From an uncultured virus (IMG/VR IMGVR_UViG_3300041405_000400) (Duplodnaviria; Heunggongvirae; Uroviricota; Caudoviricetes), in the IMG/VR virus record IMGVR_UViG_3300041405_000400: a stretch of 64,000 nt of DNA. The stretch is one strand, 5' to 3'. The translations under genes were made by a program, and so were the position numbers. The notes under the pieces are model-generated. The model was not told the DNA's origin. It did no database searches and saw only the letters and a program-made list of their open reading frames with translations. Shown here piece after piece: positions 1 through 64,000 of this stretch. Each line of letters starts with the position of its first letter. Position 1 is the stretch's first letter.

Positions 1-228
1 ATGCCTACTATGGGAAAAACCAAAATCGTTCCGTACCAGCCCTACTACTCCTCGGGCGGCAACACCGTCGTCGAAAAGTGGGAGGAGCCTGCCATGACCC
101 GCGACGGGTTGCGTCAGATGCTGACATGGGTTCGTTACCAGGACAAAAAAGGCAAACTGGCAGAGACAGTTGCACAGGTAGTCTGGATCGATCAGCCCTT
201 CGCTGACGCCCACAAACGATATCAATAA
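1..228 (+). CDS. hypothetical protein (may be 5'-truncated by the window edge)
   Basis: ORF at the window start, co-directional with the next gene; no recognised motif. Confidence 0.5.
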   Translation: MPTMGKTKIVPYQPYYSSGGNTVVEKWEEPAMTRDGLRQMLTWVRYQDKKGKLAETVAQVVWIDQPFADAHKRYQ

Positions 229-247
229 TTCAAGGAGTTTTCCTGCT

Positions 248-709
248 ATGAAAAAAAGTCTGATGAGCGCCCTGCTGCTGGGCTCGGTTTTGGCGCTTGG
301 TGGGTGCATGACCAACCAATCCGGCAATGTCTATTCCCGTGAGGATGCCCGGCGTGTGCAAACCGTGAACATGGGCACAATCGTGGGTCTGCGCCCTGTC
401 CAGATCGAGGGCACAAAAAGCCTGATCGGTGTCGGTGCTGGTGCGCTCATTGGTGGTATCGCCGGTAGCACCATGGGTGGTGGGCGTGGCACCTACCTCA
501 CGGCCATCGCAGGCGCCCTGGCCGGTGGCTACGTTGGATCGAAAGCTGAGGAAGGCCTGACCAATGCCAACGGCGTTGAGATCACTGTGCGCGAAGACAG
601 CGGCTACACCCGAGCTTACGTTCAGGAAGTCGGCGAGCGTGAGCTGTTTCGAAACGGCGACCGCGTACGCATCATGACGGTGAATGGCCAAAGCCGCGTC
701 AGCTTGTAA
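248..709 (+). CDS. slyB: SlyB/Pcp-like outer-membrane lipoprotein (glycine zipper 2TM)
   Basis: AAGGAG RBS, lipobox LGGC, VYSREDARRVQTV motif, glycine zipper, GVEITVREDSG...GDRVRI C-terminus. Confidence 0.9.
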   Translation: MKKSLMSALLLGSVLALGGCMTNQSGNVYSREDARRVQTVNMGTIVGLRPVQIEGTKSLIGVGAGALIGGIAGSTMGGGRGTYLTAIAGALAGGYVGSKAEEGLTNANGVEITVREDSGYTRAYVQEVGERELFRNGDRVRIMTVNGQSRVSL

Positions 710-796
710 TCCTTTGTTGTTTGCATAGCACGCCAACAGGCGTGCTATTTATTTTCAATTATTGGGCAGGTGCTTCGCGCTGCCGGGTTTTGTCAG

Positions 797-1039
797 ATGA
801 AAGTAAAAATCAAGGATTTGTCGGGATTTCAGTGCAACGTGTTCGGGGCTGATTGTTTCCTTGAGTACTGGCCAGAAATCAAGACAACCGGCATCGAAGT
901 GCAGCTTTTCCCAGCCTGGGGGAATACGGAGCATTATTACGTCATGCGCGATGGCAAAAAGGTAAATGACACTGCATTCTTTAGTTTGAAAGAAATGCAG
1001 TATCTGGAAGAGGTCGTGGAAATATCTTCTGCGCACTAA
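797..1039 (+). CDS. hypothetical protein
   Basis: ATG at 797 within track ORF 770..1039; protein-like composition. Confidence 0.6.
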   Translation: MKVKIKDLSGFQCNVFGADCFLEYWPEIKTTGIEVQLFPAWGNTEHYYVMRDGKKVNDTAFFSLKEMQYLEEVVEISSAH

Positions 1040-1083
1040 TGCTCTGATTTGAGGTAAAATAGAAATAAACAACAGGAGTTAAA

Positions 1084-1626
1084 ATGACTATTGCCCTCAA
1101 GAAAAAGCTAAAAGAAATGTTCGCGTCTGAAGAATCCATCGGAATCCAGCAGCTTGATTTCAGTACCGGTGAAACAGAGGAAGAATTCAATAAAAGGGGT
1201 CATGGGCGCCCCTTTGAAGACATCGCCACACTCCCGAATGGATTCGGTATGGGAAATTGTGGATACTGCGCTGATTATGTTATCAAAGCACTCGGCGAAG
1301 GCTACCGTTACGGGTTTCACTGCGAAGATAATCCAGTCTCAGAAAGAGAAATAGAAGGCGTCGGCGGACATGATTTCGCTGTCATTCAGGGGCGATACAT
1401 CGTCGATATTTGGATCAGTCTTTATGTTGGAGCAACCGAACAGGTTGTTTATGACATGCGCGACAAGGCGGATGAAAAAGCCATTACGCATATATTTGGT
1501 GACCCAAACAAATGGTCTGTATATGATCACGTAAACAAGAGAGCCTACGAGGCCAAAGATGTTCCTGAGAACTTGAAACTGTCTCTTGGAAGGCCGTCGC
1601 AGGCGCAAGGGCTTAGCATGTCATGA
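1084..1626 (+). CDS. hypothetical protein (Cys/His/Asp arrangement NCGYCA...GHDF...VDIW)
   Basis: CAGGAG RBS, 180 aa. Confidence 0.75.
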   Translation: MTIALKKKLKEMFASEESIGIQQLDFSTGETEEEFNKRGHGRPFEDIATLPNGFGMGNCGYCADYVIKALGEGYRYGFHCEDNPVSEREIEGVGGHDFAVIQGRYIVDIWISLYVGATEQVVYDMRDKADEKAITHIFGDPNKWSVYDHVNKRAYEAKDVPENLKLSLGRPSQAQGLSMS

Positions 1627-1643
1627 GTGTATAAGGAAGTTGT

Positions 1644-2273
1644 ATGAACGATAAGCTGAAACATTGGATCGAGTCCGGTATGCACCTTCCAAAAGTCATG
1701 CGGTCGCCAGAGAGCAGGTTGCTGGCGTCAAGCATGATATTTGAGGTCACGAAGGACATTAGTGAAAAACATCTCATCGCCCTCACTGAAGAGATGGCTT
1801 ACCGTTATATATTCGAGTGTTTTTTGCCCTTCATGGCGGAACATGGGTATGTCATCAGGCGCAGCAGGTTGGACATGCCCTTTCAGGATTTGCAAAGCGA
1901 AATGGCGGCGTTCAAGCGTCAAGACTATAGAAACTGCATGAAGCCCATGGATGGTCGGGTCGAACGCTGGCGCAAGAAATACACCTTCATGCCGTCCGAG
2001 TTCCTGGAGTTTCATGAGCAAAAAGATCTGCTAAAGGCGCTGTTCGACACCCGCGTGCCATCAATATCCGAAGCGCTCAATATCAACATCATCCAAGGCC
2101 ACTGCTACCTCTTCGATTGCTTTTTGTGGGTGCTTGCCCGGTTTGGTCTGGTGCTGCAACGGAGTCGTTCGCCGCAGGATTTTGCCGATCTTGGTGCGCT
2201 CATCAATGCAAACACAAAACGTCGCGATGATTTTTTTACAGCAATACTCATGCGCAGCGCTGAAACCAAATAA
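1644..2273 (+). CDS. hypothetical protein with an internally duplicated domain
   Basis: AAGGA RBS; two similar halves. Confidence 0.8.
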   Translation: MNDKLKHWIESGMHLPKVMRSPESRLLASSMIFEVTKDISEKHLIALTEEMAYRYIFECFLPFMAEHGYVIRRSRLDMPFQDLQSEMAAFKRQDYRNCMKPMDGRVERWRKKYTFMPSEFLEFHEQKDLLKALFDTRVPSISEALNINIIQGHCYLFDCFLWVLARFGLVLQRSRSPQDFADLGALINANTKRRDDFFTAILMRSAETK

Positions 2274-2310
2274 CCGCCGCTCCCTATTACCATCAGACGA
2301 CATTGAAGTT

Positions 2311-2658
2311 TCAGGGCTGCTTTGCAATGCGTTCAAGCACTCTGATTACCTGATTTGCCGCCGCATTCGGGCGTTTGTGCCCCGTTGCTTCATAAACACC
2401 GGACAAATGCGAGCGCATTTGCTCTTTCCACCAGTCGGCGGTTCCTGGTTCTCTGCTGCTGTTTATTTCCGGTAGCTGTTCATCAGGAGGAAGGAATGGT
2501 TGTGTCTGTCCACTGCCATTGCAGGATTTGCAGGCAATTTTTTCAGCCGAGTTAAGCTCGATCCTACTGCCATCACAGCGTTCGCATCGCCCTAGGCCGT
2601 CTTCCCAGTCTTCTAGACTGTGTGGATAGTCGGAGGGGGGTGGTATTTCTTTTTCCAT
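2311..2658 (-). CDS. small protein with DnaJ-like CxxCxG zinc-finger motifs
   Basis: CERCDG and CKSCNGSG. Confidence 0.6.
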   Translation of the reverse strand: MEKEIPPPSDYPHSLEDWEDGLGRCERCDGSRIELNSAEKIACKSCNGSGQTQPFLPPDEQLPEINSSREPGTADWWKEQMRSHLSGVYEATGHKRPNAAANQVIRVLERIAKQP

Positions 2659-2742
2659 GATCAGTCCTTTGGGATTTAGTGAGTCCTCTGTTGATCTATT
2701 ATGAGGGTCGCTCACTAAATAAGCCACATGCGACTCTTTGGC

Positions 2743-3267
2743 TTATATAAGGCGAAGTTGACGCAGCCGCATGCTGGCGGCGGCATTGGACACCACAAAT
2801 GTCTCACTGAGGTCTTGCACTTGCTTGATTACCGGGAAAAAAATTCTCATCCAGAATTCTGGCATCAGCAGCGCCAGTGCAAAATCACAGGCTGCTGCGT
2901 CTTCTTCACTGCCTTTATCGGAAAAAACGCTGGCAGTAATTTCTGAGCCCGGCTTATTCACATGGCCCAGCAAAACGTGCCCCAGGGAAAAAGCCATTGC
3001 GAAATTTTGGCGGTAAATAATTTCATCTGGATGGTATTCACAAACGAACTCACCACACTCCTGATCGAAGTAAGCCCGAGCGCTGAGAGTTTTGGCGTTT
3101 TCTGCATTCAAGGGCTGGTACTTGATGCTGATCTTTTTGGTGCTGCCATCGCCCTCAGCCCGCTTAATGACCAACTGACTGGCAATCCAGAAAGGGCTAA
3201 AGGGCGGATCGATGCGTCCGATAAGAGCGTGGGCCTCTTTCGCCATATTGACAGCTTTTCTGTTCAT
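2743..3267 (-). CDS. ImmA/IrrE (DUF955)-family protein with a degenerate HExxH
   Basis: RQNFAMAFSLGHVLLGH and EEDAAACDFALALLMP match the family motifs RxRFTxAHELGH and ExxAxxFAxxLLMP. Confidence 0.8.
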   Translation of the reverse strand: MNRKAVNMAKEAHALIGRIDPPFSPFWIASQLVIKRAEGDGSTKKISIKYQPLNAENAKTLSARAYFDQECGEFVCEYHPDEIIYRQNFAMAFSLGHVLLGHVNKPGSEITASVFSDKGSEEDAAACDFALALLMPEFWMRIFFPVIKQVQDLSETFVVSNAAASMRLRQLRLI

Positions 3268-3357
3268 CGTTTCGAGTCTCAAATTATGTACTGATCATAC
3301 ACAGATAAGGCACTAAAGTCAATTACAGTGACAATTTTAGCGACTGATGGAGGAACA

Positions 3358-3385
3358 AAAATCCCGGCGATTGCCGGGATCTTTT
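3358..3385. terminator. intrinsic terminator hairpin
   Basis: AAAATCCCGGC GATT GCCGGGATCTTTT. Confidence 0.7.
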
Positions 3386-3397
3386 AAGTCGTCAGCG

Positions 3398-3625
3398 TTA
3401 GTCGTCGGCAAGCCATTTCCAGAGGCCGTAGACAATCCCGCCGACCGCCAGAGGTGCAGCCGCCACCACGCCAATCCCGGCAGCCATGCTGCCGCAACCA
3501 ATCGTTGCCAGGGTGCCGGTCATCGCGGCTGCGCTGGAACCGGCTGCCGCTACGCCGATGCCTGCCACGGTTCCGGTCGCACCAACTGCACCGGCCTTTT
3601 TAGCATTGTCGTCAGATTCACTCAT
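3398..3625 (-). CDS. small Gly/Ala-rich membrane protein
   Basis: AGGAG RBS, hydrophobic glycine-zipper-like sequence. Confidence 0.75.
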   Translation of the reverse strand: MSESDDNAKKAGAVGATGTVAGIGVAAAGSSAAAMTGTLATIGCGSMAAGIGVVAAAPLAVGGIVYGLWKWLADD

Positions 3626-3736
3626 GTTGTTACTCCTGTTGTGGGTCGTGTCTGCATCCATGATTCTAGGCCTGAAAAACAAATTGTCAAAACGCAAGAA
3701 CGGGAACATAATTTAGACAAATCATTAGGAGGTTGT

Positions 3737-4003
3737 ATGGCAGAGATTGATGTTTTGATGGCAAAAGCCAAAGGTTTGAGGAAGGCTGGAATGCCAATGA
3801 ATGCCATTACCAAAATGCTGGGACAGGCCAATGGTGATTCATTGTTGGCCATGGGGCTCTATGAAGCGCAAGGTTGCGCAGTAAACGTTCGAGGTGGGCC
3901 TGAGGTTCGGTCAGCATGGGACATGAGCTATGCGAAGAGCTGGGCATCAATGTTCGAGTTGGATGAGAACTATGAATTCGTGCGTAAACCGGAATCGGAT
4001 TAA
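3737..4003 (+). CDS. hypothetical protein
   Basis: AGGAGG RBS before ATG 3737. Confidence 0.75.
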   Translation: MAEIDVLMAKAKGLRKAGMPMNAITKMLGQANGDSLLAMGLYEAQGCAVNVRGGPEVRSAWDMSYAKSWASMFELDENYEFVRKPESD

Positions 4004-4033
4004 GCACGAATCCATAGTTCATGGCAGCAGCCA

Positions 4034-4306
4034 TCAATACATGCAGATGCTTCCATCTCGGGTATAGCCGGTGCCATGATCTTCGATTCGTTCATCATGG
4101 AGAAATTGTTTAGGATCAATCTCGGCACCATCCCAAATTTTGTCCCAATCGTGATCGGCCAGTGTCCAATTTTTGTAAATATACAGCGTGTTACCCATGT
4201 GCTTATCGGTACTGGAGTACCGGTCACGGGAGATGTATTTATTCCCCTGTTGAGTCTCCCGGAGTTCAAAAATGGAGTATCGACCATCATCGACTTCCGT
4301 GGACAT
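4034..4306 (-). CDS. hypothetical protein
   Basis: ORF in a minus-strand operon; start uncertain. Confidence 0.6.
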   Translation of the reverse strand: MSTEVDDGRYSIFELRETQQGNKYISRDRYSSTDKHMGNTLYIYKNWTLADHDWDKIWDGAEIDPKQFLHDERIEDHGTGYTRDGSICMY

Positions 4307-4358
4307 TTGTTTTTTGCTGCCTTTCACGACAAAGTTCGGTTCCATATACCCAAACATA

Positions 4359-5087
4359 TTATCTATCCTCAAAAGCCATTTTGAAATTTCTACCACTGTT
4401 TGTGCAGGTCATGGTGAACTTTACGCGCTGAAGGAACACATTTCCCTCATCGGTACGAAGCTCAAACTCAGGGCGCTCTACCTCAGAACCAAAAAACTCA
4501 TAACACAGATCGTTGATCTTTTTGATGTTTCGATCAGTATAGAGGAGATAGTTGGATTCACGGCTACCACTTCTTTCGGTTAGCGAGGTGTCGAATTCGG
4601 ATTTGAATTTAGCCAGACGCTCAGCGTGTTTGGCGTTAGCTTTATTCAGCTCTTCTTCATTTTTGTAATACATCAGGCTGCTGGTGTGCTTCTCATCCTG
4701 GGAATAAAATTTAATCTCGCATTGCAAGTACCCTGAAGCTTGCAGCTTAACATTGACCCATAGTCCACGAGCTTCAAGAAGCTCATTAAGCTGCTGTTCC
4801 TTCAGGCCAACATAATGAGCGATCACTTCGAAATTGATGTCATCACGCTCACCCAGCTTTGCTTCCAGTTCACGAACCTGCCCGTTCAGGCGTCGAATTT
4901 TGATAGTTTCATCGGGCGTATAGCCCAGATCCGACAACAGTGACTGATTACTGCTGTGCTGCATTTTCAGCAAGTCGATAATCGAGTCCGCATCTCGTTT
5001 ACCCTCATAATGCCTTTTAACGAGTGAAAACATTAGGCCGAGGTTTTCCAAGTAACGTTTGATGTTTGCTTCGACTACCGTGTCCAT
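4359..5087 (-). CDS. hypothetical protein
   Basis: 242-aa ORF abutting the upstream gene. Confidence 0.8.
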   Translation of the reverse strand: MDTVVEANIKRYLENLGLMFSLVKRHYEGKRDADSIIDLLKMQHSSNQSLLSDLGYTPDETIKIRRLNGQVRELEAKLGERDDINFEVIAHYVGLKEQQLNELLEARGLWVNVKLQASGYLQCEIKFYSQDEKHTSSLMYYKNEEELNKANAKHAERLAKFKSEFDTSLTERSGSRESNYLLYTDRNIKKINDLCYEFFGSEVERPEFELRTDEGNVFLQRVKFTMTCTNSGRNFKMAFEDR

Positions 5088-5089
5088 AT

Positions 5090-5767
5090 TTATACCCTGA
5101 TCTCAATGTGGCCGTGAATGTTGAAGGCTACTGTGTCATGACAAACTACGATGTCTCTAACGCGGTGTTTTTTGGGATAGGTCGCCAGCATGTCCGCGAC
5201 TTTATTGCCATGATGGGTTTGTAGAAAATAGTGGCGCACCAAATAAAGTTTGTAGCCACCCTCGATAGGCCTGATGTCTTTAACTTTATAATCATGATCA
5301 CGAGGCCGAAAATTAAAACTTCGCTCTTTTTCTAGCGCTTTCAGCTGTTCCACAATGTTGGCAACAAAGCCATGCGTGCTCTCGTTGAAATCAGTAAGGT
5401 TTTCCTTGATCAAATCTCGATTAAACAGCGGTTTAAAGTAATAGTTGAGATACACATTGCGGACATTGCCTTCGTCGATGTCGATTTTATCAACATAAAC
5501 GTCGATGTCACCCGAAGGAATTGGCAATTTCTGTTCACTCATAAGGCCATGAACAAGTGTCTCGCGATTATCGGTTAGATAATTCAGCGCATACTCAACA
5601 TTGGTCGGTGATGCAGGATAATAATACTCTTCACGCCTTTTGTAGCAACGAGTCAAAAGATGATCGTAGAACGCCTTTTCCGCTTCACCGCACAGAAGCA
5701 TGCCCATATCCATGCTTCCAAAACAGAATTTCCACTCTATTTCACCGTTTCCATACACAATGGACAT
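5090..5767 (-). CDS. hypothetical protein
   Basis: 225-aa ORF with AAGGGA RBS. Confidence 0.8.
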   Translation of the reverse strand: MSIVYGNGEIEWKFCFGSMDMGMLLCGEAEKAFYDHLLTRCYKRREEYYYPASPTNVEYALNYLTDNRETLVHGLMSEQKLPIPSGDIDVYVDKIDIDEGNVRNVYLNYYFKPLFNRDLIKENLTDFNESTHGFVANIVEQLKALEKERSFNFRPRDHDYKVKDIRPIEGGYKLYLVRHYFLQTHHGNKVADMLATYPKKHRVRDIVVCHDTVAFNIHGHIEIRV

Positions 5768-5795
5768 ATCGATCCCTTTATCAGTGCGCGGTTAA

Positions 5796-6032
5796 TTACG
5801 CATTCAGCATGTATGACACGTAAAAGGCCACGCCTCCCGCTGTGCCCATGAGCCCTAGGCCGATGTAACGCCACATTGGCCATTCGTTCAGCAGTGGCGC
5901 TGAGGATTTCGCAGGGCTACCGGATCTGACCCACATTTTCTGAATCGAACCGCTATACCAAAAGCACATGGCTGATGCGATAAACAGCGTGACTCCACAG
6001 ATTATTGCCATAGCAAAACTGGTCTGAGACAT
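5796..6032 (-). CDS. small two-TM membrane protein
   Basis: AGGAG RBS, two hydrophobic segments, upstream TTGACA..TATAAT promoter. Confidence 0.7.
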   Translation of the reverse strand: MSQTSFAMAIICGVTLFIASAMCFWYSGSIQKMWVRSGSPAKSSAPLLNEWPMWRYIGLGLMGTAGGVAFYVSYMLNA

Positions 6033-6475
6033 GATGACTCCTGAATGGTGGGAGCCAAAAGCCCCATCAATTAATAAGTCAATATTATATAAATTCCAAC
6101 ATCCATTGTCAATTACGCATAACAATACAGCGGTGCGATAATGAGGGGTCTGGAGACGGGGGTGAAGGGAGAGGAAGCCTCACCCGGCTGGCCACCTTCG
6201 GGCGATTAAATCGCCGGTCTGCGTTTAACGTCAGACATGTGCTCGGGTCATGGGACAGTAGGTTTGCATTCAATGTAATGTTTGCGTAACACCGATACCA
6301 GGATGTCACGTATACCGAACGTTGATCAGTACTCGCTTCGCGAAAATGTCCCAGCCGGGCGGCGTCCTCCTCTTTTCCTTGCACCCTTATGTGTACGATG
6401 CAAGAAGGCATGCCTGCCATGTGATATACATCCGCCGTCCGATTAAGAGCGGCGGATTATTCTCCAATGGATGAA

Positions 6476-7753
6476 TCAGTCGTCAAACTCGATTTCTTCA
6501 GTTTTTCTCAGATTCAGGCGCGCCTGGATATTCACAATGATAAGTTGATCGGGGTCTTTCCTCATTCTGGCCAATTTGAGGGCTTCGAAGCTTGCGAAAT
6601 CCGCACCGCTTGGATCATTATCGATATAGAGAGTCATGTCCGAAAGAATCAGAAAACGCGGATCGAGGCTGGTGATCTTCTTTTCTCGCAATTTTTCGAG
6701 CTTGGACAGGTGGAGTTCATTCAGTTCGAAGCCCGGCCCCATGAGTTCAGCGAATCGGTCGCGGATGTCGTAAATCGCATGGTCAATACAGGTATGCAGG
6801 TTTTCTGATGGCAAGACGCCCTTAATCAGGTAGCCATCGTCCAATACATTCAGTTTTTTTCGCAGATAGCCAACCGGCATGCCGAATTTGCCGTAACCGG
6901 TCAAACCGTCTTGGGGGGCCATGACCCCGATAATTTCACGTAGCTCGGCTTCGTTGAGTTTGACGTTCGTTTGCAGGGCTTTAATGTTCTTCTTGATTGC
7001 CGCATCCACGTCAACCAACTCTTGACCGGAGCGGACACGGAACTCGGCCAAAACGGTCATCTGGCAGCAGCGAAGTTTCGAATTCCTGTAGTCATTTGGC
7101 ACGCATACCACATCACGAGGGTGAACCTTTACAAGCACCAGACGGCTGCGGGAATCGCCACCAAAAAAACCATTCGCCAGATACCCCACCGTGCAGACGT
7201 GGAGGCCTTCTGAGCAAGTTTGCTCTGGATCGCTGCAAACATCTTCCCGTGGCATTGATGCAATTGCTCCAGGCTCGTAGAGGACGGTCTGGCTGTAGTG
7301 ATCATAGAAGTCTTTACGCACAGTTTTGTACGCCAGCATGTAACCGTCATCAGTGATTGGCAGCGCGTTGTTTTCAATGAAGCCGTACAGCTCATTGACG
7401 GCCCGCTGATCCGGGTTTTGTTTCAGGTTTTCCATGAATCTCAGAAATTTGGACGGATCTTCATTACGGGCGATCATTTCTGTAATTTTATCGCGCAGTA
7501 CGCTGTGCAATTCCTCACCGTCAAAAATCAGTGCGCCATCATCAACGCTCATGCGACCATTTTGTTGGGCGCAGAAAGCGCGGATAGGGTCAATAAGCGC
7601 CTGCACTTGAGCTACATCATCTTTTTTCAGAGCGAGGACGATTTCTGGGAATTTTGGATGATCTTTTCGCACCATGCATGGGCGTGCTTCGCCTGGAAGC
7701 ATCATGGAGACAACATCAGCGCGGATTACAAAAGAAATATTGGTGTTCGTCAT
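6476..7753 (-). CDS. rIIB: rIIB-like protein
   Basis: FMENLKQNP...ELYGF...LPITDDGYMLAYKTV, MPREDV...TCSEGLHVC, VKVHPRDVVCVPNDY; lies directly downstream of rIIA. Confidence 0.88.
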   Translation of the reverse strand: MTNTNISFVIRADVVSMMLPGEARPCMVRKDHPKFPEIVLALKKDDVAQVQALIDPIRAFCAQQNGRMSVDDGALIFDGEELHSVLRDKITEMIARNEDPSKFLRFMENLKQNPDQRAVNELYGFIENNALPITDDGYMLAYKTVRKDFYDHYSQTVLYEPGAIASMPREDVCSDPEQTCSEGLHVCTVGYLANGFFGGDSRSRLVLVKVHPRDVVCVPNDYRNSKLRCCQMTVLAEFRVRSGQELVDVDAAIKKNIKALQTNVKLNEAELREIIGVMAPQDGLTGYGKFGMPVGYLRKKLNVLDDGYLIKGVLPSENLHTCIDHAIYDIRDRFAELMGPGFELNELHLSKLEKLREKKITSLDPRFLILSDMTLYIDNDPSGADFASFEALKLARMRKDPDQLIIVNIQARLNLRKTEEIEFDD

Positions 7754-7784
7754 TTGATCTGCCTGTGAAATAGGTGGGTTGCCT

Positions 7785-10097
7785 TCAGGCAGCCTTTGAA
7801 GTTGTGAAATTAATGTCGTTTTTTTGAGCCTTAACCATCATTACCATCGCGATATAATTTCGAACCATGGCCTTGCGCTCATCTGTGCCCGTGTTGACCT
7901 TGTTAATCTCAGGATGCATCTGACTCAGCATTGGATAGTCATTCAGCATGGCTTTCAAGGGGTTCATGCGCGCCTTCAGGCGGTTGATCCGGTTGGTTGC
8001 TTGGATCGTCGCTTTTTTATTTTGTGTCCAAAACGACGAGCCTTCACTGATGTGCGATCTCGCATCATTGCATTTGTTTCTGATGGCTCCAAGCCGTTCA
8101 GCCGCTTTGAACTTCCACGCTTGGGCGCCGAACAGGTCAGCACTCATCGCTTTGAGCTTGATGTGGTGCTCAATTCTCAAATCGCCCAATTTGTAATTGT
8201 GACCAATCATTTGCTTGGCCATGGTGCGCACCATGGTTTTGTTCAATGGATGGCTTGGGTCATCACCAATGCTCTTGAGGACTGTATTGATGTCTACCAA
8301 ACAGATGAAGTCTGACAAAACATCGAGGGTTTTCTTTTCGAGTGCGATGAGCCCCGAAAAGCCTTCAGTGTTTCGGATCTTGGGCAAAAAACCAAGGGTT
8401 GTGGCGACTTCCATCACAATAGCGCACGGTGATTCCCATTTGCTGTTGCTTCTCTTGAGGAAATAATAAACAGGTTCTGCATTCTCAGTGGCACTTTTGA
8501 GCACGTCATACAAATCTGCGGGCTTTATTTCTGTGACATTGCTGATCGAATAGCGTGAGCTGTACACCTTTTTCACCCGTTCCAACAATGGCACTGCCTG
8601 GGCCTTGTCAATCATGCGCTTGTGTTCGGCGCGTGCTTGATCTGCCAGAACTTGAATCAGCTCTTCAGTCAGTAGCGGAGGGTTTCCTAGCTGACGAATA
8701 ATGTCTTTTGCAGAATCCATTGTAATGGGTTTTCCGCGATCTCCTTCGATGACGAGCAAAATGCAGTCTTTTGCGTACATATAAGTATTAAGTAGATCGC
8801 GGTTAAGCTTGCGATTAGTTTTAACCAATACATGCAAACGGGACCTGGGCGTAATTTGTGAAAAAACGGCTTTACGGGAACCGGGTTTGACTGGCTCTTC
8901 AAATCTTACAGTCATTAGGCGCATTTCTTTCTTTTCAACGTAAAGCTGTTTGATTTCCAAATTACCGAGTTTAAGGTCTTTGAAGTCAAAATGTGTTTGC
9001 TGGATCGTATCCAAGCCAAGCATCATCAACAAATCGCCAGCCATCTGGTCGTTGATATGCTGCATCAATTGCCAGTCGGTCATGTCAGTGCTGACACGTT
9101 CGAGCTTTTTCTTCACGAATTTGACGATTTCGCGCATGCGTCGTTCGATAGCACGGCACGTCAATTCAGTGTATTGCAGCTTCTCGCGGCCTGTATCGAG
9201 GTTCACCGGGGTTTTGCTGATATCCAATTCGATGACCAAGCCTTGTAGGCGCTTGATGTTCAGATCGCCCAGCGTATAGCTGTTTTGAGCTGCCATGGTC
9301 TCAAAATCGAGTGGATAGCTGACGCCACCAATCACAACGCTATTATGGTTGATATGGTTGTAGGCATCCGAAAAGGTTTCTTTACTGCTGTTGTTCGAAA
9401 CTTGCAGGTATTTCCAGCCTTTTCCGGAATGCTTCACCAGTTTATTCAGACGTCCTCGCAAAGCCAAGACTTTATCGGAGATGTCTTTGCCGATGAACAC
9501 AGGAATGGAGGCGGTGTGCTGGTACAGCTTAATGGCCTCGGTCTCAAAGGTTTCAATGTCGGCAATTTCAACCGGGACGTTCACAATGACGCCATTGGCG
9601 TGATCAGTCGGTCCTTCCGCCAGCTGGGTCATGTGGGGGTAATTCGCCTCATCTTTGTAGCATTGGTAGAGGCAGCGCTGGCCATCCTTGAAGGCTTCTA
9701 CGGTAAACATACTTGAATAGGAAAATGGCGACTTGCTGCCTACTCCAAAAAAGCCGTTGTTCTCTTTGCGTTCTGCCGACAGAGACATGAAAAAATTGCC
9801 AATGAGGTTTTCGACCTCTGTCCAGAACAGGCCAATCCCTGAGTCTTCTATGATCAGATAGGGTTCTGCGTGCGTGGGCAAATGCACATGAATCGGCTCA
9901 AGGGGTTTGCCAGCATCAATGTGTGAATCCAATGCGTTGGTCGATAGCTCGCGAAGCACGGCTTCCTGGCGACGATGGTGCGAGTAGATGTTGGAAGACA
10001 ACACATGAGCAGCCATGGCGACGTTCGAGAAACCGTAAGCTACCCCCTCTCCCATGTTGCTGCGCTGCACTTCAACGGCTTTTGGATTGATCTGCAT
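7785..10097 (-). CDS. rIIA: rIIA-like protein (N-terminal GHKL/Hsp90-type ATPase)
   Basis: LSSNIYS...AVLRELSTNALDSH, IEDSGIGL, GFFGVGSKSPFSYS, GREKLQY. Confidence 0.88.
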   Translation of the reverse strand: MQINPKAVEVQRSNMGEGVAYGFSNVAMAAHVLSSNIYSHHRRQEAVLRELSTNALDSHIDAGKPLEPIHVHLPTHAEPYLIIEDSGIGLFWTEVENLIGNFFMSLSAERKENNGFFGVGSKSPFSYSSMFTVEAFKDGQRCLYQCYKDEANYPHMTQLAEGPTDHANGVIVNVPVEIADIETFETEAIKLYQHTASIPVFIGKDISDKVLALRGRLNKLVKHSGKGWKYLQVSNNSSKETFSDAYNHINHNSVVIGGVSYPLDFETMAAQNSYTLGDLNIKRLQGLVIELDISKTPVNLDTGREKLQYTELTCRAIERRMREIVKFVKKKLERVSTDMTDWQLMQHINDQMAGDLLMMLGLDTIQQTHFDFKDLKLGNLEIKQLYVEKKEMRLMTVRFEEPVKPGSRKAVFSQITPRSRLHVLVKTNRKLNRDLLNTYMYAKDCILLVIEGDRGKPITMDSAKDIIRQLGNPPLLTEELIQVLADQARAEHKRMIDKAQAVPLLERVKKVYSSRYSISNVTEIKPADLYDVLKSATENAEPVYYFLKRSNSKWESPCAIVMEVATTLGFLPKIRNTEGFSGLIALEKKTLDVLSDFICLVDINTVLKSIGDDPSHPLNKTMVRTMAKQMIGHNYKLGDLRIEHHIKLKAMSADLFGAQAWKFKAAERLGAIRNKCNDARSHISEGSSFWTQNKKATIQATNRINRLKARMNPLKAMLNDYPMLSQMHPEINKVNTGTDERKAMVRNYIAMVMMVKAQKNDINFTTSKAA

Positions 10098-10252
10098 GGC
10101 TATCCCGACGAGTAATTTTATAAACGTCATATTATATGCCGCCGTACGTTTTTGTCAATGCAACTTACGCAAGTCTTTTCTGTAAATGGTATTGACATTT
10201 GTGTCGCGATTAGCTATTATTAGCCAATATTCTTCCAGCCCATGGATGCCTC

Positions 10253-11026
10253 ATGAAATTCTTGAAACCTGAACACATGCTCTTGCTTAATCAGTCGTGT
10301 GCTGACATTGATGGCATGATTCGCCTGACTGAGCGCATTCATGATCCGGAACAGCGGGAAAACATCGTGCGCAAGCTGGCCGACGCCAAGGATACCTTGG
10401 CGGCACAATACGGGGAGTTTGAGCAGGAGGATGGCTCGCTTCTGGTAAAGCACCCGGCCTTCTGCCTGATCTACATTGATGAGGATCTGCTCGATGAGCC
10501 GGTGAAATTGTTTTTCGCCAAGACCAAGGCGCTCAGCTCGATCAAAATCTCCGTTTACCGGGCGGATGCCCGCGTCCTGCCCAACGGTAACGTTACTTAC
10601 GAGCGACGTGAGCAGTTGGCTGGTGTGGAACTCACTCAGGAAGTGTTTTCAAAGTGGATTACGATCTCTGGCAGTGACCGTTTCCCGGCGACTATCCGAA
10701 ATTTTGCAGGTCAGAACCTGAGTTATCCAGGTGATGCCTCTGAGCAGTCGTCACGAATGCTGATGGACGCCGCCTACAAGGTGCCCGATGGCTTCGAAAA
10801 GTGGGGGCAGGACATTCTGAACATCGTCAGTGCCCGAGCGGCGAAAGGTGGTGCGATGAGCAAGTCGGCGCGTGATGAAATCCGTAATACAAGCAGTACG
10901 CTTGAGAGTTGGATGGCATCCAACCCGAATTTTTATGCCCGAGAACTGGCCAAGCACGTCACACAGGTGGCAAACAATATTGAAATGGAAGTCGTTGCCG
11001 CCAGCAAGCTTAAGGGAGAGAAATAA
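10253..11026 (+). CDS. hypothetical phage-type protein (paralogue of the next gene)
   Basis: 257 aa; own TTGACA..TATTAT promoter. Confidence 0.8.
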   Translation: MKFLKPEHMLLLNQSCADIDGMIRLTERIHDPEQRENIVRKLADAKDTLAAQYGEFEQEDGSLLVKHPAFCLIYIDEDLLDEPVKLFFAKTKALSSIKISVYRADARVLPNGNVTYERREQLAGVELTQEVFSKWITISGSDRFPATIRNFAGQNLSYPGDASEQSSRMLMDAAYKVPDGFEKWGQDILNIVSARAAKGGAMSKSARDEIRNTSSTLESWMASNPNFYARELAKHVTQVANNIEMEVVAASKLKGEK

Positions 11027-11940
11027 TGCTTTTTCAAACTGATCTTCGTGTTCTGGGCTTGACCGAGGACGAAGCAAATTTGCTGATTGGTGCTGCCAAT
11101 GATGCAATGGCTACAGTACGCACACACATCACGCCTCATCAAATGCGTGACGCGGAGTACGCTGACAAGGCGTTGACCGAAAAGGTTAATGGTGGGGTTA
11201 TTGAGGCGGCTGAAAAAGCTGAGCTTTTTTCGGCCTTCATGCTTCACAACCGGGACTGGGGTAATTTTTCCCCTCGCACCTTGGACGAAAGAGTTGTCCC
11301 TGGCGGTGATTCCTTTGTAGAGCACCCGAGTTTCGGCAGTATTGACCGCAGTATGTTCACCACCAATGCGCCGCGTGTATTCGGTTCGCCAAACACCAGC
11401 CGTAGTATGACCGGCCTGCGATTCCACCGGGGGATCGTTGAGGTGAGTGACAAGATGCTTTCAGCGCGTGAGCCTTATCTTCGTGAGGGTATGACCCTGC
11501 TGGAGCTGCACCTGTCGCTGGATCAGTTCTCTGGCCTGTTGCGTGACCGCCATAGTAATAGTCCCTGCGCATTGGAGCACTGGAACTATCGTTATCTCGA
11601 CGTTCCGCCTCGGATGCTGTCCACTTTCGACTCCGTTGAAGGGGTGGAAAAGCGTTCCATGGCTGTGTGCAAGCCGGTCATAGATGCAATCAGGTCGATG
11701 GGTGTCTATTTGTCCGAGAAGGCGAAAATCAGCACTCAGGCTGATTATGCTGAGCTTCAGGTATTGGCCAGGGCGATTCAGGATGCGCTCATTCAAGCTC
11801 GTGAGCCCATGCAGCAGGTGTTGAAAGATGCTGCTGGAACCTCGGCAGAAGCGGCGACCCGTCAGTTGATTGCTAATATCGCCGAGCCGCTCAAGGCACT
11901 TGGCATGGATGCAGACTCGCTACTGCTTCAGTTGAAATAG
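11026..11940 (+). CDS. hypothetical phage-type protein
   Basis: 304 aa; TAATG translational coupling. Confidence 0.8.
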   Translation: MLFQTDLRVLGLTEDEANLLIGAANDAMATVRTHITPHQMRDAEYADKALTEKVNGGVIEAAEKAELFSAFMLHNRDWGNFSPRTLDERVVPGGDSFVEHPSFGSIDRSMFTTNAPRVFGSPNTSRSMTGLRFHRGIVEVSDKMLSAREPYLREGMTLLELHLSLDQFSGLLRDRHSNSPCALEHWNYRYLDVPPRMLSTFDSVEGVEKRSMAVCKPVIDAIRSMGVYLSEKAKISTQADYAELQVLARAIQDALIQAREPMQQVLKDAAGTSAEAATRQLIANIAEPLKALGMDADSLLLQLK

Positions 11941-12110
11941 GTGTGAGTCAAGGGTAATTGTAAACAGCTTGCAGTTACCCTAAGCCTCAATTAATATCGT
12001 TAAAAGCTAGCAGATATGCTGAGTCTGTCATATCGTTGCTCGGTGCCTGAAACAATCTTGTGGCGCCTCACGTTTTCTTGATGTCAAATTAATCTATCCA
12101 AAGGTGCCTG

Positions 12111-13124
12111 ATGCGTCATATTGCTATTGCTGTGCTGGTCTCTGGTCTGCTTGCAGGCTGTGCTGTGAATCAACCTGAGCAAGTCCCCACCAATCCTGTA
12201 GTAACCCCTGTGGCTGCCCCTCAGGACGCCACAAGTAATCTGCCACAGGTCGCTGTCTCTGAGGCTGACGTTTTGCTTCAGGATGCTTACCGCGCCGAAG
12301 AGCGTAAGGACATGGAGTCGGCATTGCCGCTCTATGAGGAGTCTGCGCGAAAAGGCAGTGCAAAGGCACACTATGAGCTGGCCCGTCTCTATGCACAAGG
12401 CGCTGATGGCGTAGTTAAGGATCTGGCGGTGGCGAACCGTCATCTGATCGAAGCGTCCGGCATGGGTAATGATGAGGCTACGCGTGTTTTGGCGTGGCAG
12501 TACTTGCGAGGAGCCGGTGTTGAAAAAAATCAGGTAAAAGCAGTCGAGCTTTTTGATCAGGCGGCAAAAACCAGCCTGCGAGCACAGCGTGAAGCTGGCA
12601 TGCTGTACGTGAATGCCTACCCGCAATACGCGCTGAATGATTCGAAAAAGGGACTGTCGTACTTGCACACGGCTACTCAGGCCGGTGATGCCGAATCCGC
12701 TTTTTATCTGTACAAGACCGTTACACAAATGGGTGCTCCAACGAATGAGTCCGATGCGGCCCTCGTGATGGCGGTGCAAAAAGGCTATCCAAAGGCATTG
12801 TTTCTGGCGGGCAGCGTGGCTATGAAACAAGGCAAGTACGAGCAGGCCAGTCAGATCTACCTGAAGGCTGCCATGAATGATGATGCGGCATCCATGTACG
12901 AGTACGCGAACAACGTGCTGCTGAAGAAATTCAAATCCAATGAGCGCGAACTGGAAGCCTGCACATGGTTCGCCATTGCTGCATCAAAGAATAATGAAGC
13001 GTCGATCACTGAACTGGTGGCCCAGGCAGGCCTGCGTCGTATGCTGGAGAAAAAACAGCCTGGGCGACTCGACAACATGATTGCCAGCACCAAGCAGTTG
13101 ATTCGCCCGTGGAAAGCCGAATGA
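12111..13124 (+). CDS. Sel1-like repeat lipoprotein
   Basis: lipobox LAGC; SLR repeats (AHYELARLYAQG, LAWQYLRGAGVEKNQVKAVELF). Confidence 0.88.
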   Translation: MRHIAIAVLVSGLLAGCAVNQPEQVPTNPVVTPVAAPQDATSNLPQVAVSEADVLLQDAYRAEERKDMESALPLYEESARKGSAKAHYELARLYAQGADGVVKDLAVANRHLIEASGMGNDEATRVLAWQYLRGAGVEKNQVKAVELFDQAAKTSLRAQREAGMLYVNAYPQYALNDSKKGLSYLHTATQAGDAESAFYLYKTVTQMGAPTNESDAALVMAVQKGYPKALFLAGSVAMKQGKYEQASQIYLKAAMNDDAASMYEYANNVLLKKFKSNERELEACTWFAIAASKNNEASITELVAQAGLRRMLEKKQPGRLDNMIASTKQLIRPWKAE

Positions 13125-13406
13125 TAATGCTGTAACATAGTAACCAGAGCGCGCTTGAGCCTTCTCGCTCTTAAAAACCAGATAAGGCCCGCGTAGCACC
13201 TGTTGTCGGTCGGCTCGTAAAGGGCAAAAGGCAACCAGTTGGGCAGCGGCCAACTCTTAAATCCCGGACTTGTTCCGGGATTTTTGTTTGTGTACGTCCA
13301 GAATTGTGCATTTCGTTTGAAATGCACCGGAACTGTGTCATTGTGATTGACATCGACTCCGGGCCTGTATATAATTTGAAAATATTAAATATACCGAGCT
13401 AGACAA

Positions 13407-14258
13407 ATGAGCAGCATTCAGATTGCCAAAGACATGACGTATTTTAAAGTTGAGGTCGTTGGCCATCGTCTGGCTATGCAGCCCACTACAATCAAGCGCC
13501 TTTTGGCTAAGACGGATTCGTATTTCGACGATAAGGACCAGACGCTGTATTGCGTATTTCAGGAAGTCGATTCAAATGGGGTTGCAATCAACAAGTCCTT
13601 TCTTGAAGACATGCGCTTCTGGCGTATGAACGATATCGTGCGGGTATCCTCGGTCCATTTGTTTGATTCCCCTGAGCTGGCGGCGGCGTTTGCTGCTGCG
13701 CTGGATCTGGAGACATCTCAAAAGGTCGCTCGTATTCGAGACGATGCGATTGCCAACAATCTCATCTTGATCGAAGAGATGATTCCAGGCTTTGTTTTCC
13801 ATTGTGTACGTGTGATTCCCAGCATGTATCGCACGTATATCGAGTCCAATGAGGTCGTTTCATCTCCAACGCTCCATGAGGATGTTGGGTCATACTTTGT
13901 ATTGATTCGCGATCTTAAGACTGGTCATGAGGCCAGCCGTAGCCTGTGTGATATGTCTATTGGTGAGCTTAATTCTTACAACAAGCACCGAAGCTTCAGG
14001 CAGCTGATTGAAGCAGATGCTTATGTAGAAGAAGTAGCTAAAATTGACGCTTTGCCGGTGCCTGATCTTGCTCATTTGTGGTCATCGGTCCATGACCGTT
14101 TTTTTGAGCACACACGTTTCACAGCAATAGATCTTGATAAGCATGAATCACTCTCCTGCTTCATGCCACGAAGCGAGCGCCTTCCAAAGCGGCCACATGG
14201 AAAACGCGACTTTAAACAGAATCCCTCTCGCAATACGGGGCCAAAAGGTCGCTGGTAA
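13407..14258 (+). CDS. hypothetical protein
   Basis: 283 aa; TTGACA-17-TATAAT promoter; flanked by similar terminators. Confidence 0.8.
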   Translation: MSSIQIAKDMTYFKVEVVGHRLAMQPTTIKRLLAKTDSYFDDKDQTLYCVFQEVDSNGVAINKSFLEDMRFWRMNDIVRVSSVHLFDSPELAAAFAAALDLETSQKVARIRDDAIANNLILIEEMIPGFVFHCVRVIPSMYRTYIESNEVVSSPTLHEDVGSYFVLIRDLKTGHEASRSLCDMSIGELNSYNKHRSFRQLIEADAYVEEVAKIDALPVPDLAHLWSSVHDRFFEHTRFTAIDLDKHESLSCFMPRSERLPKRPHGKRDFKQNPSRNTGPKGRW

Positions 14259-14315
14259 ACGCCGGTCAATGCTTGTTGCTAAATCCCGGACAGTGTTCCG
14301 GGATTTTTGTGTTGA

Positions 14316-14948
14316 CTAGGGGGCTGGGCTTTGGGTTTTGTTGTTGGCCTGGGCCTGATAGACCTGCACGTTGTTTCTGATGTCGATATTGGTTTTCAGT
14401 GCCGCAATCAGACTTGGCGATCCACCATCTACATTGTGTCGCAAAGCGGAGTCCTTGGCTTGCTGCTTGGCGCTCTCAAGGTTGTCGGAAAAATGCCATG
14501 GGCTTTTCACGTCATTCTCGTAGTCACGCCATCTCCATGCCCACGTAGTAACCTCTCCGAGCACAGCGGGTTTTTCTCCGTTTTTGCCGGTTGGAAGATT
14601 GGTGTCATAGACCTCTCGGGTATCATCAAATATTCCGTGTTTAAGTTGGAAGCTGGGTTTTTTGTCATTTTCGAACTGATAACAGACAAAAATGTCCTTC
14701 TGTATCACTAGTTCCCAGTTTGTCTTGGGCTTTCCGTCTTCGTGAAGAATGGCATCAGCGTAATGCTTAAGGAAGGCGACACCACCCCTGTGGTTCCGCA
14801 TGCTCGTGTACATATCGGCTTGTGGCTTGGTGAACAGACCTGCTTCTCCAGGATCATCAGTCAGGCTGTCTTCGTCTTGCTTAAGATAGCCTTTATCCTG
14901 ATTGTTCCACAGTAAAAACGCGTTTTTAATCGGTAGCGTGATGCTCAT
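14316..14948 (-). CDS. hypothetical protein
   Basis: AGGAG RBS. Confidence 0.75.
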   Translation of the reverse strand: MSITLPIKNAFLLWNNQDKGYLKQDEDSLTDDPGEAGLFTKPQADMYTSMRNHRGGVAFLKHYADAILHEDGKPKTNWELVIQKDIFVCYQFENDKKPSFQLKHGIFDDTREVYDTNLPTGKNGEKPAVLGEVTTWAWRWRDYENDVKSPWHFSDNLESAKQQAKDSALRHNVDGGSPSLIAALKTNIDIRNNVQVYQAQANNKTQSPAP

Positions 14949-15095
14949 TTTTTTACTCCTGTTTGGACTATTATACAATAAATAGCCTATCGAATACGCT
15001 GGAAGCGGATACTAACTATGGATGCCTGAACTCGCATTGACATTTATTGGTTATTATTGTATATTTGAGTAAATATCAATCCGTGGATTTTTACC

Positions 15096-15533
15096 ATGCC
15101 AAGCGACAGTACATTGCCTCTTTCTGATGGTCAGTTTTTCAAAATAGTGGAGATGCTTGCAGAGGTAGCCAAGGCTGCACATTATCTCTGTGAAGACTCG
15201 CTCGAAAATGAGCATGGCACAATTGAAGCAGACAGCAAGGGCTGGGAAACCCTCAGTGAGAAGCTGGATCAACTGGATACCCTGCCAGAAATTGACGATG
15301 GTTATGTGCGTGATGGTTGGCTGCGGGCGCTGAAACACCTTCAGCAGCTGAAGATTGTTGGTTACGCAGTTAAATTGCGGGATGGCAAAATTGAACAACG
15401 TGGGCCGTATCTAGAGGCTGCTCAGCAATATGCTGATGCCTGGAATGCGGGTGTTGAAGACAATAAGGCTCGGGTGATCGAAGTGTACGCCTATGACCCT
15501 GTTATCGTTCCAGATAAAGTGACCAGTGAATGA
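15096..15533 (+). CDS. hypothetical protein
   Basis: first gene of a coupled run. Confidence 0.75.
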   Translation: MPSDSTLPLSDGQFFKIVEMLAEVAKAAHYLCEDSLENEHGTIEADSKGWETLSEKLDQLDTLPEIDDGYVRDGWLRALKHLQQLKIVGYAVKLRDGKIEQRGPYLEAAQQYADAWNAGVEDNKARVIEVYAYDPVIVPDKVTSE

Positions 15534-16015
15534 GACACTCCTATCACAGCAACAACCATGTTGACTGGTCTAAAGCGCCGCAAGAGGCTGTTGGTGTCAT
15601 GCTTGGCCCCTGCATCACCCGGCAAGGTTTTGATGGGAAGTACACCCATTGTGAACAGGTTTTTGTCTATTCCTATCCATACCAGGAATTTGATTATCAC
15701 AAGGTTGAAAATCAGTATGGTGAGATTTCCGGGTTTGGCGTTCGGGTTTGGTCTTTCCGGCCTCATCCTGACTTCGCCAAGCGTATTGGCCAGATCCCCG
15801 GCAATGCCGAGTACATGAACCGTGCAAACGGTATGCTTTATCGTAAAAACCCTCAGGCCCCTCATTCTGACCATGCTAAGGCTGAACGCCTTGAATTGTG
15901 TTGGCAAGGTCATACCGGCGCTTGGGTGGACACCTCAATGGCCAATGTGGCATTGGATTTTAACAGCAATAAATACGAGAAATTCCCTCAGGCGTTAATC
16001 CATGATGTCGCTTGA
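15530..16015 (+). CDS. hypothetical protein
   Basis: ATGA overlap with the previous gene. Confidence 0.7.
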   Translation: MRHSYHSNNHVDWSKAPQEAVGVMLGPCITRQGFDGKYTHCEQVFVYSYPYQEFDYHKVENQYGEISGFGVRVWSFRPHPDFAKRIGQIPGNAEYMNRANGMLYRKNPQAPHSDHAKAERLELCWQGHTGAWVDTSMANVALDFNSNKYEKFPQALIHDVA

Positions 16016-16351
16016 GCAGGAATTGCAATCCTATTTGGTACTTCCAGCCGACTGGGACGGCTATGGCGGTGTGTCCGCCCCAAAGGGCCTAGTTGACCTC
16101 TGGTGACGCCCTGCCCTCGCCCATGGTGGCCGGTGACGGTGAGGTGTCGCTTTATTGGGGTCGGTCTGTATCTGGAGGTATCTTTTCCTGGGGATTCGAC
16201 TTGTCACTTCATTGCCGCTTCTGAAAAAGAGCGTTATGGCTGTGATGATCTCAGCATTACTGAGGCGGCTCGGGATTCGAGGTTTTTGAGGTATTACTCG
16301 CTCGCACAGAAAACAATTATTGAAAGGCGTGTCAATGAAACGAATTTCTGA
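16002..16351 (+). pseudogene. frameshifted WDGYG-motif hypothetical gene
   Basis: three consecutive frames give LPADWDGYGG / LPSPMVAGDGEVSLYW / GLYLEVSFPGD. Confidence 0.65.
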
Positions 16352-16646
16352 TGGAATTATTGAGTGTCCCAATACCGGGATCTGTAAAATCGATATTGAT
16401 AAAATTTGCCAAGCATTTCGTGAATCGTCACTGATTTCTGAGTATGACGGTGAGTTTAGACTGTATGACTACACGCCTGTCAGAATGCTTCAGCGTACAA
16501 AAATAACCATTTCTCAACGTGACGCAGAGACGATCATCGCTCAACTAAGCTTGTTGAAATGTCAAGACGGTGTGTTTGGCAAGGCTTTTAAGTACGTATT
16601 GACGCATAAAATGATTAGAAACACGTATAAGAAAAAGAAGGCTTGA
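16335..16646 (+). CDS. hypothetical protein
   Basis: ORF with AAGG RBS. Confidence 0.65.
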   Translation: MKRISDGIIECPNTGICKIDIDKICQAFRESSLISEYDGEFRLYDYTPVRMLQRTKITISQRDAETIIAQLSLLKCQDGVFGKAFKYVLTHKMIRNTYKKKKA

Positions 16647-16663
16647 TAAACCTTCCTATGTAC

Positions 16664-16837
16664 TTACACCTCTGAGTCCTTCTGCTCATCTATTTCTTTG
16701 AGTCGCATGCGTATGAACGCTCTGCGTTGCTCGCCAGTAAGTCCAGATGGAAATGAAATTGTAGGGCCACTCATGGCCTCTTTCATTTTCTCAAGATCGA
16801 AATTAAAGGTGTATTCGGCGTCTGTATTAGCAGTCAT
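16664..16837 (-). CDS. small hypothetical protein (FNFDLEKMKEA motif)
   Basis: ATG at 16837; upstream TATAA promoter-like sequence. Confidence 0.65.
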   Translation of the reverse strand: MTANTDAEYTFNFDLEKMKEAMSGPTISFPSGLTGEQRRAFIRMRLKEIDEQKDSEV

Positions 16838-16919
16838 TTGATATCCGTCACATTGATTTTTGTTTATAATGACAACAGATATTCTTAATTGCAAGCCAAT
16901 ACCCATGAGGAACTAAACA

Positions 16920-17369
16920 ATGTGGCAATCAATAATGATCCTGGGCCAAGATCACTGGCAGATCAATCTTGTTATCAACACACATGAAACTGAAGACGAG
17001 GCTATTCTCTGCGCCAGCAAGGGAAGATTCTCACCGCGACTGGTGATTCATGGTGACGATTACGCGTTGGAAATCCAGGTCGATGGTGTTAGCAAATACT
17101 ATCGAGACAAAGATATTGTAGTGACGGAAATTTCCAAAGAAAAACGAGCGGTGTTGGGAATGCCGCTCGACCCATCCAATGCTGAGGACTTCAAGCAGAT
17201 TCAGGCATCCATGGATGCAATTGAGACAGGAGAGGATCATCCTCGCATCGTCACGGAAGCAGATATGGTGCCCTCTACTATCCGCTTGGAGCATCTCATT
17301 ATCATGAACGGTGTCGGGAGTTCCATTGATCACCTCGCTTGGGGCGTTGATCCTGCCCCTCAAGCCTGA
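16920..17369 (+). CDS. hypothetical protein
   Basis: GAGGA RBS. Confidence 0.7.
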   Translation: MWQSIMILGQDHWQINLVINTHETEDEAILCASKGRFSPRLVIHGDDYALEIQVDGVSKYYRDKDIVVTEISKEKRAVLGMPLDPSNAEDFKQIQASMDAIETGEDHPRIVTEADMVPSTIRLEHLIIMNGVGSSIDHLAWGVDPAPQA

Positions 17370-17391
17370 ACAAAAATAAGGACTCTAATTC

Positions 17392-17844
17392 TTGCCACTT
17401 CTCCAATCGATTGACAGCGATCACTACGGAGCCTATCAGGCCCTTTGTGTCGGAATTGTAGACTATGGAAAATTGCTGCGAACTATGGGTGTTTCGGAGT
17501 ATGAGCGGTGGTATTGGCGCTATGGCCCTCCTAAGTACTTTAGCGCCTTTACGTCAGTTACTTTGTATGATTACTTGGACAGCGACGGAAAATCCATGCA
17601 CCTCGACCGTATAGCTATCTTTGTACCTACCAAAGAGGCGAATAAAGAATGGGATTCCAGAAATACTGCCTATGGACGGGCCATTGGCGACAAGCGAAAA
17701 AGACCATTCCCATTGAGCACAAGAGCTAAGGATATCGAAAAATGGCAAGCCAGTCTTCCGGCTGGAATATTGTTGCCTGAGTGGATGATAGAGTGTTCGA
17801 CTGTCGAAGAACTCCGAATTGCCGACAGGAAAGCGCACGAATGA
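17392..17844 (+). CDS. hypothetical protein
   Basis: TTG start after AAGGA. Confidence 0.6.
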   Translation: MPLLQSIDSDHYGAYQALCVGIVDYGKLLRTMGVSEYERWYWRYGPPKYFSAFTSVTLYDYLDSDGKSMHLDRIAIFVPTKEANKEWDSRNTAYGRAIGDKRKRPFPLSTRAKDIEKWQASLPAGILLPEWMIECSTVEELRIADRKAHE

Positions 17845-18131
17845 AGACAGCCAATCAGAGGTATCGATCCTCGAAGCCCTATCGGCTACGCTGGATTCTT
17901 CGTGAGTTGAATAAAGCAGGCCCAATCAGAGGTGATGATCAAGGTTTTGTGCAGGCGTTTGCTGAAGCGTGTTGTGCCAAGATTGAAGGCGCGGCCAGTC
18001 GTGCTAGATGTAGTCTACTCGATACCTATTTTCGGTATCTTCACAGCCAGGGGCAAATAAAGCGAGACATGCAATGTGAGGCCACCAATGATGGGAAAAT
18101 GCTGATTCATTGGTGGTACTCCTCAATATAG
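17841..18131 (+). CDS. hypothetical protein
   Basis: ATGA overlap. Confidence 0.6.
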   Translation: MKTANQRYRSSKPYRLRWILRELNKAGPIRGDDQGFVQAFAEACCAKIEGAASRARCSLLDTYFRYLHSQGQIKRDMQCEATNDGKMLIHWWYSSI

Positions 18132-18150
18132 TTCTTTGAAGAAGTATGGA

Positions 18151-19122
18151 TTATTTCTGTGCTGGGGGGTATTCAAAGTCAAGAGGGCTGCCTTCATTCT
18201 TTTTGTTGAATAATAAAGTACGTAGTTCGCTTCTCTTTGTTGGCAGATTCAGCCAATTTATATTCGTGTAAATCTCTTCTATCTCGCTCAGAAATTCAAA
18301 TTGATGTTTTACATGGTCTGCATCATTTTTAAACTCTTTCAGGTGATTTTGTACGTCAAGAAAAATATCTAACAGTTCTTCAAATGGTTTTCCGCGATTT
18401 GCATTCATATTTATATCGGCAATTTGTGTGTTGCGATAATAAACGCTCAAGTATGGAATTTGATTTCCATTTAGCCTAGTTGTAATGAACATTTTTTTAT
18501 TTATCTGAATAAAACTATGCTCTTTGAATTCGTTTAAAAATACATCCCTCATGCATTCGGTTAGCTCAGATACAATCTTTTTCCATTCCAAAACGGAGAA
18601 GTCATAAACATGAATGTTGTTCTCTCCAAAACGAACAAAATCAGAAATTCTTTCATTATAAAATGTCGCCAGATAAGAAAGTGAATCAATTTGTTCCTCT
18701 GTAAATTCAAATGGGTTTGAATTATCGTAAGTAAATGCAAACGCACGCGACAATCGAGATACCGCTTTTCCATCACCACTTCTGAATATTTTTTCTAAAG
18801 CAGATTGAAGATAAATTTCAACTTCTTTGGACATGGGGCGTAAACTAGCCTGACCAACCCTGTAAATAATGGAAGGTATGTGTCCAGCTAACACGCATGC
18901 ATCAAGTTCTTCTATTGGAATAATGTAGCCATATTTATAATAATCAACCATCTGATTAACGTGGGACACCAGCGCATGATCCTCTGCATCAAGGATTTCT
19001 TTCGATGAGACTATGTTGTGCTTGGTAGTTATTAGAGCATGCTCCAGATCTTCCATGTCGCATGTTTTATAAAATTCAGAGTGAAATGTAGTTAACAATC
19101 GTTTTACAGATGGAGATTTCAT
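18151..19122 (-). CDS. AT-rich hypothetical protein (paralogue of 19197..20114)
   Basis: AAGGA RBS; shared YKYGY...CVLxGxI and WLNLP motifs. Confidence 0.85.
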   Translation of the reverse strand: MKSPSVKRLLTTFHSEFYKTCDMEDLEHALITTKHNIVSSKEILDAEDHALVSHVNQMVDYYKYGYIIPIEELDACVLAGHIPSIIYRVGQASLRPMSKEVEIYLQSALEKIFRSGDGKAVSRLSRAFAFTYDNSNPFEFTEEQIDSLSYLATFYNERISDFVRFGENNIHVYDFSVLEWKKIVSELTECMRDVFLNEFKEHSFIQINKKMFITTRLNGNQIPYLSVYYRNTQIADINMNANRGKPFEELLDIFLDVQNHLKEFKNDADHVKHQFEFLSEIEEIYTNINWLNLPTKRSELRTLLFNKKNEGSPLDFEYPPAQK

Positions 19123-19196
19123 TTATTTGTCCTTTGTTTTTATTGTAAAGTGATAAGGCGAAGTCCTTCACGGCTTCGCCTCTTATCGGGAATAAA

Positions 19197-20114
19197 TTAT
19201 TCAGGTCGAAACAGAGTCGCTATTATGTCCCTATCCGTTGCAGGCAAATTTAGCCAATCGACGTGTGGGTTTTTGGGTTCAAGTTCACTCACAAAATATA
19301 TTTTGGGCTCAGCATTCGCTGTCGCCTTTGTATGTTCTGCCAAATATATTTTTATTCGTCCTATTATGTCTGTAAGTTCATGAGCATACGGGTCGGTTAA
19401 ATCGATTGATATTCTCACGAGCCTGTGGCCCTTGAAGTAAATTTCAAGTTGATCTTCCCATACTCTTAAATAGAGAATTTTATTTACGTCATAACTTTTA
19501 GCCGCTACTTCATTGAGAGCATTTTCTCGAAGTGCCTGAAAAAGAGTTATGACAAACAATCTCCAATCAGAAACGGACATCTGATCAACATGTACGTAGG
19601 TCTCACCAATCAGTATTTCGGTAATCCCTTTTTCATAAGATTCTGCTGCGGTTGCAATTTTCTCACTATTTTCTTGCGAAAGATTTAAAGCGTTCCCCTC
19701 ATAATCAATTGAATTCGTTAGGATGTATGACAGTCTGTTTATAATTTTTTTGTTATTACTTTTAAAAATTTTTGACATGGATTCTTTAATAGATTCCACT
19801 ATTTCTGGAGTCAGATGATCACATTTTGAATTCCTAATTGCATAATCAATTGCGGAGATGTACCCGCTCAGTACGCATCTATCCAATAGGTCGGCTGGAA
19901 ATGAATAACCGTATTTGTAAAAATTCACCCGATTACGAGCGTAGATCAAAAACACCTTATCTTCTTCATCAAGCTCCTCGCCACTTGAGGCAATATCTTC
20001 TTCAACGGTGTTGATTGCTCTTTCTAGGAAATCAAGGTCAAAATTTTCATAATATTGTGGATATATCTGATCTTTTAATATTTTCACTCGTTTAGATATC
20101 ATGTGCAGCTCCAT
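19197..20114 (-). CDS. AT-rich hypothetical protein (paralogue of 18151..19122)
   Basis: 305 aa; shared motifs. Confidence 0.85.
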   Translation of the reverse strand: MELHMISKRVKILKDQIYPQYYENFDLDFLERAINTVEEDIASSGEELDEEDKVFLIYARNRVNFYKYGYSFPADLLDRCVLSGYISAIDYAIRNSKCDHLTPEIVESIKESMSKIFKSNNKKIINRLSYILTNSIDYEGNALNLSQENSEKIATAAESYEKGITEILIGETYVHVDQMSVSDWRLFVITLFQALRENALNEVAAKSYDVNKILYLRVWEDQLEIYFKGHRLVRISIDLTDPYAHELTDIIGRIKIYLAEHTKATANAEPKIYFVSELEPKNPHVDWLNLPATDRDIIATLFRPE

Positions 20115-20297
20115 TTTTTAGGTTAAATTATATACCTCATTAGAAAGACTGCGCAATGCGCAAAGGGGCCAGCGGTGCCCCCTCCTTTATTCTCTTGTCC
20201 TCTTACCCTCTTACCCTCCGATTTTGTCATTTTGATTGACAGCCATCTTGCATATGGTTATAATTTCACCATAAACAAACAACTCACCGGATAGAAA

Positions 20298-20987
20298 ATG
20301 AGCATCAAGCCAGACAAGTGGATCAAACGACAGTGCATGACCCCCACCCATATTCGCCTGGATAGCGCCGGTAAGGCGTATTTCCACAATAGCGGCCTTG
20401 GTCCTTTGCCGGTCGCTGAAACACTTTGGCACGAGGTTACCCCTGCTGAACTTGAGCAATTCTGGCGTCCTATGATCGAGCCTTTCAACTCGGGTCAATG
20501 TCGCGGCAAGCCCGGTGAGCCATCAATCAGTTACGGCGTCAGCAGCTATGGCTACGACGTCCGATGCGCCAATAAATTCAAGGTGTTCACTAATATCAAT
20601 TCGGCCACGGTCGATCCGAAAAATTTCAACCCAGAAAGCTTCGTGGACGTGGAGAGCGATGTCTGCATCATTCCTCCAAACTCGTTTGCGCTGGCCAGCA
20701 CCGTTGAATATTTTCGGATTCCACGTAATGTCCTGACGATCTGCTTGGGCAAAAGCACTTACGCTCGCTGTGGTATCATTGTAAACGTAACGCCACTTGA
20801 GCCGGAGTGGGAGGGTCATGTGACACTGGAGTTCTCCAACACCACGACTCTGCCCGCTAAAATTTATGCCAACGAAGGCGTTGCGCAGATGTTGTTCTTT
20901 GAGTCCGATGAGGAGTGCGAGGTTTCCTACAAGGATCGAAACGGAAAATATCAAGGTCAGCGCGGCGTGACGCTGCCAAAGGCTTAA
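20298..20987 (+). CDS. dcd: dCTP deaminase
   Basis: [48 protein letters not shown]. Confidence 0.97.
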
Positions 20988-21016
20988 GGTTTTTGATCTC
21001 AAACAAAGGTGGCGGC

Positions 21017-21271
21017 ATGCTTAAGGGTCTCGTAAACGCGCTTGGATCGATTGGGGAAGGTTGGGCAAGCATCATGAATGCTTGTGCGGGCACCAGTCGC
21101 TTTGATGACTACAAACATCTGATGCCGCGTGGGCGTGACGTTAAGCCTGAAGGGGTTTTGAACGCTGATAAGACGGCGCTTCTGGGTGACCAAAGCAGTC
21201 TTGTTCAATGGAAAGACATTGGGCAGTGGAGTGATATCGGCAAGCAATGGAGCGGTAGGGATGGCGACTGA
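21017..21271 (+). CDS. hypothetical protein
   Basis: ORF downstream of dcd. Confidence 0.55.
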   Translation: MLKGLVNALGSIGEGWASIMNACAGTSRFDDYKHLMPRGRDVKPEGVLNADKTALLGDQSSLVQWKDIGQWSDIGKQWSGRDGD

Positions 21272-21818
21272 TGATCCGCTCTCTTATGTAGAGTGGGCCT
21301 TCTTGTCATGGGTGGCTGAGAACCCTAAATCCCATTGTTTTTACATCACGGCCAATAAGGTAATTTCGCAGTTCGAGTTCACCGCAGAAGCTGACAAGGC
21401 CGCACAGTCGTTGGTCAAGCGTGGTTTTTTTGATGCGACGAGTTATCGCTGCTACCGGATTAATGATGCTGGGCTGGGTGCCTTGAGGGACGCAGCAAAA
21501 CCAGAATGGCAGACCCCAAACACTCCGGCATTCAGCGTCAATGAGCATGTTGCGCTCAATTCCCTGTACGAGCGCGGTGCTGACTCGGAATGGAAAATGC
21601 TTACGTCGGTTGATGGGTTGAGTCGCGCACAGCTGGTGTCCGCCTTGCAAGCGCTTGTTGCGCATGGTTTGGCCACGGCAACACAAAAGCCGGGCGCAGA
21701 GATTTACACACAGGAGAATGTACGCTGCCCTTCCCTGTTCAGGCATTCAAGGTTCGGCTGGCACTACATGCTGACCACTCACGGCGTTGAAAAGCTGTGT
21801 GAGCTGGATTTGGAATAA
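21261..21818 (+). CDS. hypothetical protein, possibly tandem winged-helix domains
   Basis: two segments resembling 'L..L...G.....Y.I/LT..G'. Confidence 0.65.
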   Translation: MATDDPLSYVEWAFLSWVAENPKSHCFYITANKVISQFEFTAEADKAAQSLVKRGFFDATSYRCYRINDAGLGALRDAAKPEWQTPNTPAFSVNEHVALNSLYERGADSEWKMLTSVDGLSRAQLVSALQALVAHGLATATQKPGAEIYTQENVRCPSLFRHSRFGWHYMLTTHGVEKLCELDLE

Positions 21819-21859
21819 TCAATTTTCTGACAATGTGACAAATTAACGAGTATTCGAAC

Positions 21860-22225
21860 ATGATTGGTGTTTTTCTGGATGATGAGCGCGTTCCAAGCGA
21901 TGTCACTTGGGGTGTTTATCCGCAAGGTATCGTGTGGCGCATCGTCCGCAACTATGCGGAATTTGTGGCGGCTGTAACTGAGCTGGGCAAAGATGAGTTC
22001 GTCATCAGCTTTGATCATGACCTTCAGGATTTCGACGCGGACGGCGCCGAAAAAACCGGTTACACCTGCATGAAAATGCTGGTAGACCTGTGCATTGATA
22101 CCGATGCGAAAATTCCTGTTTGTTTCTTCCATTCCAAAAACGGAATCGGTGGAGACAACATGGCAGGCTATTACCATAACGCAGTCAAACACTTTGGCCT
22201 GCGTCCAACTAAATTTGAGGAATAA
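21860..22225 (+). CDS. cyclic-phosphate-processing receiver-domain protein
   Basis: VFLDDERVP, ISFDHDL, TGY, HSKNGIGGDNM. Confidence 0.85.
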   Translation: MIGVFLDDERVPSDVTWGVYPQGIVWRIVRNYAEFVAAVTELGKDEFVISFDHDLQDFDADGAEKTGYTCMKMLVDLCIDTDAKIPVCFFHSKNGIGGDNMAGYYHNAVKHFGLRPTKFEE

Positions 22226-22231
22226 AACTGA

Positions 22232-22672
22232 ATGAAAGGCGCGGGCGGAACGGAAGGCGGTGTCGTTAAATTTCTTGTTGGCTTGATCATGATCGCAATC
22301 GGCGGCTACATGCTGCTCAACGCGATCCAGGTCACTTCCAGCTTTGGTCTGGGTTCACGCCTGTATGGCTTCAATGCCATGGGCAGCACCTATGGCCTCA
22401 CCAGCGGCATGATCATGGTGCCCTTTATGTTTGGTGTGGGCATCATTTTCTATGACTACAAAAAATGGCTGGGCTGGGTGCTTGCTACAGGCTCCCTCGC
22501 CGCGCTGATCGTCGGTGTGATTTCGTCGATTCGTTTTACGTTCAGGACGATGACCTCTTTCGACCTGATCGTGATTTTGGTGCTGTTCGTGGGTGGAATC
22601 GGCCTATTTCTCAACTCATTGAAATCCGCCAAAATTGATGACAAAACGACCAAGGAAGCTGGAGGAGCTTGA
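22232..22672 (+). CDS. four-TM membrane protein
   Basis: MKGAGGTEGG N-terminus, four hydrophobic helices. Confidence 0.85.
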   Translation: MKGAGGTEGGVVKFLVGLIMIAIGGYMLLNAIQVTSSFGLGSRLYGFNAMGSTYGLTSGMIMVPFMFGVGIIFYDYKKWLGWVLATGSLAALIVGVISSIRFTFRTMTSFDLIVILVLFVGGIGLFLNSLKSAKIDDKTTKEAGGA

Positions 22673-22673
22673 A

Positions 22674-22862
22674 ATGAGCCCGGTGAATTTCTACTTGGCT
22701 CTGGCGATGGTGCTGATGATTGGGTTTGTGGCGGGATACTTTGTTGCGCGCATGACTCAATCAAGCGGCCAGGGAAAGCAAGCGCCTGAAGTCCGTCGAT
22801 CAGAACACCTGGGGCGGGTCGCTTCAAGCCATCCGGCTCATGTTGCAACCATTGATAATTAA
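22674..22862 (+). CDS. small single-TM protein
   Basis: GGAGGAG RBS. Confidence 0.6.
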   Translation: MSPVNFYLALAMVLMIGFVAGYFVARMTQSSGQGKQAPEVRRSEHLGRVASSHPAHVATIDN

Positions 22863-22871
22863 GGGGTCAGC

Positions 22872-23264
22872 ATGACTGATAACACGTGTCCGGTATGTGA
22901 GGAAGGCTCACTCACTGAAGTGGTTTCTACCCATGAAGTCTCTCACAAGGGCCGATGCGGGGTTGTCGGGTCGTTTGGCGCAGTCTGTAGTTTCTGTGAG
23001 ACCTATCAGGCTGGTGGTGAGCATCTACGTGAAAATAAACACCGTATGCTTCGTTTTAAAGCGGGCATTGACTTCGGGCACAAGGCTGACGATATGCCAA
23101 TGGATTTGCTGCGAGCCATTTATGATCGCAAACCGCATTTCTATGGCACCCCTACCCATTTTTGGTCGATGAAGTTGAGCCGCACCCATGGAACATGTCG
23201 ATTGCCGCGTGGGCTTTGGCGCCAGCAGTTTGCAATTGGCTGGAAAAAGTCTCCAGGAATGTAA
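22872..23264 (+). CDS. MqsA-family zinc-finger domain protein lacking the HTH
   Basis: CPVCEEG...CSFC...LRENKHRM. Confidence 0.6.
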   Translation: MTDNTCPVCEEGSLTEVVSTHEVSHKGRCGVVGSFGAVCSFCETYQAGGEHLRENKHRMLRFKAGIDFGHKADDMPMDLLRAIYDRKPHFYGTPTHFWSMKLSRTHGTCRLPRGLWRQQFAIGWKKSPGM

Positions 23265-23386
23265 ATTCACTGAAACAGTTTTTTAAAAAACGCTTATCTT
23301 TACTGAATTGTCCAACAGATTGTTGGACAAACTGTCTTTCTACGTCTTGAATCTCACTTCATATTGCCCCAATCACCTCTTCAAGG

Positions 23387-25153
23387 ATGTGTATTTTGGC
23401 TAGGATAAATGAAATAAAGACGGTAGGTCTTTTGGCGCTGATAGTTTGTGTAGCGCCCAATGCCAGCGCCTGGTACTTCCCAGGCGTCAGCGAAATTGTA
23501 AGGGGCGGTGAGCAAATACTTCACGAAGGTGGAAAAGTTATTACGTCCGTCATTGGAGGCGTTGTTCGTGTTGGGGAAGGTGTCGTTGATGGTACTGGCA
23601 AAATAATCAATGCCGCTGGCAAGGAGGTCAGTATTTTTGGCCAAAACATCAACAGCGAAGGCAATATCGCCATCTCCAATGCGAGTCGAGAATTCAACAA
23701 GGGCATTTCAGACATTGCTAGAAATTTAGGCAAGGCCTCCGAGGATACGAAAGCCACTGTCGGTAAGGCTGGCAAGGATGTTGAGGCAAACATCGCTAAA
23801 TCCGGTCGGGATATTGAGGATGCAGCTCACGCGGTAGGTACTTACGTAGAGCGCCAAACTCAAAGCACAATCAGCAGCTACGAGAAGGCCATCACGAGAA
23901 TCCGCGAAGGTAAATTCGTCGATGCGGTATGGCATGCTGCCCTTGATCCGCTCAATGACCAGCAGAAGAACATGGCTATGGCTGCAACAGAAAGCAGCCT
24001 GATCCGTACGATAGGCCAGACCGCTGCCAGCGCCTACGGTGGCCCACAAGGCGCCGCAGCTTATGCGGCATGGCTCACCTATCACCAGACGGGCGGGGAC
24101 ATCAATGCGGCCATTCAGGTCGGTTTGATAACAGGGATTACCGCAGAAGCATTCAGTGGCCTGAATGAGCACATGACGGCCAATGAATACACCGTGTACC
24201 AGAAGGCATTAGTGGTCTCTACGGTTGGCGCTGTAGGGGTGGCTGCTGCTGGAGGCTCGCCCGACGATGTTAAAAATGGGTTCCTGGCAGCAGGCGCTAT
24301 GGTGTTGGTTCAAGACTATTACGAAGAATCCACAAAGCATGAGTTAGGAAGAGATGCACAAAAGGCATCAAAAGACGGCCCGCCATACTGCACTTCAGGG
24401 TTTAAAGGGGTTTGCACACCCGTTCCTGACGATATCGTGTTGGAGCGAGGCCCTGATGGGTTGCCAACCAAACTGGATCGCACAAAAATAGATATTCGAG
24501 TGGATTCGGTCGGCATTGAAGGCAGTGCAGATCGAGGAGGAGAATTCACCAAGCCCATGGAGATTGCCTCGAAGATCCCAGGTATTCAGGGAATGTCCGT
24601 AATGCATGATCAGTGGGTAATAGACTACGGCCTTCAGGGCGCCCAAATACCTACCACAATTATCCCTGCCATCATCGTCTTTTATGCGGGAACCGGAGCG
24701 CCCTACTACGACCTACAACGACAAACTGCCATTGAGAAAGCGCTCAGGGCTCAGATTAAGGCTGATGCAGGAAAAGCACCAACTGACCCAAGCGAACAGC
24801 TGACCTCTGAGCAGATAGCCGCGATCAGTCCTGTAGTGAATGAGGCAAATTTTACTCGCCCAGATCCTACTTCTATCGTGGATTCGTATGTGTGCGCACT
24901 GCCACAGACGGCCAATCAGATGGTGGTCGAGGAGTTTGACATACCTAATCCATTTGTCTGCCGTGTACTGTATCTCAACGGCGCCACGCAAACTTCCAAG
25001 CCGATTTGGTATGCCCGGCACGAGACTGGTTATTGTGCAAAGGAGGCCGCAAAGCTGTCCAAGAGGCTGGAATGGTTGGGGATGAAGTGCATGCAACAGG
25101 ATGGCAGCAAGAAGCTACTGGCTGAAAGTAAGGTGGCCAAAGCCCGCCCTTAA
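23387..25153 (+). CDS. secreted Ala/Gly-rich helical protein
   Basis: signal peptide (…APNASA), amphipathic ~11-residue repeats, Cys-containing C-terminal domain. Confidence 0.8.
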   Translation: MCILARINEIKTVGLLALIVCVAPNASAWYFPGVSEIVRGGEQILHEGGKVITSVIGGVVRVGEGVVDGTGKIINAAGKEVSIFGQNINSEGNIAISNASREFNKGISDIARNLGKASEDTKATVGKAGKDVEANIAKSGRDIEDAAHAVGTYVERQTQSTISSYEKAITRIREGKFVDAVWHAALDPLNDQQKNMAMAATESSLIRTIGQTAASAYGGPQGAAAYAAWLTYHQTGGDINAAIQVGLITGITAEAFSGLNEHMTANEYTVYQKALVVSTVGAVGVAAAGGSPDDVKNGFLAAGAMVLVQDYYEESTKHELGRDAQKASKDGPPYCTSGFKGVCTPVPDDIVLERGPDGLPTKLDRTKIDIRVDSVGIEGSADRGGEFTKPMEIASKIPGIQGMSVMHDQWVIDYGLQGAQIPTTIIPAIIVFYAGTGAPYYDLQRQTAIEKALRAQIKADAGKAPTDPSEQLTSEQIAAISPVVNEANFTRPDPTSIVDSYVCALPQTANQMVVEEFDIPNPFVCRVLYLNGATQTSKPIWYARHETGYCAKEAAKLSKRLEWLGMKCMQQDGSKKLLAESKVAKARP

Positions 25154-25194
25154 GGGTGTGTCGGCAAACTGCCATTAACTGCGCAGCTTGCTGA

Positions 25195-25413
25195 TCAATG
25201 AACGGTCGGAATCTTTGCGCCCATCAGCTTCAGCAGTGCCACAGTCGGCTCAGCGGGTGCATCCAGGATCTCTTGCACTCGTTCCATCGCCTCATCAGAG
25301 ATCACGATTCTTTCAGAGTTGGATGGATCAAGACGCCCCATTCCCAGCTCCACGTAGGTCACATCAGGATCACCTGCACCTGCTACCGGTTTTTTATTCT
25401 TTTTACTGCTCAT
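25195..25413 (-). CDS. DUF1778/TacA-like antitoxin C-terminal domain protein
   Basis: RIVISDEAMERVQEILDAPAEPTVALLKLM. Confidence 0.65.
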   Translation of the reverse strand: MSSKKNKKPVAGAGDPDVTYVELGMGRLDPSNSERIVISDEAMERVQEILDAPAEPTVALLKLMGAKIPTVH

Positions 25414-25633
25414 GAGAATTATCTCTAAAATTTAAATTAGAATGGATCATACCTATACCTCATAAAAATGTCAATATGATTTTCACGAGGGTTGGCAAAG
25501 ATAAGAGACCCCCTACCGCTGGACCACTTCAGGCCGCAGGCATGGATTATTCGAGATAACGCATGTCATTGTGATTGACATTGATGCGGGGGTTTCCTAT
25601 ACTGACCTCATTCAAATGCAAGGAGTGTTCCCC

Positions 25634-26137
25634 ATGGAATTCAATGTTGGCGATTCACCTGAACTGGCTGCATACATCTTGGCTCGTTTTACCAATGAGC
25701 CTGAAAAGCATCCTGATGTGCTGGCCAACTTGACTCGCACTTTGTGGAACAGCCTGAGCTATCGTGTGGCCAAGCCTTTTGAGGAAGGTGGTGCTGCCGA
25801 GATCATTTCGGGAACCGGTAAGCACTTCGTTTATGACAAAAAGACCCAGCTGGTTTTCTTCAACATGAGCGGCGGCACTCATCAATTGCTGATCTCCTAT
25901 TTTGCGGCTTTGCACAAAACCGACTTTTCTCAAGACACCGATGGCTGGTTCACCGAGCATTTCGTAGGGTGGAACGCCCAAAGCAAACTGGTTGATTACT
26001 ATATCGGCTCCGGTTTGGGCCTGTTTGAATCAACAGTGGGTGGTAAGGATCGAATCTGGGCGTCTAGTGATATTGAGTTCAACTCAATGGAGCGTCAGGT
26101 CTTCCGGCGTTTTGAGAAGTTTGATCCTAACGACTGA
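25634..26137 (+). CDS. hypothetical protein
   Basis: AAGGAG RBS; TTGACA-17-TATACT promoter. Confidence 0.8.
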   Translation: MEFNVGDSPELAAYILARFTNEPEKHPDVLANLTRTLWNSLSYRVAKPFEEGGAAEIISGTGKHFVYDKKTQLVFFNMSGGTHQLLISYFAALHKTDFSQDTDGWFTEHFVGWNAQSKLVDYYIGSGLGLFESTVGGKDRIWASSDIEFNSMERQVFRRFEKFDPND

Positions 26138-26217
26138 TTAAATGTTGGAGGGGATGCTTGTGCATTCCCAGCAATAACACGTATGCCCTATCTCACTTAA
26201 CAACAAGGTGACCAAGA

Positions 26218-26442
26218 ATGAATGATGAAGAAATTAAGGCTGAATGCCTTCGGCGGGATGCGTGCGATGATCACCTCGTTTACAGGATCTCTGTTGATTC
26301 AAGAACGTTCAAACTTGTATGGTCAAGCATTTCCTGGCAATCACTGATCCATGGTGAGCGTTATTGCATGGTAAAAAACGGGAACATTTTCAATTCTGCT
26401 GAAGAATGTCAGGCAGCGATAGCGCGAGCACTGAATCGCTGA
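26218..26442 (+). CDS. hypothetical protein
   Basis: AAGGTG RBS. Confidence 0.6.
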   Translation: MNDEEIKAECLRRDACDDHLVYRISVDSRTFKLVWSSISWQSLIHGERYCMVKNGNIFNSAEECQAAIARALNR

Positions 26443-26855
26443 TTTTATGTGCGATGGGCTTTCAAGTGGGCCGCGTCTGCTGGAGGCTTTCCATAACTGA
26501 TATTGCGGTTGCTGGATCGTATTCCCCATCGATAACAGTGGCGGTAACCAAGTCAGGGGGCTCGGTGCAAACACTGAACCTTTCTGTTCCCAACTGGACG
26601 GTTTACCCAAATGACGGCTGGCTGGATTGATTTTGTTTAATTGATGCTGTCGTATTAGACAAAAACTCGCTAATTGCGAGTTTTTTCTTAATAATATTGA
26701 CATTTTTATCGTGCGGCCTATAATGTCATTAAGGATGGCCACCTTCCGCTCCCGCCTGAAAAGGTACGGTAAACCCGCTGAGAGTCAAACACCTCACTCA
26801 TAGCATTCAATGAATCTGTGCGTGGCAAGGGGAGCCGCTACAAGTTAACAGATTC

Positions 26856-27626
26856 ATGGAGAATGATATGAGCAAGTCTTTTTCAACATATTCTGATTAT
26901 TCAGCCTTTGCCCATGCAGTTGTGCGTGCCTCCGATGGCCGACTGGGCATTAACGGCAGTGGGTTGCTTTCTTTGTTTGCAAAAGCACGTGGGTTTGATT
27001 CACCGCAAGCTTTTAAAGCATCTTTCCCGGTTTCACCGGAAGCACCCCAGGGGGTCTTCTCTCCTTCACCTGATATCGGTTCTTCCCGAGAAAAGATCAG
27101 TTTGCAATTGCGATCTTCAGTGTCTGAGTTTTTCTTCTCCGATTTTGATGTATCCAAAATGGTTCGAGAGGCGGTGACCGAGGCTATTTTTCAAAAAGAA
27201 TCAGCACGCGCTATGGACATTCGTAGCGCGTTGTATGGCAGCGAGTTGCATACCCAGTTTATAGAAGATATTTTCACCTATCCTCAAACCTCAAAAGATT
27301 TTGACCTTGATTACCTCGTTAAAATTCATGGAAATGATGCTTACCGCAATGTATGTAACTCCAGAAATGTAGTGCATATGAGTTTTGTTGATGGGCTGCT
27401 ATTCCGGGTTCAACGTGAATCAGCTGAGCTAGCATTTCGAGAAATGCTGGATGAGATGCTGACATTGCTTCAGATATCCGTTTTGAACAATTACCCTGTT
27501 CGCCAGTCAATATTGGGGCAGTATGCAGAACCTCGAAACCCAGAAATGCTTTTGAATAATGAGGTCTTTCGTCAACACTTTCTCATTATTCTTAATCAGT
27601 TGCTGGTGAGCGACTACATGGACTAA
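26856..27626 (+). CDS. hypothetical protein
   Basis: own promoter, long leader, and terminator at ~27635. Confidence 0.8.
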   Translation: MENDMSKSFSTYSDYSAFAHAVVRASDGRLGINGSGLLSLFAKARGFDSPQAFKASFPVSPEAPQGVFSPSPDIGSSREKISLQLRSSVSEFFFSDFDVSKMVREAVTEAIFQKESARAMDIRSALYGSELHTQFIEDIFTYPQTSKDFDLDYLVKIHGNDAYRNVCNSRNVVHMSFVDGLLFRVQRESAELAFREMLDEMLTLLQISVLNNYPVRQSILGQYAEPRNPEMLLNNEVFRQHFLIILNQLLVSDYMD

Positions 27627-27721
27627 TCAGCAGGCCCCTCCTAGTGAGGGGTTTTGTTGTTTTTGGCTGCGTTATGGTAATTTCGTATAAACTAATTAGA
27701 AATATTTACACGGAGTAATTA

Positions 27722-28339
27722 ATGGATACCGATCATAAAGTGCCTGGACTCAGCTGCGCAGTTTATCCTGCAAAATTTAGCGTCCGTGACGTGCGAACTA
27801 AAATTGATGACCCCTCTATTCAGAAAGCGCTACGGCGATTTTATAGGCAGGATGAGCCGACCGTGAGTGTCAGTGACATTTGGTTTGAGTGTGTAATGAA
27901 AGAGCTTGAGTCATTCCCGTCTGAAACCATTGAGGCCCACCTGAAGACCTACAGTCAGGCGCGATTGATCCAGCAATTTGACCGCGACAAGCCATCTTTT
28001 ATTAAGGTAGATGTGGTGCTGCTGATAGCATTGCTCGGCATCATTGTCACTCAGCGTGCAGCTGATGGTGTGAGTGTCCCTGGCGTCGATTGGGAGGGGC
28101 TGCGCAGGCTCATTGCGCTGGGCGATACAGGTGCCATCTGCGAGGCTCAAAGGGCAATTGATGGAGATCACGACTGGAATGGGTTGAAATCACAAGCCCT
28201 TGAAATGAGCGGGATCTCTAGTAATGCCAGAATGGAAGCGTTTATGCCGCAGCGTGAGCCTATTCGCCCGCTCTCCAGCACAGCAGATGGCGTTTATCCG
28301 GTTCGATCTATGTTTTTTGACCAAGGTGACAAGGCATGA
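27722..28339 (+). CDS. hypothetical protein
   Basis: GGAG RBS. Confidence 0.75.
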   Translation: MDTDHKVPGLSCAVYPAKFSVRDVRTKIDDPSIQKALRRFYRQDEPTVSVSDIWFECVMKELESFPSETIEAHLKTYSQARLIQQFDRDKPSFIKVDVVLLIALLGIIVTQRAADGVSVPGVDWEGLRRLIALGDTGAICEAQRAIDGDHDWNGLKSQALEMSGISSNARMEAFMPQREPIRPLSSTADGVYPVRSMFFDQGDKA

Positions 28340-28572
28340 TCCGGCGCCTGTTCAAGGGACTGGTTAGGCGCCTTTTATTCAGGAGGTTGGCGCCAGCCAA
28401 TAAACTGGAGAATACCGGCAATCCATTTACGGACCCGGCAAGCAAAACATCAATGCGATTTATGAAAGACGCACATGATGCCGTGATATCGCAGATGCTT
28501 GATCCGACAAAGATTAAAAATTCTCAGCACAAACCTAAGGCTTTCGGGAGCAGTTTTCATGACAAGCACTGA
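28336..28572 (+). CDS. hypothetical protein
   Basis: ATGA overlap. Confidence 0.55.
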   Translation: MIRRLFKGLVRRLLFRRLAPANKLENTGNPFTDPASKTSMRFMKDAHDAVISQMLDPTKIKNSQHKPKAFGSSFHDKH

Positions 28573-29359
28573 TAAATTTAATGGCGACCCTCAACGCCCG
28601 TTCGGACATCGTGTGAAAAAATCGACCACATCGTTGGACATTGATGTTTACCCGGTGATTCACCATCTCAATGCGGCCACTACGCTTGAACAGGCCGATA
28701 TTGCCTTTGACGCCCAGGCAGACGGCGTGTTCCTGATTTCGCATTATCGTGATGATGATGCACTGGTGCCACTGGCTCATCAGATCAAGGCGAAGTACCC
28801 GGACAAGAAGGTTGGGCTAAACTTCCTTTCCAAAGGCCCTCAGGCGGCGCTGGACGCTGTTGATATCGCGGGGCTTGACATGATGTGGGGGGACTACTGT
28901 GGCGTCACCTCCGGTGAGCCAGAAATGCTGGCGCATGATCTTGACGTTCGCAATCAGGAGATTGGCGTAAAGGACATCTTTGCCTCGGTGGCTTTCAAGT
29001 ATCAGGCTGAAGACACTGATCCTCCATTGGCTGCACGCCACGCTAAAATCTTTGGCTTTATTCCAACGACCAGCGGCGCCGGAACCGGCGAAGCGCCAAC
29101 CGTGGATAAGATCAAGGCCATGAGCGCAGCCGCTGATGGAAATCTGGCGGTGGCCAGCGGCATGACGGTGGAAAACATAGGTGATTACGCCCCCTATCTT
29201 CGCTACGTCCTGGTGGCTACTGGGGTGTCGTTGGACGACCATCACTTCGATTTTGAGCGTCTGTATCGATTCATTGCGCTGGCCAAAAACGCCAAAGCCA
29301 ATCACTTGATTACCAGTGAGTTGGTCGCGGTTGCGGCAAAGACGGATGGCGGTAAGTAA
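28559..29359 (+). CDS. BtpA/SgcQ-family TIM-barrel protein
   Basis: PVIH...ADGVFLI, GLNFL, VAFKYQ, TSGAGTG, ASGMTVENI, LVATG. Confidence 0.8.
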   Translation: MTSTDKFNGDPQRPFGHRVKKSTTSLDIDVYPVIHHLNAATTLEQADIAFDAQADGVFLISHYRDDDALVPLAHQIKAKYPDKKVGLNFLSKGPQAALDAVDIAGLDMMWGDYCGVTSGEPEMLAHDLDVRNQEIGVKDIFASVAFKYQAEDTDPPLAARHAKIFGFIPTTSGAGTGEAPTVDKIKAMSAAADGNLAVASGMTVENIGDYAPYLRYVLVATGVSLDDHHFDFERLYRFIALAKNAKANHLITSELVAVAAKTDGGK

Positions 29360-30204
29360 TGACTGTCAAAGCGAAGTTTCTTATCGACAGGTATGTCGTA
29401 GAAAATAGCTATCACGATGACCTTTATGAGCAATTGAAGCTGCTCGGATTTGAGGTTGTTTGTGATGGCTACACCTATTTCACTCAGGAGCCTGCGACCA
29501 AGCATTTTGGTGATGATGACTGCGTGGTTCTGTACGGCAGCATGAGCTTTGTGGAGCAATTTGGTCGTGGGCGTGGATTCATCCCAGGCGCCTATTACAC
29601 CAAGAGTCGCTACCTCTGCTCCCAGTACATGCACAGGCTGCCTGAAGGCATCATGGCGAACGATGATTATCTGATGCTGCCTTTTGGTGAGTTCGTCCGC
29701 CGTCACAAGTCGATTTACCAGTTGTTCAACAGCAACAAGATTTTCATTCGACCCAACTCTGGACACAAAACCTTCACCGGCCTTCCGATCCATATTGAGG
29801 AATTTACTCATGAAATCAATACATTGAGAAAGCTTCTTAATGTATCGGATGACACATTGATTTTGATCGCGTCCTGCAAGGAAATCATGGCTGAGTACCG
29901 GTTTTTCGTCGTTGGCGGAAAGGTGATTACTGGCTCCAGGTACAAGCTTGGAAATGAGCTTTCCATTGAGCCCATCATTGATGAGGCGTGCCTTGAGGTG
30001 GCTAAACGCGTTGCCGAGCATGCTTGGCAGGTGGATCTGGCCTATGCATGCGATGTTGGTATTGTGGATGGAAAACCGAAGGTCATCGAACTTAATGCAT
30101 TTTCTACATCTGGGCTCTATGCTGTTGATATTCCTAGCTTGTTTACTGCTGTCGCCGAGATTGCGGTAGCTGAATGGAATGACGAAGTTTCACTTACCGA
30201 TTAA
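29359..30204 (+). CDS. ATP-grasp domain protein (R2K/DUF4343-like)
   Basis: FIRPNSGHKTFTG, EYRFFVVGGKVITGSRY, IELNAFSTSGLY. Confidence 0.85.
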   Translation: MTVKAKFLIDRYVVENSYHDDLYEQLKLLGFEVVCDGYTYFTQEPATKHFGDDDCVVLYGSMSFVEQFGRGRGFIPGAYYTKSRYLCSQYMHRLPEGIMANDDYLMLPFGEFVRRHKSIYQLFNSNKIFIRPNSGHKTFTGLPIHIEEFTHEINTLRKLLNVSDDTLILIASCKEIMAEYRFFVVGGKVITGSRYKLGNELSIEPIIDEACLEVAKRVAEHAWQVDLAYACDVGIVDGKPKVIELNAFSTSGLYAVDIPSLFTAVAEIAVAEWNDEVSLTD

Positions 30205-30213
30205 GGGCAAACG

Positions 30214-30468
30214 ATGACTGTCTCAAAAAACCATCTCTGCTTAAAGCATGGCGGAGACCGCGAGACGCCGGATGACTTCTGGCGCTGCGATACCTGTGCT
30301 CGCAACCACATCAATAACTGTGCCTGTGGGGCGCCCGCACGCTGCTTCGGCGAGGCATTGATGTGCGCTGTGAGCTGCGAGCGGTGTAAGGAGTTTGTGA
30401 TGTATGTCGGTTTTGATAAGGACATACGCAAGCTCTGGAACGAAGGTGTTCGAGGAAACGTTAAGTAA
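30214..30468 (+). CDS. small Cys-rich zinc-finger protein (Lar-like C-terminus)
   Basis: CACG...CERC...LWN. Confidence 0.65.
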   Translation: MTVSKNHLCLKHGGDRETPDDFWRCDTCARNHINNCACGAPARCFGEALMCAVSCERCKEFVMYVGFDKDIRKLWNEGVRGNVK

Positions 30469-30558
30469 GGAGTAGCTGTCTCATTGTTCTGCCAATTTGC
30501 GTGAACATGAGCACGCTAGGTGCTCCAAATTAAATATCAGGAAAACAGGAGATTCACT

Positions 30559-30774
30559 GTGACAGATTATGTGTATCGAAGGCAGGCGTATAAGGCAGCA
30601 AGGCAGAAAGTGAGAGAGGCGATGATTCATGGCAGGCTAGATCGAGCAGCCATTATTGACATTGCACAGGGAGTTATTGATTCCGATTACCCTGGAGCTA
30701 AGGTCGATATCAGCGATCTTGTTGGCGCATGCCTCTATTACCAACAAGGCATACATCCAGTTGATGAGGGCTGA
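30559..30774 (+). CDS. hypothetical protein
   Basis: AGGAG RBS, GTG start. Confidence 0.6.
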   Translation: MTDYVYRRQAYKAARQKVREAMIHGRLDRAAIIDIAQGVIDSDYPGAKVDISDLVGACLYYQQGIHPVDEG

Positions 30775-30841
30775 TCGGAATTTCAACAGATTAACAAAAA
30801 GGCCTATGAAGGCCTTTTGTTTTGTTTGATGGACTACGATG

Positions 30842-31432
30842 TTACAGTTTTATGCCCTTCTCTTCTGCTTTCTTGATGAAGTGTTCAGCTTGTGAGTCCT
30901 TATCCAAATGATCGGTAATTTGATCAATAGGATGCGTCAGCCAGCGGATAAGTGATGAATCTTGCTGCTGAGCAGGCTTTTTCTTCCATTTTCTTTTCAG
31001 GTTCCCCTTCCACAATTCAGCTTTTGTGTCGGGATCAAAACGCGTTGCTTCAATGAATTTAGCGCCAACACGTTTGAATTTGACCACCTGCGGTTTGCAG
31101 GAGCTGTTACCGGTGCTTTTTTCTTTGTAAACAACACTTTTGTCAGCCTGTTCACCCATTCGCTCCAACGGATACCGGCAGTGATGGCGATTGTTCATGG
31201 GGCCATCCCAGACATGAAATACGTTGTAGCTGGTCGAGCTGGGGCCGATGTAGGCTTTACCAATGATGTTGCCCTGGCCGTTCATTTCGCCGCGCCATAC
31301 GCCTGCCAGAGAGGTGCTGTCCGTGGGTTTGAAGTTCTGTTGCTCTTTTTGTGTTTGATCTTGTGCCTGGGTTATCATGGGGGTTGAACAAACGATGCCC
31401 AATAGGATTAATTTGGATAGTTGTCTGATCAT
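30842..31432 (-). CDS. secreted hypothetical protein
   Basis: signal peptide. Confidence 0.75.
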   Translation of the reverse strand: MIRQLSKLILLGIVCSTPMITQAQDQTQKEQQNFKPTDSTSLAGVWRGEMNGQGNIIGKAYIGPSSTSYNVFHVWDGPMNNRHHCRYPLERMGEQADKSVVYKEKSTGNSSCKPQVVKFKRVGAKFIEATRFDPDTKAELWKGNLKRKWKKKPAQQQDSSLIRWLTHPIDQITDHLDKDSQAEHFIKKAEEKGIKL

Positions 31433-31677
31433 TGTTTTTTGGCTTTCTTGGCTTTCTTTTGAATGACGACATTGGCAACGTGTTCAATCGCTACGTTCTT
31501 CATCAGCGAGTAGCCGTTCTCACCGCCTTTTGTTCCTCCGCCGAACCACTGCGCCAGCAGCGCAACAGCTTCAGCGCCTTTGACCTCCTCTCCATTTTCA
31601 AACTTGTCCATGATGCTTTGTTTGACAGTTAGTTCGCCATATTCACCGTCTTCAAACAGTTTTTCAATCTTCATCAT
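31429..31677 (-). CDS. hypothetical protein
   Basis: GAGGTG RBS. Confidence 0.7.
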   Translation of the reverse strand: MMKIEKLFEDGEYGELTVKQSIMDKFENGEEVKGAEAVALLAQWFGGGTKGGENGYSLMKNVAIEHVANVVIQKKAKKAKKQ

Positions 31678-31704
31678 TCACCTCGTTGGTTAGGATTACT
31701 GGAA

Positions 31705-31739
31705 TAAAAAAACCGGCAGCCCGAAGGACTGCCGGTTTG
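31705..31739 (-). terminator. intrinsic terminator after tRNA-Thr
   Basis: AAACCGGCAGTC-CTTCG-GGCTGCCGGTTTTTT. Confidence 0.85.
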
Positions 31740-31743
31740 TATG

Positions 31744-31819
<76 letters not shown>

Positions 31820-31902
31820 GTTGATGTGTTCATTGTATATATAGAGGATTGACTAGGCAAGCATTATTTTCATGGTTTTTTGATTATTTTATTGGTGTTC
31901 AA

Positions 31903-32157
31903 TCAGCATACAAAAAACAGAATAGTGAAAATCAGGGCGCCGGTCATTTGGAAAATGGTTACTTTTCTAATTGTTCCAGGATTTTTCTGCCAATCATGGA
32001 TAAGGCCATTGAATATTGATACATGCTCTTGAAGGCTGTAGTTCTGTTTAATCACATGATACGTGACAAAAATGGCAAAAATTCTGAGAGGGATATGCAC
32101 AATGAAAATTGAACAAACAAATAAAATGGCAATATTCGACGCTAACTGAGATGTCAT
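31903..32157 (-). CDS. small membrane protein
   Basis: hydrophobic ORF with AAGGGG RBS. Confidence 0.6.
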   Translation of the reverse strand: MTSQLASNIAILFVCSIFIVHIPLRIFAIFVTYHVIKQNYSLQEHVSIFNGLIHDWQKNPGTIRKVTIFQMTGALIFTILFFVC

Positions 32158-32184
32158 TATCGCCCCTTCGAGCCTTGAAAGTGT

Positions 32185-32470
32185 TAATGCAGGGAGGTCG
32201 CAGCATCTGGTTAGCTCGTGACCCAAGGGCCAAGGGTTCCCCGATTGATCGTTGTTGCCTGATCACCGCCTCCACAGCCTTGTAGGCAAAGCTGCCGTCC
32301 ACACGTGGGGCCTTTACCTACGGCAAGTCCACGAACTGCTCTTACGCTGCATTGGGAAAGATCGAAGCACTTCAAGGGTGCCTGTCTCGCAGTTACAAGG
32401 GAAATAGCGACCCGTCCCAGGTAGTGCGTCTATCGATGTTTTCCAATGCATCCTCTTTCGAGGAAGTTGG
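32185..32470 (-). ncRNA. two stem-closed structured RNA cassettes
   Basis: AATGCAG/CTGCATT and TGCATTGG/CCAATGCA closing stems, CCTC-GAAA-GAGG hairpin, promoter at ~32494-32523. Confidence 0.55.
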
Positions 32471-32542
32471 TTTTAACTGCAAAACTTCTGTGTATTATAT
32501 GGAGTGTTAGACTATTTCTTCAATAACGAAAACATCAATCCA

Positions 32543-32746
32543 TTAAATCGAGCAGGTTTTACGCAGCAATTCTGCCGATGGTACACTTGCCCTCACCTTT
32601 TCCTCAATTTCAATATCGTACAGACGCATTCTCTCACGGCTTTCCGCAAAACGTTTGTCGATTGCCGCAGTTTCTTCCGGTGACAACTTACCTGCATTGT
32701 ATAGACGCAATTTTTCTGTAATTTCAAGCAATGCGGCGAGGGACAT
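32543..32746 (-). CDS. hypothetical protein
   Basis: AGGAAG RBS. Confidence 0.65.
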   Translation of the reverse strand: MSLAALLEITEKLRLYNAGKLSPEETAAIDKRFAESRERMRLYDIEIEEKVRASVPSAELLRKTCSI

Positions 32747-32909
32747 TATTCTTGCTTCCTGAATTTTCGTTTAAAAGTTTGATTATACTCACAAGAAATA
32801 GTGGAGAGGCATTAAACCGAGACGGGACTTTAACCCGTCGAAGTCTGTCGTCATCACAGTGCCCTTTTCGCTCGGCCACCGATCTAATGCCTTTCCAGTA
32901 CAGCCTGAA

Positions 32910-33332
32910 TTAAGAACTTTGTGTCTCTTCGATGGGTGTCCACTTTGTGGCGTCCAACTCATGGGCTTTCCACTGATCGATACTGCCATCACCAAAGATT
33001 GTCATAATAATGTAGTCACCACATTTACGGCCATCAGTAACCTGTAGCTCATCAGGGACATAATGGCTTTTGAGCTTGGCAATTCTCTGTTTATTTTCAT
33101 CAAGCAGCCAATAAAGTCCAGCATCGCAGACTTTGTAATACACACGAGCCTCAATTCCGGCTGGCCAGTTTAAAACATGACCAGAACGAAGATCGATAGT
33201 TGGCATCCAGCCATCGCCTTTCCGAAAGGGAATCTTGCCTCCGGTATCAGCAACACCGTTAATATAACCGTCTTCCCAATATCGGACGCCAGCATCTACT
33301 TCAATGAATCTAGCGCATTTGATTTTAAACAT
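32910..33332 (-). CDS. conserved phage-type hypothetical protein
   Basis: VDAGVRYWED...YKVCDAG motif. Confidence 0.75.
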   Translation of the reverse strand: MFKIKCARFIEVDAGVRYWEDGYINGVADTGGKIPFRKGDGWMPTIDLRSGHVLNWPAGIEARVYYKVCDAGLYWLLDENKQRIAKLKSHYVPDELQVTDGRKCGDYIIMTIFGDGSIDQWKAHELDATKWTPIEETQSS

Positions 33333-33529
33333 ATTCAGTCATAATCCGTGTGTAATCTTGTTGCGTTTGCCTAGTCTACACCATTTGCATTGGAGATTGG
33401 CTTTCTAAATGCTTATCTTCATTGCAAACTTCTCTGAGGTGATTGTGTGCTCTTACCTGCCGTCACGGCACTACCTTCCGTCCTCTTGACTTCTTCTGCG
33501 CCCTAAAGAGCGGAGAAGGCCATAAGGTG

Positions 33530-33814
33530 ATGTACATCAGTGATGTACACCCCGGCAACGAAGGCCTGCTGCCTGAAGCTGAGCAGATGGCGAAGCAATT
33601 CGGCACCTATGATCAATTGGCCAACAGCATTTCGATTGATCAAGCATTCGTTTGGGTCGGGACGATCCTTACAAAGGATGCAGATGCCTGCACAGAAAGC
33701 ACGCATGCCATTGATCAGTTTATCGAGAAGGAAATTAAAACCGGTAAGACGGTATCGCGTGTTGGGAAGCCTGTGATGAAGATTACCAACAAGCCGATTG
33801 CCTGCCCGGCATGA
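33530..33814 (+). CDS. hypothetical protein
   Basis: ORF; start uncertain. Confidence 0.5.
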   Translation: MYISDVHPGNEGLLPEAEQMAKQFGTYDQLANSISIDQAFVWVGTILTKDADACTESTHAIDQFIEKEIKTGKTVSRVGKPVMKITNKPIACPA

Positions 33815-33893
33815 GGCTGATTTGGCGGGGCGGCGTCCCGCCACATTGAGATCTGTGCCAGTCAACTGATTCTGTTTTCTATTCGATGCGACA

Positions 33894-33919
33894 CAAAAAG
33901 CCCGCTCGATGGCGGGCTA
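33894..33919 (-). terminator. terminator of the RNA-cassette operon
   Basis: AGCCCGC-CATCGA-GCGGGCTTTTT. Confidence 0.8.
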
Positions 33920-33940
33920 GATTGCGACAAGCGTTCAGCG

Positions 33941-34201
33941 TCACATATTGAACGCGTCCAGGGCCTCTTTACAGGTCATCTGATAGCCGAGCGAGGCCCC
34001 TTCTGAATCACCTCGCGTTGGTCCTTTGTCAGTCATGACCCAAGGTACTTTATTTTCACCCATCGTAAGCGCTAGACCGTTCTGGTCGCAGGCAATCCAT
34101 TGTGATTGAGGAGAAATCAGGTCGGCTGCGGCATACGCCAATCCACAAAGCCCAAGAGCAATGAGCGCTGCCAAGATGCGCAGCTGAATTCGTATGATCA
34201 T
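33941..34201 (-). CDS. small secreted protein
   Basis: signal peptide (…AYAA). Confidence 0.65.
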   Translation of the reverse strand: MIIRIQLRILAALIALGLCGLAYAAADLISPQSQWIACDQNGLALTMGENKVPWVMTDKGPTRGDSEGASLGYQMTCKEALDAFNM

Positions 34202-34239
34202 GTTTTCACTCGATAGATGTGTACCGGTTCTGCATTGGA

Positions 34240-34366
34240 AACCCATGTGAAGAGACTCGAACTCTCAGATCTCGGCAGTTTGTCCCGACCGTGGATCGCG
34301 CGCCTTCCCGGTTCTGAGTCCCGGTTTAGGTGCCGCCTGCGTCTACCAATTTCGCCACACATGGGT
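34240..34366 (-). ncRNA. Leu-type tRNA scaffold with an expanded central insert
   Basis: D-arm GGCGAAATTGGTAGACGC, T-arm GAGAG-TTCGAGT-CTCT, extended acceptor stem. Confidence 0.6.
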
Positions 34367-35716
34367 TTCCAATACAGCCTCCGAAGAGGATGTTTTGGGC
34401 AGGGCTGGAGGCAAATTCCAGCTTTTCAAAGTGCCTTGGCCACGGGTTACATCACGTATAGCTTAATGAAAAGCAGCCCCGTTATTATGCGACAGCCGTT
34501 GCCGATTGAACGACATTCCTGCTTTTGAATTATACAATACTTTCTTAAAAAATATTATATGCATCGGCAGAATGATTTGGTGATGGATTCGAACCATCGT
34601 CCCGGAATGCCGCGCCGTTGATCAAACGGCCCTGCCAAATCACTCTCCGATGCACTCTCGTGTGAGAATGCGGTGTAACGGGTGACACAAATGACCGGCA
34701 CTGAACTCCGGCTTTAAGGCGCCAAAGCCACCATGCCCTTTCGGGTTTGCTTCCAGGTGGCAATTAAGCACTCAGTTATCTGGGCTGCGCATCAGCCTAC
34801 GCATTCATTCGCATCGGGGTGTGATCTGGCCGGTGCTGGTCTCCGGCATTCGTGGTTATCTGGTGGCCTGCAACCTTCAGGCTCTACGAACTGGGCACAA
34901 CCCCAACGTCAGATGCGCATTACTTGGAATCATCGAACAGCTCCCGGATGTTTGTGGTTACGGGAGTGCCTGTCTGATGTGTTCCCCACGATCAAGCTTG
35001 CTTGCGTATCAGCCTACGCATTCAGATCACACCCCGATGCGCTCTCAGAGAGAGTAATCGGGCAGTTAGCGACAGGCTGTCGTGCAGTGATTCTGTGTCC
35101 GAAGGAGGTCGGACCGGCATGCAAGGCCATTACGCCATTCACCCACCTATCGGGCTCTGTCACCCCTTCATAACGCGTTCGGGGTTTTACGCGGCGATCC
35201 AGACTTACTTTTATATGGGGTTCCAGGGTCGCATCTCGCCCATTTCGTTTTGGCTTTCGCCTAATTCTTGCGGTGCATCTGAAGCTGTATTGGAATGTCG
35301 GTCCACACCATTTTCTGCAATCAACGTCCGGGTGTTCGCCACAATCCGATTGCTCTGGAGATGCTTTTTTCATGACCCGCCGACATTCCGATACAGCCTC
35401 TTTCGAGGTGATCGGGCCGTCTTTCCGGCTGTCACAGAACCAACGATTGAGCCGGTAGGTCTGAACGGCTATCCCTTTATGTGCTTGGGAGTCCAGCAGG
35501 CGGCTTGATCCCCGCTCAGGATTCTTTGTGACACTCTCGCGTGAGAGTGCTGTATTACGGTTGACGCAGATGGCCGGTACTGAACTCCGGCTTGGCGCTC
35601 TCCTGGGCGTGTTAGCGTATTTCACCTCGCAAGCGGTCTCTCACCGCCTCTTCCCTTTCGGGTTGCCCCAGCCAGTTGCGCATCAGCCTGCGCATTCATC
35701 AACGTCGGTGTTGCTA

Positions 35717-35803
35717 TGGAGCGGGTACATGGATTCGAACCATCAGCCGCTAAGCCGCCTTTATCCACTAGTAGGATTGCCCCCAATGGGCTCGGTTCCC
35801 CGC
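35717..35803 (-). ncRNA. aberrant tRNA-like RNA with CUA at the anticodon position
   Basis: GCGGG/CCCGC-T-CCA acceptor, ATGG-TTCGAAT-CCAT T-arm, ATCC-TACTAGT-GGAT arm. Confidence 0.6.
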
Positions 35804-35808
35804 AAATC

Positions 35809-35878
35809 TGGCGCCCCTACGTGGAGTTGAACCACGCGACCGACGCATGATCAGTGCGATCGTCAATCCCTCCAGGGC
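35809..35878 (-). ncRNA. D-arm-less tRNA-like RNA with a GAU loop
   Basis: GCCCT/GGGGC-G-CCA, CGTGG-TTCAACT-CCACG, CGCA-CTGATCA-TGCG. Confidence 0.6.
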
Positions 35879-36209
35879 AAATTCTAATGCAAATGGCCGG
35901 TACTGAACTCCGGCTCAGCCAATCTTTTCTATTAGGCAGTTTCAACGGCATGCCGCCTCATATACCTGTAAACCCTTTTGGCCCATCCAGTTTCTCAGTG
36001 CGCCTCAGTCGGCGCCAACATCTGCATTGGTAGGTTCACCGGCTAGGACGCATTCGGCTGGTACAAGCCTCGAAAATATTGCCCAAACGGGGGACATAAA
36101 ACCGGTCACGCCTCCCGTCCTCTGACCGGATTGGGCCGCTCTAAACGGCTTCCGGTGAACCTCCAATACAGCCTCTTTCGAGGCTAAGCCAACCAGCGGT
36201 TTCTCACGC

Positions 36210-36455
36210 TTAGTCGTGCCGATTGATCTTAAGTGTCCATTCGCGGTCGCCATCCACTGACAGCGTGACCTCATGGTCTTTCTTCAATGCCCTGACAATG
36301 ACGCTTTCTGTGGCCAGGATGGGCTCTTTATCTTCATCTTCGCCGATTTCCGCAGCCAAATACAGCTTTTCTGCTGCCACTTCCTTAACCAGCGCTTTGC
36401 GGGTCGTATAGACAGTGATCTCGTAGGCTTCGTTAACGGTTGTAAAAATCGTCAT
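36210..36455 (-). CDS. small acidic hypothetical protein
   Basis: ATG at 36455 with GGA RBS. Confidence 0.65.
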   Translation of the reverse strand: MTIFTTVNEAYEITVYTTRKALVKEVAAEKLYLAAEIGEDEDKEPILATESVIVRALKKDHEVTLSVDGDREWTLKINRHD

Positions 36456-36530
36456 CAGAGATTCCGTAATCTGTTTTGTGTGCAATAGCACAATGCATTG
36501 GGGTGAAATCTGACCGGATGTGATCCCGGC

Positions 36531-36600
36531 ATGTGTGGGTGGACTCGAACCACCGACGCGCCTTTTGCGAGGCCGCTCTACCAACTGAAGCTACACACTA
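36531..36600 (-). ncRNA. pseudo-tRNA nested in a cassette
   Basis: TAGCTTCAGTTGGTAGAGC D-arm, GGTGG-TTCGAGT-CCACC T-arm, shortened anticodon arm, no CCA. Confidence 0.6.
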
Positions 36601-36852
36601 CGCTATCTGTTCACCGGGCCTAGGAATCCCGTCACCGTCAAGCCTATTGAGTCACAAACTCACTTTCAGATTCCACCCCAATGCATCCCCAAAGGGGCAG
36701 TGGGCTTAAAATTGCATTAGTGGATGCTCCGATAACTACTTGCCATGCTTCGAATATTATCCGAATCAGGGAATTGAACCCCGGACACACCCCATTTGAT
36801 GCTTCCCTAACGCAGTTATGTTTACAAGTTCATATTCTGCTCTTGTCGGACT

Positions 36853-36881
36853 ATTTTAGCGAGGTCTCATACATGTGTCAA
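36853..36881 (-). promoter_or_regulatory. sigma70 promoter of the cassette operon
   Basis: TTGACA-17 nt-TAAAAT. Confidence 0.8.
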
Positions 36882-36926
36882 TGCTATTTTCAGATTTTTT
36901 TGAATCAAACGGCATCTGGTGTTGTA

Positions 36927-37244
36927 TTAGTGGATGGCAAACACATTACTTCGCTGGATAATCAGAATATCACCGGCTTCAAGGCCATGGTTTTCGGTAT
37001 TTTTAAGCACATTGGCGACTGAACCGAACATGTGAAGTGGATCTACCGCCAGGAGATCAACCCAGAACGCTTCACTACCTTTTTTGCCGTATTCACCCAC
37101 ACCCACTTTCACATAATCGCCAACCTCTAGCGAATGGAGTTCAGTTGCACTGGGAAGTGTTATTGTGAAGCCATGTTTGTCCGCGATTTCTTGTGCGTTA
37201 TGGAGATCTGCATGTTTTACTGAATTTGGGTCAAATGTGGTCAT
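36927..37244 (-). CDS. hypothetical protein (DUF2314-like)
   Basis: GDYVKV...EAFWV...GSVAN. Confidence 0.65.
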   Translation of the reverse strand: MTTFDPNSVKHADLHNAQEIADKHGFTITLPSATELHSLEVGDYVKVGVGEYGKKGSEAFWVDLLAVDPLHMFGSVANVLKNTENHGLEAGDILIIQRSNVFAIH

Positions 37245-37535
37245 GGTTCGCTCTAATAATGTGAGTGGTCGTTAGCGGCAAGTGGTTTGAATTTCATATA
37301 TTATCAAATTTGCGCTTCAGGCGCCTCTTTCTTGCGTCGGAAGATTTGCTTTTTTGCCTAAGTACGCACCGTATTTAATGTTGTCAACAGGGGGCTGAAG
37401 GGTGGACTTACCACTGGTCGGCAAACATGCACTAGATATTTCTGTTGCAGTGACAAGAAAATGTAAGAGCGAGACTGTTTGGCATCTGTTGCAATTATTT
37501 ATTATGACTTTCTTGAAAAGACAAAAACCATCCAC

Positions 37536-39100
37536 TGAGTCTCCCTGTGGTATATCTAGGGATTCTGAAGGTGAATCATCCGGGGTTTCAGGTGAGTGCC
37601 TGCTGTGACCGAATGCAATCCTTCTTTGACGTACCATCCGCTCTGCCGGTAGATACCGGGGCTGTGACTTACGCCACAACGCTTGCAGATTGATCTTTCC
37701 ATAGTCCGGTACGTCGCAGCACAGACTCCTGATCTGCCAGCATCTGAGCGATACTGGAGGGGCTATGGGTGTTTCCATCAGTGCAACACGCCAACAGTGC
37801 CGAATAAACGTCCCTTTGAATCAGCCCGTTGCCATCACCCAGCGCGTGCCAACGCAAGGACAGGGGTTTCTTCGTGTAGGAATCGGTGCAGTGATCGTAC
37901 TGCGACATTTTGAGCTTCCAGGTATTCAGTTCAATCATCTTGCCGCCAGCACTTTCAGCCTTGCGTTTCAGATGTTGAACAAAATAGCCCGGTGCCCTGT
38001 TTTTCACTGACTTTCCAAAAGACTTCTGAAAAGCCCGGTAGGACAATTTTTCGAGGTGCCAAATGTTGGCTTGACTGAGCAAGCGATTTACTAGTTGGCC
38101 GTGCTCATTCCGGCGTCGAGCCTGCAAAGTGCGTTCGATGTTTGCGATCCGCTGCCGCAGTGTGATCAATCGGCTTGATTGATTCGTGATACGTTGACCG
38201 CTGATCCAGAGGCCTTTCTTATCAAAGCACTGTGGATTGGTGGAACGCACGGAGCGGTCTGCCTTGCGCTGCAACCGCCGCAGAGTTTTGGCGCAAGGCA
38301 CAACGCCAGGACAAAAAGTTTGCAGTGTGGCACCTGACTCGGTGAAGCTGGCCACTGTCGAAGGTCCGATATCCAGTCCGCCGTGGGCGTTGACCGATAG
38401 ACTGGTGGGAGGGGCTTGACCTTCGAGGATCAGCTGGACGAAATAGCGAGTTTTACCCTTAATATTGCGCCATAGAACCCGCGAGAATTTCACTCGGTTT
38501 TTCAATGCATCATCGAGGAACGGGTCTTTACCCGGTGTAGGCAGAATCACAGGCATCAACAAGCCAGCCCATAGCAAGCAGGCGGTTTCGGACTGATAGC
38601 GAATGGCTGAAGCAGCACTTTTACCTTCTAGCGAATGCAGGGGTCGTTTTAGGCCTTTGAAGCGAGGTAGGCTGCGCTTCTTGTAGGAGTGCTGTTCAAG
38701 AGCAAAGAACACACGCTTCGCCAGTGTCTGCGGCTCATGAGCACCGAGGTGGTCGCGCCAAAGTCGGTTCTTAAGGCGTGTGCCAAAGGCAGAAAGGGCG
38801 TACTCAGAAAAACCGTAAGTTTCACGCAGCTGTTTATAGCCAGATCTTTTTGTCTGCACATCTTTTCTGTCGCGAAGGGTTGCCCATAGTGGATCACTAC
38901 GCATGGCAGAAAGTCTTCGGATACCCTCTGCAAGCAGGGCGTTGTAGAGCCTCTTGCCTGCCTCAAATCGCTTACGCATCACTGCCGAGTCGCGACCTTT
39001 TGTCACGAGCGGTAGCGTTATAATGAAACTGGAAGTTGAGGCTTTTTTCATCCGGTTTTACACTTTCAGCTCGACGAAGAAGAGTACAAACAAAGGCTGT
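37536..39100 (-). mobile_element. IS200/IS605-family tnpB-only (IS1341-like) element; boundaries approximate
   Basis: tnpB followed by a structured tail ending TCCCT...AGGGAGACTCA; no tnpA. Confidence 0.65.
37669..39051 (-). CDS. tnpB: RNA-guided endonuclease TnpB
   Basis: RuvC motifs GLDIGP, HLEKL and QRDVYSA; LYNALL N-terminal helix. Confidence 0.88.
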   Translation of the reverse strand: MKKASTSSFIITLPLVTKGRDSAVMRKRFEAGKRLYNALLAEGIRRLSAMRSDPLWATLRDRKDVQTKRSGYKQLRETYGFSEYALSAFGTRLKNRLWRDHLGAHEPQTLAKRVFFALEQHSYKKRSLPRFKGLKRPLHSLEGKSAASAIRYQSETACLLWAGLLMPVILPTPGKDPFLDDALKNRVKFSRVLWRNIKGKTRYFVQLILEGQAPPTSLSVNAHGGLDIGPSTVASFTESGATLQTFCPGVVPCAKTLRRLQRKADRSVRSTNPQCFDKKGLWISGQRITNQSSRLITLRQRIANIERTLQARRRNEHGQLVNRLLSQANIWHLEKLSYRAFQKSFGKSVKNRAPGYFVQHLKRKAESAGGKMIELNTWKLKMSQYDHCTDSYTKKPLSLRWHALGDGNGLIQRDVYSALLACCTDGNTHSPSSIAQMLADQESVLRRTGLWKDQSASVVA

Positions 39101-39220
39101 TACTATCTAAATTTGGCTTGATCTTAAATATAGGAAAGGAGTTGTAATAGTCAATAGTGTTTTATGTCAATTATTTTTTATGAATGAATCAGGATGCTTG
39201 TGAGGCACCTCTGTTTGCCC

Positions 39221-39297
39221 TGGAGCCGGTGACAGGAATCGAACCTGCATAACGATGATTTGCAATCATCAGCCTAGCCTTTCAGCAACACACCGGC
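39221..39297 (-). tRNA. tRNA-Cys(GCA), with 2 extra nt before the D-stem
   Basis: GATGA-TTGCAAA-TCATC, U73, CCA. Confidence 0.88.
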
Positions 39298-39539
39298 ATG
39301 CTCTTTTCAACTGATTAGGCAATCATTTAAGCCGTGCTTTTATGATTCCCACTTCAGTCTATATTCTTGAACTTATGGTTAATATTCAGAAGGGTGAGCG
39401 TCAAATCTCACCCTCCTCGCCCGTTCTCAGGCGAACAACTGGATATGTTCAGTTGCCAATCCCTTATTACAGCACAGGGTCTGCCTCCCAATATTATGGC
39501 AAACGGGAGCACCTATTCACGGAAACCATCCGCAAAAAC

Positions 39540-39616
39540 TGGCTGGCGATGCTGGGCTCGAACCAGCGACCTAATGATTAACAGTCATTTGCTACTACCA
39601 ACTGAGCTAATCGCCA
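39540..39616 (-). tRNA. tRNA-Asn(GUU)
   Basis: AATGA-CTGTTAA-TCATT, G73, CCA. Confidence 0.95.
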
Positions 39617-40131
39617 ACATAAACTCTAAAGATGTATTCGTGTAACACCGAAATTGTGGGTCTCCAATCGGCCAAGAAAAACAGTGTTACGCGAATACAG
39701 CCTTTCACCTCTGCATTCGGTCTTCTCTCAGACTGTCACGGCACTGCCTTCCGTCCTAGGGCTCCACCCACACTTCTCGCGCTTAGCCACTTCGCTTTTT
39801 AGGCTACTGAGCTGTCGGATAAAGTGCCCTCGGAGTTGACTGCAAACATAGAGTCATGTCTCTATTGGCTAACTGCAACCCATTTCTACAAGAGAACTAG
39901 GCCAGCGGAATTGAACCGCTCAGGGCTCATAGCAGGCTTTTTTCGGCTTCATGTGCGCACAATCGGCTTACTACCCCTGCTACTTTACCATTTGCATTTG
40001 AAAGTGTTCTTGTCAGAAGTCTTTCAAATGCAAACACGCATAAAATAGAACTCTATCTGCAATATAATCCAAATACGAGCCTGGATTATAATGTGTCAGA
40101 GCTTGCACCCTGACCGGAGTCAAAATGTCGG

Positions 40132-40521
40132 TCAGTCTTCTCGGACAAACCTGAAGCCTTTAACCGCTGCGAAATCTGGCACATGGTCGCCATTATAAAT
40201 CAGCTTCCACTTCTTGTTAGCCAGCTCTTCCAAATGAAACATGCGCTTATCAGTTTTAACCGCTACGGGCTTGATCATTTCGAATTCGCCCAGACCTCTT
40301 ATTGAAAATTTGCCGTTTGACAAGTCAATCGACTCAACATCAACAATGTCTTTTACATCCGATTCGTCGTTCGAGAAAAAGCATGTGTTAAAGGTCAATC
40401 GCCATGTCCCATCTGGAAGTTCATCCAAGTGAAACAAGTTTTTACGGATTTTAACTGCTGTTACACCACTCAATTCGAGTGTAATGTCAGTTCCAGCCAG
40501 CTCAATTGCCCTTCGAAACAT
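40132..40521 (-). CDS. hypothetical protein with an internal repeat
   Basis: FHLDEL...WRLTFN / FHLEEL...WKLIYN. Confidence 0.75.
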   Translation of the reverse strand: MFRRAIELAGTDITLELSGVTAVKIRKNLFHLDELPDGTWRLTFNTCFFSNDESDVKDIVDVESIDLSNGKFSIRGLGEFEMIKPVAVKTDKRMFHLEELANKKWKLIYNGDHVPDFAAVKGFRFVRED

Positions 40522-40569
40522 GCTTATCCCTTTAAAACTAGAGTGGTCATATAGACCACTCTTTTTATT

Positions 40570-40657
40570 TGGCGGAGGCGAAGAGATTCGAACTCTTGGA
40601 CCTGTTACAGTCGGCAGTTTTCAAGACTGCTGCCTTAAACCACTCGGCCACACCTCC
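40570..40657 (-). tRNA. tRNA-Ser(UGA)
   Basis: GCAGT-CTTGAAA-ACTGC, long variable arm, G73, CCA. Confidence 0.97.
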
Positions 40658-40846
40658 AAACTTTTTAGAGCTATTGACTCATCATCAAGAGTTTCTGTTT
40701 CCAGTCACTCTGGATCATAAGTCAACTACGCCTATTATTAAACCGGGCGAAGCGGTTACCTCTTGCTACCACTGGTAGCCGAGCAACAAGAGTTTGGAAT
40801 TTGCTAGCTGTTTTAGTTTCTAGCTGGTTCCGAATCCTATGTCGCT

Positions 40847-40875
40847 ATAATAATCATCTAAGCATCATGTGTCAA
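40847..40875 (-). promoter_or_regulatory. sigma70 promoter of the Ser/Asn/Cys tRNA operon
   Basis: TTGACA-17-TATTAT. Confidence 0.75.
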
Positions 40876-40892
40876 TAAGAATCTCAACTATT

Positions 40893-41774
40893 TTAATCCT
40901 TTAGAAACATTCCGCAGCTCGCTTTTACATCAAAGCCGACTTTTGGCACGATTCTCCAACTTTCTGCCTTGATCAGCGAGCGCAGGATCTCGGTATTGCG
41001 CTGAATGACCTCTTCGCACGGCTCCTTTCCATATTTTGCTGAATACGGGTTATAGCGAACGATGTTCAGGTTCACCTTCAGGTCGCGCTCGTTGATCGCA
41101 TTGGCAATGGCGACCATATCAGCTTCAGAGTCATTCTCGCCTTCGATGAATGCGAAATGAATCTTTGGCACTTTATGACTGAAATCTTGCCATGCCTTGA
41201 GCATATCGAGGCCATGTTCAGCCGTGTGCGCTCGGGCCAGCCAACGCTTACGGAACGATGGGTTCATGCTGTAGATCGAGTAATAGATCTCTGGATGCAC
41301 CTCTGGAAAAATGTCTTCCAGTCGCAAGTCACCCATCGAGGTTGGAAAAATAGACGACACCAGGAATTTGGATTCCAGGCCATAGGTTTGCGACTTCGCT
41401 GCCAGTCCATTGAGCAATTGCGCGCTGTCACTCAGCAGCAAAGGGTTGTTCAGTGGCTCCCCCCTGGCCATGAAGTTCCAGTGGATGAGCTTGGCCGGAG
41501 CTTGGGTGTCGTAATGCTCCAAGATGCGTTCGGCCTGCTGCATGAAGTCGTCCATTTCAGCATTGTCGAATTGATTCTGGCCGGTCGATGTCAGGTGGCA
41601 AAATCGGCACGCTTGATCGCAGCCAGATTGCGAGGACAGGTAGCCAATGATGTACTCAGGCACCCGACGAACGTAACGGTTTTCATAGCGACCGACATTC
41701 GGCGCAGGGTACTCAAAGTTGACCGACTGATCCTGCTGACTGAAGTGGGCTTTGAAAATGATGTTCTGGCTCAT
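40893..41774 (-). CDS. RlmN/Cfr-like radical SAM protein
   Basis: SSQSGCDQACRFC, MARGEP, GENDS, DVKASCG. Confidence 0.88.
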   Translation of the reverse strand: MSQNIIFKAHFSQQDQSVNFEYPAPNVGRYENRYVRRVPEYIIGYLSSQSGCDQACRFCHLTSTGQNQFDNAEMDDFMQQAERILEHYDTQAPAKLIHWNFMARGEPLNNPLLLSDSAQLLNGLAAKSQTYGLESKFLVSSIFPTSMGDLRLEDIFPEVHPEIYYSIYSMNPSFRKRWLARAHTAEHGLDMLKAWQDFSHKVPKIHFAFIEGENDSEADMVAIANAINERDLKVNLNIVRYNPYSAKYGKEPCEEVIQRNTEILRSLIKAESWRIVPKVGFDVKASCGMFLKD

Positions 41775-41863
41775 GCGTGCCTCGGTATATTTTGTTTGTG
41801 TGATTATAGCTTGGCTTTGAAGATTTTCAATTTTTCATTGAGTCGAGTGCCAGCGGATGAGAT

Positions 41864-42139
41864 TTAATTCAGGGCTTCTGCTGCACTCTCAATTGCATCA
41901 TTTCTCATGCGTTCAATCGAGGTAATTAGTTTTGCCTTCGTCTCTGTAAAAGGCAAATCATGATCTAGGAAATATTGAACGGCCAAACAATGTGCGAAGA
42001 TCGGTATTTGAGCATCAGTAATATCTTTTAGCCCATTTTCATCCACGGCTAATTCTTCCGGGTTCCAGAAAAAAGGCTCCCTGCCCTGCATTGCTGGCAT
42101 AAGCGGTTCCAATTTTGGAGTGAATGGAATTTTCTGCAT
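41864..42139 (-). CDS. hypothetical protein
   Basis: ORF in a minus-strand run. Confidence 0.6.
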   Translation of the reverse strand: MQKIPFTPKLEPLMPAMQGREPFFWNPEELAVDENGLKDITDAQIPIFAHCLAVQYFLDHDLPFTETKAKLITSIERMRNDAIESAAEALN

Positions 42140-42183
42140 ATTATGGGTGCTCGTTGAGTGGGTTGATTGAGATTCTTCGTCGA

Positions 42184-43149
42184 TCAGATTGAGGGCGATG
42201 AACGTTTTTGATTCAGTGATTGAGTTTGTTCGTAGCGCTTCGCAGCCTGTGGATTTACACCTAGGCTGGTCATGTCCAGGGCGTTGTGGTCAACGGCACG
42301 GTCGTGATCGATCAATTTACGCAACGCTTGAGGCACATCCACTTCTGCGGTTGGGCGATATTTCTGCTCAATGTTCTGCATGGCGGTGGCCAGGGTATCG
42401 ATCTGCGCCTGTAGATCCTTGCAGGACTTTTCAATTTCGTTGTACGGAGTAACGAATCTGTTTCGCTGATCAATGCACATACGCTCGGCATCGTCGAGTT
42501 TCTGCATATTGAAAATAGACATAAAATCGATGATCGGCTCAATGGTAAAATCCAGAACGGTGTCAATCACTGACAAGCCCAGCACATTCTTATCGCTGGT
42601 GCGCTGTTCTTTGAGGGCGTCTTGAAAGGCATTGGCGTGAGCGAACGCTCTGGAAACGTCATCTTGAGCGCTGCTGGTATCTAGGGCTGAAATAACGGAG
42701 AAGACCTTGTTGTTGGAGATCGCGTCTGTAAATTCGCTCCAATAGGCACTGTTACAAGATGCGGCAGCTTTGTCCAGATGGGCCACGGCGGTATCGCCCA
42801 GGCCTTTCAGCTCATAAAGCGGTGCAACAGCAGCCTCAAGGTTCTGGCGTTTTGCAAGCAAATCACCCCATGTCTTGCTGTCGGCTGGTTGAGCTTCGAT
42901 AAGCTCCACGACGCGCTGATCAAGCCAAAGCTGAGTCGATTCACGGGATGACTGCTCAATCGTGCTAAATCGCTCCTGAGCGGCCTTCAGTCCTTTCTCC
43001 GCAGGAGTGTCCATCACCGCATCAACGATTTGCCCCCAGAGGCCAGTCCGAGACTGTTTATCTGATACAACGCCCTGCTCTGCTTGAGCAAGGTCTGAAG
43101 CAGCCGCACTAAAAGTCTTGCTGATGGCGTGAATTGATGGGCTGCTCAT
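42184..43149 (-). CDS. helical/coiled-coil hypothetical protein
   Basis: AAGGA RBS, 321 aa. Confidence 0.8.
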   Translation of the reverse strand: MSSPSIHAISKTFSAAASDLAQAEQGVVSDKQSRTGLWGQIVDAVMDTPAEKGLKAAQERFSTIEQSSRESTQLWLDQRVVELIEAQPADSKTWGDLLAKRQNLEAAVAPLYELKGLGDTAVAHLDKAAASCNSAYWSEFTDAISNNKVFSVISALDTSSAQDDVSRAFAHANAFQDALKEQRTSDKNVLGLSVIDTVLDFTIEPIIDFMSIFNMQKLDDAERMCIDQRNRFVTPYNEIEKSCKDLQAQIDTLATAMQNIEQKYRPTAEVDVPQALRKLIDHDRAVDHNALDMTSLGVNPQAAKRYEQTQSLNQKRSSPSI

Positions 43150-43182
43150 TAATAATCCTTTAAATAAAAAAATTATATCACA

Positions 43183-43207
43183 GAAAAAAGGCCGCTTTCG
43201 CGACCTT
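43183..43207 (-). terminator. intrinsic terminator
   Basis: AGGTCGC-GAAA-GCGGCCTTTTTT. Confidence 0.8.
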
Positions 43208-43619
43208 GGGTATTACGAGCAACCGGGGATTTTCTTAGATCACTCTAAGAACCGCAATCAAGGCAGGCTCTATGCGGTTTTCTTCCGCATACTATTGAGT
43301 GTGCCATGACGCTGCCCCGCTTACCGCCACAACTGAACTTTCGCATGGGCTTGGTACTTGTTCAATCGTCACTTATCACTAACATTTCCGACAAATAACA
43401 AGTGATCACAGTTATCTGACCGTGGCCCACACCAGATTATGGTTACCTCTTTAATTTTCCTGGGATGCTGGCCCAGGCCGTCTTATCTAAACAATGCAGG
43501 GAAAAAACGGAACCCAGCCATTGTACACCGTCTTTTATGCTTCACGCTCAGATCGTATTGACGGTAGTCAGTCAACGATCCATCCCATAGCGTGAAGGTT
43601 TGCGGAATACACCGCAAAT

Positions 43620-43850
43620 TCAGATCATGACCCAGCGATACCCATCTGCAATCATGGCGTCAATTGTTGCCAGATGTTCTTCGTATTGAGCACCACCTTT
43701 GCCCTCAAAGGAATTCTCAAGAAGCCAATCACGGTAAAACTGTGTGGGGTTTCCAGAGTTGAGTGCGGCTTTCGTTACAGTGGTAGGTGTCTGAAAAACA
43801 ACATCAAAATTAACAATCTTGCCCTTTTGCAAAGCGAGATTCATGCTCAT
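43620..43850 (-). CDS. small hypothetical protein
   Basis: GAGG RBS before ATG 43850. Confidence 0.7.
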   Translation of the reverse strand: MSMNLALQKGKIVNFDVVFQTPTTVTKAALNSGNPTQFYRDWLLENSFEGKGGAQYEEHLATIDAMIADGYRWVMI

Positions 43851-44292
43851 GTTGCTACTACCTCTATAGCGTAAAATTTCGAGCGTGGCGCAGTAGACGC
43901 CTTGCTGGTCGAGTATTAGCTCAGCCAGCGCTGGATTGCAATCCCCAGAGTTCTTAACCACCATCGGCTTTATCTTTACCTTCTAAAAGCCGAAAAAACG
44001 CCAGCTTTACTTAGAAGCTGATGAAAGCGTCGATGTTCCTCATCTCAAAGGCCCCGATTTTCACAGTTCGGGGTTCTGATTTGCTGTCTACTCAGCAAAA
44101 TTCCGGATGCAGTGTTGCTGCAAACATTGACCAAAGCAGAGCCTCCCTAAAGTATCGCTATACATAAAACCGAAACTTAATGTACTTACGATGACTTTTC
44201 GGGAGGACTGCAAACTTGCCTTGCGGCGAACTCTTACTGGGTGCGAAAGTAGTACTTTCTGACCACAATAACTGGTCTTACACCTTTTAAAA

Positions 44293-44369
44293 TGGTCCGA
44301 GAGGAGGGACTTGAACCCCCGACCACCCGTTTATGAGACAGACGCTCTAACCAACTGAGCTACCCTCGG
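44293..44369 (-). tRNA. tRNA-Met/Ile2(CAU)
   Basis: TCTGT-CTCATAA-ACGGG, A73, CCA; Met versus Ile2 identity unresolved. Confidence 0.92.
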
Positions 44370-44376
44370 ACAACAC

Positions 44377-44450
44377 TGGAGCGGATAGCGGGAATCGAAC
44401 CCGCGTCATTAGCTTGGAAGGCTAAGGTTCTACCATTTAACTATATCCGC
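44377..44450 (-). tRNA. tRNA-Gly(UCC)
   Basis: TTAGC-CTTCCAA-GCTAA, U73, CCA. Confidence 0.97.
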
Positions 44451-44500
44451 TTAAACCCTGCGAAACTTAGCGTCTGCTTCATCTCGACTTGATGCTGGCT

Positions 44501-44529
44501 ATGATATCGAAGTAACTATCACCTGTCAA
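44501..44529 (-). promoter_or_regulatory. sigma70 promoter of the Gly/Met tRNA operon
   Basis: TTGACA-17-TATCAT. Confidence 0.75.
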
Positions 44530-44658
44530 CATTTATTTTCTATTAAATTCAACAACTTGCGTGAATCTTGAAAATAATGGCCAGACCGTCATCATGCAAC
44601 ATCCATGAGAGGGGATCTGGCTCTGTTGTACTTATCGTAACTATAATTTCGAGTTAAG

Positions 44659-45429
44659 TCAACGCTTTGCAGCTATTTCTTTGACGGTGTAGCCAAATCC
44701 CTCGACCCACTCTCGATAGATTGCTGTTTCGTACTGCCGGGTGGCCGTAAGAAAATTGCGGTTCTGTGACCCCAGGTTTTCCAGAAGCGCTGCCAAGGCA
44801 ACGGCAGGCGCATCCATCTTTTGGCAAGGGATCGTGTCCATGACCGCATGGCTACTGAGGCTGACCATCGCCGCCTGATCAGCTTCGATGCTGCCAAGGA
44901 ATTCGATGGTTGAGCTTTTCCCAAATGTCCGCTCGGCTTGCTCATTTGTTCGAATGCACCTGACGACATCCACCATTAGGTATGGATTGGACTCCAGTAT
45001 GTCCAGTGCATCAGTCCAGATGGTGAACATGTACACGGATGTGCCGCCCTGAGGCTCATGTGGCGCAGGATGCTTGCTCTTGGTGATGCTGAGGCCTTCG
45101 TCATGGAAATGCTTGCGCATCGGACTGATATACCCTTCGAATCCCCTGCCCTGTGGCGGATTTTTGCCAAACATTGGTGAGAAAAACATCAGCATCTGGT
45201 TGTTCACGTACAGGGTCGTTTTCCCGCTGGTATGGTAGTGCTGCGAGAAGACAATGTTTTTCTCAGCCATATCGACGCGGCGTTCAGATGACCAGGGTTC
45301 GTTGGCATCAAACAGCTTTGGCAGGGTGTCGCTACGGTTCATGTAGTTGTACATGGTGTGCGAGAAATCGAGCTTATCGATCTCATCAAGGCCCTCATTC
45401 CTCACAGCCATTAGCACCAAGTTGCCCAT
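44659..45429 (-). CDS. hypothetical protein
   Basis: GAGG RBS, own promoter. Confidence 0.8.
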   Translation of the reverse strand: MGNLVLMAVRNEGLDEIDKLDFSHTMYNYMNRSDTLPKLFDANEPWSSERRVDMAEKNIVFSQHYHTSGKTTLYVNNQMLMFFSPMFGKNPPQGRGFEGYISPMRKHFHDEGLSITKSKHPAPHEPQGGTSVYMFTIWTDALDILESNPYLMVDVVRCIRTNEQAERTFGKSSTIEFLGSIEADQAAMVSLSSHAVMDTIPCQKMDAPAVALAALLENLGSQNRNFLTATRQYETAIYREWVEGFGYTVKEIAAKR

Positions 45430-45511
45430 CTGTTCTGCCTCTGATGTTTTTTGACATTGTACGTTTCACTACCCCAGTGTCAATAGTAATGACATGGCGT
45501 GAGTCGTGCAA

Positions 45512-45937
45512 TTAACTCGAATGGGGGGCGCTTACAGATTCCCATTTCAGGGTTTCTGTAGTTGATGTATTTGAGCGCTGATAATCCTTGAGCATTTCGC
45601 TGTAACGACAATTACTAAAGTCGTACCGGCAGTGTGCGTTAATTATGTCAAGGAGAAGTGCCTTACTTTTATTACTCGAAAGTTCTTTAAAAGCATCGAG
45701 GTCTTCCTTTTTCTTTTCAAGAACAAAATTGCTATTGCATTCGATCCCGGAGTTTTGACCGCAATAAACGCGTTCTACGTTTTGATTGATAAAGGAGATA
45801 ACGGCATCTCGATTCTCGGCAGTGTCAGAAAAACCCGATGGACTGATGAGGTCAATGCCTTGCGCTTGGCAGGTTGTCGCGGCCATCATTGAAATGAATG
45901 CGAATGACAACGTGGTGATAATATTTTTCCCGTTCAA
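45512..45937 (-). CDS. secreted Cys-containing protein
   Basis: signal peptide, TTG start. Confidence 0.7.
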   Translation of the reverse strand: MNGKNIITTLSFAFISMMAATTCQAQGIDLISPSGFSDTAENRDAVISFINQNVERVYCGQNSGIECNSNFVLEKKKEDLDAFKELSSNKSKALLLDIINAHCRYDFSNCRYSEMLKDYQRSNTSTTETLKWESVSAPHSS

Positions 45938-45964
45938 AGTCTTTCTCCCAAAAGGCCGTGTTTG

Positions 45965-46636
45965 TTAGTCTTTAGATGGTTCATCACTGTCTGAAATAGG
46001 AGTGCCTGTCTGCTCAAGTCGCTCAGTCAACAATTCCGTCACTTCATCATTATCCTCTGGATCGAAGAGGTCGATGTCCATATAGACCGAAAAAAGAAGC
46101 TGATCGAGCGATATTTCCACAGTGTTTTGCGCAAAAACGGTCGCGATATTTTTCGGCTGCTTTTCACAAACCATATTGGGATTTGGCTGACGGTCGATAA
46201 TCTCGGCGTTCCGAATTTCGATAGGTAGATACAACAAGTCTTTGAGGTTCAGGAGGCCGAGGGAAACGTCTCCCTGTGGGGTAACGCCCCATAGATTGAC
46301 CTGCTCTTGAACCGAGTAAAGCTCCGTACGAGTGACATCCGTTGTCTTTTGCAGTACCAGATGGGTAATTTGATCATTGCCAGGGTTGGTAATTAGGCCA
46401 ATGCGTGGTTTCGCTGCGACCGACAGGCGCAAAAACTCATCACCCCAATTGGACAACTTGAGCAGATCCGGATAATTGATCAGGAGCAGTTTTATCGTGC
46501 GAAGAGTAAATGATGCGGCATTATCGAAGTCGATGTGTTCACTGATGACCGACAGTACATTGTCTTTGTTGACCAGAGTCGCATCGTCATCCAGGCGGCT
46601 CAGCAGACCGGATTTACAATCGAGTTTCAGCATCAT
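45965..46636 (-). CDS. hypothetical protein
   Basis: GAGGA RBS. Confidence 0.8.
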   Translation of the reverse strand: MMLKLDCKSGLLSRLDDDATLVNKDNVLSVISEHIDFDNAASFTLRTIKLLLINYPDLLKLSNWGDEFLRLSVAAKPRIGLITNPGNDQITHLVLQKTTDVTRTELYSVQEQVNLWGVTPQGDVSLGLLNLKDLLYLPIEIRNAEIIDRQPNPNMVCEKQPKNIATVFAQNTVEISLDQLLFSVYMDIDLFDPEDNDEVTELLTERLEQTGTPISDSDEPSKD

Positions 46637-46745
46637 TTAATCCTCAAGTCATTTGACATCGTACGGCTCATCTGGTCATCGCGTCAATTTGCTGACATTG
46701 TGTTTAAACCACTACCCAGAGCCCTGCCCCCTCCGGGTGACCGCC

Positions 46746-47351
46746 TTATCGATCTATGGAGGCAATCAGTTTTGGGGCCAGATCGTAACTGTAAACGGCA
46801 ATCATGTGTCCCCAGCTGTCAAAGCCCTCATGTGAGGTGTTAGCAAGTACAACTGGGTCGGTCAGCACGATGCTCAGTGCGCGAGCGGCGAAGCTGTCCA
46901 GCCGATTAAAAAAGCTGTCATCACTGCGCTTGAGTTTTTCAACAAGCATGGCATCAGCCACTTCCATTGGTTTATCACCAATCAGGCTGCTCCAGTTATT
47001 TCCCTCGCTCCAGTCATGCGTCATCTCTTCGGTATAAACTTGCAGGCTTCGCTCTGCAAAAATGGCCAGCGGGGTCTTGGCTCCATACTTCCCACACTCT
47101 TCGCCGACAGGCCAGAAATCGCTCAACGGCCAGCCGTTATATACCTCGGTGGCGTCCATGGAGGAGGAGACATCAATCTCAAAACCTTCGCTGTATCGCC
47201 CACGGGTAATACCCACGACGAACATGTCATACGGGTAGTCGCTTTGGTACTCGGCATCGAGGTCAAGTTTGACTTGCTGACCGATGAAGGGCGTACAGCC
47301 GAATCGCTCTTTCCAGAACGCCAACGCCTCGGTAAAATTATTTTTCATCAT
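46746..47351 (-). CDS. hypothetical protein
   Basis: 201-aa ORF. Confidence 0.75.
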   Translation of the reverse strand: MMKNNFTEALAFWKERFGCTPFIGQQVKLDLDAEYQSDYPYDMFVVGITRGRYSEGFEIDVSSSMDATEVYNGWPLSDFWPVGEECGKYGAKTPLAIFAERSLQVYTEEMTHDWSEGNNWSSLIGDKPMEVADAMLVEKLKRSDDSFFNRLDSFAARALSIVLTDPVVLANTSHEGFDSWGHMIAVYSYDLAPKLIASIDR

Positions 47352-47405
47352 GAGCCCTAACGTTAATCGATGGGAAAAAGCCGCATGTACTACGGCCCTT
47401 TTGGC

Positions 47406-47732
47406 TTAAATGGCGTGGTCGGCTGGACAGGTGATGCCCGCTCTGGATTCGGTGGTAACCGGTTCCTGGAGATTGTTTTCACCCTTCTTCTTGCTCTTCA
47501 GGTGACCGTCAATGGTGACCTTGTAACACTTGTCACCTTCCTTGATCTCTCGAACCCCCGTGAACATCATGGCAGATGTCAGTTCGGTATCGCCGTTTTC
47601 AAGAATGATCGCATCAGCGAGATAGCCAATTTCATCTCCGCTCTCACTCAGCACCTGAACGTCAGGAGCCTCGGCAGCATAAACTGCGTTGGCGAACAGC
47701 AAAGCAAAAGCTGAAAAAACCATTTTGATCAT
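47406..47732 (-). CDS. secreted hypothetical protein
   Basis: signal peptide (…AVYA), GGAG RBS. Confidence 0.8.
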   Translation of the reverse strand: MIKMVFSAFALLFANAVYAAEAPDVQVLSESGDEIGYLADAIILENGDTELTSAMMFTGVREIKEGDKCYKVTIDGHLKSKKKGENNLQEPVTTESRAGITCPADHAI

Positions 47733-47777
47733 AAAAACTCCGTGGCTGACCAGACCATCTGGTCAGCGTTTGTTCTG

Positions 47778-48311
47778 CTATTTAGAGGCGAGGTATTCTT
47801 CGGCGAATTTCTTGGCCTGTGCGCCGTCGTACAGGCCCTGAAATTGTTTCAGATGCTTCATCACGCCGCCAATGTTGGTCGCCTGCGAAGCTGCGATATG
47901 CTGGCGCAGCGTGTCATCGTCCATCATCGCCGGGAGAAATTGCTTCAAAATTTCGTTTTCTGCGGCGAGCTTCTCACTTTGCTTGTGGCCGTATTTAATC
48001 GACTCGACGTTGCTTTTGATGAATTTTCGAACCTTGGCCTCGACCTTTTCGTCGGTGATCTCGCTATCGTCTTTGACCAGCTCAAAGGTGATCAGGTATT
48101 CCACGCCATCAACGGTCTTGGTAGCCTGTGGATCTTCAGGACGCACCATTTCTGCCGTCAGTGGAATCAGCTTCTCCTGATACTCTTTGCCGTTAATGGC
48201 GTCTTTCTCAAGATCGCCCAGCAGCATGGTAACGATGCCACAAGCAATGACTTGATCTGGCTTGCCTCGGGTTTCAGCTCGCAGTTGTTGTGCTTTCTGA
48301 TACAGACTCAT
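47778..48311 (-). CDS. GatB/YqeY-domain protein
   Basis: TDEKV...KFIK...E..IL.QFLP.MM...IGGVMKHLK...YDG. Confidence 0.75.
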   Translation of the reverse strand: MSLYQKAQQLRAETRGKPDQVIACGIVTMLLGDLEKDAINGKEYQEKLIPLTAEMVRPEDPQATKTVDGVEYLITFELVKDDSEITDEKVEAKVRKFIKSNVESIKYGHKQSEKLAAENEILKQFLPAMMDDDTLRQHIAASQATNIGGVMKHLKQFQGLYDGAQAKKFAEEYLASK

Positions 48312-48747
48312 GTATTTCTCCTACTCAATGTAACAATTAGCGCCACGCCTTTGCGTTGGCGATGCTCATCTCTACAAAAACTAATCGCTGGAATCAGAAA
48401 AACCCTCACTAAAAGGGTCTTGTCTTGTGTGATTCGTGTAAGCGCAATAACAATTAAGTGATCTTATTATATATCACTGATCCGTCCTTGTCAATTGCAA
48501 TGACAGCAATCACCGCTCATCAAGCTCTGCATCGCGCTCATTCTCAAGCTGGGCTTCATATTCGCTTTGGCGTTGTTGATCTTCCTGGTCCTCAAGTTCC
48601 TTGCACGGGTCGCAATATGGAAGGCCAATCGGCCCGCTGCCCGTGATCCAGCAAAGGGGGATGTTGCAACGAAAGCAGTGGAGTCTGTACATATCAAACA
48701 CCTGGGCAATTTCAGCAGCATGCTGATTTATAATTGAGGTCGTTGCA

Positions 48748-49299
48748 TTAGGCTGCGGTGGACGTAATAACGCCTTTGCTAGCCGCTTGGGGTCGCGCCT
48801 CATCCGTGAGTCGAAGTTCTTCCGCCAGCTCAACCAAGTCGAGCGTCTCATAACGTGTAGGCGCTGAAACTGGGTAGGTCTGATACACGGTGTCAGTGAG
48901 CTGGTTGAACATTAGGCTGTCGGTTAGCTGGGCGACATAATCCAGAACCGTAATTGCGTCGCCTGACAGCTGATCAAATTCTTCTTTGCCCACAAAACCA
49001 ACCTCGATTCGGTGCGGCCATTGTGTGTCATCGAATGTAGAACGGAAAAGGCGATTTGACGCCATCGACCGGCGCAGCGATTCGGAATCAGGCCCATGGT
49101 GACCAAATTTCCACGCCTCTCCACTGATTGTCTGTCCATAGCGCAGGGCACTGAGCCAGTCAGCGAGATAGAACATGAAAACGATTTGCTGAGCGGACAG
49201 GGTTGGGGACTGGCTCTTGTGAAGAAGATAGGCGGTAGCCTGTTGAATCTTGGTCATAGGGTTTCCAGTGGAATATACCGGCAGTAGGTGCTGCGACAT
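48748..49299 (-). CDS. Panacea (DUF4065/SocA-like) domain protein
   Basis: MFYLADW...YGQTISG..W....HGP, L...VYQTYP. Confidence 0.75.
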   Translation of the reverse strand: MSQHLLPVYSTGNPMTKIQQATAYLLHKSQSPTLSAQQIVFMFYLADWLSALRYGQTISGEAWKFGHHGPDSESLRRSMASNRLFRSTFDDTQWPHRIEVGFVGKEEFDQLSGDAITVLDYVAQLTDSLMFNQLTDTVYQTYPVSAPTRYETLDLVELAEELRLTDEARPQAASKGVITSTAA

Positions 49300-49367
49300 C
49301 GCGACACCTATCAATATGCCGATATTATGACCATGCTAGACGCTTATGTCAATCTCAGTGACTTTGC

Positions 49368-50417
49368 TCAGGCGACGGAAAGATTCATGCTCTGATTGGA
49401 CACTTGCTTGGAGGGCACGACCAGCGCGTAGCCCAGTTTGAAGGCGCCCTCAACGTCTCGCAGGACAGTTCTGTACATGTAGGATGCCTTTTCTTTCATT
49501 TCTCGAATCTGCTGCTCGCTTTTTCCTCGGCCATCATTCTCAATGGTTTTGAAGATTGATATTTTTGCGGCGACAAGTCCACTGATGACGCTTTTTACGT
49601 CTCTGCCATTAACAGCCAATAGTGCTTTTTTCATTAACAGAATGCTGTCTTTATTAAACTCTCTATTTTCCATAATGAAGGAGTCAATCGTCCGCATAGT
49701 GGGGATGAATGAGCAAACCTGTTTCATCGACGGAATATGCAGTTTGTGCGTAATGGGCTCATTCGCCTTCTTCTGGTCAAGAATGAACTGCTCCATGGAA
49801 ATAGGCTTTGGTTCTGTCTCTTTAAGATGCGGCATGTACTTGATGATCATCTCGGCGGCTTGACGCAAATTCGTTGCCTCGGCGTATTCAGCCTGACGAG
49901 ATTTAAAGCAATCGGAATAGCTGGCGCCTAAGCTGATCGAGCTGGCAAAGGACTGTTGAAGATCGAGTTCCGCTCGAAGATTATTGCTCTTGATACATGT
50001 CAATATCTCGACTGCCTGGGTTAAACGTCGATCCGAAAGAGCCTGATACTCGGCATGTGCCTTTACATTCTTAATCAGGGTTTGTGTTTCCTGGTTTAGC
50101 TCAGACGGCAGCACGTCATAAATCTTGCTCATGATTGTGTATTTGAGCTGATCAATCGACATGACATTTTTGTAGCTATCAGCACGCATCTGTGCAACAA
50201 ACGATAACGCCTCGACGGGGTGGTTGGCGTCTTGCTTCTTTAGGGTTTCTGAATAAAAATCATTGAATTTCTGAGAAATGCTAACGACTGAATTGTACAT
50301 GTTCTTGATTTCATCAACGATAAAATCACGGTGTCCGTGCATTTCATTAAAGCTCTTTTCGAGAGTATCGTTAATGCTATCTTCCATTATGCATTTAAAT
50401 TCTTTCAAACTCGGCAT
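49368..50417 (-). CDS. helical hypothetical protein
   Basis: 349-aa ORF. Confidence 0.8.
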   Translation of the reverse strand: MPSLKEFKCIMEDSINDTLEKSFNEMHGHRDFIVDEIKNMYNSVVSISQKFNDFYSETLKKQDANHPVEALSFVAQMRADSYKNVMSIDQLKYTIMSKIYDVLPSELNQETQTLIKNVKAHAEYQALSDRRLTQAVEILTCIKSNNLRAELDLQQSFASSISLGASYSDCFKSRQAEYAEATNLRQAAEMIIKYMPHLKETEPKPISMEQFILDQKKANEPITHKLHIPSMKQVCSFIPTMRTIDSFIMENREFNKDSILLMKKALLAVNGRDVKSVISGLVAAKISIFKTIENDGRGKSEQQIREMKEKASYMYRTVLRDVEGAFKLGYALVVPSKQVSNQSMNLSVA

Positions 50418-50499
50418 ACTTTAATCTCGTTTTTGATACAAGTATAACACAGCGAAAGTCAATATTTTTAATCATTAAAAAACCGCCCGAAGGCGGTCT

Positions 50500-51258
50500 T
50501 TAAATTTCCACTACCAAGAAGGGATCAAACTCCTTATTGGGGTATTTATTGGTGCCTCTGGGGTTGGCCACAACACGCGTATCTCCGATCATACAGTCGG
50601 TTTTTGAATGCATATGTCCGTGTGCGTAAAAATCAACTTTATTGTACAGCAACATTGAGTCCAATTCAGAGCAATACATATAGTTGTGAGGATGGCCTTG
50701 ATATATCTCAGGCACACTTTTGTGGGTAAGCGAGTGATGAGACAGCAACACCGTTTTGCCGTCAAAATCTTTTTCCAACTCACTTTGGAAATAGGACTTC
50801 GACTTCAGATGCTCAGACAAAATGAATTGTGAGTTAATGCGTTCATCTCGCTCATCATTATCGATGTACATGTAGTCCTTGGTAACGCCCATTCCTTGAA
50901 TAAGGCACAAGGGATTCTGATTATTAAAATCAGTCCACAGCGTGGCACCGATAAAGCGAACATCGTTAATGACATGGGTGCTGTTTTGCAGCAAGAAAAT
51001 ATTTCCGTGAGACTTGGCCTTCTCTTCCCAGGCTGCGTAGGTGTCTTTAAGCGAGCTGAGGTAGAACTCGTGATTACCCAGCACCAAGAGTACAGGTTTT
51101 GTATCAGCAATCCGGCGCACAAAGTCATAGCCACGAGTGCCCTCATGAATATCACCCAGCACTGCGCAGGCGTCCGCCTTGCAGATAGGCGGTTCCATGC
51201 CCCACATGTCCAGATGGGGGTCGCTAAACAGATGTAGGTTGAACGGTTGGCGGCTCAT
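50500..51258 (-). CDS. calcineurin-like metallophosphoesterase
   Basis: SDPH, GDI, GNHE, HH, HGHMH, NPRG. Confidence 0.92.
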   Translation of the reverse strand: MSRQPFNLHLFSDPHLDMWGMEPPICKADACAVLGDIHEGTRGYDFVRRIADTKPVLLVLGNHEFYLSSLKDTYAAWEEKAKSHGNIFLLQNSTHVINDVRFIGATLWTDFNNQNPLCLIQGMGVTKDYMYIDNDERDERINSQFILSEHLKSKSYFQSELEKDFDGKTVLLSHHSLTHKSVPEIYQGHPHNYMYCSELDSMLLYNKVDFYAHGHMHSKTDCMIGDTRVVANPRGTNKYPNKEFDPFLVVEI

Positions 51259-51324
51259 TGTGTGCTCGAAATTAAAGGATTTTTGAGTATTATGTTTGGG
51301 TTGCGGCCCTGTTTCAAGAGCCGC

Positions 51325-52059
51325 TTAAATTTGCTTGATTTTGGCTTCCTTGAAGACAGCCTCTCTCACTGCTTGTGGTACGCCTTTCATGCCTTCATTG
51401 AGCATGAAGTACAGCTCTTTCGAGATCGCACTGACCTCGTGGTTAATCGATTTCAGCTTTTGCTTATCGGCATCGCTGCTGTATTTACGATCCTTGATCA
51501 GGGCGCTCACTTGCTCTTGCTTGGCCTTCATCTGGGCGTTCAGCCCCAGGATCTTGGTGACGACCTCGGTTTTCATCGCTTTCGCTTCAGCGGGCTTCAG
51601 GGAGCCGCTCAGCGTAATGCTGAAATGGTCGGCGAAGAGCTTGAGGAACTCTTCGACCTTGGCGAACTGAAAACTCTTCAGCGCTTGTTCGTCGTGATCG
51701 ACAAAGAATGCCTTCAACAGCTCCTTGGCTTCGGACACGGAGAATTCACGGGAGTATTCCACCCCGCCGTCTTTGGACATTTTCACGGTGGCGCGCACAG
51801 TGTGGGCTTCCACGTTCTTGAAATTGAAACTGAAGGAGAACGAGGCGCCAGCGTTCACGAAACGATACAGGTAGATGCAATCGAAGGTGATGGGTTTGCG
51901 CAGGTTGGATTCATCCAATCCCCAGCAATTGAACTGATACGATTGACGGTTCAAATTGACCTTGTTGAGGTGCGGTAGCGCCATAAAGCCTTTCAGATAC
52001 GGGCTAAGCACCTGCATCGGAGTTTGTTGGCGTTGTCCAAATTCATCTTGCTTCATCAT
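51325..52059 (-). CDS. hypothetical protein
   Basis: AAGGA RBS. Confidence 0.8.
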   Translation of the reverse strand: MMKQDEFGQRQQTPMQVLSPYLKGFMALPHLNKVNLNRQSYQFNCWGLDESNLRKPITFDCIYLYRFVNAGASFSFSFNFKNVEAHTVRATVKMSKDGGVEYSREFSVSEAKELLKAFFVDHDEQALKSFQFAKVEEFLKLFADHFSITLSGSLKPAEAKAMKTEVVTKILGLNAQMKAKQEQVSALIKDRKYSSDADKQKLKSINHEVSAISKELYFMLNEGMKGVPQAVREAVFKEAKIKQI

Positions 52060-52134
52060 GGCGATCAGTTCCTTGTCTCGTTCAATCAGTCTACATCGAA
52101 AGGTTTGAGGCGGTCTTCAGCAATGTCGAAGTGA

Positions 52135-52605
52135 TTACGCCTCATTGCCAAAAGCCTCGTTGTACAAATGCAATTCTTCTTTGTATTGGCGGTAGTCATC
52201 CACAACAGCTTCGATGACACCGGAATGTTGGTAAATAAATCTCCCCAAGTCGCTGGAGAGGTGTTCCATGGCACCCAAGATGTTGACCTTCTCCATCTCT
52301 AGTCGGGCGTTGTGGACGGCGGTGTAAACCTGTAGATCTTCCTCGATCAACACGCGATTGATCATCGCGAATCGATTGTCTGAGACGTGAAACGTTGGTT
52401 TATAAGCGACGGAGGCTCTCTCGAATCGCTCACGAAGCGCTTCCAGCTCCATCGTCCGGATGCAGGCAAGGCAAGCCGCGTCTTTGGTTGCAAGCGCATC
52501 AAACGCCGCACGATCAAGCAAATAGCCGGGCTGTGTTGCACTGCACAGTGCATGGCCGTGGGCGCCAGCTATGTCGTTAACCCGAAGATGATTATTGGTG
52601 GTCAT
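52135..52605 (-). CDS. hypothetical protein
   Basis: ORF with H..C...C..C. Confidence 0.7.
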   Translation of the reverse strand: MTTNNHLRVNDIAGAHGHALCSATQPGYLLDRAAFDALATKDAACLACIRTMELEALRERFERASVAYKPTFHVSDNRFAMINRVLIEEDLQVYTAVHNARLEMEKVNILGAMEHLSSDLGRFIYQHSGVIEAVVDDYRQYKEELHLYNEAFGNEA

Positions 52606-52757
52606 TGCTTGATTTCTCAAAGTGGGTGGCGCCGAGTGGACGCGTTCAATGGGCTAATTTTAACCATTCTGATTGCTCATGTCAATGATAATGACAGATT
52701 CTCACATTGACCAACGCCAACGTTACGCGTATATTAAATTAAAAAGGAGCCACATTG

Positions 52758-53120
52758 ATGATTTACGCAACTCTGATTCGTCGTTATTTGCTGCCACTTA
52801 TTGGCTACTCGATTCTGGCTGCATTGCTAGTTGTGGTATGCGTCTGGAATTTTGAAGGCTTCGTGCCTGTTCTGTCATTTGGTGTGTTTATGGGCGTGGT
52901 GCTCTTTTGCATTCCTGTCCTTATCTATATTGATTACAAAGAGGTCAAGGGGCACATCAGCAGTCTGAACGATGTGCGTAAAGGCGGCTCTGTGCCTGCG
53001 GAATACATTGAAAAAACGATTTCGATGGCAGCTGAAAAGACCGGTGTGCCTGAGTTTGTTGTGTCGTATTTCTTCCGTCGCGCTGCGGCCCTTAGCAATA
53101 TCAAGCAGCTTCAGGAATAA
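52758..53120 (+). CDS. membrane protein
   Basis: AAGGAG RBS, two TM segments. Confidence 0.75.
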   Translation: MIYATLIRRYLLPLIGYSILAALLVVVCVWNFEGFVPVLSFGVFMGVVLFCIPVLIYIDYKEVKGHISSLNDVRKGGSVPAEYIEKTISMAAEKTGVPEFVVSYFFRRAAALSNIKQLQE

Positions 53121-53280
53121 AGGGTATCTGGTGCTTCTTCACGTAATATGATGCTGATTTTTCAGCAGTGCTGGCATTGGTAGCAGTTGTGTGACGGGCA
53201 CTGCTTACGGGTTGTATGACTGGGCACACAAAGAATTCCCCGACATGTACGAACAGCGTCGATAAATAGGAAATAACGAT

Positions 53281-53616
53281 ATGGTTCCAAATAAACCTGT
53301 CTCCGAGTTAACCCTGATAACAATAGGCTCAAAAAATAACGTGACTCCTCCTGGTCATCACTATTACCTATTCCACATAGCCACTGACCAACCAGACAAA
53401 CCGTTTTGTTTTGAGGAATCTGTGGGTGGGGGTCATGCAGCGGGAGGTGGGGCTATATGTCTTGCCTTGCTCGAACTCGATGGGTGGCCGGGCGGCTGGC
53501 GAGACCATCTCACCAAAGCTGGCTGTATTTGGGTTGCTGACGTTATTGACTCCCGTCTAGATCAGGACATACATATTGTAGTGGCTGAAATTCTCAAGCA
53601 CCACGAATCATTTTAA
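53281..53616 (+). CDS. hypothetical protein
   Basis: AGGA RBS. Confidence 0.65.
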   Translation: MVPNKPVSELTLITIGSKNNVTPPGHHYYLFHIATDQPDKPFCFEESVGGGHAAGGGAICLALLELDGWPGGWRDHLTKAGCIWVADVIDSRLDQDIHIVVAEILKHHESF

Positions 53617-53824
53617 TAGCCGGGCCACTGATGCTCTCTGGCTCATCATGCAGCGTGCAATACAGGCGTGAAAAGTACTTGCACTGGTGAAGCACCAAGT
53701 GAACCAACCGCCTTGGTTTGGACAGAGTGTAGATGTCTGTGTGGAACAGGCGATCATGCAGCTCCTGTCGGTACTGGAGATCGAACAATTGGGCTTTGGT
53801 GATGTGCGTAATTGGCTTAGTCAC
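53594..53824 (-). CDS. small hypothetical protein (possibly truncated)
   Basis: GTGA overlap with the upstream gene. Confidence 0.5.
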   Translation of the reverse strand: MTKPITHITKAQLFDLQYRQELHDRLFHTDIYTLSKPRRLVHLVLHQCKYFSRLYCTLHDEPESISGPAIKMIRGA

Positions 53825-54120
53825 TTTTTTCTCTTTTTCGCAGTGGCGTCTTTCATCTTGCCGAATTTCCGAATGATTTTCACCTTCAGATCAGGGGCTT
53901 TGAGTTCGATGGCCTGCTTGATCAGCTCAATATCGAGTTTGTATTTTCTGATTTTATTGATTTGTTTGGAAATTATTTTTCCTGCGCCAATACGAACACG
54001 GGTGTCTTCCTGATCGGCACGACTGATTTGAGCTTTAAGTTGGTCATAAATCAGGCGTGCTGACGCTCGATGGTCTTCAGGAATTCCGTGCTCCTCGCAC
54101 ATTTTGGTGAAATTATCCAT
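53821..54120 (-). CDS. basic hypothetical protein
   Basis: GAGG RBS. Confidence 0.7.
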   Translation of the reverse strand: MDNFTKMCEEHGIPEDHRASARLIYDQLKAQISRADQEDTRVRIGAGKIISKQINKIRKYKLDIELIKQAIELKAPDLKVKIIRKFGKMKDATAKKRKK

Positions 54121-54129
54121 GAAGGTGCC

Positions 54130-54669
54130 TCACAGCAGGTTTTTCGCAAAAACCAGTCGCGACAAGTTCGTCGCGTCCACCAATGCGTTGTGCTGACGAC
54201 CCTCGAACGACAATCCTGCCTCTTCCATAGCCTTGACCATGCTGACCTGACTGCCGTTATGGCGAACTTTGATCATGTACAGCAAGGCAGCGTTGATCGA
54301 GGTGGTGATTGGGTTTTCGATGCCCTTCCACTTGCACTGCTCGCCCAGATACTCGGTGTCATTACCCCATGCCACGTAGGTTTTTTTGCTGCCACCGAAC
54401 TTCTGTTTGATGGTTTCCAGCACCTTATGGAGTGGGCGCCCCTGTTTGCTCACCATGGCTGGTGTAATCCCGGTCAGCTGGGTACAGAACTCTGACACCC
54501 GATCTTCATCTGGTTTGACGTAATAATGCGCGTCACGCAATTTCCTGCCGGTGAGCAGGCACAGCTCAACAATGCCGATGGAGATGATCTCGCCGACACG
54601 GCGATCCCCTTCATCCCAGCAGCACATTTCCATGTCGTAACAAACAACCTTGGAGTAATCGGATTTCAC
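54130..54669 (-). CDS. DEDDh 3'-5' exonuclease (KapD/ERI-1-like)
   Basis: DMEMCCW, EIISIG, FCTQLTGIT, AWGND, GRQHNALVDA. Confidence 0.9.
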   Translation of the reverse strand: MKSDYSKVVCYDMEMCCWDEGDRRVGEIISIGIVELCLLTGRKLRDAHYYVKPDEDRVSEFCTQLTGITPAMVSKQGRPLHKVLETIKQKFGGSKKTYVAWGNDTEYLGEQCKWKGIENPITTSINAALLYMIKVRHNGSQVSMVKAMEEAGLSFEGRQHNALVDATNLSRLVFAKNLL

Positions 54670-54695
54670 GGTAACCTCTTTTCTATTCTGTCGGC

Positions 54696-55163
54696 CTAGT
54701 CCAGGCTCGATTTACTGCGACCATATTTGGGAAGGCTGTCCAGGTCGATACTGGTCACGAAACGATAAAACGCACGGGACGGTGGAACCCCCATCTTGAT
54801 GTAATTCAAGTAGCCTTCAGGCCACTTCCAGCCATCGCGCTCAAACTCGCGACTACCATTCATTTCGCCGGTCAACCGGTGCAAGGAAAAGCCGCGATAC
54901 TGGATGCGGGTGGTAAATGGCGATGCCTCCATTTCCTTGAGCAACGCGATAAACAGATCTTGCTCATAGCCCTCTGGCTGATAGACCACTGGCCAAGGGC
55001 AATGCCACGTCGCCCGCTTAGTGTCGCTACTCCAGTCCTCGCCTTCCGGGATCTCTCGACCAGGGCGCCAGTAACCTTCAATGCCAATGGGGAACGAGTG
55101 TTCGCCATTAACATCGACAAACTCGGCGTAATGTTCTGCACGTGATTTGGCTGGATTGTTCAT
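54696..55163 (-). CDS. hypothetical protein
   Basis: YRGFS..R...NGSREF....W.WPEGY..Y. Confidence 0.75.
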   Translation of the reverse strand: MNNPAKSRAEHYAEFVDVNGEHSFPIGIEGYWRPGREIPEGEDWSSDTKRATWHCPWPVVYQPEGYEQDLFIALLKEMEASPFTTRIQYRGFSLHRLTGEMNGSREFERDGWKWPEGYLNYIKMGVPPSRAFYRFVTSIDLDSLPKYGRSKSSLD

Positions 55164-55765
55164 CGTTTTATCTCTTCCGCTTTGATGAAGTACCCATTGA
55201 CCGTGGCGCCTGAGCGATTGCGGATCTTTTGAAGTCGCTCTGCAAGAACGGTATCCAGATCGATCTCATGCTTACTGGCAATGACGCACAGTGTCTGCAT
55301 CAGCAGCGAGACGGATGGATTGAAGATCAGGTCGTCTTCGGTGTTGACACCCTTACTCAACCGTCCCATCTGGGTCATCGCCAGCAAAACAAGATCAGCT
55401 GTCTTGTTCTTGTTGTCGAGTTCTCGACCTTTGCGACTGGCAAAAAAGCTTTTTTGAAACTCACTGAACGTCGGGTCAACGCCTAGCACCTTGTCGAAGT
55501 ATTTATTGGCCAGAATATAGCGCATGTCAGCCCGTCCATAATGCTCGACGAGAGTCAGCAGGGTGCCGATGAGGCTGCCGATTTTGCGACCCAAGACATC
55601 CATGTCTGGCATGTAGTCATAGACGCACTGGGCAATCTCACCGAGTTTTTCACTCGCGTGAAGCGCAATTGTTTTGGCATTGCTCTCAGCCAGAAGAATG
55701 CCATTGTCTCTGGCCCAATCACTGAAACGATCCTGTTGCATGGCAATACTTGGAGAAAGACTCAT
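55160..55765 (-). CDS. MazG-like (all-alpha NTP pyrophosphatase) protein, degenerate
   Basis: WARDNGI...EKLGEIA; C-terminal KIRNRSGATVNGYFIK. Confidence 0.65.
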   Translation of the reverse strand: MSLSPSIAMQQDRFSDWARDNGILLAESNAKTIALHASEKLGEIAQCVYDYMPDMDVLGRKIGSLIGTLLTLVEHYGRADMRYILANKYFDKVLGVDPTFSEFQKSFFASRKGRELDNKNKTADLVLLAMTQMGRLSKGVNTEDDLIFNPSVSLLMQTLCVIASKHEIDLDTVLAERLQKIRNRSGATVNGYFIKAEEIKR

Positions 55766-55767
55766 GT

Positions 55768-56196
55768 CTATCGTTCCTTGGTGGCTGAAGAGGCGTCATT
55801 AAGCCAGTCGATGGCGTGTTGCGGAAGCCCTTCAGTCAGCAGATGAGCTTGCTCAAGCCGCTGAAGTGCGTGGAAGGTTGCTGCGACATGCAAGGCGCGT
55901 TCATTGCCGGGCTTGCTCTTCCTGATTGCCACGTCCACATGGAGTGTCCTCCAGCTATCGGTATAGAGCTTCGCAATTAGGGCAATGTCCTGCTCTTTTT
56001 GAGTAAAACTGGACATCCACTCACCCAACTGCGCGGCGCGAATATCGTGTTCTGAAGAAGGCTTGTTCCAGTGCGATGAGTTGGTGTCAAAAACCTCGCG
56101 GCTTGACTGAATCCTGGTCGAGGCAATGACATGGCTAATCGACAGTTCTTGCGGTACTTCTTGTGCGGTCATAACCGCGTGTTCGGGTGAATTCAT
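55768..56196 (-). CDS. hypothetical protein
   Basis: ORF in an operon. Confidence 0.65.
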   Translation of the reverse strand: MNSPEHAVMTAQEVPQELSISHVIASTRIQSSREVFDTNSSHWNKPSSEHDIRAAQLGEWMSSFTQKEQDIALIAKLYTDSWRTLHVDVAIRKSKPGNERALHVAATFHALQRLEQAHLLTEGLPQHAIDWLNDASSATKER

Positions 56197-56209
56197 TGTC
56201 GTCAGTCCA

Positions 56210-56647
56210 TTATTCCGCAGTCAGCTTTTCCAGCATGTCCCAGGCTTCACGTTTAATCACGCGTGGGCAATTATCAGCGTGCTGAATGCCCTGTTCATCA
56301 TCCACATCAGCTTCCTGTTGGCACCCCGCACATTTGACCAGATCGGCGTTCCAGGAGCCTTTGGTGTGATATTCATCGGCGCCCTTCCCGGCCACCAAAA
56401 CCTTGCGCACCAGATCCTTGATATGCGTAAGCTCGGTCGCCAGTTTTTGGTGGCTGTACGCTTCCGAATGAAGATACGTCGCCAGCGCCCGAATGGCCAT
56501 CTCGCCGTCACCTTGAGGATGACGCACGGTAAACTCTTCGGATTGATCTGTGCCAGATGTCTGCACATCATATAGGCCATTCTCTAGCTGAATGACTTGA
56601 ACGACGCCAACCTTGGTTCCTTCTGCTTCCGCGACAATTTTGCTCAT
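56210..56647 (-). CDS. hypothetical protein with a C-terminal CxxC...H...C
   Basis: GGAGGA RBS. Confidence 0.75.
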   Translation of the reverse strand: MSKIVAEAEGTKVGVVQVIQLENGLYDVQTSGTDQSEEFTVRHPQGDGEMAIRALATYLHSEAYSHQKLATELTHIKDLVRKVLVAGKGADEYHTKGSWNADLVKCAGCQQEADVDDEQGIQHADNCPRVIKREAWDMLEKLTAE

Positions 56648-56779
56648 AAGTCCTCCAATTTCCGTTATCATAGCAATTGTCACGACAGTTGTCAATCCCA
56701 TTGACGGTCCGTAATTTGCCTGTAGCGACATCATACAGAATATTTTTCTTCTGAAGATGATATTATTTCATAAAAGGAG

Positions 56780-57826
56780 ATGCTTATGAGCAGCAAAGAA
56801 ATTGAATCAACGATTTTAAAAGAAATGAAAACCACCGTGCTTGTCCATGCGATGGCGAAAGAGCTAACCAAACAGAAAATAACCGATCCTAGCTTGTGGA
56901 ATCGCGAGTCTTTGATAAATGGCATTTCTAAACTTTACCCTTTGACAGTTGCCCTTGAGGCCAATTTAATAATAGGGAAGCTTGAGGCTGTACACCGCAA
57001 GGGTATCGTTGATGTATACCTTGATGTTCTGAAGGAGAATGGACTTGAGGATTCAAAAGAACTTCAAAAGGACTTTGGCTATTATGTAGCAGACATCTTT
57101 TATCCTGCTCAAATAGAAAATGACGACGAATTTACAGCCTCTTACCATGTGGAGCCGAGGGATCTTACTTTAGATGAGGACATCATGGAAACCGAAGTCT
57201 ACCTACATGAATTTGAGCATGAATCAAAGTTCAAGCCCTGTTTTATGGACTTTATGTCATTGCCCTTCTACAAAGGTCTGAGTCAGAAACAAAAAGATCA
57301 GTTAACTTCAAAGAATCACTCTAGTGCATTTTCTATGCTTTCCGAATATACCGGTTCCGCTACCGCAGCCAGCACCTTGCTTGCTCTGACCAGCCGGGTT
57401 GTCTCACACACTAACCAAAGAGATCCCAGTAACTCGCTGTCAAAAGAAGATCTTAGTCCTAAGAACATGGGTATACATGCGTTGGGGCTTTGTACAGCAT
57501 CTCGTATATTAGGTGGATATTTGTGCAATCAAGATGACCGGGCAATGCTTAACTTAGACTTGGCGGCATTGAAAGAAAAATATCTTCCTGAATTTGATGA
57601 ATTTGTTTCTTCTGGAATCGACGTTGTGGGTTATGCCAAGGGATTGGCGATTTTCGACGCATCAATCGGGAAGGATGATCAATTCGGTTTAATTGAAAAC
57701 TCAAACCCCTTTAATGCCAATCCTGAAGATGACAAATATTGGCAGGTCAGTGAAACAATATTTGACGATAGAATGATCCGTCGAAACAAATCTTTGGGCA
57801 CATCCCCTTCCTCCCCGTCGATGTAA
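56780..57826 (+). CDS. acidic hypothetical protein
   Basis: AAGGAG RBS, 348 aa. Confidence 0.8.
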   Translation: MLMSSKEIESTILKEMKTTVLVHAMAKELTKQKITDPSLWNRESLINGISKLYPLTVALEANLIIGKLEAVHRKGIVDVYLDVLKENGLEDSKELQKDFGYYVADIFYPAQIENDDEFTASYHVEPRDLTLDEDIMETEVYLHEFEHESKFKPCFMDFMSLPFYKGLSQKQKDQLTSKNHSSAFSMLSEYTGSATAASTLLALTSRVVSHTNQRDPSNSLSKEDLSPKNMGIHALGLCTASRILGGYLCNQDDRAMLNLDLAALKEKYLPEFDEFVSSGIDVVGYAKGLAIFDASIGKDDQFGLIENSNPFNANPEDDKYWQVSETIFDDRMIRRNKSLGTSPSSPSM

Positions 57827-57873
57827 ACTGGCTTGAGGCCGATAGGCAGCCTTCAGGATGTCTACCGGCCTCA

Positions 57874-58524
57874 TCAGCCGCCACAAGTGGCGAATGGGCC
57901 AGCAGGTGCTTGTGTTGTACTCCTTGCCGGGCTTTGAGAATTCAATCCTTTCTGTTGGCGCTCAGCGAAAGTCAGCAACTGTCCCAGTTTTCGAGTGGCT
58001 ATCGTGAACGTTTCTTTGCCCGTTTGGTTAAACCCCATGTTTTTGTACCATTGATGCAAATTTTCTTTGACGGCACCATGCTGCCTGCGAGGGATGTCTT
58101 CCAGCTCGATAAGCAAGGGGCTGGCGCGAAGGAATACCACGGGAGCGATATGCTGGTAGTCGGCCAGCTTGCGCAGCAACTCGGTGCCGTAGCCCATGCC
58201 CCGGCACTCATCGTCAATCTTCAGGATGTCCACGAACACCATGTTCACCCGAGGAATTCCTTTTTGGTCGAGGAACGGCTTGGCGGTTTTTTGCAGGTCC
58301 TGGTCAGCGGTAAACAACATGTCAACAAAGTCATTTCCCCACACGGGCGCAAACTCCGCGTGCCGCTGTTTGGCGTCACCGGCCAGCACGAGCAGGCCAT
58401 TCATTTCTGCGATCATCAGATTATGGTGGTCGTAGGCATTCATTTGGAACTGTTTAAAAAAGCAACTGAGATCCGGCCAGCAAGGTCGGTAATCCTTGGT
58501 TTCATGTTCGATTGAAACGATCAT
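57874..58524 (-). CDS. GNAT-family acetyltransferase
   Basis: RGMGYGTELL acetyl-CoA motif; WYKNMGF. Confidence 0.8.
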   Translation of the reverse strand: MIVSIEHETKDYRPCWPDLSCFFKQFQMNAYDHHNLMIAEMNGLLVLAGDAKQRHAEFAPVWGNDFVDMLFTADQDLQKTAKPFLDQKGIPRVNMVFVDILKIDDECRGMGYGTELLRKLADYQHIAPVVFLRASPLLIELEDIPRRQHGAVKENLHQWYKNMGFNQTGKETFTIATRKLGQLLTFAERQQKGLNSQSPARSTTQAPAGPFATCGG

Positions 58525-58549
58525 TTCTGCTTACGCTCCTGGTGCGTGA

Positions 58550-59014
58550 TTATTGGCCATAGCCACAGCTTGTAGAAGGCACAACCCTCAGTTTTGGTGG
58601 TGGCATCGTAATCACGAGGCCTTCTGCTGGCGCCCGTTCATGGACGTGGATATTCGATTGTTCAAGTGTCTCTTTAGGGATGTAGGCCCAAATGAAATCC
58701 TCTCCCCGCCCAATAGCATCACGGTAGCGATGATTACCGTCTTCAACCTCAAGATCGTAGCCACAGACAATCGGCGGGCGCGAGAGAGGATTCATTTTTC
58801 CATAGCGCGCCTGTTTTTTCTCGGATTTCTGATTGTGATCGTCATCGCCGGGTTTTAGGTCGTTGATGGCAACCCTCACCAACTCAGCTTGCGAGCCGTG
58901 GAAGTATTCTTCGACCATTTCCTCGTTGACGTAGGTGGGGCAGTTTTCCGAAATGTAAGCAGCGATCTGACGTTCATCTTTAAGAAGTGCAGGCCATGTG
59001 ATAGTTTTTGGCAT
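58550..59014 (-). CDS. ParB/Srx N-terminal-like domain protein
   Basis: PPIV...EDGNHRY. Confidence 0.7.
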   Translation of the reverse strand: MPKTITWPALLKDERQIAAYISENCPTYVNEEMVEEYFHGSQAELVRVAINDLKPGDDDHNQKSEKKQARYGKMNPLSRPPIVCGYDLEVEDGNHRYRDAIGRGEDFIWAYIPKETLEQSNIHVHERAPAEGLVITMPPPKLRVVPSTSCGYGQ

Positions 59015-59116
59015 AGGGAGTCCTATTCATTGTTTTTTAACTATACTGCTTTATTATCAAATTATATCAGGATTAACAAAAGTTTATCCTGACCTTGCGA
59101 TCTAGGGGAGATATTC

Positions 59117-59434
59117 ATGAGTCTGCAAAAACTTCCGGACACTGAAAAGCGCATTGAAACTGGAGCCGTGCAATTCGGTGAGGACTGGCCGGGTGTTTTC
59201 CTGCGGGGCGACAATGCCAGTGGGTCGGCCTTCATGTTGGCGTCCAGGGCCGCTAATATCGCCAATGCCAGTGAAGATCGGGATGTGCTGTCGATGTGCC
59301 TGATAGTCGTTCAACACGCTCAACTGCTGTCTGAGGCCGATGTGCATGGGCAAACTCAGAAGGCAGTGAATGGTTACGCCAAAACCGTTGAGGATCGTTG
59401 TAAATCGTTTCGAGTCAACGCGCTGGGGATCTAA
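59117..59434 (+). CDS. hypothetical protein
   Basis: GGGGAG RBS; RIETGAVQFGEDWPGVFLRGDNA. Confidence 0.75.
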   Translation: MSLQKLPDTEKRIETGAVQFGEDWPGVFLRGDNASGSAFMLASRAANIANASEDRDVLSMCLIVVQHAQLLSEADVHGQTQKAVNGYAKTVEDRCKSFRVNALGI

Positions 59435-59449
59435 GCGCTGAGCGTCATG

Positions 59450-60328
59450 CTACCCGGTGAAATACAGCTGGGTAGCAATGATGCTGGTTAGGAGCACAAT
59501 GTCTCGTGCAGTGAAGATCACCCTCTTGTCCTGCATGTAGTAATACAGGTAGCCGATGAGCACCATGCCTGCGCTGCGCAGGGTCACGTACTGCTCGACA
59601 GGTATCTTGGTCACGATCTGGGTGTTCAGAAATTGGGTGATGCAGTAAAGGCTCACCACGACCAGAAGATTGCGCTTGTTGGACATGGCAGCATTGAGCT
59701 GGTTTAGTTCCTTGTTTTTCAACGACAACGACATGAATACCACAATGTTGATGCCATTGGTTGCGATCAAGAAACTGTAGGAATCATATTCCTGCATCAG
59801 TTTGGCGTGCAGCACAATCGAAAAGGTGCCAATCAGAACGTTCAGGGCAAGCCAGTGCAGGCGAGTGATGGCGCCTGACTTGAGCTTATTGAAATAATAG
59901 ACAATGGTCAGCAACAAGGTAATCGCGCACATGGCGACCATCGACAACAAGCTGTCGTACTGCACCTCCACCGTGTTTTTGAACGGTAGCGTGGTGACTA
60001 CAATGAAGCTGGCAACCGGCGCCGCAGAGATGATCAGGAAGCTTGAAAAATTGAACAGTGGCATGTTGTCCTGACACTGTTTGCGGCCCTCTATCTGCAC
60101 CATCACCAAGGCAATCAGCAGTACCTGAGAGACATAGAACCGAAAGTCGCCCAGAAAGGCAAAATCAAAGGGGGCTTCGCTTACCAGTTTCCAGGCGAGA
60201 AACACCACACAGCTACTGCTGCACATCATGGCTGCGCTGGTGTATTTGATGTCGTACAAATCAGATTGAAGTTTCTGAAAGTGGACAGTCAGCAGCAGGA
60301 ATAAAGGGAAAAGCAGGTAGGCCGTCAT
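59450..60328 (-). CDS. polytopic membrane protein, possibly DMT/EamA-like
   Basis: about 10 hydrophobic segments in 292 aa. Confidence 0.7.
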   Translation of the reverse strand: MTAYLLFPLFLLLTVHFQKLQSDLYDIKYTSAAMMCSSSCVVFLAWKLVSEAPFDFAFLGDFRFYVSQVLLIALVMVQIEGRKQCQDNMPLFNFSSFLIISAAPVASFIVVTTLPFKNTVEVQYDSLLSMVAMCAITLLLTIVYYFNKLKSGAITRLHWLALNVLIGTFSIVLHAKLMQEYDSYSFLIATNGINIVVFMSLSLKNKELNQLNAAMSNKRNLLVVVSLYCITQFLNTQIVTKIPVEQYVTLRSAGMVLIGYLYYYMQDKRVIFTARDIVLLTSIIATQLYFTG

Positions 60329-60381
60329 TGATGTCTTTGATCAGCGGATGGAAGAAAAGAGAGAAGGCCCGAAGGCCCCTC

Positions 60382-60813
60382 TTAAGTGTCTAATGAATGT
60401 GATTCGGCGACTTTCCCCGAAGGATCAATCACCGTTGCTTTCAACAAAAAGCCACCGTAGTAGCCGTTGTGTTCGTTGTGAGCCTCAAAGGTCACCATGT
60501 CTCTGTCGGTCAAGACCTCCAGAAATTCGACTTCGTGCGCTTCGTTGCACGCAGAATCCAATACTACGTTGACCTTCTGTGTAACCCGAATATTCATCAG
60601 GGTTTCGCCTACCAGGGAGTTCAACTTATCGTTGGTTCGCAGGTAGCGTGTTTCGCAACAGTCTTGGCCCGCATCAGCCAGCAAGATTTTAAAGCCCGAC
60701 GCCAGCGTTATGACAACCTGACCGTTTCCACCGTTGCCAGCATCATCCAGGACGATATCGGCAATAACATGAAACGTGGAAACGGTATTCAGCAAAGTAA
60801 TTTGACGGTTCAT
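60382..60813 (-). CDS. phage-type hypothetical protein
   Basis: QDCCE...HNEHNGYYGG motif. Confidence 0.75.
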   Translation of the reverse strand: MNRQITLLNTVSTFHVIADIVLDDAGNGGNGQVVITLASGFKILLADAGQDCCETRYLRTNDKLNSLVGETLMNIRVTQKVNVVLDSACNEAHEVEFLEVLTDRDMVTFEAHNEHNGYYGGFLLKATVIDPSGKVAESHSLDT

Positions 60814-60964
60814 AAGAATTTCTCAGACATGATTTTCGATCACGTTCCTACGAGAAATCCGTACTATTGAATCAAACCGCTGGCGGGCGAATCATTTTCA
60901 TTAAAACATGCTTATTATATCTACAGCCGACATGCATGGCAAGCAGGCATCTTTCTTTGTCGGA

Positions 60965-61408
60965 TTATGTCTTGGGGGTCACTTGAACATTCTTGTAAAA
61001 ATCCCAGGTCGGGCCAAAATCGCAGCTTGGGTATTTGGCCTTCAGCGCCTCTGACGGTACAAAATTCTCCAGCGCCTGCTGGGTTATTTCTTCGAATCGC
61101 GGCGTTGGCCAGGGATTGTTCAAATCAGGCGGCAGTAGGCCCACGAGGTTGCCTGAGTTGGCGTCAAGGGCATATACATCCTTGATATCGGCGCTACCGT
61201 CTTTGAATTGAACGTGCAGAAAGAGACGGGTCTTATCATCGGAGCCAATCACGTCGGCGTAGACTGTACGGGTGCGATCATGAGACAGGCTGTTGTCCCA
61301 TTGTTCCGAATCGTTCACGTCTAGGTCAGAGCCAAAATCGTAGGACTCAAAGACGTGTTGGGCGACGGCTGCGCGTTGATTGTCGAGTTCTTCTGGTGAA
61401 AGGTGCAT
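60965..61408 (-). CDS. hypothetical protein
   Basis: GGAG RBS. Confidence 0.75.
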   Translation of the reverse strand: MHLSPEELDNQRAAVAQHVFESYDFGSDLDVNDSEQWDNSLSHDRTRTVYADVIGSDDKTRLFLHVQFKDGSADIKDVYALDANSGNLVGLLPPDLNNPWPTPRFEEITQQALENFVPSEALKAKYPSCDFGPTWDFYKNVQVTPKT

Positions 61409-61467
61409 GCAGGACTCCAGGCGATGATCAAGGGCCAGGGAGCGGTGCTTCTGGCCCCTTCGGGGTA

Positions 61468-61734
61468 TCAGTGATTGGCGAAGTCCGGGTGGCCGTCTTC
61501 TTTGTAGTACGTGGCCGTTTGGGAATTGTCGGCGGTCTGACCGAAAATGGCGATTTGCAGGGCTTTGCCTACCTTTGTGGCCGCTTCAAAATTCTTCATC
61601 TGAGGCATCGAGCCATCAGTCACGGCGCACACGCCATACTTGGCGTCTTCAGGGTTGTAGCGAAAGATGAAGCCCACGACCGGACGCACGCCTGCGCGGC
61701 TGAAATATTGGGTGGGAACGTCTTGAAAACTCAT
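61468..61734 (-). CDS. small hypothetical protein
   Basis: AAGGAG RBS before ATG 61734; own TTGACA..TATAAT promoter and terminator. Confidence 0.75.
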   Translation of the reverse strand: MSFQDVPTQYFSRAGVRPVVGFIFRYNPEDAKYGVCAVTDGSMPQMKNFEAATKVGKALQIAIFGQTADNSQTATYYKEDGHPDFANH

Positions 61735-62209
61735 GGCCAACTCCTTCGATGTGATGAAGTGATTATACAGGCTCGACCCAGGCATGTCAATCCCGTTGAC
61801 ATTCAGAGAAGAAGCTGTACATCGGAGTATTGGCCTGCAAGTGCTAAAAATGGAGCAGTTACTATTCCACTGCCAAAGCCACCGCCCGAAGGCAAAAGGG
61901 TCGGACTGTCCTATTCCGTCACGCAAGCAGCCCTTTCTCTGCTCTGTGAAGTGCGATTTCCTTGAACCACAAAAAGCACCGAGGGTCACCGCTTCGACGC
62001 CATAAGGCTCCACTATCCCCGCTGGCCGGTTCTATTGGTGGCTCATTGTCCAGGTCGCCAGTCTTGACCTTGACGTAGATTTGCTCGGGCTCACTCACCT
62101 AAGCTGCCATGCTGCGCTACCGCTTACATAGCCTGTCCCTCAGTGCGATTAATCGAAAAAATGGTTAACCAAGTTACCAGAGCAACCGCTTCTGGATTTC
62201 AGAAGTTTT

Positions 62210-62238
62210 ATAATAACGATCTAATGGGTAGTTGTCAA
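62210..62238 (-). promoter_or_regulatory. sigma70 promoter facing a non-coding region
   Basis: TTGACA-17-TATTAT. Confidence 0.75.
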
Positions 62239-62381
62239 TGTCATTATTGCTTTTTTGTGATGCTTGAGGGAGTCCGGGCAAACTGTATTCGCAATGAAAA
62301 AGCCCCAACCTATTGATTGGGGCTTTTCGTTCAACTGCGAGACTGATATCGTAATCCCAATAATAGGAATGAGAATCAGTA

Positions 62382-62882
62382 TCAAAAAGGAATGTCATCA
62401 TCAAAACTGTCAAAGTCAGGTGCGGGTCCTGGCGTTGGAGTTTGCTCACCGGAACCTTGTGGTGCGGTGTTTTGCTTGCCGGTAGTCGATTGTGAAGGAC
62501 GTGGAGCGCGCTGCTGTTGCTCACCGCCTTCGCCCGGCTTGCCGCCGCCCAGCAGTTGCATGGTGCCGTTCATGTCTACCACGATTTCAGTGGTGTAACG
62601 TTTGACGCCATCTTTTTCCCATTCACGGGTTTGCAGTCGGCCTTCCAGATAGATCTGGGAGCCTTTTTTAACGTACTCGCCAACGATTTCAGCTACTTTA
62701 CCGAAGAACACTACGCGGTGCCATTCGGTCTTTTCGACCTTCTGATTGGTTTGCTTGTCAGTCCAGGTTTCGCTAGTTGCAAGGGTCAGGTTGGTGACCT
62801 TGCTGCCGTTAGGCATGTCACGAACTTCAGGATCTCCGCCCACATTACCAACCAGAATTACTTTGTTTACGCCACGAGCCAT
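62382..62882 (-). CDS. ssb: single-stranded DNA-binding protein
   Basis: [21 protein letters not shown]-terminal DDDIPF. Confidence 0.98.
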
Positions 62883-63002
62883 GTATATTTCTCTCTTATG
62901 TATAATTAATTATCTACTGTACTTTTTACTCCGTTTCCGGAGAACAATACTATTAGATCATTAATGCCTTATTATGTCTAGCGTTATTTCATTAGCACAT
63001 AC

Positions 63003-63030
63003 AAAAAACGCTCCTTTCGGAGCGTTTTTG
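63003..63030. terminator. intrinsic terminator
   Basis: AAAAAACGCTCC-TTTC-GGAGCGTTTTT. Confidence 0.85.
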
Positions 63031-63031
63031 T

Positions 63032-63445
63032 TTAAGCGTTGATCGCGATGGATCGGGGCTTCTTGTCTTCTGGAATTTCCAGGTCGATGTCGATTGCCAA
63101 AAGGCCATGTTCGAGGGTGGCTTTTTTCACGACAGCGTACTGGTGAAGCACAAATTCCAACTTGAAATTGCGCTTGGCGATGCCTTCGCTTTGGTAAACT
63201 TTGGTTTCATCACGTTGCTGGGTGCCCTCAATGATCAACATGTCATCTTTTTGTTTGATGGAGATGTTGTCCAAGGTGTAACCGGCGACTGCCGCTGTAA
63301 TCCGTACTGAGTTGGACTCTTGATCAAGCACTTCAATGTCGCAAGGCGGGAAACTCGGGCGTTTTGCCAAGCTGTCGATGTGGCTGAACAGCTGATCGAA
63401 GCCAATGAGAAAAGCATGTGGAAGCTGGGAACTACGGGTCATCAT
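63032..63445 (-). CDS. ibpA: small heat-shock protein Hsp20 (IbpA-like)
   Basis: IGFDQLF, FPP, AVAG, GIAKRNF, A.LEHGLL.IDI...IPEDKKPRSIAI. Confidence 0.9.
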   Translation of the reverse strand: MMTRSSQLPHAFLIGFDQLFSHIDSLAKRPSFPPCDIEVLDQESNSVRITAAVAGYTLDNISIKQKDDMLIIEGTQQRDETKVYQSEGIAKRNFKLEFVLHQYAVVKKATLEHGLLAIDIDLEIPEDKKPRSIAINA

Positions 63446-63446
63446 T

Positions 63447-63516
63447 CACTCTCCATGAGCAGTGTGTAATAGTTTAACCGCCTGTGTCAGGCAGTGAACC
63501 CCTCTTTTGAGCGGGA
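63447..63516 (-). promoter_or_regulatory. ROSE-like RNA thermometer leader
   Basis: three hairpins; the last is CACT-G-CTC-ATG-GAG-AGTG, with a bulged G opposite the SD. Confidence 0.55.
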
Positions 63517-63696
63517 ACAAATATAATTTAACGTTAACAATGACTTGCGTCAATACCCTTTGATGATTTTTTTGTAATTTTGTTGCTGCGTTGTTTACTC
63601 AGCGTTTCGTAACGTGATGCACAGCAGCACCCTTTTGTGTAGAATGTCGTCTATTATATGCTGATGGGTCAGCAGCCAATCAAAGGATATTCAGCC

Positions 63697-64000
63697 GTGA
63701 CGGAATCGAGACAGAGCATTGTTGAGCCAAGAAATCTGGCCAATGTCCTTCAGCACATGAATGGTGTCATAGAGGCATTCATTGCCCTGCGAGAACAAGA
63801 TGAGCGGGATGAACAGGCCAGTTTTTGGATGGGTATTTTCCAGGAAGAAGCCAAAACCATTGCATCAACATTGGCCGACTTGGGTCTCATTACAAAGGCA
63901 GAAAAGGTCGATGTCCTGAAATCTATTGAATGGACAATGAGCAAGGCAGAGATCAGGGAGATCCAGCAGTACACGACTATGGAGATTGAGGCTTGCATCC
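63697..64000 (+). CDS. hypothetical protein, runs off the window end
   Basis: GTG after AAGGA; open frame to the end of the window. Confidence 0.6.
   Translation, partial: MTESRQSIVEPRNLANVLQHMNGVIEAFIALREQDERDEQASFWMGIFQEEAKTIASTLADLGLITKAEKVDVLKSIEWTMSKAEIREIQQYTTMEIEACI

Follow-up and report, generated by a model that had tools for sequence, protein, structure and literature searches.

The window analysed here, a stretch of 64,000 nucleotides from an uncultured virus of the Caudoviricetes (IMG/VR record IMGVR_UViG_3300041405_000400), carries genes for RIIA, RIIB, a dCTP deaminase, a MazG-like protein, an SSB, an Hsp20 and many ORFans, a gene content that marks it as part of a large phage, or phage-like element, of virulent type. 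The gene that concerns us encodes a protein with an RlmN/Cfr-like radical SAM fold and is read in a frame that allows no further 5' extension (Table 1). It lies among tRNA genes, as the original prediction had placed it, with Ser, Asn and Cys tRNAs downstream and Met and Gly tRNAs upstream, and all six tRNAs of the window are co-oriented with it.

Table 1. Positions of the radical SAM gene, its motifs and the surrounding features in the 64,000-nucleotide window
Feature	Position	Strand	Basis or remark
RIIB gene	6476-7753		
RIIA gene	7785-10130		
tRNA-Thr (sixth tRNA of the window)	31744-31819	-	
tRNA-Cys(gca)	39221-39297	-	ARAGORN and Rfam; downstream of the gene
tRNA-Asn(gtt)	39540-39616	-	ARAGORN and Rfam; downstream of the gene
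tRNA-Ser(tga)	40570-40657	-	ARAGORN and Rfam; 236 nt downstream of the stop codon
Tyr-variant RlmN/Cfr-fold radical SAM gene (PHROG 27142)	40893..41774	-	ORF of 293 aa, ATG start
Cys287 codon in ASCGMF, counterpart of the RlmN methyl-carrier Cys355	40914..40916	-	Translation; PDB-chain alignment
FMARGEP, residues 101-107, counterpart of RlmN MGMGEP (SAM-binding motif region)	41454..41474	-	Translation; PDB-chain alignment
CDQACRFC (CxxxCxxC), [4Fe-4S] cluster-binding motif (Cys52, 56, 59), residues 52-59	41598..41621	-	Translation
GYLSSQSGC, residues 44-52	41619-41645	-	Translation of exact coordinates
Tyr45 codon, at the position of RlmN Cys118 / Cfr Cys105	41640..41642	-	Translation; alignment to RlmN wild-type and C118A chains
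Promoter-like TTGAAA-16-TATAAT	41803..41830	-	11/12 consensus match only; 29 nt upstream of the start codon
ORF of 91 aa, upstream	41864-42139		Profile searches; locus comparison
tRNA-Met(cat)	44293-44369	-	ARAGORN and Rfam; 2.5 kb upstream of the gene
tRNA-Gly(tcc)	44377-44450	-	ARAGORN and Rfam; 2.5 kb upstream, beside tRNA-Met

Translation of the exact coordinates returned the motifs GYLSSQSGC, MARGEP and ASCG (the last at residues 285-288) on which the original prediction had been built. The protein is acidic, with a pI of 5.9; the median for its family is 7.1, and five canonical RlmN proteins range from 8.1 to 8.9. Promoter-like sites such as the one in Table 1 number 10 in the region, where 7.7 are expected from shuffles. 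In X18, the only RNA library with matches to the stretch, contigs fall on parts of it and none over 40893..41774, an observation that carries no inference on expression. The 91-residue ORF upstream was considered as a split N-terminal domain and rejected, as it gave no family match in profile searches and was absent from the other loci compared.

The alignment-based AlphaFold2 model of the protein (pLDDT 97.1, pTM 0.93) has the class A core fold with the RlmN-type beta extension. Its best match in VIA-align is tRNA-bound RlmN (5hr7_A; Z 29.5, rmsd 2.3 Å over 273 residues), well above Cfr (9p0p; Z 19.7) and the unrelated radical SAM enzymes that come next (Z of 16.6 or less), and Foldseek gives E 3e-16 with TM 0.76-0.79. 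Model residues 1-293 superpose on RlmN 76-361, and because the alignment starts only at RlmN residue 76, the protein corresponds to the RlmN core and lacks the N-terminal domain formed by the first ~75 residues of RlmN. The original prediction had read this domain as absent, and Pfam agrees: RlmN_N was not found in the protein, and Radical_SAM (PF04055; E 5.5e-6, 27.1 bits, just below the gathering score of 29.5) is its sole Pfam match at E<=1. Membership of the radical SAM superfamily rests on the CxxxCxxC motif, in a partial TIM-barrel core, together with a fold that matches many radical SAM structures.

The closest family assignment is PHROG 27142, labelled 'Fe-S-cluster redox domain-containing', whose profile is matched at E 3.6e-110 by residues 4-292 on profile positions 3-300 of 300. 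The scores against the named methylase models fall far below their curated cut-offs: 47 bits against 290 for the NCBIfam RlmN model TIGR00048, 27.6 against 633 for the RlmN equivalog NF008396, and 44.3 against 530, 42.6 against 550 and 39.8 against 468 for the Cfr models NF000424, TIGR04432 and NF011024. Judged by its sequence, the window protein therefore stands outside the RlmN and Cfr equivalogs, and it also departs from the two-cysteine definition of class A. Public records give relatives the names 'RlmN' or 'Cfr family'; these annotations are over-calls. Four family representatives are longer by 80-125 residues at the N-terminus and have no additional Pfam domain, and a search for fused forms of at least 514 residues at E<=1e-20 found none, which is weak evidence.

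Loss of the second catalytic cysteine in RlmN or Cfr kills turnover. According to the review PMC9692996, the defining feature of class A radical SAM methylases is a pair of conserved cysteines, of which RlmN C118 (Cfr C105) is essential to resolve the covalent adduct and is at present viewed as a general base acting on the adenine carbon. In the window protein, it is Tyr45 that falls on RlmN chain residue 118, which is Cys in the wild-type structure 3rf9 and has been changed to Ala in 4pl1 and 5hr6 (C118A), while Cys287 falls on RlmN C355; C105 and C338 of Cfr align likewise with Tyr45 and Cys287. A profile built from 108 family members and compared with PDB chains matches Cfr at E 3e-25 and RlmN at E 3.5e-19, with the SSQxGC, GEP, ND, NP and xxCG motifs in register, and since there are zero indels between the Tyr and the first cluster Cys, the equivalence of Tyr45 with C118 is secure. 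The second class A cysteine is thus replaced and the putative methyl-carrier cysteine kept, and both parts of the original prediction stand.

An exhaustive search of 1.84 billion representatives returned 857 clusters at E<=1e-3, 312 of them at E<=1e-30, from which the best 150 family representatives were aligned with the window protein (n=151). Tyr occupies the RlmN-C118 column in 146 of these 151 sequences, the remainder being four N-terminally truncated proteins and one with Cys (P0220). At the other key positions, the cluster cysteines Cys52, Cys56 and Cys59 are kept in 147, 147 and 148 sequences, Cys287 in 149, and the MARGEP residues M102, A103, R104, G105, E106 and P107 in 149, 139, 145, 151, 140 and 116, respectively. 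Just four Cys columns are conserved in the family, three of them belonging to the cluster. Another Cys in the site had been named as a ground for abandoning the original prediction, and a replacement conserved Cys was sought in the 151-sequence alignment and none was found: Cys occupies position 44 in 34 of 151 sequences, where the window protein has Gly, and the column of window Cys253 is Cys in fewer than 10. By comparison, Cys fills the C118 column in each of the eight RlmN-type proteins drawn from five host genomes. With canonical RlmN as the root of the tree, the Tyr-family proteins form one clade, whose successive sisters are a protein of Klebsiella phage 05F01 and then one of phage Tunturi_5. 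In these alignments, the Cys-to-Tyr change reads as a family character and as neither a local defect nor a chance substitution, which makes the observation broader than first stated, concerning a large family rather than one odd gene. In the full-text literature covered, largely outside subscription journals, neither the family nor a Tyr variant was found described, so an earlier report is possible.

The family is spread over large mobile genomes. Relatives occur in 24 phage records, including 201phi2-1 (gp434), Psa21, Phabio, CcrColossus (gp283) and Brevundimonas jumbo phages, and in IMG/VR contigs of up to 465 kb. The closest named sequences to the window protein come from four Pseudomonas megaplasmids of ~1 Mb (58-68% identity), and metagenome proteins reach 98% identity. 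In the bacterial genome collection, 74 of 82 pattern-matched stretches encode a relative, many of them labelled Planctomycetota or Myxococcota. Several soil and rhizosphere runs yielded contigs with 90-99% likeness to the window stretch, and in a megablast search with positions 38000-46000, phages gave a tRNA-Ser match only and plasmids none. Displacement of RlmN was considered for small genomes, as four of four family-bearing genomes of 0.7-1.1 Mb are without canonical RlmN; because 105 of 151 sampled genomes of the same phylum are without any match, this pattern carries no weight and was discounted.

Large-phage tRNA regions are known insertion spots for accessory genes, and the linkage of the family to tRNA genes has to be read against that background. 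In raw counts, at least one tRNA lies within ±10 kb of the family gene in 24 of 80 viral loci (at least three in 17, none in 56) and in 12 of 74 bacterial loci (at least three in 1, none in 62), and a tRNA lies at most 1.5 kb away in 19 of 160 loci. When family proteins are grouped by single linkage at 60% identity into 40 lineages, 12 have a tRNA within 10 kb, 7 within 1.5 kb and 6 have arrays of at least three tRNAs, again as raw counts. The clearest cases are the Pseudomonas chimalliviruses, L108, L123 together with L101, L132 and the window. In the chimalliviruses, the family gene directly follows the tRNA array; in Psa21 (305 kb), all seven Rfam tRNA matches fall at 289.3-296.2 kb and the family gene at 287.2-288.1 kb. 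At L108, the gene is flanked by tRNAs to either side, one of which is 13 nt away, and at all eight array loci examined, every tRNA lies on the strand of the family gene. Genes of tRNA metabolism also appear nearby: Caulobacter and Brevundimonas phages encode a CCA-adding enzyme 2-3 kb downstream of the family gene, and TruB, a MiaB-like enzyme and AlaRS are neighbours in one bacterial locus each. The expectation that tRNA arrays would accompany the gene elsewhere thus holds for the chimalliviruses and for four or more further phage lineages, and it does not extend to most of the 40 lineages or to the six closest relatives (L001-L004 and L064 on megaplasmids, L080 on a viral contig), none of which has a tRNA within 8-10 kb. 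The linkage recurs, yet it is a minority pattern and not a general one, and the idea of a connection to tRNA is suggestive.

A different partnership marks the bacterial side. An AbiEii-type nucleotidyltransferase adjoins the family gene in 35 of 74 bacterial loci, in 31 of them divergently and within 55-263 nt; an LRR protein then occurs in 34 and a sulfotransferase-like P-loop protein in 22, and at L044, the gene order is rearranged and the genes of the cluster are still together. AbiEii identities that go down to about 30% indicate that this linkage is old. Some members of the AbiEii superfamily (MenT) nucleotidylate tRNA. A defence role was also considered: PADLOC gave no match for the window protein, and among 96 flanking proteins from 18 AbiEii-clade loci the matches amounted to a retron RT at L024, a PD-T4-6-like kinase at L028 and an IetA-like ATPase at L030, besides a handful of generic ones, which make up no clear defence island, so the candidate was rejected.

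From the fold, the motifs, the family-wide conservation and the gene contexts, which are observed, we infer the chemistry and the substrate. The family may be a distinct, mostly viral sister of RlmN and Cfr that has lost RlmN_N and kept the class A core, with its cluster motif, SAM motifs, beta extension and C-terminal loop Cys. One SAM would methylate Cys287; a second SAM would be cleaved to yield a 5'-deoxyadenosyl radical, with which the methyl-Cys would become a methylene radical; this radical would add to an sp2 carbon of a nucleobase; and Tyr45, as a tyrosinate or through proton-coupled electron transfer, would then carry out the deprotonation assigned to Cys118 in RlmN, and the methylated product would be freed. 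The likeliest substrate class would be RNA, with tRNA of the phage or the host as the leading candidate. Since the methyl-carrier loop and the SAM motifs are nearly unchanged and a Tyr takes the place of the base, the most economical interpretation is that the same chemistry operates and the Tyr resolves the adduct; a tyrosine could in principle fill the general-base role of C118. The window protein, outside the class A definition as it is, nonetheless most likely works like the class A methylases, and Tyr-family enzymes probably finish the methylation reaction by another route. The different chemistry or substrate anticipated by the original prediction is accordingly probable, given the family-wide Tyr, the lack of any other conserved Cys and the wide shortfall from the RlmN and Cfr cut-offs.

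Taken whole, an active Tyr-variant sister of RlmN and Cfr, which would be a methyl-Cys nucleobase C-methylase with a resolving Tyr and an RNA substrate, tRNA being the lead, is the best explanation, and we hold it tentatively, at a little under an even chance. It agrees with the fold, the profile match, the conservation of Tyr and Cys287, the size and monophyly of the family, the rule of Cys outside it, and the tRNA-related contexts in the window, Psa21, the other array loci and the neighbourhoods of the CCA-adding enzyme, TruB, the MiaB-like enzyme, AlaRS and AbiEii. Against it stand the missing N-terminal domain, which in RlmN contacts RNA, the acidic window protein and a family less basic than canonical RlmN, and the majority of loci without a nearby tRNA, including those of the closest relatives on Pseudomonas megaplasmids. 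Other neighbours suggest nucleotide metabolism.

Those neighbours are best weighed with the proposal that the same radical SAM core acts on a free nucleotide or other small molecule and not on RNA, making a modified nucleotide for phage metabolism or playing a role in the bacterial AbiEii-LRR-sulfotransferase cluster. A dCMP deaminase sits directly beside the family gene in two lineages (L118 and L143), and a dCTP-deaminase-like protein, purine nucleoside phosphorylase-type enzymes and IMPDH are found at other loci; an ESM Atlas structure row, which is a lead only, describes a 491-aa Bacillota cluster that combines a dCMP-deaminase domain with this fold. Together, these neighbours and the Bacillota lead keep a nucleotide substrate in play, and the absent RNA-binding domain, the neutral to acidic charge and the conserved bacterial partners, a nucleotidyltransferase and a P-loop sulfotransferase-like protein, lend the proposal further support. 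The nearest structures and sequences, however, are RNA methylases, tRNA arrays recur beside the gene, and each nucleotide-metabolism neighbour is limited to one or two lineages. We consider a small-molecule substrate unlikely, if still a serious contender. Its variant as an alternative thymidylate synthase was rejected: both complete chimallivirus genomes examined (2/2) encode ThyA, and ThyX-type matches occur in two Caulobacter/Brevundimonas phages, at 25.8 bits (above the family cut-off) and 18.9 bits (below it); in a fifth phage record, 74% complete, neither ThyA nor ThyX was matched.

Spore photoproduct lyase uses a Cys/Tyr pair as a hydrogen-atom relay, and Cys287 and Tyr45 could do the same in a non-methylase that performs radical repair, isomerisation or reduction on nucleic acid. 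A redox-active Tyr does replace one catalytic Cys throughout the family, spore photoproduct lyase is among the structural matches (Z 13.2), and in three phage lineages the gene lies among the recombination genes UvsX, UvsY and SbcC/Mre11-like. That Z score, however, is within the general radical SAM background, and the xASCGxF loop and SAM motifs are so close to those of RlmN that methyl-Cys chemistry fits best; we regard a relay as very unlikely. Less probable again is an enzyme of a single turnover, left cross-linked to its RNA target for want of a resolving Cys in the manner of RlmN C118A. RlmN C118 mutants do trap the cross-link, according to PMC9692996 and the titles of PDB entries 5hr6 and 5hr7, but the replacement is Tyr in 146 of 147 untruncated sequences and is not varied as simple loss predicts, a uniformity that points to a selected catalytic role. 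We find it equally hard to credit a plain orthologue of RlmN or Cfr, with some other Cys substituting and m2A or m8A made at the usual sites. The 'RlmN' and 'Cfr family' labels of public records are in its favour; the scores (47 bits against 290 for RlmN, 43-44 against 530-550 for Cfr), the lack of a further conserved Cys, with position 44 and the Cys253 column both Cys-poor, and the presence of canonical RlmN above its cut-off alongside the Tyr-family gene in all five host genomes are against it.

If the reading of a Tyr-resolved RNA C-methylase is carried further, the family would represent a third mechanistic type of class A, with which large phages C-methylate their own or host tRNA and so escape host enzymes that attack tRNA, much as the original prediction had imagined a modification of element-encoded tRNAs or tRNA mimics by which nucleases would be evaded. 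The AbiEii pairing would be the cellular counterpart, in which the methylase and a tRNA-directed, toxin-like AbiEii might share an RNA target, either of the two protecting against the other or licensing it, and the phage copies might be captured counter-defence genes. As a whole, with both its bacterial and its phage side, this extension seems to us quite unlikely.

The Tyr family comprises hundreds of sequence clusters across jumbo phages, megaplasmids and some bacterial chromosomes, and it is among the few conserved giant-phage enzymes with recognisable chemistry but no known target. If these enzymes turn over, they would offer a second way to resolve a protein-substrate adduct and a natural test of the general-base view of Cys118, and the target, whether tRNA, rRNA or nucleotide, would reveal how phages change host translation or the nucleotide pool. 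Nothing in the analysis points to a resistance function, and records of this family labelled RlmN or Cfr are not to be taken for resistance genes.

Among known systems, E. coli RlmN (3rfa, 5hr7) shares with the window protein the core fold, CxxxCxxC, the SSQxGC context, GEP, ND, NP and the loop Cys equivalent to C355; at 17-18% identity, the window protein differs in having Tyr for C118 and MARGEP for MGMGEP, in the lack of RlmN_N and in being less basic. Cfr (9p0p), the C8 methylase of 23S rRNA A2503, gives the best profile E-value and has the same aligned motifs, with C338 corresponding to Cys287, whereas its C105 is Tyr45 in the window protein and its structural match is weaker than that of RlmN. 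The radical SAM proteins of Klebsiella phage 05F01 and Tunturiibacter phage Tunturi_5 (22-25% identity to the window protein) resemble the Tyr family in being short forms from large phages; unlike it, Tunturi_5 retains Cys at the C118 position (LCLPTQ), and 05F01 has Val there, with a Cys three residues on (LVLSCSHGC). The phage members of PHROG 27142 (201phi2-1 gp434, CcrColossus gp283, Psa21 and Phabio) belong to the family of the window protein itself and show 41-51% identity to it across 21 records.

The window is a piece of a large phage-like element that consists chiefly of ORFans, and its markers include adjoining RIIA-like and RIIB-like genes, a dCTP deaminase, a MazG-like protein, SSB, and Hsp20.

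Features located in the window and at other loci (L-numbers) carrying the Tyr-family radical SAM gene
Feature	Location	Coordinates	Strand	Evidence or detail
Adjoining genes for an RIIB-like protein (425 aa) and an RIIA-like protein (781 aa)	window	6476-10130	(-)	
dCTP deaminase	window	20298-20987		
TnpB/Cas12-like transposase-family protein, 460 aa	window	37669-39051	(-)	phrog_506, E 8e-31
Candidate structured non-coding RNA, ~300 nt	window	43180-43520	(-)	folding and RNA-library contig
tmRNA gene	L009, bacterial	13526-13881		
tmRNA gene	L045, bacterial	14243-14610		
tmRNA gene	L063, bacterial	2958-3388		
'tRNA-Pyl'	L134, viral	8132		ARAGORN
'tRNA-Pyl'	L141 and L151, viral	7871 and 7951		ARAGORN
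Retron-type reverse transcriptase, St85 family	L024	10981-11856	(-)	E 1.5e-61

Upstream of the family gene, the gap separating ORFs 43620-43964 and 42184-43149 holds a candidate structured non-coding RNA with a folding energy of -120.7 kcal/mol (z -3.85), a value equalled by none of 100 shuffles, and with a terminator-like hairpin (43207-43188) as its 3' end. Positions 43205-43507 are covered at a depth of 107 by a contig from an RNA library, a type of library in which DNA is also possible. The candidate matched nothing in Rfam at E<=0.1, nor did the phage collection searched yield similar DNA.

The tRNA region that surrounds the family gene carries an insertion immediately 3' of tRNA-Cys, the TnpB/Cas12-like gene, whose product matches Cas12f and Cas12u weakly. 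Between tRNA-Asn and ORF 40132-40521, a contig from the DNA run X3 fuses 39695 to 40005 and skips 309 bases of the window, and therefore represents a related strain without that piece. On three viral contigs, ARAGORN calls 'tRNA-Pyl' genes, its label for the amber-reading anticodon CTA, at a distance of ~0.7-2 kb from the family gene; in these phages, they may point to suppressor tRNAs or to stop-codon recoding.

In a subset of bacterial loci, the family gene belongs to a conserved cluster (L024 6850-10864 and 34 further genome loci among L005-L061, on contigs labelled Planctomycetota, Myxococcota, and similar), in which it lies divergent from an operon encoding an AbiEii nucleotidyltransferase, an LRR protein, and a sulfotransferase-like protein. 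Between the cluster genes, these loci contain no gene of the AbiEi type, and a sulfatase is found nearby in some of them. The retron-type reverse transcriptase is the immediate downstream neighbour of the radical SAM gene at the single locus L024. Three bacterial copies (L009, L045, and L063) lie 3-7 kb from a tmRNA gene; tmRNA genes are common integration sites of genomic islands, which would be consistent with a setting of these copies within islands integrated at ssrA.
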